Assembly: GCF_006345805.1 (NCBI RefSeq)
Contig: NC_043000.1
Coordinates: 163,370,001-163,434,000 of the forward strand
Origin: Octopus sinensis
Taxonomy: Eukaryota
Direction of reading: 5' to 3'
Length of the DNA stretch: 64,000 nt
The position numbers and the translations under genes are program-made. Numbering within the stretch: position 1 is the first letter of the stretch; each line of letters begins with the position of its first letter. Below, piece after piece: positions 1 to 64,000 of this stretch. The notes under the pieces were generated by a model, which saw only the letters and a program-made list of their open reading frames with translations, made no database searches and was not told the DNA's origin.

Positions 1-344
1 CTGTGTGTGGCAGGTTTGGTAGCCTTCAACTAACACTATTTCCTCCGAGACCCTGCGTCGCAAGTTGACCAAAATTGAGAGTATGATAGAAGGTTTGCTC
101 TTCCTTCTGTAGAAGATAAAATTCAAATCGGACCATGTTAACACAAAAAATATTTACATCAAAATGGTCATTTTTTTCTATGGAAATTCCTATTTTTTAC
201 GATTTTTGACTGCTGTATCGCCATTTTTCGGTGTATTTCAACCAGAAAAATGTTCACTTAAAGAGAATAACAAGATACATAATGCAAAAATTCCAATTCT
301 AAAGGGTCGAAACAAACCCGAACAATGCCGGGCGATCCTGCTAG
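1..344 (+). mobile_element. Putative Helitron-like non-autonomous element, 3' end
   Basis: Ends in a GC hairpin (CCCG-aacaatgc-CGGG, 317-332) followed 8 nt later by CTAG|T (341-345), the typical Helitron 3' terminus. No 5' end recognised. Confidence 0.45.
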
Positions 345-839
345 TTGAAAAATAAATAAAAATGAATTCTTTCTTTTTTTTTCTTTATTTCTCTGTTTCC
401 TCTCTGGTTCGTACACCTTCCCTCTCCTTTCTCCCCTCTTTTTCTCTCGTTCTTTCTCTTTCTCACTCATCTTCTCATTGTTTCTTGCAAATGACGGGAA
501 ATCCATAAAACAACATCGTTCCATTAATCCGTACAGCACACTTATCCAATCTCACGTAACGTATTGTACATTTTTTTTCGTTGGTGCTCTATTATGGTCC
601 CAGCCTCTGGCTGAAACCGGTATGGGAATAAAAGAACACTACAGACAGTTAGCTTGGACCCAATTTAAAGTTTTTTATGTATTTTTTGTCGTTTTTTTCT
701 ATTTTAGTTGGTGTTGGAAGACTTGGTTGAAAAAACGTGAATCCGTTACGTTAGAAAACTTGATACCTTTAGATTTTGACTCAAATTTGCTGACAATACC
801 AAATCATATATTTGAAATCCTAACCATATCTAAAGAATA

Positions 840-930
<91 letters not shown>

Positions 931-984
931 TGTGTGTGTGTCTGCCTGTACACGTATATGTATGAGGCACATTCATCTCAATTT

Positions 985-1586
985 CAAACTATCAGTCTTA
1001 TCAGGCTCAGAGGGTATGAGAAGGCCATATGCCGCGCTGCTTTCTTTAGACCCAGTAATTAAAAATATAAGGTATTCGATCATTTGAACTGTCTATGATC
1101 CGACTGTGAGTGATAAGAACCAAGAAACCTTTTCAGTTATCTCTCTTGCTTTTTGGCAGCGCTGGATTAACCATGAAGCAAAATAAACACATGCTTAGGG
1201 AATCAAGGGAAGGAGGAGAGGATACCACAGAAATGGTAAACGGTTTACGGCACAAAAGAAATCACTTTAAACTTTCTAAAATAATATTCAGGATGCCTTT
1301 ATCTCTACAAAGTATAGAAGCAGATGTGTTACCTAAGATTAATTTTGAGGATCTGATCAAAGACTTTGCAATTCAAAAAAGTAGGAGGAAACTTTTCAAA
1401 TATAAATAAAGTGGAAGTATACAAAAATAAACACTATTTTCCCTCTTACTGTTTTGTTTCCTTTTGAAAAATAAAAGTTTGTTTTATGGTTTGTTATTGT
1501 TTATATTTTGAATTACATAATCTTTTATGGCGACACCAAAATCTTTTAAGTGCTGGGGGCCCCGGTGGTTCTTAAACCGGCCTTGC
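985..1586 (+). mobile_element. hAT transposon 3' remnant (dimerisation-domain C-terminus and TIR)
   Basis: ORF 1110-1409 ends LSLQSIEADVLPKINFEDLIKDFAIQKSRRKLF, resembling the hAT C-terminus (LSIE..FA..K.RR). Ends in ..accggccttg, the reverse complement of a CAGGGCCGG-type TIR. Confidence 0.6.
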
Positions 1587-1930
1587 TATTCGGTCATAGA
1601 ATAATGTGAGTGAACTTTTCATGCTTTTCTTAATCACTGTATTTAACCACGATGTGGTAATTTTTGATGTTCTAAATGTTGCACAGAAACAGAAGCATGA
1701 ATTACAGTGTAAGTGACGGAAACTTCAAGAAGCTAGTTATACATTTAACATAATCTTCAAACAAACTCAACATAAGGCTCTGTGAAAAGACAGGACATTC
1801 AAATAATTGAACTGCGAGATTTGTGCGGTCTTCTTTATGCGTTTATTATGCTCTATACTATCTTTCAAGTAATTGTATCCATGATTCAAAATAGCTGCAA
1901 TATGCTGACATTTCTATTATAATTGTAAAT

Positions 1931-2042
<112 letters not shown>

Positions 2043-2265
2043 ATCTATCTATCTGTAATATATATAATATATATACGCCCACACACAAATACACACACAC
2101 ATACAAACACGCACACACACACACATATATATATATACGCATCAATACACAAATATATGTATGTGTGCATTCTTTTGTTGCAATATACTTGTATTTATAT
2201 GATATATTTATACATGCAATGCTTACACATACGTACAAGCACATACACTTGTATATGCAATACAT

Positions 2266-2314
<49 letters not shown>

Positions 2315-2889
2315 TGTGTGTGTGTGTGTGTGCGTGTGTGTGTGTGTGTATGTATATGCATATATATGTGTATTTATATGTAAACCTGTACACAAAATAC
2401 ACGCACCCACGCAAACGCATGCACACACATACACACACACGCACGTATACTTATCCTTCTATATAGTACGTATCATGGTTGACCTTTCTCTAATAAAAGT
2501 GATTTCCCTCCATGTTCTTTTTCAACTTTTTTTTGCGTTTTTTGATTTTTCCCTCTCTCATAAAACGAATTCTTTTTTTATCCATATGTTGTTAATAAAT
2601 AACAGTAGAGAAAAATCCTAGACTGTAATGAAATACAGAAAATATTATGGGATTTTTCTCTGAACATTGTGTTAAAGTAGAAGAAAAATATTTGGACCAG
2701 TATTGATGATGTGAATATGATTCAATAAAGTTATTCATTGACTAGCATGATTGACTTAATGTCCAGAACTTTATTTTATGGTTTGCAGCTACATATAACA
2801 CACATTCTTGATTATGTAAGTATATGAGTGTGCATGTATATATGAATATATGCATACGTGTATCTCTCACACACACACTCTCTTTCTGT

Positions 2890-2905
2890 ATATATAATAT
2901 TTATG

Positions 2906-2968
<63 letters not shown>

Positions 2969-2969
2969 C

Positions 2970-3049
<80 letters not shown>

Positions 3050-3063
3050 AATATATATATATG

Positions 3064-3113
<50 letters not shown>

Positions 3114-3119
3114 TATATA

Positions 3120-3158
<39 letters not shown>

Positions 3159-3308
3159 CATATATATATATATATATATAATATACATATATATATATAT
3201 ATATATACATATATACATAGATATATATATCTATATCATATATATATATATATATATGTCAATATATATATAGAGATATATATATCTATATTATATATAT
3301 ATATATAT

Positions 3309-3400
<92 letters not shown>

Positions 3401-3410
3401 CATATATCCA
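2890..3410. repeat. Long imperfect (TA)n microsatellite
   Basis: Direct reading. Representative of dozens of (TA)n, (CA)n, (TACA)n, (GATA)n, (GAAA)n, (TTC)n, (GGT)n, (CAT)n, (ATT)n and (CTA)n tracts across the window. Confidence 0.95.
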
Positions 3411-4950
3411 CGCACACACACATGCGAACACAAATTGCATACAAATTTATGTATATTCATACATCCAGGCGCTTCTATACATATACATAGAGACATTCTT
3501 TAGATATACTCACTATATAGTATATGCAGATTATACATAATACATATATATATATATATATATCTATACATATATATATATACATAGTGTACTATGTATG
3601 TATATATCATATATATATATATATATAATTATATATATACATATATATAAAGATAGATAGAGTGACAAATACATACATACATACATACATACATAGACGT
3701 TTATATATGGGAATATTTGTACGCTTCCGTCTGAACATAAAAATACGCGCAAAAATATTCGTATTCATTGATTTCTGACATATTTATAGAACATGTTATG
3801 CTTTAATATAAGCCTGCAAACTGCGACTATATAATATAAAATAATACATTGTGTCTAAGAAGTATGCGTGCGCGTGTGTGTGTCTCTTTTGTCTATGTGT
3901 AAACATGTCTATGTCCGTGTGAGAGAGAAAATGTGAGATATATTAAAGCACACACGACTCCCCACAGATATTCACTCAAATATAATGTGATATCACCCGG
4001 TTATATAAACATTCCATAATATGTGCAGTGTTTCTGTTTTTGCACTATAGAAGGCGCAAAATATAATCCTAGTAAAAGTTTTAGTGTTTCTTATAACTGA
4101 GACAGGGCATGGTTGACGTCAAGTGTGTAAAATGCTTGTGGATGGTGCCTGTGTGCGAAAATATAGGGAAGAATGAAAGGTGAGCCTTGAGGTGCAGCAG
4201 ATTTGATAGAAAGTGAGGGAGAGCTCTATCAGTACATTCTACCTTGGTGCAATCTGATAGGGATTCATTGATGCAAAAGACGAGACCTATCATTACTATA
4301 GTTTAGCAAACTTAGCTTCGAGCTATTTGGAATCATCCTTCGCGATTAATGGTACGACAGAATGTGCTGCAAACTTCTTGACATCTGGAAGAACAATCAA
4401 GTTCTAATCGTTCTTGTAATTTTCCAGGTAGGATTTACTTTCTATAGAGAGTTTTGATATTATCTGTTGTCATCAGCAGAATGGTAAAAATTAATAAAAT
4501 TAAGAATAATTCTTAATCCTAATTAGCAACAATTTATATTTACCAGAACTTATTTAATAAGGAAAAGAATATATATTGTTAGTATAAAACCTATACTTAT
4601 ACACCACCACTCCGAATACATCTTGTGATGGTGACCATAGGTTTCGTACTGTTGACGCTTTTTACATTATTTTTGTTGTTATATTCGGTTGTTTTTGCTC
4701 TTATTGCTGAAAAATTTATTGCCGTTATTTGTCGATAATTGTTAATCAGTTCATCATTGTTATTATTTTTTTTTTCCATTTCGATTAAAGATGGACACTT
4801 TAGTTGTAAACTTCAACTGCAGCCGCAACGTACGAGGAATTATTGTTTACCAAAAAAGGCAAACGACAATTAAAGTTTAAATATATCCCTCCAGAAGTGA
4901 TATATTTCACACGCACACACACATGCACGCACGTATGCACACACACACAA

Positions 4951-4991
<41 letters not shown>

Positions 4992-6621
4992 ACATGCACA
5001 CACACACACAAATAAAGTAAAGAAAACACCTCCCAGCTACTTACTAAATACATTGCAATAAAATGTAGCTTACATCCAATGTTGATAATTAATTTTCCAA
5101 AAATTTCCTACAGCTTTACTCAGCATATCTGACATAGTTAACAGTCAGTGTTTATAACAGCGTCGACAATTACGACGACGACAACCATAACAAGAACAAC
5201 GACAGTGGCGGCGGCGACAGTGATAGTTGCAATGGCAGCGCAGTCGTGGTGCCAACAACAGTGGCGGCGGCGATGGTGGTGGTGGTGGCGGTGGTAGTGG
5301 TGTGGCAGTGGTGGCGGTGGTGGTGGTGGTGGTGGTGATGGTGGTGGTGGTGGTGGTGGTGGTGGTGGTGGTGGTGGTGGTGGTGGTGGTGGTGGTGGTG
5401 GTGGTGCTATATGAAATATAATCGATAGAATGATATTGTGAATCAGAATATAAATGTGATTAACAACGAATAAAAATGTCTTTCTTGAAGACAAATAAAA
5501 ATTTATAAAATAATTTATATGATAAAAAAATATAATCATGAACAATAATAAATTAATTGAAAATGATGATCGTTAATGCTGTGCCTCGGAATAAATGGGG
5601 GCTAAATGCTTTAAGAAAAAGGAAACAGAATTTGAAAATCTGAAACTAGCCTTATATTTATGATTATCATGTTGTAGTTATATGTGCCTATAAACAGTGG
5701 AAATGGTTGCAGACAATGAAATACCACAATTAATTTCGCTAAATCGTTTAACAGTATCCATATTGCTGCTGCAGATGCTGATGCTGCTTCTGTGATAACT
5801 AATCATAATGCTTCACAAAGATTCTGTGATTTATTTTGACAAGGCACAAGGTTCGTTTCATAAAGGATGAGTTTATAATTGTTTTCTCTAGATGCAATTA
5901 TATGCATGGGAAGTTATATAATCGCATTGTAATAGAAGAGGGAAAAAAGGTGACGTCAAATTAAGCAAATTTCGATACGGTGATAATCCTTAATATAATT
6001 ATTATGAGCTGGCTGGATGGTTAGGGCGATGAAAGAAATGCTTTACAGTATTTGATCATTACATTCTGAGCCGAAATCTTGTCGAAGTCAACTTTGTCTT
6101 CTACCCTAAAAGGGTTCGATATAATAAAGGACAATTTTATAATAGTTTTGACTTGATAGAATTATAGATGTAATTTTGTGCCACTGCGGGATGAAAAGAA
6201 AACAAAAATGCCGATGAGTGGAAGGCAGACGGTCGTCTGTGTGTCGTTAGAACGTTGGTAAAGTGATTATTAGCATTCTTCTGGCTCTTTACGTACTGAG
6301 TTCAAATTCTACCGAGGCCAACTTTGTCTTTCACTTTTTAGTCAAGTACTGGGATCGATAGTAGCGACTAATCGTTTCCCTATTATTATTGTTTTACTTC
6401 TCAAAACCTTTGGTCCTTTTTGTTCTGGTAGATTCTGTGAGAGCGGACAGCAGTCTGCTGTCAGAGGTCTCACAGGGTCTCTTTCCGCACATTATAAGCT
6501 TTGATACTTGGTTGTTAATTATCGTGGAAGACATTAATCATCCAAGTACCAATCTCGAAATCCTAGCTATCCCCAGCAGAGCAGCATTTTGGGGTTTGCT
6601 TTGCTCTCATGTCTATTCCGA

Positions 6622-6627
<6 letters not shown>

Positions 6628-6718
<91 letters not shown>

Positions 6719-6895
6719 TTTCGTAATAGTGTAGGTAAAAATGCACCGGAGTCTTTAAACATCTGTCAAGTCACACAAAGACCTCAGACAGATATTACTT
6801 TTCTTAGGATATGCGCTGTGCCCAATAAGGCTACTTTTTGCAAGACATCAATCTTGCATGGGATTTCCAGTTGCCTTGAAAAGTTTTGAAGTTTC
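6628..6895 (-). mobile_element. RLE-type (R4/Dong-like) LINE 3' end with (TAA)n tail
   Basis: Minus strand reads ..QLEIPCKIDVLQKVALLGTAHILRKVI*, matching the RLE C-terminal LQK..LLGTA.ILR.VL motif, followed by an (ATT)n/(TAA)n tract at 6628-6718. Confidence 0.65.
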
Positions 6896-7033
6896 TGAGA
6901 TCAAATTCCGCCGAGGTCGACAATGCCTTTCATCCTTTCGGGGTCGATAAATTAAGTATCAGTAAAACACTGAAGTCGATGTGATCGACTGCCCCCTCCC
7001 CACAAACTCCAGGCCTTGTGCTTATAGTAGTAT
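6895..7033 (+). mobile_element. SINE family 1, 5'-truncated
   Basis: Core tcaaattccgccgaggtcgac..gcctttcatcctttcggggtcgataaattaag shared with more than 10 other copies in the window. Confidence 0.8.
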
Positions 7034-7867
7034 TTTTATACTTCTTACACACTGTATCAATAATTTTGGGAAAGCAAGACGTTAACAATATTCCATTGCT
7101 AAAATTCTTTATTAAATCCGAGAGCAAATCTATTTATTCCAGAGATAACATGAACGTATATAAAACAGCAAAAAGAAAACCGCACTGTCAACAAATATCA
7201 CAGAAACCAAAAACCAAAATCAACAAAAGCGAAAATATTATGCGCGGCATTTCAATTATTTTGAGCTGCCATCGTATTTATTTTTAGATCAATCTGTAAT
7301 AAATTGTTCCTGTTTATTCTATGCCAGCTCTATCGCCCTAACATGGGCGTACGCTGTGGTCGAATTGCAGCCTGCCAACACCAACACTTTTGCAGTATTT
7401 TCTCGGCTATCTTCATGGCAATAAATCACGCGGATGTTTATTTTTTCAGTGCAATATCTCCCCCAAATATGTGCATTTTTGGAGTTTATTAATATAAAGT
7501 GTATGCATGTGTGTGTGTGTGTGGGGGGGGGCGTCTGTGTGTGTGTCTGGGTCTGTGTGTACACGCACAAGCACACACTTACTCACACATATGTACGTAT
7601 ACATGTATATGTATGTGTGTATATATGTATATGAACGTATCTGTGTACGATTATAAGTACTAATATTTTATATTTTACACACTAGCAAAGCTTACTAACC
7701 GTATATATAATTGCTAAGTCGATCATGTTTCTAAACATACTCGGACTTTGCAATGTCTGGGTAGTCTAAAATACATGACAATTATCTCGCATTAATAGGT
7801 GAATAGTCAGCATCTGATGTTAACGCCTTTTTTTTCTATCACAATAATATTTTCTTATCGCTAGGCA

Positions 7868-8780
7868 TTGGTCTTGCTGCCCAATATTTTCATCATTTGT
7901 CGGCTTTCACTCTGGGTCACATGGTCTGTGTTGACTCTCGCTGGGTATTGGCCATGGACTGGGCTTTCTCTCCACTTTTTCTTCAGAATGTTTTGGAATG
8001 TTTTCCTCAGGATGTTTAGGAATGTTTTGATCTTTTCTTTTGTTTATATTAATATATTAAAATTTTCTATTTTAAATTCTTATCCAAATCTTTTTCTTGG
8101 TGGTAGTCGATGTTTGCTTTATATTTTATTGCTTCCTTCTACTTCAGAGAAAAGTTCTTTTTTTATTTCCTTCAATACATAGTGATTTCAAATTTTAGCA
8201 CATCGCCAGCAACTTCAGGGATGGAGATAAGTCGATTATTTCGAACCCAGGACTCCACTGGTAGTTATTTTATCGACCCTGAAATGAAGAAAAGCAAAGT
8301 TGGCCTTGGCGGAATTTGAACCCAGAACGTAAAGCCAGAAGCAATGCTGTTAAGCATTTTCCCCCGCGTGCTACCGATTCTGCCAGCTTGTCGACTTTAC
8401 TTCAATAAATAATACCCATTGCTTGCTTATAAGTATTTCTCTAACCACGCTGTTGTTATTGTTATTTTTCACACAGTATCAGACTTTGTAATCTTTCTGT
8501 ACGAAGTAGATATGTTCTGTTTATAATAGGTTTAAGGCTGTGACTTCGGAACATTGCTAGCAGTTTCCTGTAATTTCTATCGAAGCACGTTAAACCTCCG
8601 GCTAATTATAAATATAGTAAATAAATTAGATACTCATTATCTTACTTCTAGTATTTAATAGACGTCTGAATCTTCTGTAGCACTATTTCCAGCAGCATCT
8701 CATTCTGAGCATTTATATGGCTGCTTCTGGTCTAGTTCTCCGGTTTAAGTTTCTGCTTTTGCTTAATTTTCTTGGTTTTG
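7868..8780 (-). mobile_element. Possible N-terminal remnants of an R4/Dong-like LINE ORF
   Basis: Degenerate minus-strand peptides (NEMLLE..; NYRKLLAMF..; WLE) resemble the N-terminal region of such ORFs. Interrupted by a SINE at 8222-8395. Confidence 0.3.
8222..8395 (-). mobile_element. SINE family 1 (diverged)
   Basis: Reverse complement of the family-1 core (ggcggaatttgaacccagaacgtaaag..gctaccgattctgccagc). Confidence 0.75.
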
Positions 8781-8938
8781 GTTTCTTCTTCTTCTTCTTC
8801 TTCTTCTTCTTCTTCTTCTTCTTCTTCTTCTTCTTCTTCTTCTTCTTCTTCTTCTTCTTCTTCTTCTTCTTCTTCTTCTTCTTCTTCTTCTTCTTCTTCT
8901 TCTTCTTCTTCTTCTTCTTTATAGACGTATGCATTTAT

Positions 8939-8977
<39 letters not shown>

Positions 8978-9212
8978 ATATATATCCTTTCCTCCCATGA
9001 ATGGTGAAATGCAAAATAAAGTCAGGTCGGTTCCCTGCTCAACGTCACCAACCCGTTATACATGGAGCATGCAGTATCCAACCAACCAACCAGGGCAAGC
9101 AAAACACTTGCTCTTTGCTTCCCAAATAATATGGATCTCATTCATAATACGAAAGTAACACCAACTTGTCTCGAATCTCAATATAATAGAGCTGACATGT
9201 ATAAGCCAAAGG

Positions 9213-9440
9213 AATCTTATTCCTTTATTGCCCACAAGGGGCTAAACATAGAGGGGACAGACAAAGGGATTAAGTCGATTACATCGTCCCCAGTGCGTAA
9301 CTGGTACTTAATTTATCGACCCCGAAAGGATGAAAGGCATTGTCGACCTCGGCGGAATTTGAACTTAAAACGCAACGGCTGTCGAAATACCGCTAAGCAT
9401 TTCGTCCAGCGTGCTAACGTTTCTACCAGCTCTCCGCTTT
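9213..9440 (-). mobile_element. SINE family 1, full length
   Basis: Reverse complement of family 1 with the 'ttagccccttgtgggcaataaag' tail variant. Confidence 0.85.
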
Positions 9441-10344
9441 AGGCCAAAGGAATCGGCATAAGGAATCCGCAGGCATACAGCCTATGAGAAGCATCTAAAA
9501 TTTATCCAATTTGAACTACCATAAAGCAGATTCGAAATTGATTGACAAAGGGATCATCAAATAGGAATGGACTCAATGTCTCTCCATACCTGACATCGAC
9601 ATGAAACTCTAAGAATTTATGTCCGTTATGCAAACAATATCATGCAAGTTGGTTTCTTCACGGAAACCCAATGAGGGTAAGTAAAACACTTTTGAAGTGT
9701 TTTCCTTTACAGCACTTGAAAGCCAGCAAACCTATAGAGTTCTCTAACACTACAAATGTAAAGCGGGAAGCAGTAACAAAATTGACTGCATCGACATCAA
9801 TGGTCATAGATGAGGAAGACGAAAACCCAGCTACTGGCAATCCTTCTCAAATCATGCAAACGTTCACTTGCAAAACCATTGTAGCTTCTTTTTCAGAGCT
9901 GCCTTACAAGTGGTAAACTCCCATGCGAATTGAAGTTCGATGATAATGACACATATCTTCAGGTCAATTTTGATCAAGGAGACTCAAAATCGAAATGATC
10001 TACCATTTTTAAGACACTATGACCAACGATCCTTTCCTTTTTAAAAAAGTAGGAAATAGTCTGAAGGGAAGAGTTGCCCGGTATTTTTGCAGCTGCAGCC
10101 ACAATGTTGAATACAATGCTTTGTCTTGATATCAAATGGCTAAACAGGTTGCTGCTTTGTTCATCATTATTTTAAATTCAGATATTTTAAGCAGTCTTAA
10201 AAACTTTTTGTATGCATCAAAAGAGTATTTAACATTAACAACGAAACACAACAGTCCTTAAATATACACTAGAAACTAGACATGAAATTAAGTAAAAGCA
10301 ATGTGTGCGCCTGTGTGTGTGTGTTTGTTTTTGAGTATATTATA

Positions 10345-10479
10345 TAGGCGTAGGAGTGGCTGCGTGGTAAGTAGCTTGCTTATGAACCACATTGGGCAAG
10401 TGTCTTCTACTATAGCCTCGGACCAACCAAAGCCTTGTGAGTGGATTTGGTAGACGGAAACTGAAAGAAGCCCGTCGTA

Positions 10480-10530
<51 letters not shown>

Positions 10531-10540
10531 CTGTGTGTGT

Positions 10541-10572
<32 letters not shown>

Positions 10573-10785
10573 TTGTGTGTCTGTGTTTGTCCCCCCAACA
10601 TCGCTTGACAACTAAAGCTGGTGTGTTTACGTTCCCATAACTTAGCGGTTCGGCAAAAGAGACCGATAGAATAAGTGCTAGGCTTACAAAGATTAAGTCC
10701 TGGGGTAGAATTGATCGACTAAAGGCGGTGCTCCAGCATGGCCACAGTCAAATGATTGAAACAAGTAAAAGAGTAGAAGAGAGTA
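10345..10785 (+). mobile_element. SINE family 2 with internal (TA)n/(TG)n
   Basis: tRNA-like head (gtggctgcgtggtaag) and a body similar to minus-strand copies at 11705-11900, 46378-46500 and 47627-47790. Confidence 0.7.
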
Positions 10786-10878
10786 AAGAGTATATATATA
10801 TTTTTCACATATATGGGATACATATATATGTTTATAATATATATATATGATATAATATATATGTGATATATACATAAT

Positions 10879-10917
<39 letters not shown>

Positions 10918-11919
10918 CATATATGTATACATATATGCATATATATATATACACGTGCGTGTTAGACATGCACTTATGTATGGATGTACGTGAATATGTA
11001 CATATGTATGTTTTTAATTAACACAAAAAATAGAGAAAACAGAGTAAGCAATTGCAGGAGGATTCTGACAGCTCCACGTCTAATTATATTATCATTGCAT
11101 ATTCTTGTATTCTTTCCGTTACAACCAGAACAATGTTGCATATAACCCCATCTGCATTACTTGCAGATGTGGAGTCTAACCGGAATGTGGCATAAATACC
11201 TAGGGAAGTATTTCAAAGACCTGTAATTGTATAATAGTGAACCGCAAATAATATATATTACCCAAAACATAAATGTGTAATACATAAAATAAATAACACA
11301 AATACGTGAATACATAAAAATACCAGACTCTGAAACGTTTCTAATTTTTGCGTGAAGGGTGGCTTTCAAAACAGAAAGAAAAATTAAACAAAAACTAATT
11401 AACTTTGTTATTGTTTCTAGTAAATATTTCTATGTTATTTAACACTTTAATGTCATTGGGGTACGCCCCATAATTCATTTGGCAGTCTACAATACTATTC
11501 TGTAAAATCCCAGAAGTATATATAAGTCGCTTTATGATATAGCTTTTGTCTATAAAAAGTTGATTATGTCAGATCTGAATATCGTATTTAAGAATAGAGT
11601 GTAACACCTGCATTGGAATATGAACTACACACCATTCATCAAAATGAGGCTTCAGGTAGGTGGCAGATAGACATACGTAAAAGAAATCCTTAATGAATGA
11701 AAACTTATCTCTTAGTTTATTCTTTTATTCTTTTACTCGTTTCAGTCATTTGATTGCGACCATGCTGGGGTACTGTCGTGAAGGACAAAAGAGTCACAGT
11801 ATTTAATTTAAGCATGTACTTATTCTATCGGTTTCTTCTTAGCAAGCTGCTCATGTTATGGGGATGTGAACAAACCAACAATGCTTGTCAAGCGTCGTAA
11901 AACAAACATACAGATGCAT

Positions 11920-11984
<65 letters not shown>

Positions 11985-14707
11985 AAGTAGTAAATATATG
12001 GCACAACTAAGTACCGATATTTACTGGAAATAGCGAACGTAATAATACGACGCTAATGTATAGCTTCACCGCGTATGTATTAGCAAAAATGCGTGTGTGC
12101 AACAAACTAGAAAAATTGTCTTACCTCCAGGGAGAACATCTGAAAGATGAAATACCTGGAAAAGGATAATGTGGGACCTGCAGGTTTCAGATTTTACAAG
12201 ATATGTCTGCCACCTATAATCTTGTTCTATCTTCATCAGCCAAGCATATACCATGACAAAATCTACGATGTTACCACATTAATGCTATTACACTCGACTG
12301 AAACGCCGAAACGCCAACAGTATATACATACGACGAGCTTCCTTACAGTTTTTGTCAAAAGATTCACTCACAAAGCATTGGCTGGCTTGAAATTATTGTA
12401 GAACCATTTATGCAACGTGCTACGCTTTGAGATTGAGCCCGAAACTACGTAGTTGCAAAGCAGTCTTCTTTACCGCACAGACGTACCGGCGCTTTGGAGA
12501 ATGAAGGTAAAGCTTTGGCGGTGTTAACGACCCTCATAGAAAACGGGAGTACTTTCATGAAATGCTATGCAGTATTTTCCTCATTTACAATGCTTCTTTA
12601 CAGCAGTATATTAATTGAGTAATAGTGTTTAGAGAACCTTCTCTGTTTGGGAAGAGCATAATAACTGAGCAAAAGCGAAGAAATCACAGCTTTTGTCTTT
12701 CTAACTTCGCATAAATCGTACCTAACCGCCGAATATCAAATTGTAGTCATTTGAAGATGTTTTGTCACTTATTACATGAAACTTCAGAGAAATCTATGAA
12801 TGTTTGGTTGTGTTCAAGATGGTAATCACCCTTATTCAATCTTAACGCTGATTGAGCCACTGAATAACTATGTAAAAGTTTACGACTAAGGATTTTTACC
12901 TTACTTTTTGTACAAACCAAATTGCGGAAAGTTCGTTCGTAGAGATATCCAAAGTAAATGTAATAATTATTTTGTGAAAAAAATATCTTTTTTATGAGGG
13001 CTTCTGATGTTTTAAATGAGAACCATGATTATGCTGTCGTAATTTATCAAAAAAGTACCTTTGGTACGGCCTTCTTGTATTTTATCAACTGCTCACTCTC
13101 TTACAATTTAAAGAACTGATCGCCTATGGATAATATCTAAGTTGTTGTAAACTTAGGAACCTGATTGGAATTAGAGTCTGTACATTCAAACTGGTTCTTT
13201 ATTTGGTAGCGTTCTTTTAATTACTTATTTATTTATTTGTCTTGCTAGGAGAAAGGAACTGCATCCATAGCATTCATAGGTCCCTCAAGGTGGATGTGAT
13301 TGGTGTGACTATTGTTCTCCTCGAACAATTGCAAGTTTACCGCTGCAGAAAAAGCCTGGTTAGAGAAGGGTTCCACGGAGCTGGCATATATGAGAGAAAT
13401 GACTCGAAATCGTAAGTAGTGCAAGACGTAGAACAACAGAAGCAATACAGAAGATAAACGAAGAAAAGGAAGGTAAATGAGTTCGGCCTGGTTTGAGATG
13501 GTACAAGAGCAGACAGGTCTGACGACGAGGATTTAGTGTAAAGAGACAGCATGCCCCATTTCTGAGTCAGAGGGTGGAGTGTGTTTGTGAATGATTCCGC
13601 TCTAATCAGTCGGATATCTTTTTGGGTGATGCTCGGAAGTGTAGCAAATGTGGAAGACAATTCTCTTCTGGGTTTTCCTTCATATTCATAAAAAATTAAG
13701 AACTATTGATTACTGAAACAATTTCTGGTTCAAAAGAGGAAGAAAAAATCATTGCATTATAGCTTTAGAAATGTTGTAGATGTGAGGTCTTCGGGAGATA
13801 TTATCGGTCAAAGAGAAGCATACCATTTGAAGAGGCTTTGAAGGTTTAGTTGCGTCTTGACCGTGATGATGGTAGCAGATACCAGATTGTTTCACTGATA
13901 AATTTGAATTTTTTACATAGATGTAGAATTGTAAACTCTTAAACTGGTTCCTACTCCTATCTGAACTCAGGATTTCTGTTCCAGTATTCCTTAAGCAATA
14001 CTCCCATATTTTACTGATCCTAGAAAATGAAATCTGTCCAGCGTACTTTTACAGTAAGTATATATTTGGAACGGAATATTGATGATCCAATATTTTCTAA
14101 AACTTCAACAAATCCATTAATCGAAGAAGTGAGTTAGTGTTTCCATACACAGAAGACAAATGGTAGATTTCTCTGAAACATCCTTTAGCAAAATCGTGAG
14201 AGGATGGACAAAATACCTTATGAGGTTAAGTTTCATTCGTTAACATTATGGGTTCGAATTTTGCCAAGAACGAAATCGGGTGTATATTGGAAATCAATTT
14301 AAGAGAACATCGAAAATATTATACACGAAAAGTAAGAAATATTTTTAAATGAGATATTAAACCACAAAAACCAAATGTGTCTCGTTGTATTTTTAACGAC
14401 CAGGATCAAGTAATTGCGTGGTTAACTCAACATAGTTAACCATATCACCAACTAGCATAGTCAAATTATAACTTGTAATAGTTAGTCACTCACTTTCTTA
14501 GAAAGATGTAGCTGTAATTTTAAGATGAAACTGAGCAATATTCATATAATATAAATTAAGTTTCAAAATTTTTTTAAATGCAGCTGATATATTATATAAT
14601 AGGAATTTTGTTCTGCAGTTAGGAAATCATGGTGGAGGTTAAGTTCCTTATATTTCGGAATGTCCATCATAAAAAGTTATGTAAAAACATCGATGGTTAT
14701 ATACACA

Positions 14708-14809
<102 letters not shown>

Positions 14810-15744
14810 CATATATATACATATATATATACATATATAATATAGCTACGATGCTACGAAGTAAACAAAGTTTTTGATATGTAAATAGATGCGTTAAAAA
14901 ATGAAGCAATGGTGTTAAGAGGTTTAAATGTGTTTTAATTTTTAATTATTTTTATTTGTTTTTCAAGTGTAGATGACGCGAATGGAGATTGACACAAAGT
15001 GAAAGCTGGTTCTGGCGGATATAAATAAAATAATAAAAATAATAACTAAAAGTGGATGGGAAAAAAGAGAGAAAAGCGAAAAAGAAAATGGTGAAAACAG
15101 TTAATGTTAATTTACATCACAAGTGCTAAATATCAAAAGCTATTTTAGCTGAGAAGATATTTCACAAGTCAAAAATAAAATAAAATTATTAAGATGAAAC
15201 TAAACGATTCAGACTGAATTCATCTGTCTTTAAAGAATGAGGGAAAAAAATACACCTCAGAACCACGCAGGAATTTCATAGGTATAGTGTTTCTATTTGA
15301 ACATAAAGTATAATTGTATACAGGTGTATCTGTACATATACACGTATGTATAATTAGTCTCTACTGTGTGTATGTATGTATGCATGTATGCGTGTGTGTT
15401 TGCATGCGTGCGGGCGTGCGTGTGTGTGTGTGTGTCTGTGTGTGCATGCATGTATGTATACATGTTTTGCTGTTTCTGGTTTTTCAAATTCCTCACCAAC
15501 AGAGAAAGGGCCGCTTCTTTCGCCGGAATTTAGACAACTTCATTGAAGTAGTCGTATGTGTGTGTTTCTGTATTTATGCATGCATGCACATATGTTTGCA
15601 TATAAATATGTGTGTATGTGCAACGGTATGTATGTGTGCAAGCGTGAATATCATGGCGGTGTGGATTAGTATGTTTTGGTTCATGGATGAGTATATAGAC
15701 ATATGTTTGTGTGTGTGCATGTATGTATATTCATTTATTACATG

Positions 15745-16400
15745 CTAAAACATCTGGAATATTTTGCATACTTTCACGATGCCTTTAATGGCTTGTAATT
15801 GTAATTTCCTAATTACCCGTCTCTTTACTTATTTTGTGAAACCCAGCTTCTTAAGATTGGTACTGAGATACTTGGTCACAAATTCAAGTACCCCAATAAT
15901 TATAGATGTAAACTTAAAAAACATAGTCAGAATGGAATAACTGCAGATTTCTTATCAGTTTAGCATAAATGTTTTCTTTCCCCTTAAACTTGAACACTGT
16001 GTTAACGTCTGATTTCCACTACTATGCACAATAGGTTTCTTCAGTCACAGATAATTAAGTCTGGTGTGTTACGCTTGCATTTTAATGAGGTCTTGACAGA
16101 GATATTCAACAAATATTCTTTAATATCATATACTCTTATGCTCTCCACAAGCCTGTATTTCTTAAAATTTTATCTTCATGATTATCCTTTCTAAGGTTTG
16201 TATTACACAGTCTCTTGGCCACGCCGTCATTCCTAGTAAGTAGATAACACCATCACGACATATCATGGCAACTACTTATGTATGATACCATAATATTCAG
16301 TGTTCAGGAACAGAGTTTGAATCGGTTACTGCATCTAAACGGTTTGGCTGCATCATTATCCCTTTTGTGACTTAGGTGTTTTACTGCTATTTCTTATTCC
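15745..16400 (-). pseudogene. Decayed RLE-type non-LTR retrotransposon C-terminus (Zn knuckle and restriction-like endonuclease)
   Basis: Minus strand: ..KLCS*TLNIMVSYISSCHDMS*WCYLLTRNDGVAKRLCNTNLRKD.., KEYLLNISVKTSLKCKRNTPDLIICD..VVEI.., KENIYAKLIRNLQ..SIIIGVLEFVTKYLSTNLKKLG. These match the CCHC / RHD.VAK / PD..E motifs. Confidence 0.7.
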
Positions 16401-16434
16401 TATACTGCAAAGCCTATCACTGAATATCAACTAA

Positions 16435-16575
16435 TTGCCTTTCCCTTACGGAGAGGGGAGGCTGGTATGCATGGGCGACTATTGGCCTTCTGTAAGCAAC
16501 CTTGTATGGACTTTTGCATCGGAGGGGAGCATTCTAGGTGCAATCCCATTGTAATTCGTGACCGAGGGGAGCCTT
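16435..16575 (-). mobile_element. SINE-like fragment (family 4) next to (TACA)n, duplicated at 26597-26746
   Basis: cggtcacgaatgacaatgggattgcacctagaa..gtcgcccatgcataccagcctcccctctcc, GC-rich repeat-like sequence present in both arms. Confidence 0.5.
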
Positions 16576-16592
16576 TACCGCTGATACATACA

Positions 16593-16626
<34 letters not shown>

Positions 16627-17245
16627 CATACATACATACATACATACATACATACATACATACATACATGCATAATGAGACCTCTGTTCATTGAACACTT
16701 TTCAGAAGAGTCGAAACTGAATCTGTTTACATTCTTGTCATTTCCTTTCATATTTGGTCTTTCTGTTATTTGAATTTGTTTCTGTGTCTCATTTGCGTTG
16801 AGTTGTGTATAACATATATTTCGTTTAATTAACGGCTAGAAATTAGCCACATGAAAAAATATATAAACTTATTTGTCCACTTCGATAATAGCTGAATATT
16901 CAATGCTATGGATTGGAGGAGAAAGAATTGAGCTTCGCCTTCTCTGCAAAATTGCGACTCGATTCATTGAGAGATGCACACAAACCCCTACACATGTTAC
17001 AATATCTTTATTCACAAGCATAACAAAAAACAAAAAAAGAAAACACAGCAAACTTGTACAAAGAACTCAATACCTTTCCGTAACATAGTAAATAATCGTA
17101 ATTCCTTTACAGTAGCTAAAAGCTATGATTACTTACAAATGTGCCCAGATTTCATATTAACGTTTCAAGTAGTTAAATGGTGTATGCATGTATCTATGTA
17201 TGGATGTATGTATGAATGTATATATGTACACACACATAAACCACA

Positions 17246-17302
<57 letters not shown>

Positions 17303-17393
17303 AATATATTAGAGACAAAACCACTATTTTGCAAAACAAACAAGGAAAGACTTAATCAATACATAAAATTTTAATAAATAGTCAAAAAAACCG

Positions 17394-17436
17394 CCACTAC
17401 AATTGTTTCTTGTCTTGATCGACAATCTTCAGGTGG
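17394..17436 (-). ncRNA. Minimal type I hammerhead ribozyme (PLE-associated)
   Basis: Minus strand: CCAC-CUGAAGA-UUGUC(gaucaa)GACAA-GAAA-C aauu GUA-GUGG. Intact core, 5-bp helix II, palindromic helix III (ACAAUUGU), GUA triplet, 4-bp helix I. Confidence 0.85.
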
Positions 17437-17884
17437 ACTTCCAATCTAAAATATCAATATTTTAAAATATAAAAATAATAATTTTAAAATAATTAAAGTA
17501 TGAATGAAAAAATATAAATATATAATCCATATATAACCTATATATAATCCATATATAATCAATATATAAACAATATATAAACTAATATAAACTAAAATAA
17601 ACCTATCAACAATTAAATATAAAATATAAAATATAAAATATAAAATATAAAACAAAACAAAAAAATAATAATAATATAATAATAAACTATATATACACCC
17701 ATACACATATACCTAATTATATATAACCATATCTAACTACATACACTAAATCACACACCTATATATATATCCCTATACATACACATAAAAACGTCTAGGC
17801 AACTATAAATAAATAAAATAGCTAAATACTTCAACACAATACTTATTCATACTCCCACACACACACACATACAACCCACATTCA

Positions 17885-19540
17885 CGCTCTAGAAAACGGA
17901 CATCACTTAAAATTATGAACGGAGAAATGGAATAAATGGAATTAAAAATTATATTCACTTGGTAAAACGAACACTACTTAAAAATTATGAATGAAACAAT
18001 GCAATAAAACAACAGACATCGCAAATAGACACAAATTACTACGAATTCCCTAACAAACCTACCATGATAAACCAAAACTCATAAAAACATATAATGATAA
18101 AATCTCCCTTTACTAAACTCTATAACATACCTATATAGCAATCCCCCTAACCTAAACATTCACACACAAATACACACACGTAAACCACACACCCACGACA
18201 TATACAAATACCCACACCACTTACACATACCTATACATACATATAAACCTCAACATATACTCCAAAAACCCACTCAACCCCACACAGACAAATAAACACA
18301 AAAATTATGAATGGATTCTTTTATAAAACTACCATGATAAGCTAAAACTCACAAAACATAAATGATAAAACCTCCCTTTACTAAACACTATAACATACTT
18401 ATATAGCAATCCCTTTAACCTATACATTCACACACAAATACACACACGTAACCACACACCCATAACAAATACAAACACCCACCCCACTCACACACACCCA
18501 CAAGTACATATAAGCCTCAACATATACACCAAACAAAATTACTTTACCAAGGAACTTAACATATGTATAAAAAGTATAACCGCTCTGGAAACGAACATCT
18601 GTTAAAATAATGAATGGAGAAATGGAATAAATGGAATTAAAAATAATATTCACGTGGCAAAACGAACACCACTCAAAAATTATGAATGAAACAATGTAAT
18701 AAAACAACCAACATCGAAAATAGACAAATTACCACGAATTCCCTAAAAAAACAATGATGAACCAAAACTCTTAAAAACATATAACGATAAAATCTCCCTT
18801 TGCTAAACTCTATAACAAACCTATATAGCAATCCCCCTAACCTAAACATTCACACACAAATACACACACGTAAACCACAGACCCACGACTTATACACATA
18901 CCTATACTAACTTATAAACCTCAATATACACCAAAAACCCACTCCCTCCCCACACAGACAAATTAACACATACATCCCAAACCTAAATAACAAACCCATA
19001 TACACATTCACACACAAACACACACACACGCAAAACACACACACACAACAGATACATATACTCCCTCACATATACGCATATACATACTCACTAAACTCGA
19101 TATATACAACAATATTTACACACCCACACTCATACAGATAAATAAATTATACAACTAAAAACTCACACACAATCTCATATACATAAAACACTCTCTATGA
19201 AAAACAACATTAATACATCGTAATTAACCAGAATATCAAAATAACAATATGACATAAGGAGAAATAAAATACATACTCACAAGTCAGTTTCAAATTATGA
19301 AGTGAAATTAAATTCTTAGCCGTTAAAAAAATCAAACCAAAATTACGTTACCATAGAAATATAACTTATGTAAAAAAAGAATACGCGCCATGGAAAGTAA
19401 ACGTCATTTAAAATTATGAATGGAGAAATAGAATAAATGGAACTAAAAACTATATCCACGTTGCAAACCAACACTACTTAAAAAAAAAAAAAAAAAAAAA
19501 TTTATTATGAATGGATTCTTTAAAAAACTACCATGATAAA
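17885..19540. repeat. Modular degenerate tandem array (~700-800 bp units), mirrored at ~23580-25230
   Basis: Unit starts at ~17885, ~18580 and ~19385. The motif (a)aaattatgaa occurs about 8 times. The sub-module ctccctttactaaac..tagcaatccc occurs at ~18104, ~18373 and ~18795. Confidence 0.8.
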
Positions 19541-20980
19541 TTATTATATACATTTATGAGCTTTAGCTCATCTTAGCAGCTCTAACAAACAACTTGCAGT
19601 AACCCAAATCTATTCTCGATGCCTGCCTTACTACTACACTATTCCATTCACAATTCCAAGCAACGCTAGTCCACCACCCGGTTACAATTCCCACTCCACC
19701 CATTCATTCACAATTTCAACGACGTTCGCCTCCACAGCGCTACATATAAGCCTCAACATATACACCGGAGATTCACTTTCACATCCGTGCGGATGGGTGA
19801 GAGTATACATTGAGTGTAGTGATGGGGCTCCCATTACTATATACATTTTGTACCTGTGTGGTAGTCTCCATGTGTATATTCACGCACGGGTATAAATGCA
19901 GGGGGTACACGCGCACGTCATGTGCGTGTACCCCCTCACATGTACATATGCATGCTATTTGGGCTCGATATGTGCAACAATGTAATCGCGCCCGCATAGA
20001 TGCATATGGGCGAGTTGCACAATCAAAATACGCACACGTGTGTGTGTGCGTTCCCTGGTTGTGCAATTCACCCATCTGGGTGTGAGTGGGTGTAAGCGTA
20101 TTGCTGTGGATGTCGAGCTTGATACGTATGTATATGAGTGTGTATTGGGGGGTTGTACGTATTTATTGTGTGCATGTGCTTCACGCACGTGCGTCCATGT
20201 ATGGATGAATATATTGGGATTGCTATGTGGGTGTAAATTGGGTATGGAGGGGGGAGTTTTGTCATTGTATGGGTGTGGGTTTCATTTGTGAAGGTGGTTA
20301 GTTGGTGATTTTTGGTATGTTCTGTATATTTGGGTTAGTTATGTATTATTCTAGTGTGTATAATTGTATACATATGATTGGTGTGAGTGGGATTACGCCC
20401 ATTTTTGGGGATGTATGTGTTTATTTGTCCGTATGGGGCGGGAGTGGCCGTTTGGTGTATATGTTGAGGCTCACATGCAATTCCAGGTACGCGCGAATGA
20501 AGTGGGCACTTATATTTGTTATGGGTGTGTTTACTTTATTATAACAGACAATACCCAAATAAAATCTGTCAATTCAACATACCAAATAAAAAACAAAAAA
20601 CAAAGGGATCTTAAACATTCACACATACATACAAAACTCAATAAAAACACCACTAAATAACACCCATCAACATATAAATATATATATATCCTCCAAAATA
20701 CATATAGCAAATGCATAATAAAAATACATAATAAAATAAAATAAAAATAAAAAAATAAAAAATACATAAATAAAGAAAATAAAAAAAATCTAATATAAAT
20801 TATTAAAGTTTTAACATACCATAAACTGTTATATTAATATACATTAAAAATGAACTAATTAGAACAAAGAAATATCAATAAAGACTAACTATAATTAAAG
20901 CCTAGACTACATAACCAAAAAATATATTATCTAAACTAATTTAAACTAAACTAAAGTAACCTAAAAGGGAACTATTATTG

Positions 20981-22590
20981 CTATTTATCATGAAACTTAT
21001 TATATAGGTAAAGTAACTTATGTCTGCATTTTATTTTGCGCTCTTCACCAGTATTAAGTAAATTATCATACTTATAAAATAAAATTACTTTAAACTCATT
21101 AGAGCATAAATAACAACAATTAGCTCCTATAGTATATGATTTAGTTTTACAAATTATTTCCCAATTAAACTATAATTATATTTAGTGATTTAAGACTCCA
21201 AATGTACTTACTAAGTCCGGTTGAGTTGATTAAGTCTTTATTTTTAAAAGAATTCATATGTTGTGCGATTCTTAGTTTTATTTTTGAGGAAGTAGAACCT
21301 ATATAAACCGCTTTGGGTAATTATTATTCTTAAAGTTATTATCATGTAATGTAACTATACATTTATACCTACATCGTTAATATCACAATTATTATTTAAT
21401 ATACAATTAGATTTATCTCTACATGTACAATTAATATAAGTCTTATCATTATTAATATTATTATCAAATAATTTCTTTTTATAAAAATTATTCAGTTTAT
21501 ATTTATTAAATGAAGAAATAATGTTACCAACATTATTAGTGGTAGAGTAACCAACTCCAAAATTATTAAAAGAGAAAATGTTTCTATATTTACGATTATC
21601 TCTAATAAATAGTTCTATAACATCTAAAATCTCTTTAATAATATTCGTTTTTACTTGATCTCCATAAGGAACTATTAACCAAATTTTATTCTTATTAACC
21701 TTATTATTATTATCATTATTATAAATATATTTATAATTCTTTATTTTATTAAAATTATTATCAGAATTATATCTATGTACAGCATTTAAGGAATTATTAA
21801 TATTATTAATTTTATCAATATAATTATTATAATAATTATTAAATTTATTTTTATTTTTATTATTCTTATTTATATTATTATTATTATTATATTTATTATT
21901 ATTATTATTCTTATTCTTATTTATATGTTTATCATTTTTATTATTTTTTTATAATATCTATTATTTTTACCACTAAACCTAACAAAATTATAATTATTAT
22001 TAGAAGTATCTCGAAAATTATCAATTAAATCTTTATCACTAATATTATAAAATTTAATAATCCTATTATAACCTGCCCCTCTAAGGGCCTCATTATAATA
22101 ATTAGCATGTTTATTAAAAATCTCTATATCATAAGAGAGTAATGAAATACGTTTACTTATATTATTAATCAACGATTTTTTAATAGAAAATGGGTGATTA
22201 CTATTAACATTTATATATCTAAGGTTCTCATTAAGTTTATGATATGGTTGTGTTTTACCTGTAATAAGATTAAAATTAGCATCTAAATAATTAACATTAT
22301 AATTCTCCTTATATATAGTAATACTTAAACCATATCTTTTAAAGAAACTATATAGTTTTTCTTATATACTTCTAGATTCCTATTAGTACAATTCTTTGTA
22401 ACTAGTAGAAGATCGTCTCTATATAAACCACCCTCTATCTTAAGATTTTCTAATTGGAGTTCAGATAAAAGAAAAATACCTACTAAATCAGTAGCCTGTG
22501 CAGAATCTGGTGCTCCCATAGGTATATCAAAATTTGGTATGTTGAATTGACAGATTTTATTTGGGTATTGTCTGTTATAATAAAGTAAAC
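20981..22590 (-). pseudogene. Penelope-like element ORF: 5'-truncated RT + linker + GIY-YIG endonuclease
   Basis: Motifs FDIPMGAPDSAQATDLVG, LYRDD, NYLDANFNL, SNHP, IWLIVPY, CTCRDKSNC..C, V(V)[44 protein letters not shown]. Stop at 20981. About five to six 1-bp frameshifts. Confidence 0.9.
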
Positions 22591-25500
22591 ACACCCATAA
22601 CAAATATAAGTGCCCACTTCATTCGCGCGTACCTGGAATTGCATGTGAGCCTCAACATATACACCAAACGGCCACTCCCGCCCCATACGGACAAATAAAC
22701 ACATACATCCCCAAAAATGGGCGTAATCCCACTCACACCAATCATATGTATACAATTATACACACTAGAATAATACATAACTAACCCAATATACAGAACA
22801 TACCAAAAATCACCAACTAACCACCTTCACAAATGAAACCCACACCCATACAATGACAAAACTCCCCCCTCCATACCCAATTTACACCCACATAGCAATC
22901 CCAATATATTCATCCATACATGGACGCACGTGCGTGAAGCACATGCACACAATAAATACGTACAACCCCCCAATACACACTCATATACATACGTATCAAG
23001 CTCGACATCCACAGCAATACGCTTACACCCACTCACACCCAGATGGGTGAATTGCACAACCAGGGAACGCACACACACACGTGTGCGTATTTTGATTGTG
23101 CAACTCGCCCATATGCATCTATGCGGGCGCGATTACATTGTTGCACATATCGAGCCCAAATAGCATGCATATGTACATGTGAGGGGGTACACGCACATGA
23201 CGTGCGCGTGTACCCCCTGCATTTATACCCGTGCGTGAATATACACATGGAGACTACCACACAGGTACAAATATGTATAGTAATGGGAGCCCCATCACTA
23301 CACTCAATGTATACTCTCACCCATCCGCACGGATGTGAAAGTGAATCTCCGGTGTATATGTTGAGGCTTATATGTAGCGCTGTGGAGGCGAACGTCGTTG
23401 AAATTGTGAATGAATGGGTGGAGTTGGGAATTGTAACCGGGTGGTGGACTAGCGTTGCTTGGAATTGTGAATGGAATAGTGTAGTAGTAAGGCAGGCATC
23501 GAGAATAGATTTGGGTTACTGCAAGTTGTTTGTTAGAGCTGCTAAGATGAGCTAAAGCTCATAAATGTATATAATAATTTATCATGGTAGTTTTTTAAAG
23601 AATCCATTCATAATAAATTTTTTTTTTTTTTTTTTTAAGTAGTGTTGGTTTGCAACGTGGATATAGTTTTTAGTTCCATTTATTCTATTTCTCCATTCAT
23701 ATTTTAAATGACGTTTACTTTCCATGGCGCGTATTCTTTTTTACATAAGTTATATTTCTATGGTAACGTAATTTTGGTTTGATTTTTTAACGGCTAAGAA
23801 TTTAATTTCACTTCATAATTTGAAACTGACTTGTGAGTATGTATTTTATTTCTCCTTATGTCATATTGTTATTTTTGATATTCTGGTTAATTACGATGTA
23901 TTTAATGTTGTTTTTCATAGGAGTGTTTATGTATATGAGATTGTGTGTGAGTTTTTAGTTGTATAATTTATTTATCTGTATGAGTGTGGGTGTGTAAATA
24001 TTGTTGTATATATCGAGTTTAGTGAGTATGTATATGCGTATATGTGAGGGAGTATATGTATCTGTTGTGTGTGTGTGTTGTTTGCGTGTGTGTGTGTTTG
24101 TGTGTGAATGTGTATATGGGTTTGTTATTTAGGTTTTGGGATGTATGTGTTAATTTGTCTGTGTGGGGAGGGAGTGGGTTTTTGGTGTATATTGAGGTTT
24201 ATAAGTTAGTATAGGTATGTGTATAAGTCGTGGGTCTGTGGTTTACGTGTGTGTATTTGTGTGTGAATGTTTAGGTTAGGGGGATTGCTATATAGGTTTG
24301 TTATAGAGTTTAGCAAAGGGATTTTTATCGTTATATGTTTTTAAGAGTTTTGGTTCATCATGGTTTTTTTAGGGAATTCGTGGTAATTGTCTATTTTCGA
24401 TGTTGGTTGTTTTATTACATTGTTTCATTCATAATTTTTGAGTGGTGTTCGTTTTGCCACGTGAATATTATTTTTAATTCCATTTATTCCATTTCTCCAT
24501 TCATTATTTTAAAAGATGTTCGTTTCCAGAGCGGTTATACTTTTTATACATATGTTAAGTTCCTTGGTAAAGTAATTTTGTTTGGTGTATATGTTGAGGC
24601 TTATATGTACTTGTGGGTGTGTGTGAGTGGGGTGGGTGTTTGTATTTGTTATGGGTGTGTGGTTTACGTGTGTGTATTTGTGTGTGAATGTATAGGTTAA
24701 AGGGATTGCTATATAAGTATGTTATAGTGTTTAGTAAAGGGAGTTTTATCATTTATGTTTTGTGAGTTTTAGCTTATCATGGTAGTTTTATAAAAGAATC
24801 CATTCATAATTTTTGTGTTTATTTGTCTGTTGGGGGGGTTGGGTTTTTTTGGAGTATATGTTGAGGTTATATGTATGTATAGGTATGTGTAAGTGGTGTG
24901 GGTATTTGTATATGTCGTGGGTGTTGGTTTACGTGTGTGTATTTGTGTGTGAATGTTTAGGTTAGGGGGATTGCTATATAGGTATGTTATAGAGTTTAGT
25001 AAAGGGAGATTTTATCATATATGTTTTTATGAGTTTTGGTTTATCATGGTAGGTTTGTTAGGGAATTCGTAGTAATTTGTGTCTATTTGCGATGTCTGTT
25101 GTTTTATTGCATTGTTTCATTCATAATTTTTAAGTAGTGTTCGTTTTACCAAGTGAATATAATTTTTAATTCCATTTATTCCATTTCTCCGTTCATAATT
25201 TTAAGTGATGTCCGTTTTCTAGAGCGTGAATGTGGGTTGTATGTGTGTGTGTTGGGAGTATGAATAAGTATTGTGTTGAAGTATTTAGCTATTTTATTTA
25301 TTTATAGTTGCCTAGACGTTTTTATGTGTATGTATAGGGATATATATATAGGTGTGTGATTTAGTGTATGTAGTTAGATATGGTTATATATAATTAGGTA
25401 TATGTGTATGGGTGTATATATAGTTTATTATTATATTATTATTATTTTTTTGTTTTGTTTTATATTTTATATTTTATATTTTATATTTTTATTTAATTGT

Positions 25501-25809
25501 TGATGGTTTATTTAGTTTATATTAGTTTATATATTGTTTATATATTGATTATATAGGATTATATATAGGTTATATATGGATTATATATTTATATTTTTTC
25601 ATTCATACTTTAATTATTTTAAAATTATTATTTTTATATTTTAAAATATTGATATTTTAGATTGGAAGTCCACCTGAAGATTGTCGATCAAGACAAGAAA
25701 CAATTGTAGTGGCGGTTTTTTTTGACTATTTATTAAATTTTTATGTATTGATTAAGTCTTTCCTTGTTTGTTTTGCAAAATAGTGGTTTTGTCTCTAATA
25801 ATATTTTAT

Positions 25810-25842
<33 letters not shown>

Positions 25843-26508
25843 TATATATATATTATATATATGCGTGTGTGTTATGGTGTGTACATATATACATTCATAC
25901 ATACATCCATACATAGATACATGCATACACCATTTAACTACTTGAAACGTTAATATGAAATCTGGGCACATTTGTAAGTAATCATAGCTTTTAGCTACTG
26001 TAAAGGAATTACGATTATTTACTATGTTACGGAAAGGTATTGAGTTTCTTGTACAAGTTTGCTGTGTTTTCTTTTTTTGTTTTTTGTTATGCTTGTGAAT
26101 AAAGAATTGTAACATGTGTAGGGGTTTGTGTGCATCTCTCAATGAATCGAGTCGCATTTTGCAGAGAAGGCGAAGCTCAATTCTTTCTCCTCCAATCCAT
26201 AGCATTGAATATTCAGCTATTATCGAAGTGACAAATAAGTTTATATATTTTTTCATGTGGCTAATTTCTAGCCGTTAATTAAACGAAATATATGTTATAC
26301 ACAACTCAACGCAAATGAGACACAGAAACAAATTCAAATAACAGAAAGACCAAATATGAAAGGAAATGACAAGAATGTAAACAGATTCAGTTTCGACTCT
26401 TCTGAAAAGTGTTCAATGAACAGAGGTCTCATTATGCATGTATGTATGTATGTATGTATGTATGTATGTATGTATGTATGTATGTATGTATGTATGTATG
26501 TATGTATG

Positions 26509-26541
<33 letters not shown>

Positions 26542-26985
26542 GTGTATGTATGTATGTATGTATGTATGTATGTATGTATGTATGTATGTATGTTTGTATC
26601 AGCGGTAAAGGCTCCCCTCGGTCACGAATGACAATGGGATTGCACCTAGAATGCTCCCCTCCGAAGCAAAAGTCCATACAAGGTTGCTTACAGAAGGCCA
26701 ATAGTCGCCCATGCATACCAGCCTCCCCTCTCCGTAAGGGAAAGGCAATTAGTTGATATTCAGTGATAGGCTTTGCAGTATAGGAATAAGAAATAGCAGT
26801 GAAACACCTAAGTCACAAAAGGGATAATGATGCAGCCAAACCGTTTAGATGCAGTAACCGATTCAAACTCTGTTCCTGAACACTGAATATTATGGTATCA
26901 TACATAAGTAGTTGCCATGATATGTCGTGATGGTGTTATCTACTTACTAGGAATGACGGCGTGGCCAAGAGACTGTGTAATACAA
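22532..26985. repeat. Right arm of ~4.4 kb inverted repeat
   Basis: Mirror of 16198-20587, also visible as mirrored ORFs in the track (e.g. 20040-20291 + vs 22827-23078 -). Differs by scattered 1-bp indels, microsatellite lengths and a few substitutions. Confidence 0.95.
25670..25712 (+). ncRNA. Minimal type I hammerhead ribozyme (mirror copy)
   Basis: ccac CTGAAGA ttgtc gatcaa gacaa GAAAC aatt GTA gtgg, identical to the left-arm copy. Confidence 0.85.
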
Positions 26986-26999
26986 TAAAAATTACACAC

Positions 27000-27521
27000 A
27001 TGTGTAGAACGATCCGATGGTGTTGCTGGGCTTTGTATATTTTCATAGCAGCAATGGTTACGAAGATAATCCACTATAATAATACTCTTGTGTTTATGAA
27101 TGAGAAAGGAAAGGGTGATAGATGAATAAGGAAGGAAGGGGTGATGCTATACTTGGTAGTTGGATGATGAAAATTGTACGCGGAAAAAATAAATCAAACA
27201 GCGTTTCAACTGTGTGAATATATGTGTGTGTATTTAAAAAGGGGGAACGTGAATGTGTGTGTGTGTGTGTGTGTGTGCAATGGAAGTGAGATGGTTCATC
27301 TTTGTTTGCTTAGTATTTGGGTTTCTTTTTTGATTTGGTTGAATTGTGGTTGGTTTTATTTTTGTTGTTGCTCAGTTATTTTTAGTGTTTTGACAGAAAA
27401 AGTCATTCTAAAATTATTTTTTTTAACGTTAACGTGCCCAAACCAGTCGAATGCTCACACAGAGAAGGTTTTACATCCACATCATCCAAACCAACCGGGG
27501 GAAACCGGGCTTCGCTGCTAG
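27000..27521 (+). mobile_element. Putative Helitron-like 3' end
   Basis: CCGG-gggaaa-CCGG hairpin (27495-27508) followed by CTAG|T at 27518-27522. The 5' boundary is not defined. Confidence 0.4.
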
Positions 27522-28449
27522 TATATGTATATGAATATGTATAGTGAACATTACTAATTAAATAAAATTAATTATATAATTCTTGTCAAGACAAATGTAG
27601 CTTAAGACTGATTAGTGGAAAGCACAAGTAAAATTGTAAACAAACGTTTTAAAATACCGGAAGGAATACTTAGATAAGTTGTAAAATTCGGTGGTATTTT
27701 AAATTACAGATATAATTATAGTTAAGGCAAAGTTAGATAAAAATAATTGAATTCTTTATGAATGATCGAATGGTAAACAAGTTGAATTGTAAACAAGACC
27801 CGTAGTGCCAGAAGTAAAAAAAAAAAGAAGAAAAAGAAACAGTGTGCCTCCAAGAAGATTTTGGAGAGTTGGAAGGATGGGAGAGACATACTCAATCTAT
27901 ATGTAAATTATACATATGAAGTATTTATAGGGATATTTATAAAGATGAACCGAAAACCAAGGAGTTGAGAGGGAGAAAGTTATAAATTTTTAATGATATT
28001 TAAGGTGATAAATACGAGGATTATATATTAAATAAGTTAAAAATATAAAAGATAAACACATTTTCCATGAATTTCTTCCAAGCCTTAATAATTGTCTCGC
28101 TTCATAAAATGTTCAATTAATATTCTTCTGGTTATGTCATGGTGAAAATTTTTAAAAAGAAGGAAGTAATGCTTTAAGCATGTTGATTCAAAAGGTTTTT
28201 CGTATTTTCATTGATGATTGTTTGGTAACTTGTATCTTCCTATCATTCCGTCAATTTGATACATTTCGTCCAATCGTTGCTGAACATATAAACATCAATT
28301 GTTTATCCTTTATTTTACAGCTTTGATGATGAGTGGGGAAAAATCTATAATTAGAGCTATTTACGCTACCTTTGGAAAACAGGATTGAGAGCAAAGGTAG
28401 CGGGAAAAAAAAATAATGATGTGGAAGGCCCACGAATTGTCAACGAACG

Positions 28450-29150
28450 TGTGGCACAAAACTAGATGATGTTTCAAGGAAAGTCACACCATCCTCAAAG
28501 ACAAACCAGCTTGATCCTTTATAAAGCATCATTGATTGACACCTCCATATGCTCGAATTAGTGATCAGGCGTTGTCGAGAAGCTTCTCACGAACTGACCA
28601 ATAATTAGATTCAGCGACGTATGATAATTTTCAAACAACTGCTGGCAAATCCTCGAGATGCGCATTTTGGGTGTCGAATTGTAACTGAGGGTGAAAAATG
28701 GAACTATTTTCGTAATCTTAATTAGAGAAACTGTAGCTTCGTTCCAGCCAGGCTTGAGAACCTGTTGTGTGTTCGGTGGAATTTTGAAGGGATGTTTCGC
28801 TTTGAACCTGTCAGCTCGCTACTCGGCATTAGTCAATCGAAGACGTGCACGCCTACAGCATGCCAATGCCGCTGTTCACACTGCTAATGTGACCAAGCGT
28901 AAACCTGAGGTACTTGAGGAGCTGGAAATGCTACCTATCCAACCTACAGGGCAGACCTTTTCCTAGGAATGGCTCATTTCCTGCACGGGCTGTGGATAAG
29001 ATTGAAAATAGGTACGTAGAGTTTTTTGCCAAATGGTATGAGCGTGGAATTGAGCCACTGGCAAAACGATGGCGACAGACAATAGAATATGATAGGATAT
29101 ATTTTCGTATGTGATTTGTTTGAACTTTTAATTTAAGCTGGAAATAGCAC
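28450..29150 (+). mobile_element. Decayed mariner transposase fragment
   Basis: RIVT..EKW, RYSALVNRRRARLQHANA..HTA (QHDNA), W..RGIE.LAKRW..TIEYD..YF. Confidence 0.75.
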
Positions 29151-29291
29151 TCAACAGAAATTACCAGTGAACAGATATCTTAAGATCTTTGTAATAAGTA
29201 AGCAACATCAGCATAAAATAAAAGATTCGCGTTTTCAACTAATTATCAAATCTTTCGAAAGAAAGAAAGATAGATAGCTAGATAGATAGAT

Positions 29292-29340
<49 letters not shown>

Positions 29341-29383
29341 TATAGATATATAGATAGATAGACAAACAGACAGACAGACAGAC

Positions 29384-29534
<151 letters not shown>

Positions 29535-29820
29535 AATATAGATAGATAGGTTACAGATCCAATCCAACAGTGGGATGGTAAGGATCTGTAAAACTTTCCA
29601 GATGTATTGAGTTCTTTTTACTTGCTCATTATAAATTACTTGCTTATGTGTGTGTGTATCTGTCTGTCTCTCTATGTCTGCGTACATTTATGGTGGTATA
29701 TGTATATACATCTATGTACATACATATGCATATATACATATATACGCAAATGCACATACATATGCATGCATACATAAATACTTACACTTACATATATGTG
29801 GATATATACTACATGCATGT

Positions 29821-29880
<60 letters not shown>

Positions 29881-30962
29881 CATACACACATACACGAAAT
29901 TAGGTATTCTGCTTTTAACACGAAATATTTATATTTGTATGTGCGGTGCACTTGCTGCCGTGAATAATGTATATATTTTGTTTGTGTGTTTGTCTGTGTG
30001 TGTGTTTGTGTGAGTGTGTGTTCGTGCGCAGGTTTGTGTGAGTGTGCATACATGCATATTCAGGTATTCCCAGATTCCAATATGAGACTCACGTACATAT
30101 TTAGCACCAAATGTACGTGCATGCTGGGAAATATATGACGAAATTTATTGGTGGGATTCACTAATCAATCATAAAACGGAGCAGAAGAATGCAGCGATGA
30201 TTGAACGCTGCCACCAAAAGATAACACCGTGACAAACACTCTCTCCCCACCCCTCTCTCTCCTCCTCCTTACATACACACACACACACACACGCTCAGAC
30301 AAACATATGCACTCATAGACTATAATGTCCTCACACACACACATCATTATTAAACTGTTTGGCGGGAAAGCTATTAGCGGAGGGTGATACGTCATTCGGT
30401 TAAATTTTCACACGATTCCAGTTTATCAATTCCACGGACACGAGAGTGCTGTAATGGAAAAGATGGAAGCAATGGTCTATCCTTAAATTAAATGTTTCGC
30501 GAGGATTTTAAACCCATCAGAATTCTGCTCCATTCCTCATCGTTGGTTTTCTTTCGTTGGTGTTGTTTTGTTGGTGATGTTTCTCTTATGGTAATGTTGT
30601 CGTTCTTCTTCTGTTGTCATTTTTGTGGTTGAGTCGGTAACGACTTATGCCGCACACTCGCTCATTTCATTTATGTTTTCATTTTGACATGTGACATGTT
30701 CATGTATATGTACGTTTGTGTGCGAGCGTCTGTGTGCGTGTGCATGCGTGTATGTGTGTGTGTGTGTGAGTGTGTGTGTGCGTGTGTGTGTGTGTGTTTA
30801 TGTACGAGTATGTTGCTTTTTTTAGATTATTTCTATAGTTTTGTGTTTATGTTGGCTGATATTTCATCGTATAAAAATATGGAAAAGACAACAACAATAT
30901 TCGTTGATAATATTATCATATGAAAATATATGATTGCATATATCATTATATGTATTTGCATG

Positions 30963-31020
<58 letters not shown>

Positions 31021-31346
31021 GTGTGTGTATGTATGTATGTATGTATGTATGTATGGATGGATGGATGAATGAATGAAGTAAATCCATGGAAATGAACGTG
31101 TGCGCACACCTGCGACTTTGTTTTGCGCGCTTGTATGTGTGTGTGTGTGTGAGTGTTTAGGTAGATAATGTAGTATCGCTAATGTGTTGATATATTTCTA
31201 TAAACAGGCTGATATAGATACATGTATGAGCATATATGTCAAGCTTTATGTATGTAAGGGATGCATGCAGGAACAGAATACACTATACATACATATACAT
31301 ACACACACACACATATATTATATATATATGTGTGTGTGTCTGAGTG

Positions 31347-31436
<90 letters not shown>

Positions 31437-31497
31437 TACATGCATATATATATATGTAAGTAGGTGTTTTAGTATACAAGCATAAAAGTATATATAT

Positions 31498-31528
<31 letters not shown>

Positions 31529-32182
31529 CTGTATATATCGTTGAGAATTCTGACTACGCTAATTCAAATCCCGTCGTTTGTCGACTTTATCTTTCAATAT
31601 TCCATGCTTCATAATATACGTGACAGCTATGTGCATAGATTGAATTAATATTATAAACTCCCTCTCATACACGTGTTTCTTAAATCAATCAATATCTCAA
31701 TATCTGAAAGAATGTACTGTTATCACACAAACGCTGCACCTTCCTTGCTCCTTCGTCCTGCTCCACATCTGTTTTTATTAAACATAATCTTCATCTACAA
31801 CGCCAACACCAATGCTACAACTAGATGAGAGAACTACTAAGAAATCTTTTTGACTTGCAAGGAATAAATAGCGAAATATTCCTCAGATCACACCCTCCCG
31901 ACTTGAAAAAGGAAGGCTAATGATTGTTTTACCCATTCCGTTAGTTAATAGTTGAGAGAACATAGCCTGCGTCTGCTATATTCCTCCACTAGGCAGAGTC
32001 CTGAAATTACTAGAAGCAATAGGTCTGGAGGGTCTTTCAACTCGTATCGATGTCGCGTTGGATTGGTCTTGACTGAACAGCAGCAACAACAATAATCATC
32101 AAAAATCGATAAGAACCATCAGTACCGGGAATCAACAAAGGAGCCTCTAAATGATCGCTTGACCTAATCAAAATAATGCTGG

Positions 32183-32290
<108 letters not shown>

Positions 32291-34506
32291 AAATTACACC
32301 CGAGCGTCATAAAAAACGGACACTTTGAAAATTGATTGCCAGCACGTATGCAAAAGTCAGGATGATCGTGGCTGGCATGTCTTTGACCTCAGGCTTGTTC
32401 GAACAGGGTTTAACTGGGCTTAAAGAATAACAATAACAACCAATTACCATAACGATGATTATAATCATCAGAACCAACTATAGTGCTTGTAAGTGGTGGC
32501 TTGTCTTGCTCGAAAGAGCAGTCGAATCTTTAACCACGTAGCGTTGCTTTAAGAATAGAACAGATCACATTTATTAATATAGCCCAAGATGTACCTGTCG
32601 GGTGGATTATAATTATAGTTCAAATGTATAGTTTTGTCTCACACAAATTTTGCTTGAGAATTAAGTTACGGGTATACGTCTTTATAAACTGCTTAGCCCC
32701 CTTACACGTTAATTCAGGAGCAGTTAATTTAGTTGGTTGAATAATGGAATACTCATTATCGAATGACAGAGATCTAAACTCACCAATTGCTGCATAGGGC
32801 CGGGTTCACTCTGAACAAAGAGCACAGACATCTTTGCCTTTTCTCTAATCGTAGAGCACATAGGCCAATGTCATTTAATATGCACCTTTTTAAACCGTCA
32901 GTGTGTGATTAGAGGGAGATTTAGTTGCTATCACTAACAGATCAAACGACTGTGTAGGTGCTCTCGCGTTGCTTTGTGGCAGCGGTGGAGAGAAATGATG
33001 ATGGCGAAGGTGGTGATAGAGATTTTATGGAAGATGGTAAGGACGAGTCTTGAAGCTGTTAATTAGTACATTTATTGTATTTTTGAGCGCACTGGTGTAC
33101 TTCTGCCGAGTACTGGAGGAACCTACTCCGATTTTGATGATGAGAAATAATTTGTTCAGTCGTGGGAACTACGTTCGTTGAACTAACGTATGAAGTGAGC
33201 GAGTATTCCTCAAACACTTGCACTGATAACGTAATTCCCTAGCAGAATCAATGTGACATTTGTATGTTGATGAGACGGTCTTTTTGAATTGCAGTAATGA
33301 ACAATCCGATAAAGTTTCACACAGTTTAGTTTCCATCTCCCTAATTTTACTAATTTGGGTCGAACCGAAGTTATGATAAAATATATTTGTCTAGGACACC
33401 ATGAAGTAAGATCGAACATGGGACCGCGTGATTACCAAATGCACTTCTTAACACCTGTAAGTACCGTATTTTCCATCATATAAGCCGAAACAAGTAGTGT
33501 AAACATTAGAAAATTGTCGCTATCTTTTCAAATCCTGCAGCATTCCACGTGGAATATTCGGTCCTCCAGAGTCGTCTTGGTGTATAAGTCGATCTACCTC
33601 TTTTGCACTAAATTTTGGTCCGAAGTATTCGATTGGTATGCCGGAAAATACAAACGGTATATTGATTTGTAGAAGATGATGCATGTTTGTTATGGTACTC
33701 AATGCGATGGAAGGCTGGTTGTTGTTGATGTGAGCGATTCACACAAGTTCAGCTTTGATTGTGCAAACTGACAATCCCAGAAAACATTCCAGCCGCGAAC
33801 CTATTCCGTTTTTTGAGGTGTATTTGGGACTATGTGCTCTAATGTGCCTTACATATACATATGTGAGGATATGCCATGAGGCTTGTATTTCTTAGAGGTC
33901 ATGCGACGGCGAGGACGACAGAGATGGCAGTGACAGTGCTGGTGCTGCTGCTAGTGGAACTTACGGTGATCATAGTACTGATGATGGAACTAATGAAGCG
34001 ATTAGTTGCACTGAGTGGTGGTGATTGAAGAGTTAGTGTAAAGATGGTGTGGGAACCGAGAAGCTGGTAATGGAACGTTGCCCGTCGTAGTAGTCATCAT
34101 CGTGGAGATGGTGACGGTGCTTGCTATGATGGTGAAAGAGGGGCATGACGATAGTATTGGGGGCTGCTGAAGAAGATAATGCTTATAAAGAGGTAAAATT
34201 AATGGGGAAAAGTTGTGACTGGCCGTACTTGTTTTTTGTTTTTGTTTTTGTTTTTGTTTTTGTTTTTGTATTTTGTCTTTCATGGTGATGATTGTGGTGG
34301 CGGTGCAAATGCCAGGCAGCTGATTGCACGTAGAGTGTGAAAACATCCTGCTTCAGTGCGTCAACTTACAAACAAAAATTTATATTCTTTGTACAATCAA
34401 CATCAAGAAGGAACGTGTACGGCTTTGAAGTTTCGTTGAGAGATCAATAGTGTCAGGAAATCAATTATATGACAGGGACAAAGAAACAACCACATACCCA
34501 TGCACC

Positions 34507-34548
<42 letters not shown>

Positions 34549-34602
34549 CGTTTGTGCCTATGAATATATATGTATGTTTGTATATATGTATATATGTATA
34601 TA

Positions 34603-34641
<39 letters not shown>

Positions 34642-34931
34642 ATACATATATATGTATGTGTGTGTGTAAATCTAATAACTCAGTCTAAGAATTCACACAT
34701 ACATTCATACATACTTATAAGCTTACATATGAACATACATACTTATATAGGAATATTAATTTATAGTTGTCAAAAGACATCCGAGAAGCCTTTGACTCAA
34801 AAAAGGATTTTGTAGAAGGAAAAGTAGAATCTAAGTACTACACACACCTTCCAAATGTACAAGTATTTCACTACTCAGTAGTCAGTGGACCTTGGATACG
34901 AAAATGGAATATTGAAATACACATATCTGCT

Positions 34932-34999
<68 letters not shown>

Positions 35000-35149
35000 G
35001 TATGTATACGTGTTTGTGTACCTGTGTCTGTGTGTATGTATACATATACACATACACACGCTACATATTACATGTATCTGTTCAAACAAGTGAAGGTGTG
35101 TGACTGGTGACTAGCGTGTTGGGTTCACGATCACAGAGAAGTGGGTTCA

Positions 35150-35660
35150 GTTCTTGGACCCGATGCTCTGTTTATTTAACCAATAATGCGTACCAGCCCC
35201 ATGTTGGTAGAGCTCTCTTTATCTCCGCTATCACGTCCTCTGTATTCTGCAGAGTAGAGAGTGTGTCGATGAATGGTTACGATTACTTAAGCGCCGGAAA
35301 CAATCAGCGAAAGTGTGGTATATGATGCCATGTCATATTCACAGGCGAGTGACGGAGAGATATGATATCGCTTGATCTGGACGTCCTGGGATAAAAGGTG
35401 ATCGCCCACATTGGAGACAAATACTGCAAAAGAGGATGAAACGAGCGGAAGTAAAACAGAAAAGCGCACTCGACCGAAGGAGAAATCAGTAACGCCGGCA
35501 GAGAGCTCCTTAAAATGCAGTCGCTGTATGCGTGACTGCCACTACCGTGTGGGCCTGTACAATCACAATAGACGCTGCACCACCATCAGCAGCTGACACG
35601 ATTTCTTCTGGCGCAGATCCATGGCCTCTCGAGACTGACGGATGCCTGCTACTACTATTA
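35150..35660 (+). mobile_element. RTE-clade LINE 3' end
   Basis: KCSRCMRDCHYRVGLYNHNRRC C2H2-like C-terminus, followed by ..gagactgacggatgcc and a (TAC)n tail. Confidence 0.75.
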
Positions 35661-36788
35661 CTCTTTCGCAATATCATCAATTTACTTGGGTCCATACACA
35701 TCAGTTAGATCATTTTCAGTAACTTAAATATATCTGCATAGTTGTCACATATATATCGTTGCAGGTCACAGAATAACAGCTGAGGTTCTTAGAATTACTG
35801 ACGGTTACACAATTCAGTTTTTATCCGGAACTTTGCTGATCTCACTTGTGGTATCCATTTCTGTCATTGATAAATACACAACATCGCTATTTCCATGTTG
35901 AGATCACGTTTGTTCTTGCTTCTGATAAATGAATAAAGCCATAAGGTCTTTACTTATACCTAAAACCTGAATCGTTTACAAAAGCCATTTTTCTCTGCAC
36001 TGAACTCTTTCGTTCACTGATAAGCTTTAAGCTAGAAGAAAGCTATATCTGTGAGCCACAAACCAGCCATTTAAGAGCAGTCGTTCTTCAAAGAGACGGC
36101 GTGATTTAATGATCTTTTGAACGTTCTGAGGATCTTTCATCTGAGACACATATACTCAGTATTATGAATCTCTTTCATATCCTTCTAAATTCCCATACAT
36201 ATATTGCCATAATTACACCTGTTCCTTTCTGTAACATTGATTTTTTTTTCAGTATATCCATTCAAAATAATAATTCTTTTTTTCAATAGCTCTGTATAAC
36301 ATCAAACATTTATTAATAGTTATAATTATATCTGAAATGTTTTCCTTTGAATTGTACATGTTTTGTCTTGCTTAATAAATCCTATAAATATATATATTTT
36401 TAATTGAATGCAGTTATTGCTAATTTAGTTAATGTTACGAAAACGGTGCTCTTTCGTATGATTTGTAACGTCAGTTATCAGTTATGCAAATCAAAAATTT
36501 TATATATTAATGTTAATCTCAACTAAGGGAGCTTTCAAAATGGAGAATAAAGCGAGAGAGAGAGAGAGAGAGAGAGAGTGTGTGTGTGTGTGTGGTGTGT
36601 GTGTGTGTGTGTGTGTGTGTTAGTCTTGTTTGTGCCATGATGTCATATGTTATAGAGGTAGAATGCCCGAGTAGATAAGACATTATCTTCCTAACTAGTG
36701 GTTCCCAAATTTCCGTGGATAATTATTACTTGTAGATAATATTAATTCAGATAATTGTTTGTTTTTCATGGAATCATTTATAATATAT

Positions 36789-37003
36789 AGGCGGCGAGCT
36801 GGCAGAAACATTAGCACACCGGGCGAAATGTTTAGCGGCATTTCGTCTGTCTTTACGTTCTGAGTTCAAATTCTGCGGAAGTCGACTTTGCCTTTCATCC
36901 TTTCGGGGTCGATAAATTAAGAGTCAGTTGCGTACTGGGGTCGATCTAATCGACTGGCGCCCTCCCCCAAAATTCGGGCCTTGTGCCAAGAGTAGAAAAG
37001 AAT
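36789..37003 (+). mobile_element. SINE family 1, full length
   Basis: ggcggcgagctggcagaa..gagttcaaattc..gggccttgtgcc..agtagaaaagaat. Confidence 0.9.
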
Positions 37004-37315
37004 ATTTACGATAGAGAAGGCGGAGTTAAATATTGGTCTAATTCTGTACTTCGATGGTAGAAAGTCTACTTGGAAATCACGAAGCCAAAGTTCGCATTAG
37101 AATTAGATCAATTAATTTTCTTTTTCTTTTGCGAATTGTGCTAATTTCTAACTTGCAGATTGTTTCCTAGTCTCACAGACAACAGCTTCACAGCTGATTT
37201 GCTGTTTGCAGGATTTGATGAATAATGGAATGGTTTGATCTGGTTGACTTCATGGCAGACTTTGAAGTGAGTTTGATGTTATATATTTTAATGTATTCAT
37301 AATTACAGTGTTGTC

Positions 37316-37505
37316 GTGGAGGCGCGTGGCTTAGTGGTTAGGATATTGGACTTATGATCGTAAGATTGTGGTTTCGATTCTTTGACTGGGCGATGCGTTG
37401 TGTTAATGTGCAAAACGTTACACGTCGCTCCAGTTCATTCAGCTGGCAAAAATGTTTAATCCTGCGATGGACCGACGATGGAAACCAGGAAACCGGCCCT
37501 TATGA
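37316..37505 (+). mobile_element. tRNA-derived SINE family 3 head
   Basis: A-box-like tggcttagtggttagg and B-box-like gtttcgattc; homologous to the minus-strand copy ending at 54888. Confidence 0.7.
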
Positions 37506-38045
37506 GTCTAAAGGAATTAGGAAGAAACTTTACTTTTACTTTCTTTATGTTATCTATGGTTTGCTGCTAGCCGAGACTTGATCGATCACAACTTACGCAA
37601 CCGGGTGAGGGACTCAGATGTTAAAAGACCTGAGACCTCAGAAACAAAACATCCCTGACAATGCATCTCAGTGAATCTGCAAAATGTATCTTAAAACTAT
37701 TTATATAATATAATATCTACAGGGTTCGGCAGTTTTTTAAGGTCATTTGTATGAATTTAGTAAATGACGCAAAGCTCATCAAACAAAAGCTGTATTTGAA
37801 ACCAAATTGGTACGAATAATCTTGAGAATCCTTTTATCTCACGTATTCAATGAATACACCGTTTGCATCAACGGGTGCTTCAGTAGGGTGTTGGATGCGT
37901 TGATTTGTCTGAATCAGATGAACTTCAACAATTTTGGACATAGTGCTGGTTATGGCAAACTTGATGTCTGACAATATTTATATATCATAAATAAAGAACA
38001 GCAAGACAGACAGACAGTCAGATAGATAGATAGATAGATAGATAT

Positions 38046-38084
<39 letters not shown>

Positions 38085-38118
38085 TATAGATAGATAGATA
38101 GATAGGTAGATAGATAGG

Positions 38119-38153
<35 letters not shown>

Positions 38154-38154
38154 G

Positions 38155-38209
<55 letters not shown>

Positions 38210-38242
38210 GTAGATAGATAGATAGATAGATAGATAGGTAGG

Positions 38243-38335
<93 letters not shown>

Positions 38336-38749
38336 GGATAGACAAGCAGAGAGACACAGACAGACAAATCAGTAGATTGGTCGGTAGAAAGGAAGAGAGA
38401 GACATACATACACACATGTATATTTCCGTTTATATATGTGTATGTGTGTGTATGCATATACACCTACAAGTGTTGTGTGTGTATGGGGGGGGGGGACGTT
38501 TACTTATAAATTTAAATATATATATATATGTACGGGTGCTTCTGTTTCTGGAAGGCCGAGATCGGAAAGTTCGAGGTCTGGCTGTTCTAGCAACTCGAAA
38601 CTCAGTTTTTCAGTGGTGTAGGAGGTCGTATGTGGGCTTTCATGGTCGTGTATCAATAACAATTGTTTTGACACTAGACCTCGGCGCTTGGTTCAAATTG
38701 TTGCTTTGTAGTAGTTGGCAAGAATCCCTTTGTAGCCTACACTGGTGAT

Positions 38750-39330
38750 TATAGACCTCTTTTCTGGTAGTGTTCCAGTATAGGCACTTTTGTAACTCCA
38801 AAAACAGCATCGGTTTTTCTGCGGAATGTTGTCTTGAATTTCTTTCTCCATGGCGATTGTGGGTTTTCCCACTCTATTATTTTTGGATTCTGGTTTAAAG
38901 TGATGGCTCTAGGGGTCTCATCTCCTATGACTATTCTCTCCCAAAGCTTTTCACCTTTAGTGTTGTAGAGATCGAGTAGTCGTGAGAGATCTCGTCACGG
39001 TTACATTTATGCACTTCGGTATGCTCTCTTGGCACATATCTCGCACAGACTTTACGTAAGGGAAGCTTGCCGTGGATGATTTCGTATGCAGAAATTTGAG
39101 TAACTTGCAGAGAACATGCCACCTCATCGATGGTCACTCGTCGGTTTGCCAGAACCATCTGGTATCTTTATGTCAGTAATGGAGGCAGATGGACGTCCTA
39201 CTCAATTTTTTTCCGGCCATGTTAAACTTCTAGCTGCACGCATACATAACTTCTACGCGATATACCACTGTCCCCGTATTGTACTGAAAGCCTGCGATAA
39301 AAATCTGCTCCCCTGACGCACCTTGAATCG
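38750..39330 (-). mobile_element. Decayed mariner transposase fragment
   Basis: GRP..MVLANRRVTIDEVA..RKVCARYVPR motifs (ORF 38931-39158). Confidence 0.7.
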
Positions 39331-40409
39331 AGAGAAATTAAATCACTGCTTTCTTTTCTTCCTTAGGGCACACTTCCAGCGGATCGGCCATATTTACTCT
39401 GTAACACAAGAAGGAAAACTGGACCTATCAAAGTCAAACCTTTGATACGTAAACACTAGAGTACCACCTTTTAGCACGCGAACACTGAATGTGGTCAACC
39501 TAGAAAAAGTTTTGGCTAAAGGACGGATAATTTTTGATTTCCCGTTGTATATATGTATATGTAAATGTATATCTATGCACTCGATGGCAACTATGTGCGT
39601 ATCTATGCATATCCATGCACATATATGTATGAATATGTATGTATATATGTATGTGTGTGTATGCATGTTTGTATGTTTATATGTATGTTTGCATACATAT
39701 TACTAGACTGTATAGAATGCCTCATTGCTTTTAGAAAAGTAACACTTAATCGTATTTCAAAGTACAGTTTGCATGCCAACCTAGTAGTATCGCAATATGC
39801 TTCATTAACTATCTTTTTTGTAACCCTAAAAAGAAGCTGAAACCATCCATAAATTAGTTTGAGACACAACACGAATGCATTTACATTATGTAGTTTACTT
39901 TTTAAAACCTTTTGTTGTTCTTTGCTGCTTATATTAACAGATATCAAGTTTGTTCATGGATGCAGGAGATCCAAGAAATGGACTGTGCGACCGAACTTCG
40001 CTTCTCGAGTATCTGAAAAGTGACATCACTTATTTTGCTAAATACATTAGAGAAAACATGAACGTTATAATATGTAACATAATACACTACTTCTTGTAGA
40101 ATAGAACAATAATTATTTCTTGTTGTGGTGAAAAAAATTAGTTTTAACGGAAGGCTGAGGTCAAGAATTTTGAGGAGGGTATCAGTGGATATCATTAATC
40201 CAGTAATTTATTGTAACAAAGCGAGAATGAAAAGCAAAGTTGAATTCAGAACATACAGAGTCGGAAGAAATACCATATTGGATTTCTTCCGACGCTCTAA
40301 CTAGGCAGCCATACCCTAAAAAGTCAGGCGATTTCCGCGATTCGTGAATTAAGCTAAATTTTCTGTTAAAAATGTAACAAAGGCTTGTAGTAGATTTTTA
40401 CCAACAATA

Positions 40410-41667
40410 CGAGGGGCGTTCAATAAGTAATGCCCCTGACCCACTTGCAGTTGTTTGATCAAGCTGAAATTTTGCATGTGCACTTATTAATACCTCTATA
40501 GATTACAGCTCTGAACTAATTGTGGTTTCTGATTTACAGGTGTTTGAACTGAGTCAAGTGTGAAATGGAGCCTGTTGAGTGTCGAGCAGTGATCTGGTTT
40601 TTGTATTTGAAAGGACGCACACCACGGGAGACTTTTGATGAAATGAAAGTAACTTATGGTGATGATGCCCCATCATATGACCTTGTAAAACGTTGGCATT
40701 GTGAATTCAAACATAGTCGGAACTCTGTGGAAACAGCTCCCAGATCTGGTCGCCCCCTTCTGCCGTTGATGAGATGTCGGTCCGTCAAGTTGATGCTGCC
40801 ATTTTGGAAGGTCAATGCATAACTATTCGCCAAATAGCCCATAAGGTCAAGATTAGTACCGGGTCTGTGGAAACTATCATTCATGACCATTTGCATATGC
40901 AAAAGGTGTCTGCCAGATGGATTTCCAGGTTGCACACACCTTTCCAGAAGCAAGAACGCGTTGAGTGCTCGAGGATGAATTTGGAGATGTGCCAAGAAGA
41001 TGAGTCAAAGTTTTTCAAAAGACTGATCACACAGGATAAAACCTGGGTCCATCACTATGATCCATAGACCAAAGCCCAGTCAATGCAGTGAAAGCACCGT
41101 GACTCACCTCCTCCAAAGAAGGCAAGGGTGCAGCCCTCCGCTGACAAGGTTATGCTCACAGTCTTCTGGGACCAGGACGGAGTAGTGATGACAGATTTCC
41201 TGGCAAAGGGTACCACAATTACAGGAGCCTATTATGCTTCACTTTTGAAGAAATTAAGAGAAGCTATCAAAATCAAGAGGCGGGGCAAGATCAGCAAAGG
41301 CATCCTCCTCCTGCAGGACAACGCTCCGGTCCACAACTCGCGTGTCGCCAGATCAGAAGCACAGGCGTGCAGCTATGAACTCCTCCCCTTGCACCCTCTG
41401 ATTTTCACATCTTCCCGGCCATGAAGTTGATTTTGAAAGGAAAGCGTTTCCTAGATGATGCAGCCTTGATTTCTGAAGTCACGTCGTGGTTGGAGGACCA
41501 AGCTGGGGTCTTCTACAAAAACGGTCTCCAGAGCTGTATCAAACGATGGGAGAAATGCATAACTCTGGGTAGTTCCTATGTAGGAAAAGACTAATAACTG
41601 TGCCAAGTGTCGTTGCTCTACTGCTATGAGAAGTGGGTCAGGGGCATTACTTATTGAACGCCCCTCG
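40410..41667 (+). mobile_element. Full-length mariner transposon (1258 bp) with disrupted transposase
   Basis: Perfect 37-bp TIRs (40410-40446 / 41631-41667) and TA flanks. HTH region, WISR (WVPR), ITQDKTWVHHYDP and QDNAPVH present; YSPDLAP region damaged; stops and frameshifts present. Confidence 0.95.
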
Positions 41668-42008
41668 TATGTAAGCCAATCAATAGTCCATGTTTATGCC
41701 TACCAAATGCTGAACAGGCTCTCACCAAATTCAAAACATTTTCATAATATTCTATTACCTCTTTCTGCAGCTATCAGCCGAGCTAGTAAATTAATTTCTT
41801 TGCTCGTTTGCCCAACTTTTGTTGGTCTGTTATTTTCAGTGAGAAGGTGGCTTATTTGAGGATTTTGACTTCTATTTCTAGCAAGCTGGTACTTCGTGTA
41901 ACCTCGATTATAATTATAAATAGGTTATAATTTTCTTTGATTAGCCATTTAACGGCATTTTTGCTTGCTGGCCACTTATATTATTGTTATTATTATTGAT
42001 TATTCATT

Positions 42009-42157
<149 letters not shown>

Positions 42158-42921
42158 TATCTATATAAATATTCATTTGAATATTTACTCATCGAATATT
42201 ATATATTTACAAGAATATTTTGGTGACGGTGTTGGTGTTGATATTCAGCTTTGATTGAACAAACCTTTGTTTGATCTTTGGATACTATGGAGGCAAGAAG
42301 TACCTCACGCAGGTGGAGACGGCAGGGAACGATGATGTTTCACCTGGTTCCACCAATGCTCATCCCTTTTTTTGTTTTTTCTTTTTAATTCTGACATTGT
42401 ATCGAAGGCAACGTATATCGTATCTACACTGTATTTAGGATTAAGCATTATGCAATGTATCACTCCTTTTCATTAACGGTGGGTTACTACTTCGGGAAGT
42501 ACTAGCTGTTATTTGGTACGATTTCAAGCAACCGATCCTTTGTCGGGATCTGTGCATTGTGTCGTCTGATATCGTCTCCAATTCATTTCTTAATATCGTC
42601 AAATGATGGAAACCAGAACTCTTTAAATGATTCAGTCAACTGTTGCTGCTGCTTCTGTCTCCAATTGCTGAGGCATGATTTTTCATTCAGCCTAATGCTG
42701 CTCATGTTTTTTATTTTGTGTCTCTTTCTAAGCTATTTCATGTATCAATCTCATTAACCAGTTCCTCCATAAATCAACAATTACCAAAATAATCTTGGAA
42801 TGTGCACTCTTTGATCAAATTAAATAGCCAGAGGAAACATGTGCAATGTCTGGTTCAGGGAATCTTTGGCTTCAATGCATTTTGACTGCAACATTTTGCT
42901 GTCAGTCATGCAGATATGCTA

Positions 42922-43505
42922 AGGCGGTGAGCTGGCAGAACAGTTAGCACGCCGGGCGAAATGTTTTGTGGTATTTCGTCTGTCGTTACGTTCTGAGTTC
43001 AAATTCCGCCGAGGTCGACTTTGCTTTCGTCCTTTCGGGGTCGATTAAATAAGTACCAGTTACGCACTGGGGTCGATATAATCGACTTAATCCATGTGCC
43101 TGTCCTTGTTTGTCCCCTCTGTGTTTAGCCCCTTGTCGGTAGTAAAGAAATGGGTATTTTGTCTGTCGCTACGTTCTGAGTTCAAATTCCGCTGAGGTCG
43201 ACTTTGCCTTTCATCCTTTCTGGGTCGATTAAATAAGTACCAGTTACACACTGGGGTCTATATAATCGACTTAATCCGTTTGTCTATCCTTGTTTGTCCC
43301 CACTGTGTTTAGCCCCTTGTGGGTAGTAAAGAAACAGTTATTTCGTCTGCCGTTAAGTTCTGAGTTCAAATTCCGCCGAGGTCGACTCTGCCTTTCATCG
43401 TTTACGGGGTCGATAAATTAAGTGCCAGTTGCGTATTGGGGTCGAACTAATCGACTGGCCTCCCTCCTCAAAAATTTCGGGCCTTGTGGCTAGATTAGAA
43501 AAGAA
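42922..43505 (+). mobile_element. Head-to-tail trimer of SINE family 1
   Basis: Three consecutive copies of the gttctgagttcaaattccgc core, about 180 bp apart. Confidence 0.9.
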
Positions 43506-44071
43506 TCATGTAGATATGTTGGCAAGAATGTATCAGAATATATTACTCAATATTTACTTGCCAAAACTAAGAACTACAAGATTCAAAAATGTTCACAATT
43601 AAAATAACAAGGCATACCACTCTAACAACAAAATAAAAAGCAACCACTACAGCTACGGTGACGTTCTGCTTTGCTCGGAACAAGGTTGAAAGATATCACC
43701 TGCTACCACATATACCCAGTATCATGCTGATGCAAACAAATATAGCACGCGGGAAGCTGTGTCATAAGGTGGTACAGCACGGAACCACTTCTTCCTCAGT
43801 TACCAAACTTCATAGCAGGTAAGCGAACAGAAGTAAAGGTAGATGCATAGAGAGGTAGAAAACTGAAAAGCAAAGAAAAATAAACGAATAATGATAGAGA
43901 GAGTAGGATAGGAAAAGAGTAGGGGTGCGGCATCCTTTGGCAAGTCTTTCTGTCTCACATTCCGCACAAAACTAGCAACGGAGATGGAATGAAAACACAA
44001 GATGGGGGAAACATACTTGGCACCACGTGTCCAGGATTCGAGTCCAAAAGACACGCTCACATATGCCCACG

Positions 44072-44104
<33 letters not shown>

Positions 44105-44129
44105 GCATATATATATATATATATATATA

Positions 44130-44222
<93 letters not shown>

Positions 44223-44229
44223 ATATATA

Positions 44230-44277
<48 letters not shown>

Positions 44278-44279
44278 GC

Positions 44280-44313
<34 letters not shown>

Positions 44314-45929
44314 AACATAGACATACATACACCATTCAGATGCAGAGGGAAATTCACAGATCCACACATCACACAGTTGGACACACCCGAAGTTGAAGTG
44401 TGTGTGTGTAAATATATGCACATTAACTTACACCAACATAAGCAAGGACATACACATAAGTTTCTATGGATAAAGGTATGATTGATTGGCTAAGAGTTTC
44501 GCTTCACAGAACACATAGTACTGGGTTCAACCACAAAACCCAGCACCTTGTCCCATTATCTCCTGGCAAGACCGTGGGTCCCTAAAATCATCGGAAGTGA
44601 GAACTGCAAAATTTAAAACTGCATGTACGCATACATGCATACAGTCATATACTCATATGTGTGTATGTACATATGTATAGGTGTGGGCATATGTGTATGT
44701 GTGTATGTGTGTATGTGTGTATGAATGTATGTGTGTGTGTGAGTGTGTGTGTGTTTGCGTATAACGACATGGGATGGCACAATCGATGTGGTTAATAAAA
44801 TCATTTTGTAGTTTATTGCATTCAATTATATGTTTTCCTATTTCATCTAATGACTTAGCGCTTCATCTTACGGATGCGATAAAATAATTATCAAAGCATT
44901 GAGGCTGAGACAATTGGTGAAATCTCTTGAAAGCAGTGATTAGCGCGGACTGAAATGGGAATAAAACAGGTTTCAGTTGTCATTGTACTAAAACGTGTTT
45001 AATGAAAACACACACACACATGCTATATATACACGCGCACTTACACACATAAACACACACATATGTATTCGTGTGCGAGTTTGGATAAATAACCAGGAGA
45101 AAATATATTACCAGTGGCGACACCAGCGTTTTCTAGCAACCCGATTAAGTTTTGGCCAGAAATTATGAGGACAGATGGGGAGCAGCAAATGTTTGACAAA
45201 AATAAAATTAGAGATAGTGTAATGCTATGTATAGTGTTACTATAGCAACTCTATTTGTTACATCTGTGAGGAGATAGAGTTGTAACAGTAAGGCAAATAA
45301 TTCTCTTGCGGTTTTTATATTGACACACTGTCCACCGCTACCAGGTTGAGCCGCCGAGAGTAGCAATAGACAAAACACCCAGATGGAATAACAGTGCACA
45401 ACTGCACTAGAACACCAGTGATTTTTGTTGCTCCTGACCAAAACCGGGCACAAGCACCAACAGAGATCCACGTCGACAAACATGCATTGCAAAAGCTATT
45501 CAGCATCAATTTCAAAAGCTGCTCGATATCTCAAAATTCTTCGCAGATAACATTGTCAAAAACGTGGCACAGAGTAAGGATGAAATATTTAGTTTCCGAA
45601 ATGAACGTTGTCATAATTAATGAGATAATGTCATAATTAATGAGATAATGTTTAACTTATATTCTTCTTTAGCTTTTACTTTTATAACAGATGTAGCCAG
45701 GTTCGAAACCTAGGGTTTCGGTTACCTGTTCAGAAGCATCATATCTGTGAAATATTACGGAAAAGACCCATTGCTATGTTTTATATTTATAATTTGAGTG
45801 GGTTTTTTGCGTAAGCAACAGAAACTATAAGATCAATTGGACCTCTCAAATATATCCACTCTTCCTTTTCTTTTCTTAATGCATTTTTTATATAACGATA
45901 TTTATATGGATTCAAAATTTGGTAGAGGC

Positions 45930-46125
45930 AAGCAATTTTTTTTTCTATTTTAGTCGTAGTGGGGAGTCGATTATATCGACCCCGATGCTCGACTGCTACT
46001 TGTTTTATCGCCCCCAAAACAATGAAAGGTAGAATCGACCTCAGCAAAATTTGCATTCAGAGCACAGGCAAGCGAAATACCGCCTAAATATTTTGCCCGG
46101 CGTGCTAACGATTCTGCCACCATAG
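45930..46125 (-). mobile_element. SINE family 1 (diverged)
   Basis: gcccggcgtgctaacgattctgcc and tcgacctc motifs on the reverse strand. Confidence 0.7.
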
Positions 46126-46567
46126 TTGCCTTATCTATATTTTAGTATTTTGAGCGTGGATTTACATTAGTCTGTACGTTGCGTTTATCTGACTTAATGG
46201 TAACGTATGTACTATACAAGAGTCTAGCAGTTTAGTGTGTGTGAGTGAGTGCGCACGCGTACGTGTGTGTGTGTGTGACTGAGTCAATGTTATAAACGGT
46301 GAGTGTATATGTCTGCATATGTGACGTAAAAACTTTTGCTTGTCTGTGTGCGTAGTCGTGCTATTTAGGAATCCATTTTATAGCTTTTACTTGTTTCAGT
46401 CATTAGACCGAGGCCATGCTGGGGCACCACTTTGAAGAATTTTTAGTCGAATGACTCGACCCGAACTGCTAAACCGGTTGTCAGGCGGAGTAAGCGCATA
46501 ACTGTGAAACAAGGTGGAAAAAAGAGTACTCAAATACCAGAGGTAGAGTAATATGCTTTATTTAAAA

Positions 46568-46646
46568 GCAGCAGAAATATAACAAAACTGTCCGACGAAC
46601 GGGAACGTGAAACTCTGAGTAACAGCTTTTGTTATATTTCTGCTGC
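46568..46646 (+). ncRNA. Hammerhead ribozyme candidate (U4C core variant) with ~24-bp helix I
   Basis: ctgt CCGACGA acg(ggaa)cgt GAAAC tctga GTA acag, enclosed by gcagcagaaatataacaaaa / cttttgttatatttctgctgc. Confidence 0.7.
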
Positions 46647-46677
46647 ATTAAAAAGAAAAAGTATATATGTGTACATA

Positions 46678-46716
<39 letters not shown>

Positions 46717-46813
46717 TATATATAATAACTATTAGGGAATAAATCCAAATTTACAGGGGGAAAAAATCAGATTTAGGGATAAATCGATTTTATAGTAAAA
46801 TATTATAAAATAT

Positions 46814-46953
46814 TATTCGAGACAAAACCACTATTTTGCAAAACAAACAAGGAAAGACTTAATCAATACATAAAATTTTAATAATATAAAATTTTATGTA
46901 TTGATTAAGTCTTTCCTTGTTTGTTTTGCAAAATAGTGGTTTTGTCTCGAATA
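46814..46953. repeat. Perfect 67-bp-arm fold-back of the PLE terminus
   Basis: Arms 46814-46880 and 46887-46953, 6-nt spacer. The arm matches 17307-17373 with one mismatch. Confidence 0.95.
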
Positions 46954-47044
<91 letters not shown>

Positions 47045-47051
47045 TAGTACA

Positions 47052-47090
<39 letters not shown>

Positions 47091-47113
47091 ACTTATATAT
47101 TTTTTCTTTTTAT

Positions 47114-47193
47114 GCAGCAGAAATATAACAAAACTGTCCGACGCGAACGGGAACGTGAAACTCTGAGTAACAGCTTTTGTTATATTTCTGCTG
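47114..47193 (+). ncRNA. Second copy of that hammerhead, with a 2-nt insertion in the core
   Basis: Same sequence but CCGACGCGA; probably inactive. Confidence 0.55.
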
Positions 47194-47245
47194 TGCATTT
47201 AAAAAAAAAAATATATATGTATATAATATATATATATATATATAG

Positions 47246-47277
<32 letters not shown>

Positions 47278-47592
47278 CCATAATATATGTACATTATACA
47301 TATATATATATATATATAATATATTATATAATATTATATATATATATATATATATCTATTATATATATAATTATATTATATTATGTGGTGTGTGTTGTGT
47401 ATATATATACGCACACATACACGAGTCAGTGGACAAACGAAAAAGGACACTCAATACATTTATTGGGAGTTACATGTATGGATCAATTCAAGTTCAAGAT
47501 GTCTGAAGATTAGCATCACGCTTGAAACTCGGAGTGCCAAAGGAATTGAATCAAACTATTTTGATACGCACACACACACACACACGTATATA

Positions 47593-47630
<38 letters not shown>

Positions 47631-47870
47631 CGACAGGCTTCTTTCAGTTTCTGTCTACCAAATCCACTATCAAAGCTTTGGTTGGCCCTAGGCTATCGTG
47701 GAAAACACTTGCCCAGGGTGCCATGCTGTGCGACTGAACTCGAAACTATGCAACTGGAAGCAAGCTTTCCACCACACAGCCACGACTAGTCTTTTCTTTG
47801 GGTGTATATGTGTGTGTATGTGTGTCCGTTTGCTTACGAATATGTATACATTTGATTGAGGGCGCGCATT

Positions 47871-47901
<31 letters not shown>

Positions 47902-48262
47902 GAGTGTGTGAATAAATAAGTGATTCGTACCATATATTGATATTTTTGAATGACTGTATATGTGTAAGTTAAGAATGGTTGTATATGTGTATGTATTGTT
48001 TTAAAGTGTGAGCTAATGTCCTGCCAGAAGGTATATCAGCGCATGCGTAGGCTTATGGATCGAATGTCAACGTGAAACAGCACGCTTGAGTATGTGTGTG
48101 TGTATGTGTGTGTGTATGTGTGTGTGTATGTGTGTGTGTATGTGTGTGTATGTGTGTGTGAATGCATGTGTGTGTGTCTGTGGTTGAGCGTTTATGCGTG
48201 CGCGTGCTTGTGTTCGCTCATGTGTGAGTGTGCAACTCTTGAGTGCGCGTGTATGTTATGGC

Positions 48263-48311
<49 letters not shown>

Positions 48312-48352
48312 AATATATATACATACACACACACTATATATACACACATATA

Positions 48353-48386
<34 letters not shown>

Positions 48387-48412
48387 ATATATATATATAT
48401 ACATATATATAG

Positions 48413-48444
<32 letters not shown>

Positions 48445-49336
48445 TATATATACATACACACACACATATATATACGTACACACCACACATAAATGCAAAC
48501 ATGCATATACGCATACAAATATAGAAACATGCTTACATACACGCGCGACACGTATATATATATATATATTCACGTATATATTAGCGTTAAAGAGCGCACG
48601 AGTGCGTATGCTAATTTTAAACATACGCTCGGCATTGTTCTTAAGGTTCCATATACATACCCAATGCATTATCCAGAACAACAACATTATAAAGGAGAGA
48701 CAACAACAACAACAACAACAACAACAATTATAAGAACAACTGCAGCAACAACAACAACAATAGCAATTGTAACAATAACAATGTTGCTATCCCATAACCG
48801 ATATTCCACATGGTTGCTCAATAAAATAACCAAAACAGGGCGGTATTGTCTTGTCGCTAGGGGTCGCTCCGGTTCGTTCATACACACCCATAATACAATT
48901 TCTACTTGATGAATTCAATAGCTTTTCAATGAACAGTTCAGGTAGAAAGAAAACATATGACGTAGAAAACAGCTTCTCATTGGACTGGAGTATACGTGTA
49001 TACATACATACAAACATACATACAATCACACACACACATACACACATATATATACAAACATACACACATAGATACATACACAGACGCACACATACACTTA
49101 TATATGTATATAAATATTTACATATATATGTATCTATAGTAAGTGCACATACATATATATAAATACATAAATAGATAAATATATACATACATATATATGC
49201 ATATATATATATGTGTGTGTATATACAGAAATATACTACACACACATTTATACAAATTATATATGTATGTGTGTGTATGTTTGTAAGTAGATAGACAGAC
49301 AGAGATATACAGATAGATAGAAAGACAGACAGATAG

Positions 49337-49407
<71 letters not shown>

Positions 49408-49655
49408 GCATACACATACACTCACACACACACGTACGCATGCACACACACACAGTACATACACTCTCTCACTCACACACATATATACATATACACATAT
49501 GTATATGTACATACATATACAGATACATATATATGTCCATATATATGTGTGTGTGTATGTATGTATGTATGTATGTATGTGTGTGTGTGTAAGTACGTTC
49601 ACAGGCTCTATGAATGGCCGTTTGGAAAGAACATTAATATTTAGATTTACCTAAC

Positions 49656-49729
<74 letters not shown>

Positions 49730-50643
49730 AATATAGACGCGAATGTTTGTTTTATTTTAGCTTTGTTTTTTTTTTTGTTTGTCTCTTCAGTCTGCACCGT
49801 ACATAAGTGTGTGTATGTCTTTCCGTATGCGCAAATGTCTGTCTGTGTGTGATTGATTTAGTCTCTAAGAATAGAACCTGCAAAAAGCAACCAAACAAAA
49901 GCGCGGCAGAAACGCTATGGCAACGTCTAGGTAATTGTTGCAACAGATAATGATAATAATGCATAACGATTCATTACATCGTTAATGATGATAATGATAA
50001 TAATGATTTCTTAATTTTCCTGCAGAGCAAGAAGTACAGAATAGAAGAAATGGTGAGGGCAAGGAGTCTGATCGTATCTATGTAGTTCCAGGTATGCATA
50101 CATACATACCATGTTCTCTGAGCTTTTTTTTTTTGTCTTTGTTGCCGTACACATTCGCTAGCTTTCTTACAAAGGGGTCTAATGCTCTTAGCTTAGACCT
50201 TTTGGGGGGCAACCAGATCGAACCATCTCAAGTGTAACTGTCCGAAATAGTCGTGACCTCTGGTACTTGACTGTGGAAAGAAAACCACGAATGACCCGTC
50301 CTTTTTCGCCTGTCCTTCAAATTGTTGTTTCTCTTGTCCACCTTTGAATCGTCTATCTGTCCGAATGATTTAATGTCCTCTATTGCGTTTTTGTTCCATT
50401 TTTATTTCTATATATACATACATACCTATATGCATGCATACATACATACATATATACACACACGCACACACATATATATATATAATGACTAATATTTAAG
50501 AATAGAGTAAATAGTTTTAAAATGTTTTCATTGTAGTTGAATATACATTAGTATGTAATAATTCCAAGAACTATTGGTTAGTTTTCATGTGCTATTATAT
50601 TCATATCCCCCAATGAGCTTTATGTGAATGAACTTTATGTGTA

Positions 50644-50674
<31 letters not shown>

Positions 50675-51419
50675 TGTGTGTGTGTGTGTGTGTGAAAAAG
50701 AAAGGGAAGAAGAAAAACCAAGGCATTTGAAAATATAAAAATGAATCCTAAATCTTTCTATAAATTTTCAAAAGAATCTGCCTCAATGTGCTACAAGATA
50801 AAGGGCCAATATTTCAAGAAAATGGTCCCTGACTGCAGACCCAGTGAGAAGTGAATTATGAAATGAACAATTCCGAAATGTTTTCCTTTTCCCTCGGGGA
50901 GATATGCAAATGAGCAAACTTGAAGAATTCTTCAACTCTGCGGATTTACCCCAAAAGTGGCGGCCATCGACTACATCAACATAAAGGAAAAAGATATAAT
51001 ATCGGCCATTAATTAGATAAAACAACGAACTCAGCAACGGACTCGGATGGATTTCCGGTTATTCTTTAAAATATGTGCAAGAAAACTCCCGGAAAACCAC
51101 CGCAGATACTCTTTCAGAGTTCCCTTGCATGTGGCAAACTTCCCAAATGTTAAACGGTATAATATGCCCTCTTCTTCTTCTTCTTCTTCTTCTTCTTCTT
51201 CTTCTTCTTCTTCTTCTTCTTCTTCTTCTTCTTCTTCTTCTTCTTCTTCTTCTTCTTCTTCTTCTTCTTTCATGGCAGACAAATAACAGCTTCTAAGCAG
51301 AAAGACGTCGTGCCATTGAATTCTTGACGGAGAAGTGCAGGCTGTTTGACATCGAATGAACACCACAGGTTCTTTACGGAGATGGCACTACTGATAAGAG
51401 CAACATATATAGATGGATA

Positions 51420-51875
51420 AAGAAGTTTTAAAAAAGGGAACAAGAGTTGAAGACAAACCATCTACTGGTCGCCCAACGGCAACCACTAACGCGAATTACG
51501 GATGAGTTGATGAGTTGACTCCGACGACCGACGAGTCACAATCCTTGAACTTGCTACACAACTAGATTGTGGTCACAATACATTTAAGATGATTACTAAA
51601 GACATTGAGTATCTGAAAGTTAGTGCAAATTGTGTACCTTGGTGCTTGACACCCGATTTGAAGGAGAGTCTGCTCTCATCTGCTAGAAGCGTTTCAACCA
51701 TGAAAACACGTCTTTATTTTATGATCATTTTTCCGACCTAGTGATAGAGACGAAACGCGAGCATATCTATATGATCTGGAAACGAACGCTCAGTCCAAGA
51801 AATAACATCACACCTCTTCTCTAAAGAAGTTCAAAACCCAGGACAGAAGGTCATGGTGACTGCTTTGGTGGGATA
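51420..51875 (+). mobile_element. Decayed mariner transposase fragment
   Basis: TGRP, RRVT, KVSA..VP..LT, DET..Y.YD.ET..QS and KVMVT motifs. Confidence 0.7.
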
Positions 51876-52376
51876 ACACCACCATCACATACCACAATGT
51901 TTTTATTTGTATATTTACTTTTAACTATCAGCTATGATTTTATACCTTTGTGGGGATCATGATAGTACTAGTGGTGATGGCGGCGTCGGCGGCGGTGGGG
52001 GTGGCGGCGGCAGTGGCGGTGGCGGTGGCAGTGGCGGTGGCGGCGGCAGTTGCGGTGGCGGCGGCAGTAGCGGTGGCGGCGGCAGTGGCGGTGGCGGCGG
52101 CAGAGGCGGTGAGGGTGACAGTAATTTCTGTGACTGGTGTATTACAACTTGGCTGTTGCTATCACCGTTACTTTCGATATTGTGTGAGGTGAGGTTACTT
52201 TTCCCAGGGAATATGTTTAGAAATAGTTGGCCAGTATTGATGAGATGTCTATAACGTCTATACTGCTGCTGATTGCAGATTATTAAAGGAAATTATGTCC
52301 TTATTGTAGAAAAATCAATTGATCAAACATACATTCAGGCATACATACATGCATAATGCAGCTACTACATAAATAC

Positions 52377-52480
<104 letters not shown>

Positions 52481-52785
52481 AAGGTAGTTATAAAGAGAAA
52501 GAGAGAAAGAAAGAGATGTGCAGTTATGTGGGTATGTGTAAGTGTATTTATATGTTCTCCTCAAAACAAACATACATAGAATAACTAATATCAATAATTC
52601 TTGATCAAACAAACACAGCTAACACACTGGGTGCGGAATAATTTCAGTTTGCTTAGAAAAGAAAAAGAAAAACATAAAGGAAGGAAATGACATTAAAAAC
52701 ACAAGTATCTTTCGAATCAATGTTTTCGTGTTTCCTTTCTCATTCTTTTTTTCTCTTTTACTTTCTCCGTATACTGGTTATTATT

Positions 52786-52992
52786 GAGCTGGCAGAATCG
52801 TTAGCAAGCTGGACGAAATGCTTGGCGGCATTTCGCCCGTCGCTACGTTCTGGGTTCAAATTCCGATGACGTCGACTTTGCCTTTCATCCTTTCGGGGTC
52901 GATAAATTAAGTACCAATGAAACAATGGTGTCGATGTAATTGACTTGTCTCCTCTCCTAAAATTTCAAGCCTTGTACTTTAGTAGAAAGGAT
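52786..52992 (+). mobile_element. SINE family 1
   Basis: gagctggcagaatcgttagca..gtcgactttgcctttcatcctttcggggtcgataaattaagtacc. Confidence 0.85.
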
Positions 52993-54509
52993 TATTATTA
53001 ATATTAGCAAAAAGACCACCCTCCGGCGGTTTTCTGCTAGCAGTTTGATAATATTTTCACATTTGATTCCCAATTCTAATAATTTTTATATTTTACGTCA
53101 CTTGCTTAGTAAGTATTGCTTTCATTATTTTATCAGTCATAATCTGTCTCTTTTAAACAAACATCACGGTAGTCCAACAACAAAGGGAGAAGCATTTTGT
53201 CAAGTTTTACTTTCCCCTCAGAGCAGCATAGAGATTTCAATTCAGCATCCCTTCGGTAAGTTTTGCAGTGTGTGCGTGAGAGAGGTGGGGGAGAGGGAAC
53301 ATTGCAAACAATGAATGAAATGCACATGAAATGAAAAAATCGTGTAAATAAAAGGGCATTACTACAGATGTATACGCCCCCGACTTTGTTGCCTCATAAC
53401 ATCCAGAAAAATGGATACTCTTTAATAAAATTTTCTATAAATACCGCTTAGATGCTGTGGTTTCAGAGTATATAGGGATTTAGAATTTTCCGAGGAGGTG
53501 GAGAGAAGAGTTTTGGAAAATTTACACTATCTGACTTTCTCTCCTCATAACTTTCAGGAAGAGGGGTATCTGTTGATGAAAATTTATACAAATCACTTTC
53601 AAACATAGATTACGATTATAAAGAAATTTGTGAGGAAATTTTTTCAGGGATTTTCCTCACTTTTTCTTAAACCACAGCCTTCGAAATGATGGGGGAGTGG
53701 GCATCTTTTTTACACCCGTCCCTCATCATCTCACTCCGGGCCTATTTTGGCTGATTGTTTTTTTTATTTTTATTTTATACTTCGAAACCACGGGAAAAGC
53801 ATTTTAGGTAAAAAAAACAACTTTTTTAATTGTTAATATTTTCAGAGGGAAAAGTGAGTGATGTAAGGGCGATTTAGCTGTTGTTTCTAGCATATCCAAA
53901 GACAACCCTCCTCGTTTCATTATCACTCTCGCATGTTTATATGTTTTTCAATATTTTCCCCCATAAATACATTTATATGCTATAAAAAAGAAAATTTGGA
54001 AAATTGTGAACCTTTCGCAACCCCACTCTCTGATCACGATTGTTTCTGCTTAGAAATTAAAATATTGAAGAGCTTGAGAAGGTCATTGCTGGCATTTATC
54101 TACAGTGATTAAAAAAAATTACGGAGATGTACTTGCATAGCAAATGAATTGATTTGAGATCGTGTGCTGAAACAAAAACAATTGCAGCGAAGACGTTTGT
54201 AAGCAAAAGTAATGCAGCACTTGTCTTGTCAGTGAACAGCAAACACACACACACACACACATGCACACACATGCACACACACACACACACATTCATTACC
54301 CTTCATTTGTGTGTATGTGTATCTATGTATGTGTGCGTGTGTCACTGTTGAATAAGGTGCAAGTTTCAGGTACTTGTCGGTAACTTTTTTCCTCTTCGTC
54401 TTCTAACAGTAATTACCTAACTTGCTGGCCACTTCTCACAGCTATCCCGCGTTCAAATATTATACGGGTATTTAAAAAAATTTCATTCAATAAATAATAA
54501 ATTACGTAT

Positions 54510-54888
54510 ACATTCGTGGCACTCTGTCGGTTACGACAAGGAGGTTCCAGTTCATCCGATCAACGGAACAGCCTGCTCGTGAAATTAACGTGCAAGTGGC
54601 TGAGCACTCCACAGACACGCGTACCCTTAAAGTAGTTCTCAGGGAGATTCAGCGTGACACAGTGTGTGAAAATACTGGCCTCTTGAAATACAGGTACAAC
54701 AGAAACGGGTAGAAAGAGTGAGAGAAAGTTGTGGTGAAAGAGTATAGCAGGGCACGCCAACAAACCCTGCCGGAGCATCGTGGCGCTTTAGGTGTTTCCG
54801 CTCAATAAACACTCATAACGCCCGATCTGGGAATCGAAATCGCGATCCCGCGTCCGCTGCCCTAACCACTGGGCCATTGCGCCTCCAT
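54510..54888 (-). mobile_element. tRNA-derived SINE family 3, near full length
   Basis: Reverse strand begins tggaggcgcaatggcccagtggttagggcagcgg..atttcgattccc (A and B boxes). Confidence 0.75.
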
Positions 54889-55254
54889 GACGTATACATT
54901 AATAGAATAAACTATCGGTTTTAAAAAAGAAAGTGAGAGACTTTGCAAATGAAAATGGAATACTCCGCAGTAAGTGCAATGAATATTTAAATTTGCGAGA
55001 AACTGGAGTTTAAAATATTCAAGAAGCTTGAGAAATCGAAATTATAGGAAATTTCTTAAAACATGAATTTATAAAAATAATTCCAGACAATCAACCCATT
55101 AATAATTGCTTTCTTTTAGTACTTTTAGTAATTGTTACATACCTAAGTAATAAGCAGCTTTCTCCGTTATAGTATAGATTATTATTTCTCTTTATCGCAG
55201 GCTTTTTTTGGAACTTCTGGAGTCTTCCACGCGTAGCGGGCTTGCTATCTGCAG

Positions 55255-56205
55255 CCAACGATATCATGCTATCCGTTCTTTCCAGCTATCTAATACATTC
55301 CTGATTATTCTGGCCGTGCCAAGGGGACAAATCTTTTGTAACAGTTCTACTGAGCACTCTATTCCAATTTCCTTTATATTAATCTTGATGTCTCCTGATA
55401 CTGTTCCCAAAGACCCAACAATAATTGGCATAATCTTCACCTTCTTCATTTTCCATAACCGGGCTATTTCGCACTAAAAAGGGTTGTATGTATCTATCTT
55501 TTCGTTTTCCTTCTTGATTATACGTAGGTCAAGGAGACATGCAACATCAACTATATAGCATATGTGGTAAACCTTGTCAACCACCGCTAGGTCCGGTCTG
55601 CTATGCTCTAGCACCTGATCTATTTGGATTGGGAAATCCCAGAAGATTTTGCTAGTCACCGACTCTGTTACTCTCTGAGGTTTGTGCTCATAACACGTCT
55701 TGCCTCTCTCTAGTCCCTACTGTTCGCACAGTTTCCATTGTACCACTTTCGCTACCTGGCCGTGTCGCCACAGCTTGTAGTGGTTTGGGGCAAATCTAGG
55801 GCATTCTTTCGTGATATGGGCAATTGATTCATCCACCCTATTGCAGATGCGGCACAGCGGAGACACTTGCTGATTCCTAAGTTTGACCCTCCAGTTCGTG
55901 GCCAAAGCTTAGTCCTCTACTGCCAGTATAATGCTCTCGGTCTCTTTTTTTAGGGTTCCTTCCATCAGCCAATCCCAACTATTTTTCCAGCAGCTTCTGC
56001 TGTGGATAGATAGCTTTCATCGTCTCATCACCACCGTAGCACATTTTGAGAGTCCAAACTCCATCTTAATATCATTGGAGAAAATCCGCACAGAATGGAC
56101 TAGGATGTCCAGTTCTGCCCCAGCTTTTTTGAATGGCCTCAGGTCGTCCATGAATAGCAAGTAGTTTAGTTTTCTCTTACCCCTTCGTAGATCATACCCC
56201 TGTTA
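55255..56205 (-). pseudogene. R4/Dong-like RLE LINE fragment (RT end, CCHC knuckle, endonuclease)
   Basis: YLLFMDDL; SPLCRICNRVDESIAHITKEC; IFWDFPIQ..HSRPDL..DVAC..KKENEK; PIIVGSLG..LQK..LGTARIIRNVL. Confidence 0.85.
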
Positions 56206-56332
56206 TTGTTATTATTATGAAGCCGGTGGATTGGCAGAATCTTTACAGCATTTAACAAAATACGTTACAGTATTTATATAGTATCTTTGCGTTCCGAGTT
56301 CAAATCCTGCTGAGTTCATCTTTACTTTAAGG

Positions 56333-56540
56333 CAGCGAGCTGCAGAATCATTAGCACGCTAGACAAAATATTTAGTGGCATTTTGCCTGCCTTTACATTC
56401 TGAGGTCAAATTCCACCGAAGTCGACTTTGCCTTTCGTCTTTTCGGGGTCGATGAAATAAGTACCAGTTGTGCATTGGGGTCGATGCAATCGACTCCTCC
56501 CCTACAAAATATTCAGGCCTTGTACCTAATGCAGAAAGAA
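56333..56540 (+). mobile_element. SINE family 1, preceded by a partial diverged copy at ~56218-56330
   Basis: Family-1 core and tail followed by (CTA)n. Confidence 0.8.
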
Positions 56541-57712
56541 CTACTACTACTACTACTACTACTACTACAACTACTACTACAGTCTGACTCACCATCCGAC
56601 GCGTCACTTTGGAAGTAAACTTTTGTTGTAGTATTTGGAAATGCGTCGTGCAAACAACAATTATAAAGTGAGTTTTATCAAACTCGTCCATCTCTTCGTG
56701 TTCCTTTTCTTTCCTGGGCTAATCTCCGTTACTTTTCTTACTTTTTTTCATTGTATATTTTCACGAAACAACTAACTGAAAAAACTTTACTCACACTCAC
56801 TAGAGTGATCTTTGTTTCACACGATAATGTCCAAACATTGAAAATATGATATGCTTGTTTACAGTTAGTATATAAAATGTTTAAGCATTTTAATTGTTTG
56901 TAAAACAGTAATTGTAATTGAAAAGGAAAACATATTTTGAAAGAAGGGCAAAATGTTTACTGGTGTTAATTTTTTCTATTTTTCTTAAGTATTCGGTTAC
57001 TGAAAAATTTTACATGTTCTAGCATGTAAAACAATGTATCGGCTCTAAAAGTCATGTAACACTCTTGTTGGCTGAATTACTTATATAAACACCATACAAA
57101 AACGAATAAATCATAAAGTATGGTAAATAATTAGCGACGAAAACAGTATTAATATCAAAGGGAAAACATTATATTCAACTTAACGTGTGTGTCTTAGAAT
57201 ACTGAATACTGTGTTATTAAGTTTGAAAGATCCTCTTATACAGACGCTTGGAGTTTAAAAGCACACACGCACACACACACACATCATATCAGAGAAGAAC
57301 TGTCATGGGCGTCGGAGCTGGTGGGGGTCATGATGAAGACAACTACGACGACGATGGCGAAGACAACTACGACGATGATGAGGACGATACTGGTATTTTT
57401 TTTTTAAATAACTTTTAGATAATTTGAGGAAGACCGCAGGAATCGGAGAACTTAGCTCTGACATAAACCCAAATAAACCGAAGCATGTGTTAAGATCATT
57501 ATCGTCAACACAGTCGCTATATTCATGACGATGACGATGACGAGGAGGTGGAGGGGGAGGAGGAGGATTGATGATGACAACGACCATCACCATTGCCACC
57601 TTCGTCAACCTCAAAAATCTCGTCATCATCATCGTCATCATCATCATCATCATCATCATCGTCATCATCATCATTGTCGTCATCATCGTCGTCATCATCG
57701 TCATCGTCATCG

Positions 57713-57776
<64 letters not shown>

Positions 57777-58199
57777 CATCATCAGGAACGACAACAACAA
57801 AAGAGTATTTATTCATTAACCCTCTGTTCTCATGCACTAACAACCGCCAATAAGTAATTGTCCCCACAGTAATACTCTGGCCCGTCTCCGACTGAAAGAA
57901 ACAAAAGGCGGTAGGTGCGTCGAATTCAAACTAAAAACATTACAATATGGTCTATTGGTGGGGCTTAACAGACCATGTTAGTTAAAAAAAAAACATATTC
58001 ATATTTATCTTCATTCACGAAATGATCCTGTAGCAATTCAATGCCTTTTGTCTGGTTAGTTTCTTCAACTAAAATGAAATATTTTCGGTTCGTTACTTAA
58101 CAAAGGTGACATTCACGTGCGAGTCAATGTCGCCATTTAGAGGAATTAACTGCTGCAACTCAGTAAGGCATTTGTCTGTCAAACGTGTGTCCATATATA

Positions 58200-58323
<124 letters not shown>

Positions 58324-58385
58324 ATAGATAGATAGAGTGCATATAAATACACATACACACACATACATGTATACATACGTTATGC

Positions 58386-58434
<49 letters not shown>

Positions 58435-59042
58435 GAGAGAGAGAGAGAGCGATAGAAAGAGAGAGAGATAGAGTGACAGACAGACAGAGTGGCAGGCAGA
58501 CATTCAAACAGACAGATATATAAACAGACTAAGAGACTGAGAGAAGGAGAGGTAGACATATGCATGATAACAGATAGACAGCAATGATACTTCATAAATA
58601 AATATACTCATAAGCATATAAAGCCTAAATGCGCACAAAGTCCTTCTCCTTCGTTTGCTCAACCCTCACCACATCACTGAAATATATAGAAATAGAAAGT
58701 TATGGGAGTCAAGAGAAAGTGAGACTCGTTTTATAAAGGTAACTTAAAGAAGTATATTAAGAATTTACGTGCGAAATCGAGCATGTTACATTCTCTTCAA
58801 GCGGAAAACTTCAGAATTGAAATTGCTAGCTGAAAAATGTCGAATACAGATCAATGAAGACAGAGCGTGTTTATATAGGATTGTGTGTCTGTGTGTATTA
58901 TGTTGGTGAGTGCATGTGCGTGTGCTAGTGTGTTTGTGTTGTGTATGCTTGTGTGAATTTGTCTGTATATAGGTGCTAAAACACACACCTCATACGCGAG
59001 CGCACGTATATATGTATATGTATATATTTATAAATGCTTGTT

Positions 59043-59118
<76 letters not shown>

Positions 59119-59233
59119 TTGTGCGTATGCTTATGTTCTTTTCTGCAGTCGATTTATAATATACATATATTAATATGTATTTGCATGTGTGAGTGTATGT
59201 GTGTGTGTGTGTTGTTTGTATGTGAACGCATAC

Positions 59234-59280
<47 letters not shown>

Positions 59281-59303
59281 TATGTGTGTATGTATATATA
59301 TAT

Positions 59304-59443
59304 AAGTTCTTTCAGAGCACTGGTGAATATCTTAAGAGCGCACCAATACTGGGCCCTCTTATGTCCAAACTCATATGTTTGGACATAAGAGGACCCAGCA
59401 TTGGTGCGCTCTTAAGATATTCACCAGTGCTCTGAAAGAACTT
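59304..59443. repeat. 140-bp near-perfect hairpin (67-bp arms, 2 mismatches)
   Basis: aagttctttcagagcactggtg..atgtccaaac / tcatat / gtttggacat..caccagtgctctgaaagaactt. Confidence 0.95.
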
Positions 59444-60163
59444 CCAAAGGCTACAAAAGGAGTCTAGATTAGTGTCAGTATCCTTCTCGAGTGAAGTGTA
59501 CTTTGTTCAAGCAAGATACTCACATCATTCAAACATATGTAACAGAATTTGAACTAAGATATTCGAAACGAAACGGATCTGTTTAGAAGAGTCCAAAAAG
59601 CAAGTTCGGAAAATATACACGAACAATCTTGGTGTAACTGGTCATTAGTGAGTTCCTGTGGAAAATACTTTCTCTTCGCAATTATCGGCTACAGTAGAAT
59701 CCGGGATATTTCAATCCCTACCTCTGTCTAACGTTTTCTTTCTTTTTTCTTTTCTCTTTTATAATTTCATTTAATATTTTTGGCGGGAGACGGCGATTTA
59801 GCAAGTCAAGAAAACTGATGTATGTAAATCTATCATGTGTGTGTGTATGCATACATATATATGTATGTGTGTATATATATATAAGAAAAATGGAACTAAA
59901 AATTCCTGACAGATATCAAGTCAGCACTCAGTATAAAGGAATAAGTTTAAATTTCCAGCAAGTAGATACCAGTAAATGTCTGTAGAATACAAATCCTAGG
60001 TAAATCCTGGCGTAATTCAGGTAAATCCAACAATCCTTATGCAGAATTTTAAGGAATTTGGAGAATTAACAACAATCAAAAATACGTACGAAGAAAACCA
60101 TGTCTTTATTTTAGATCACACCTTAAAAATCAAATCCAAAACTTGTTTCAATTACGTTAACAT

Positions 60164-60210
<47 letters not shown>

Positions 60211-60282
60211 TACACACACACATACAACATGCACACATACCGCACACACACTCACACACACACACATATATATATATATGTA

Positions 60283-60333
<51 letters not shown>

Positions 60334-61677
60334 TATTAAAATTAATATGTACGAAAATTGTTAACACAATATTATCAAGGTAATCCAAATTGGCGAAATT
60401 CTAACAGAACATCTGAAAAAATTTAGCAAAACCTAACAGAAAGAAATGCCAAACCAAGAGCGACGTCATTGAATAACTAATTTAGTGTATAAAAATAAAA
60501 TATAAAAATACCATACTAGTTCCATATTTTTTGATAATTTGAAATCTTCTTTAAAAAATCTAACGGAGAAAACGAGTATAATTATCTACTAAAATTGATG
60601 ACGTCATTGAATATCTAAAGAACAAAAACCTCAGACAAGAATTCTACGTTATGCTTAATAGATAACTAAAGAATAAAAACTACAGATAATAATTGTATGT
60701 AATGCTTAATAGAAACATATACGTTACGTCGCAATAATTAATTACCTGTTTATTTTTTTACTATGATAAACCCTTCTATAAGAATTAACTTTATTTTATA
60801 ATAACTGAAGTATTATTATATTCGACAACATATGCAACTATTGAGGATCTCACTAGGTAGTTAAAAAATAAAAATTACAGAAAAGACAACCAAATATCTA
60901 TTTATTCATAGTGATAAACTCTTATATAGGAATTAACCTTATTATATGATAATAGAAAACTTATCATAATTCATAATAGTATATACAGTTATTGATGACT
61001 ACGCTAAATAACTAAAGAATAAAAATAACGGATGAGATAATTAAATACCCCTTTATTTTTACATCATACCCGTTTATAAGATTATTATACAATAATGCAA
61101 AAATTACTTCAATTAATAACATAAACAATTCTTGATGCTCTGGGTGGATAATTAAAAGAATAAAAATTATAGATAAGAATTCTACGTTATACTTAATCGA
61201 AGCTTAGATACTTTACATCGCTATAACTAATTACTTACTCGATATATTAAGCACATTAATAGAAATTAACCTGATTATATAAAAATTAATTTAAAAAATT
61301 ATTACAATTAATATTTGAACTATTTGAATGTCTTTCTAAATTTGTGGCAAAGTCTTAAAGTTAAGTGCCCATTTAATTCAATAAAATTAATTTAGAAGTA
61401 ATTATAAAATATAATTCTTCGAAGCAAAGATCACAAGTAGAATTACCAATATTATACGATGGTGCATATATGCATGTATGTATATATATGTTAATGCAAT
61501 AGTAACAGTTGTTGGATTTTTAAGGTGTGATCTGAAATAAAGATATAATTTTCTTTGCGTATACATATATATAAATATATATATATATATATTTGTATGT
61601 ATATATATATATATATATGTATGTATATGTATATGCATATATATATGCATCTGTATTTATATGATTTATATGTATAT

Positions 61678-61831
<154 letters not shown>

Positions 61832-62524
61832 TGTGCATATATATAAAAAGACACGTTTGTCAAACTTTTAGCAATTGAATCTAAGTCAACTTGTTGCTAC
61901 AAATTACCGCTGCAATATGTTTTCATTACTACTCTTTTCTTTCACTTCTACACTTATTTCATCGTACATGTACGTTTGTGTCTGTGCGTGTGTGTGTGTG
62001 TGTATGTGTGTGTGTGTGCGTGCGTGTGTGTGTGTGTGCGTGTGTGTGTGTAAGAAATCCCAAAACTGTCTTATAGAATAATATATAGTTAAGTGCCGGC
62101 CGACATGAAGAAGTGAGAATTACATAAGTCTGACAATTAATACGAGTGTATAAAGGTTTCTGTGTTAACTCAAGCTAGATAAATATTTTAATGTACCTGC
62201 TTACAAACAACGATGTACAACGACTAAAATAATTTAAATATAAACGGCATGTCTACTTATTCCAACTTACTCCCCACTCTCACACATTTACAGAGACACA
62301 CACAAAAACAAGTACATACATGCAAGCGTACCTACATGCATTTCAATTTTAGCTGCATTTGCATATCTTATATTGTTGCTCTAGACCTAATTTGTTTGTA
62401 TTTGTATATTGAGCCTTTTGCTAATCGTTTTACAGCTGAAGAATTTTTTCCTGTTATAATTGCCGAAAGGTCATACTTATAATTACTATAACAGCTTGTT
62501 GTTAAGTTTAAATTCCCTTTGCTA

Positions 62525-62735
62525 TATTGATTTCAAGTTTTGGCACAAGGCCAGCAATTTCGGGGGAGAGGTAAGTCGTTAACATCAACCCCAATGTTCA
62601 ACTGGTGCTTATTTCGTTAATCTTGGAAGGATGAAAGGCAAAGTCGATCCCGGAACCTGAAACTAGGAATGAGATGACGGACAAAATGCTGCTAAGCATT
62701 TTCCCCGGTTTGTTAACGATTCTGTCATCGCGCCG
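62525..62735 (-). mobile_element. SINE family 1 (diverged)
   Basis: ggatgaaaggcaaagtcga and gcaatttcgggggagaggtaagtcg motifs. Confidence 0.7.
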
Positions 62736-63011
62736 TCTTATTTCCCCTTCGTAATATCGGTTAAGGTGAAAGAGTAAGTCGATTACATCTGGTACTTAAT
62801 TTATCAATCCCGAAATGATGAAAGGCAAAGTCTCAGCCATGTGGGAGCACCATGATCTCAAGCGCAGACAAGAGGTACCCAAAATCTACGATGTATTCCC
62901 TGAATATCTGTGTTTATATAAGAGCGACTTCTAGAGATATGCTGAAGGGTACCTCACTCCCAGTGATCTCCAGCACAGCAGACACGAACCCTGAATTTCT
63001 GAAGGCCAATG

Positions 63012-63048
<37 letters not shown>

Positions 63049-63249
63049 ATTGACCTAGTGGCCAATTAAATAAGTAAAAGTAGATATCCCTAATTAAATT
63101 AATAGTTACAATTTAGTTAGGGTTTTAAATTAAAATATCTGCAGAATGTTTTTACAGATGTAAGCTCTTACAACAATTTGCCCACGCATTCATACACACA
63201 CAAAAAACATCAATCCAAGTAATAAGTAATATATACATACATATATATA

Positions 63250-63456
63250 AACATAGTTAATCCAAACAAGAAAGCACAAAAAAAAACAACAACGCGAGGA
63301 CGTGGAACAAATATAGTATTATTGGACGCTCAGGAAAGAAGAAAGAAGGATGATTTAATGTTTCGAGCGGAGCTCTTCGTTGGAAACATAGGAGAAGGAA
63401 AGATCCAGAGAAGGGAACACAGAGGGAAAAAAATCGCCAACTGTACACACGCGGTC

Positions 63457-63458
<2 letters not shown>
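63250..63458 (-). mobile_element. PLE-type terminal fragment with degenerate hammerhead
   Basis: Minus strand gttt-CCAACGA-a-gagc(ucc)gcuc-GAAA-catta at 63355-63387. Helix II intact, core mutated. Flanked by (TA)n. Confidence 0.5.
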
Positions 63459-63520
<62 letters not shown>

Positions 63521-63578
63521 CATGCATACATACATACATACATACATACATACATACATACATACATACATACATACA

Positions 63579-63891
63579 TACATAGGGGCTACCCAAAACG
63601 AAAGGAAGCGATTAGCCGCGCACCTACATACTTTCAGAAATAGAAATAAGTTTAGCTTGACCGGATTAAGTAAATATATTTGGGAGCTTAAAGATAATGA
63701 TATTAGTTTTGATTTAGAATGGAAATTCCTAGCCTCCGAATCTTCAAACAATGTAAAAAATAAGATATGTCACTTGTGCATCAATGGAAATCTTTCATAT
63801 TAAAGGCTAGAATACCGCAACTCAATGCTAGAGAAGAGCGAAATAAACCTGCCTGCACAAGGATAAATTTGCCTTCTCTAGATATAAATAA
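63579..63891 (+). pseudogene. Penelope-like GIY-YIG endonuclease 3' fragment
   Basis: [45 protein letters not shown]; homologous to the endonuclease at 20981-21310. Confidence 0.85.
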
Positions 63892-64000
63892 TTATAAGTA
63901 TCTAATACGCATCTTCCCCATTAAGGGAGAAGATGCACCCATAGTTCTTCACCATAGAAATAGTAGAATTCGATCCTGACTGTTTACTCCTTCTTATAAC

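What the first reader, a model, noticed from the sequence alone, without database searches (positions are those of the whole stretch)
16198..26985. 10.8-kb quasi-palindrome built around a Penelope-like retroelement
Seen: two ~4.4 kb near-identical inverted arms flank a 1.94 kb spacer holding PLE RT-GIY-YIG coding sequence, with a hammerhead and the PLE terminus pointing outward in each arm. Known: PLEs often carry an inverted copy of their 3' pseudo-LTR at the truncated 5' end, usually a few hundred bp long. Inference: this is a much larger version, with a ~3.6 kb 3' region. Read-through transcription would give kilobases of dsRNA (ADAR/Dicer substrate), and the DNA could extrude a cruciform.
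Basis: partly seen in the sequence, partly recalled or inferred. Interest (0 to 1): 0.9.

Follow-up and report, generated by a model that had tools for sequence, protein, structure and literature searches.

The report
Head-to-head Penelope-like retroelement palindrome
Two copies of an unusually long Penelope-like jumping gene sit head-to-head in what looks like an octopus-type genome, forming a 10.8-kb near-palindrome; this layout is already known for these elements, but here the mirror-image arms also run about 1.1 kb into ordinary host DNA, which remains unexplained.

Summary
Arms 16198-20587 and 22532-26985 are inverted copies around a 1,944-nt spacer. They differ mostly by 1-nt indels and microsatellite length, which looks like long-read consensus noise.

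The spacer, on the minus strand, encodes the C-terminal ~55% of an RT/GIY-YIG protein of the Hydra clade of Penelope-like elements (PLEs). It keeps all 45 invariant residues of its relatives. Its only defects are five frameshifts.

Each arm carries one outward-pointing minimal hammerhead. Rfam misses it. A covariance model built from hammerheads of independent Hydra-clade loci finds exactly these two sites (24 bits, E~3e-5).

The PLE terminus lies about 85 nt past the hammerhead and abuts a (TA)n tract, the clade's usual target. A 120-nt mini-dimer of the same terminus at 46816-46935 supports this end point.

So the PLE part is 17310-25799. It is a head-to-head pair of 5'-truncated copies with 3.55 kb between stop codon and hammerhead, against about 85 nt in relatives.

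The outer ~1.1 kb of each arm is non-PLE DNA that is also mirrored. I could not separate three explanations for this: a pre-existing host palindrome, read-through transduction, or a later DNA-level inverted duplication.

An assembly artefact is unlikely but cannot be tested without reads. This is a known kind of structure, large and young. Interest is modest.

The parts
16198..16583 (-). Outermost segment of the left arm (E2). It is non-PLE, GC-balanced and unique in the window, and mirrors 26600-26985.
   Evidence: It holds 3 of the 6 clean substitutions between the arms.
16584..16674 (.). (CATA)n microsatellite, 23 units. Its mirror at 26433-26599 has 42 units.
16675..17248 (-). Left-arm segment E1. 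It is non-PLE with balanced composition and mirrors 25863-26432.
17249..17309 (.). (TA)n tract abutting the left PLE terminus; the inferred target microsatellite.
   Evidence: The (TA)n preference of the Hydra clade is described in PMC8557442.
17310..17392 (-). PLE 3' terminus, about 85 nt downstream of the hammerhead cleavage site (left copy).
   Evidence: The same 63-75 nt recurs as an inverted mini-dimer at 46816-46935, again next to (TA)n.
17393..17437 (-). Minimal type-I hammerhead motif, left copy: CCAC-CUGAAGA-UUGUC/GAUCAA/GACAA-GAAA-CAAUUG-UA|GUGG.
   Evidence: Custom model R1 scores 24 bits, E~2.6e-5. Motif scan. Not found by Rfam.
17438..17857 (-). AT-rich minisatellite stretch of the PLE 3' region (left copy).
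17858..19481 (-). Degenerate tandem array in the PLE 3' region. The period is about 690 nt, with ~2.5 units at 81-90% identity. It is GT-rich and C-poor on the PLE sense strand.
19482..20587 (-). Inner part of the left arm. It includes ~800 nt that are CA-rich on the sense strand and contain array units in reverse orientation.
20588..20980 (-). Unique AT-rich 3' UTR directly after the stop codon. It contains no hammerhead.
20981..22531 (-). 5'-truncated RT/GIY-YIG ORF of a Hydra-clade PLE. It matches residues ~322-712 of homologues and covers RT motifs 4-5, thumb, an N-rich insertion of ~107 aa, the CxCX5C linker and GIY-YIG. It has five frameshifts, and the stop codon TAG is at 20983-20981.
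22532..25252 (+). Right copy of the PLE 3' region: the inner part and the tandem array. It mirrors 17858-20587.
25253..25668 (+). AT-rich minisatellite stretch (right copy).
25669..25713 (+). Minimal type-I hammerhead motif (right copy).
   Evidence: 24 bits, E~2.6e-5
25714..25799 (+). PLE 3' terminus (right copy).
25800..25862 (.). (TA)n tract abutting the right PLE terminus.
25863..26985 (+). Outer, non-PLE part of the right arm: E1', (TATG)42 and E2'.
46816..46935 (.). Mini inverted dimer of the same PLE 3' terminus. It has two ~60-nt halves with 3' ends outward and ~8 nt between them, and is embedded in (TA)n.

Best explanation
The inner 8.5 kb (17310-25799) is a head-to-head pair of 5'-truncated copies of one unusually long Penelope-like retroelement of the Hydra clade.

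The longer copy lies on the minus strand (22531 to 17310). It keeps the C-terminal ~55% of the RT/GIY-YIG ORF, a 0.4-kb unique 3' UTR and a 3.3-kb non-coding 3' region. That region holds reverse-oriented units, a ~690-nt-period tandem array and an AT-rich minisatellite. It ends with a minimal, dimer-type hammerhead and an ~85-nt terminus.

The shorter copy lies on the plus strand (22532 to 25799) and holds only the 3.3-kb 3' region. Both 3' termini point outward, and each abuts a ~60-nt (TA)n tract, the clade's usual target.

Most likely mechanism (inferred, not shown): a single retrotransposition into a (TA)n tract. The element's GIY-YIG nuclease nicked both target strands, and both 3'-OH ends primed reverse transcription of the element RNA from its 3' end. 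Alternatively, one cDNA snapped back on itself. One cDNA reached 5.2 kb and the other 3.3 kb, and their 5'-truncated ends were joined bluntly at 22531|22532.

The copy is young. The arms differ almost only by noise-like indels, and the ORF fragment keeps every invariant residue.

The outer 1.05-1.12 kb of each arm is host-like DNA beyond the (TA)n. It needs an extra step. My order of preference is:
(a) the (TA)n target lay at the centre of a pre-existing host inverted repeat;
(b) the template was a read-through transcript that carried ~1.1 kb of 3' flank;
(c) a later DNA-level event extended the palindrome.
For: Shown:
- Arm geometry.
- ORF identity. There are 76 homologues, the best at E=2e-54. 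The window keeps all 45 columns that are invariant across itself and 29 homologues, including GLYRDD, CxCX5C, the YIG motif (V-Y where GIY is expected), R, H, CxxC-E, N-E and CxH.
- Fold of the family. A high-confidence model of homologue P0001 (pLDDT 89) matches TERT best by Foldseek (3du5_A, E=1e-9). This fits PLE RTs being sister to telomerase (PMC8557442).
- Hammerhead. A model built only from nine hammerheads of four other Hydra-clade loci hits the window at exactly the two arm sites. The score is 24 bits, E~2.6e-5, and the next hit scores 11 bits.
- Terminus. The same terminal 63-75 nt recurs as an outward-facing mini-dimer inside (TA)n at 46816-46935.
- Relatives. In L004 and L002 the hammerhead lies 85-90 nt after the stop, and the element ends ~30 nt later next to TA-rich DNA.
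- An independent parallel. L007 holds a 4.5-kb head-to-head palindrome of near-full-length copies whose 3' ends abut (TA)n on both sides, plus mini-dimers of hammerhead-bearing termini. Its arms differ by ~15 substitutions outside the central junction, with no indels there, so the divergence is genuine.
- Continuity of the long 3' region. There is no hammerhead or terminus near the stop codon. The sense strand is C-poor (2-9% C) through ORF, UTR, array, minisatellite and terminus, apart from the reverse-oriented inner ~800 nt. The outer segments are balanced like the flanks.

From the literature:
- A PLE protein cleaves and extends both target strands in vitro (PMC11167929).
- Rotifer PLEs have 0.9-1.5-kb captured spacers before the 3' repeat, and N-rich insertions (PMC3846280).
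Against: - The arms overshoot the inferred PLE terminus by ~1.1 kb, and no PLE mechanism is known to mirror that much flank.
- There is no target-site duplication and no (TA)n at the outer ends 16197/26986.
- The two (TA)n tracts are almost equal in length (61 and 63 nt). This comes for free if the arms are copies of each other, but needs exact-centre targeting under option (a).
- Hydra-clade elements are described as <3 kb, whereas this unit would be >=6.3 kb.
- No second full copy of this family was available to show that the 3.3-kb region really belongs to it. The O. bimaculoides copies end in assembly gaps or at the edge of the retrievable locus.
- The hint that the outer segment is older is weak: 5 of ~10 substitution events fall in 23% of the length, p~0.05 by my hand calculation.
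- Rfam and Pfam give no support on their own.
- No reads were available, so the assembly cannot be verified.
Confidence: 0.55

Rival explanations
1. A DNA-level inverted duplication. An ordinary 5'-truncated PLE insertion next to host segment E was later partly duplicated in inverted orientation. The mechanism would be fold-back repair of a break or replication template switching. Its end points were arbitrary (20587/22531 and 16198/26985), and whatever lay to the right of 22531 was lost.
For: - It explains without extra assumptions why the arms include (TA)n and 1.1 kb of non-PLE DNA.
- It explains why the two (TA)n tracts are the same length.
- It explains why there is no target-site duplication, and why the outer ends fall in unremarkable sequence.
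- Junction microhomology is 0-1 nt, which is compatible with end joining.
Against: - It makes the PLE incidental. Yet the polarity (3' ends outward), the family's own mini-dimer in the same window and the L007 palindrome all show that this element type makes such structures itself.
- No other inverted duplication occurs in the window.
- It requires two template switches, or a break plus a deletion.
Confidence: 0.22
2. An assembly artefact: a fold-back or chimeric long read, or a mis-walk through a repeat, in a noisy long-read assembly. In that case the genome holds only one arm.
For: - The arm differences are dominated by 1-nt indels, and the ORF has frameshifts only. The consensus is therefore error-prone.
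- PLE tandem and inverted structures are known to trouble assemblers (PMC8557442, PMC3846280).
Against: - Missed-adapter or fold-back reads give palindromes without a spacer. Here 1,944 nt of unique sequence separates the arms.
- Both outer junctions lead into different unique flanks inside a gap-free contig.
- The (TATG)n tract differs by 76 nt between arms, which one molecule read twice would not give.
- The same architecture exists in an accurate, independent assembly (L007).
Confidence: 0.13
3. The whole 4.4-kb arm is element sequence. On this reading the true 3' terminus is at 16198/26985, the (TA)n and (TATG)n tracts are internal microsatellites, and the outer 1.1 kb is an extended terminal region or a stable 3' transduction that now travels with this subfamily.
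For: - Both arms end at exactly the same base, as expected if both cDNAs started at one RNA 3' end.
- PLEs can carry captured host DNA (PMC3846280, PMC6431247).
Against: - The mini-dimer at 46816-46935 ends at the (TA)n, not beyond it.
- Relatives end ~30-45 nt after the hammerhead.
- The outer segments have host-like composition, unlike the C-poor element.
- The outer flanks are not (TA)n.
Confidence: 0.08

Closest known systems
Hydra clade of C-terminal EN+ Penelope-like elements (Craig et al. 2021, PMC8557442)
   Same: The protein diagnostics present in the retained part all match: a divergent RT4, GLYRDD, the CxCX5C linker, GIY-YIG without the CCHH insert, and CxxC and CxH around the conserved E and N. 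The termini abut (TA)n, and a hammerhead sits in the terminal region.
   Different: The clade is described as short (<3 kb). In relatives fetched here, the hammerhead lies ~85 nt after the stop and the terminal repeat is 74 nt. In the window, 3.55 kb of repeats lies between stop and hammerhead, and an N-rich ~107-aa insertion sits between thumb and linker.
[quoted passage not shown]
   Same: The arrangement is head-to-head, with 3' ends and hammerheads outward, 5' truncation and a blunt central junction.
   Different: The inverted portion is 3.3 kb of element sequence, against ~0.2 kb in the rotifer examples cited. The mirror symmetry also continues 1.1 kb beyond the element.
Adineta vaga Pen1, Pen3 and Pen4 (Arkhipova et al. 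2013, PMC3846280)
   Same: These elements have a long spacer (0.9-1.5 kb of captured DNA) between the ORF and the 3' terminal repeat. They also have asparagine-rich insertions between RT and EN, and long inverted structures that assemble poorly.
   Different: They belong to a different PLE clade and host phylum. The spacer here is 3.5 kb and is built of tandem and inverted repeats rather than unique host DNA.
L007 palindrome
   Same: It is also Hydra-clade. It is a 4.5-kb head-to-head palindrome with both ends abutting (TA)n, and mini-dimers of termini lie nearby.
   Different: Its arms are near-full-length ORFs with a short 3' end. Its flanks beyond the (TA)n are not mirrored. Its arms differ by real substitutions (~0.7%).
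L1 twin-priming inversions
   Same: Both target strands prime reverse transcription, which gives an inverted 5' segment.
   Different: Twin priming inverts a different, upstream part of the RNA and does not duplicate the 3' end. Here both arms are the same 3' sequence.
Foldback / long-TIR DNA transposons and hairpin-RNA loci
   Same: They have long, near-identical inverted arms around a spacer, and can produce hairpin RNA.
   Different: There is no target-site duplication and no transposase. The arms are built from a retroelement 3' region.

Membership tests
Penelope-like element (EN+) | Reverse transcriptase related to telomerase RT | tested here: met
   The window fragment aligns to RT motifs 4-5 and the thumb of ~700-aa homologues with all invariant residues kept. 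An AlphaFold model of homologue P0001 (pLDDT 89) has TERT as its top Foldseek match (3du5_A, E=1.1e-9). Pfam RVT_1 gives no hit. A PDB sequence-profile search gives only a marginal RT hit (E=1.9).
Penelope-like element (EN+) | GIY-YIG endonuclease fused to the RT | tested here: inconclusive
   The motifs are present and invariant: V-Y where GIY is expected, Y-I-G, R, H, E and N. The secondary-structure order in the model (beta-beta-alpha-alpha-beta-alpha, residues 592-683) matches the GIY-YIG topology. There was no Pfam hit, and I ran no separate fold search of the isolated domain.
Penelope-like element (EN+) | Terminal repeats (pLTRs), direct or inverted, from tandem or inverted partial copies; 5' truncation | tested here: met
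   Inverted 3' regions flank a 5'-truncated ORF.
Penelope-like element (EN+) | Hammerhead ribozyme motif in the terminal repeat | tested here: met
   Model R1, built from nine hammerheads of four other Hydra-clade loci, scores 24 bits (E~2.6e-5) at 17393-17437 (-) and 25669-25713 (+) only. A loose motif scan finds such a motif in ~4% of shuffled windows. Rfam models give no hit. Cleavage activity was not tested.
Penelope-like element (EN+) | Optional 30-40-nt 'tail' at one end | not tested
   The two termini are identical within noise, so no one-sided extension is visible. Other copies would be needed to define it.
Hydra clade | N-terminal RWK motif, and DKT in place of DKG | not testable with these tools
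   The window copy is truncated at about residue 322. Both motifs are present in the full-length homologues.
Hydra clade | CxCX5C linker; no CCHH insert in the EN domain; CxxC and CxH around the conserved E and N | tested here: met
   The window reads CTCRDKSNC ... CYLCSNE ... LNTGEE ... CRH, and these columns are invariant in alignment A1. The features are defined in PMC8557442.
Hydra clade | Insertion into (TA)n | tested here: met
   Both inferred termini abut (TA)n tracts of ~30 units (17249-17309 and 25800-25862), and the mini-dimer at 46816-46935 also sits in (TA)n. The outer ends of the whole palindrome do not.
Hydra clade | Short element (<3 kb) with the hammerhead close to the ORF | tested here: not met
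   The distance from stop codon to hammerhead is 3.55 kb. It is 85-90 nt in L002 and L004.
Type-I hammerhead ribozyme (metazoan/PLE minimal form) | Core CUGANGA...GAAA, cleavage triplet UH, helices I and II, and a short palindromic helix III allowing dimers | tested here: met
   The motif reads CUGAAGA, then a 5-bp helix II, GAAA, CAAUUG, UA|, and a 4-bp helix I. ACAAUUGU is self-complementary. The monomer does not fold into the active form, as expected for dimer-type motifs (PMC4209133). Catalysis is untested.
Foldback / TIR DNA transposon | Target-site duplication, and a transposase or family-typical TIR ends | tested here: not met
   There is no direct repeat at 16197/26986. The only coding similarity in the unit is to the PLE protein.
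L1-type twin-priming inversion | The inverted 5' segment is a different, non-duplicated part of the element | tested here: not met
   Both arms are the same 3' sequence.

The most novel reading that the evidence does not exclude
The mirror symmetry beyond the element is itself the product or the target of PLE activity. There are two versions:
- The element's nuclease preferentially nicks the tip of a cruciform extruded by a (TA)n-centred host palindrome, so that PLEs home to palindrome centres and enlarge them.
- Read-through PLE RNA carrying more than 1 kb of host flank is copied from both target strands, giving a retroelement-driven way to make long inverted duplications of host DNA.

In a cephalopod-like genome, such loci would be ready-made sources of kilobase hairpin RNA for ADAR and small-RNA pathways.
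Probability: 0.2. Interest if true: 0.55.

Novelty: new member of a known kind. Interest (0 to 1): 0.3.

Why it matters
If the structure is real, it is a very young and unusually large example of how Penelope-like elements build palindromes.

- It documents a Hydra-clade element in a cephalopod-type genome whose 3' region has grown from ~0.15 kb to ~3.7 kb.
- It offers a clean case for asking whether both-strand priming makes these dimers.
- It raises the question of why host flank is mirrored as well.

Long, near-perfect inverted repeats are fragile in DNA. When transcribed, they give long double-stranded RNA, which is relevant in animals with heavy A-to-I editing. Practically, it is also a warning: such loci stay poorly polished in long-read assemblies, and generic Rfam and Pfam models miss both the ribozyme and the protein.

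Tried and rejected
- Rfam at gathering threshold on the whole window, and at E<=10 on 15500-27700, gave no hammerhead. The only hits were microsatellite-driven miRNA look-alikes.
- Pfam on the window translation and on seven homologues gave nothing meaningful.
- ARAGORN found no tRNA.
- MFE folding of the single hammerhead was uninformative, as expected for dimer-type motifs.
- I tried to learn the natural 3' region of octopus copies from the O. bimaculoides locus L001. One copy runs into an N gap 130 nt after the stop. The other reaches the edge of the retrievable locus. DNA similarity to the window arms is limited to microsatellites.
- An exact look-up of ten window ORFs in the protein collection found none on record, so no independent assembly of this locus could be fetched.
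- Exact-pattern scans of metagenome contigs for the PLE terminus and for the outer segment E2 gave no hits.
- I searched for a target-site duplication, for an extension of the palindrome into the flanks, and for microhomology at the junctions. There is none beyond 1 nt.
- I considered that the ~690-nt array units might be retrozyme-like units with decayed hammerheads. No hammerhead-like core lies in them.
- I considered a standalone PLE fragment inserted at the centre of an older palindrome. I rejected this because the spacer has no hammerhead or terminus of its own.

Full report
**Observation.** The window holds one large quasi-palindrome. The left arm is 16198-20587 (4,390 nt) and the right arm 22532-26985 (4,454 nt). 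The spacer is 20588-22531 (1,944 nt). BLAST gives 98.6% identity over 4,019 columns and 98.7% over 472. Nothing comparable occurs elsewhere in the 64 kb. The window has no Ns. The arm ends are sharp, and the flanks show no mirrored similarity even at low stringency.

A base-by-base alignment shows what the 1.4% difference consists of:
- 17 mismatched columns, several of them next to indels;
- about 34 indels of 1-2 nt, often in short runs;
- three length changes in the (TATG)n tract, which has 23 versus 42 units.

Indel-dominated differences are the signature of long-read consensus error, not of sequence evolution. The true identity of the arms is therefore probably well above 99.5%.

**The spacer.** On the minus strand the spacer encodes a 5'-truncated protein. 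A homology search with the frameshift-corrected translation found 76 relatives. The best scores E=2e-54 at 37% identity over 97% of the query. Most relatives are ~700-aa proteins on 2.3-3-kb contigs. The closest at 59% identity is an Octopus bimaculoides protein. tblastn places residues 322-703 of a 712-aa relative on 22531-21017, in five pieces whose frames shift five times. I saw no stop codon except those created by the shifts.

In an alignment with 29 full-length relatives, the window sequence keeps all 45 invariant columns. The family shows the diagnostics that Craig et al. give for the Hydra clade of Penelope-like elements (PMC8557442):
- RWK and DKT, seen in the homologues only, because the window copy is truncated;
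- GLYRDD;
- a CxCX5C linker (CTCRDKSNC in the window);
- a GIY-YIG domain without the CCHH insert;
- CxxC and CxH around the conserved E and N.

Pfam sees nothing. A PDB sequence-profile search gives only a marginal RT hit. An AlphaFold model of a homologue is confident (pLDDT 89), and its best structural matches are telomerase RTs (3du5_A, E=1e-9). This fits the known sister relationship between PLE RTs and TERT.

Between thumb and linker, the window copy has an extra ~107 N/K/I-rich residues. The octopus protein has a similar insertion. Such asparagine-rich insertions are documented in rotifer PLEs (PMC3846280).

An ORF with frameshifts only and every invariant residue intact fits a young copy read through a noisy consensus.

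**The hammerhead.** Rfam finds no hammerhead, at gathering threshold or at E<=10. A core pattern search and a helix-aware scan nevertheless find one motif per arm, reading outward: CCAC-CUGAAGA-UUGUC/GAUCAA/GACAA-GAAA-CAAUUG-UA|GUGG. A loose scan of this kind hits ~4% of shuffled windows, so I made an independent test.

Loci encoding full-length relatives were fetched. They carry hammerheads of the same design:
- L002: 88 nt after the stop.
- L004: one in each 74-nt terminal repeat, 85 nt after the stop.
- L005: two of the same design, one ~180 nt upstream of the first of two tandem ORFs and one between them.
- L007: several.

A covariance model built from nine of these, none from the window, hits the window at exactly 17393-17437 (-) and 25669-25713 (+). 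The score is 24 bits, E~2.6e-5, and the next hit scores 11 bits. Helix III (ACAAUUGU) is self-complementary, the dimer-type design described for metazoan PLE hammerheads (PMC4209133). The monomer does not fold into the active form.

**Where the element ends.** About 85 nt past the cleavage site, each arm runs into a (TA)n tract (17249-17309 and 25800-25862). The last 63-75 nt before that tract recur at 46816-46935 as a tiny inverted dimer. Its 3' ends point outward, its centre is 8 nt long, and it is again embedded in (TA)n. Hydra-clade elements are reported to insert into (TA)n. In L002, L004 and L007 the element ends 30-45 nt after the hammerhead, next to TA-rich DNA.

The PLE part of the palindrome is therefore 17310-25799. 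Its sense strand is C-poor (2-9% C) through ORF, UTR, tandem array, minisatellite and terminus. The exception is the inner ~800 nt of the arm, which holds array units in reverse orientation. The outer segments E1 and E2 have balanced composition like the flanks.

There is no hammerhead or terminus near the stop codon. ORF, 0.4-kb UTR and the 3.3-kb arm region thus read as one transcript-derived unit. It has 3.55 kb between stop and hammerhead, against ~85 nt in relatives. A long spacer before the 3' repeat has precedent (0.9-1.5 kb in rotifer Pen1). Even so, this is larger, and it is built from a ~690-nt-period degenerate array.

**Mechanism.** The topology is the known PLE arrangement of an inverted 5'-truncated copy placed at the 5' end. 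The same 3' sequence appears twice, the termini face outward and the truncated 5' ends meet at 22531|22532. A purified PLE protein cleaves and extends both target strands in vitro. This gives a direct route: two cDNAs from one insertion event, joined at their 5' ends. A snap-back route has also been proposed.

L007 shows that kilobase versions exist. It is a 4.5-kb palindrome of two near-full-length copies, with both ends abutting (TA)n. Outside its central junction its arms differ by ~15 substitutions and no indels, so it is real and older. L1-style twin priming does not fit, because it does not duplicate the 3' end.

**The unexplained part.** The arms continue 1.05-1.12 kb beyond the terminus, through (TA)n, 570 nt, (TATG)n and 386 nt. 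They end at the same base on both sides, with no target-site duplication and no (TA)n outside. This sequence does not recur elsewhere in the window. Three readings remain open.

(a) The (TA)n target was the centre of a pre-existing host palindrome. A weak hint supports this. By my hand count, five of about ten substitution events lie in the outer 23% of the arm, three of them in the last 386 nt (p~0.05). Against it, the two (TA)n halves are almost equal in length.

(b) The RNA template was a read-through transcript carrying 3' flank. The shared end point supports this. The non-(TA)n outer flanks and what is known of internal RT initiation in PLEs count against it.

(c) A later DNA-level inverted duplication copied the PLE and its flank together. 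This explains the symmetry cheaply but makes the PLE incidental.

**Artefact.** The consensus is noisy, and PLE arrays are hard to assemble. However, fold-back or missed-adapter reads give palindromes without a spacer. Here a 1.9-kb spacer separates the arms, both outer junctions enter distinct unique flanks in a gap-free contig, and one microsatellite differs by 76 nt between arms. I put the artefact at about 0.13. It cannot be settled without reads.

**Host.** The closest protein and several shared repeats (79-94% identity to an O. bimaculoides chromosome locus) point to an octopod-like genome.

**Verdict.** However, the arms exceed the element, and large inverted PLE structures are already known. 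I rate it a new member of a known kind, with modest interest of 0.3.

Noticed in passing
window 46816-46935: A tiny inverted dimer (two ~60-nt halves with ~8 nt between them) of the same PLE 3' terminus as in the arms. Its 3' ends point outward and it sits inside a long (TA)n tract. It looks like an extremely 5'-truncated double insertion.
   Followed up: yes
window 46560-46650 and 47100-47200; L001 17380-17524: Two direct copies of a ~100-nt hairpin-forming repeat (GCAGCAGAAATATAACAAAA...TTTTGTTATATTTCTGCTGC) flank the (TA)n tract that holds the mini-dimer. The same repeat occurs in the O. bimaculoides locus at 88-94% identity. It is probably a SINE or MITE with a TA-rich tail.
   Followed up: partly
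window 63579-63779 (+): A second, unrelated fragment of a Hydra-clade GIY-YIG domain (34% identity to residues 607-674 of P0001). It has no DNA similarity to the spacer, and the window end cuts it off.
   Followed up: no
window 21684-22050 (-): An asparagine/lysine/isoleucine-rich insertion of ~107 aa lies between the RT thumb and the EN linker. The O. bimaculoides relative P0042 has a similar insertion, and full-length relatives from other sources lack it. It resembles the N-rich insertions of rotifer PLEs.
   Followed up: partly
L007 7688-12201, 7180-7500 and 12270-12440: An unrelated ENA assembly holds a 4.5-kb head-to-head palindrome of near-full-length Hydra-clade copies, flanked on both sides by (TA)n. 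Those tracts contain further mini-dimers, at least one of them made of a hammerhead-bearing terminus.
   Followed up: yes
L003 (ENA ERZ25073769, 46-kb contig): A full-length Hydra-clade ORF sits among densely packed short genes. These include an EsV_1_7_cys-domain protein, an rve integrase and DUF5679. The context looks viral or algal rather than animal.
   Followed up: no
L001 16272-16848: A 577-nt self-complementary palindrome (90%) lies in the O. bimaculoides locus next to a (TA)n tract, ~750 nt upstream of a full-length Hydra-clade copy. Its origin was not determined.
   Followed up: no
one search hit list: Most relatives of this protein come from marine metagenome and other ENA assemblies, on 2.3-3-kb contigs. 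The Hydra clade may therefore be far more widespread than the 23 families described in 2021.
   Followed up: no
window 29205-29589, 37950-38463, 48787-49602: Long tetranucleotide microsatellite arrays (AGAA/AGAT types) generate spurious 150-270-aa 'ORFs'. The window contains no convincing host exon.
   Followed up: no
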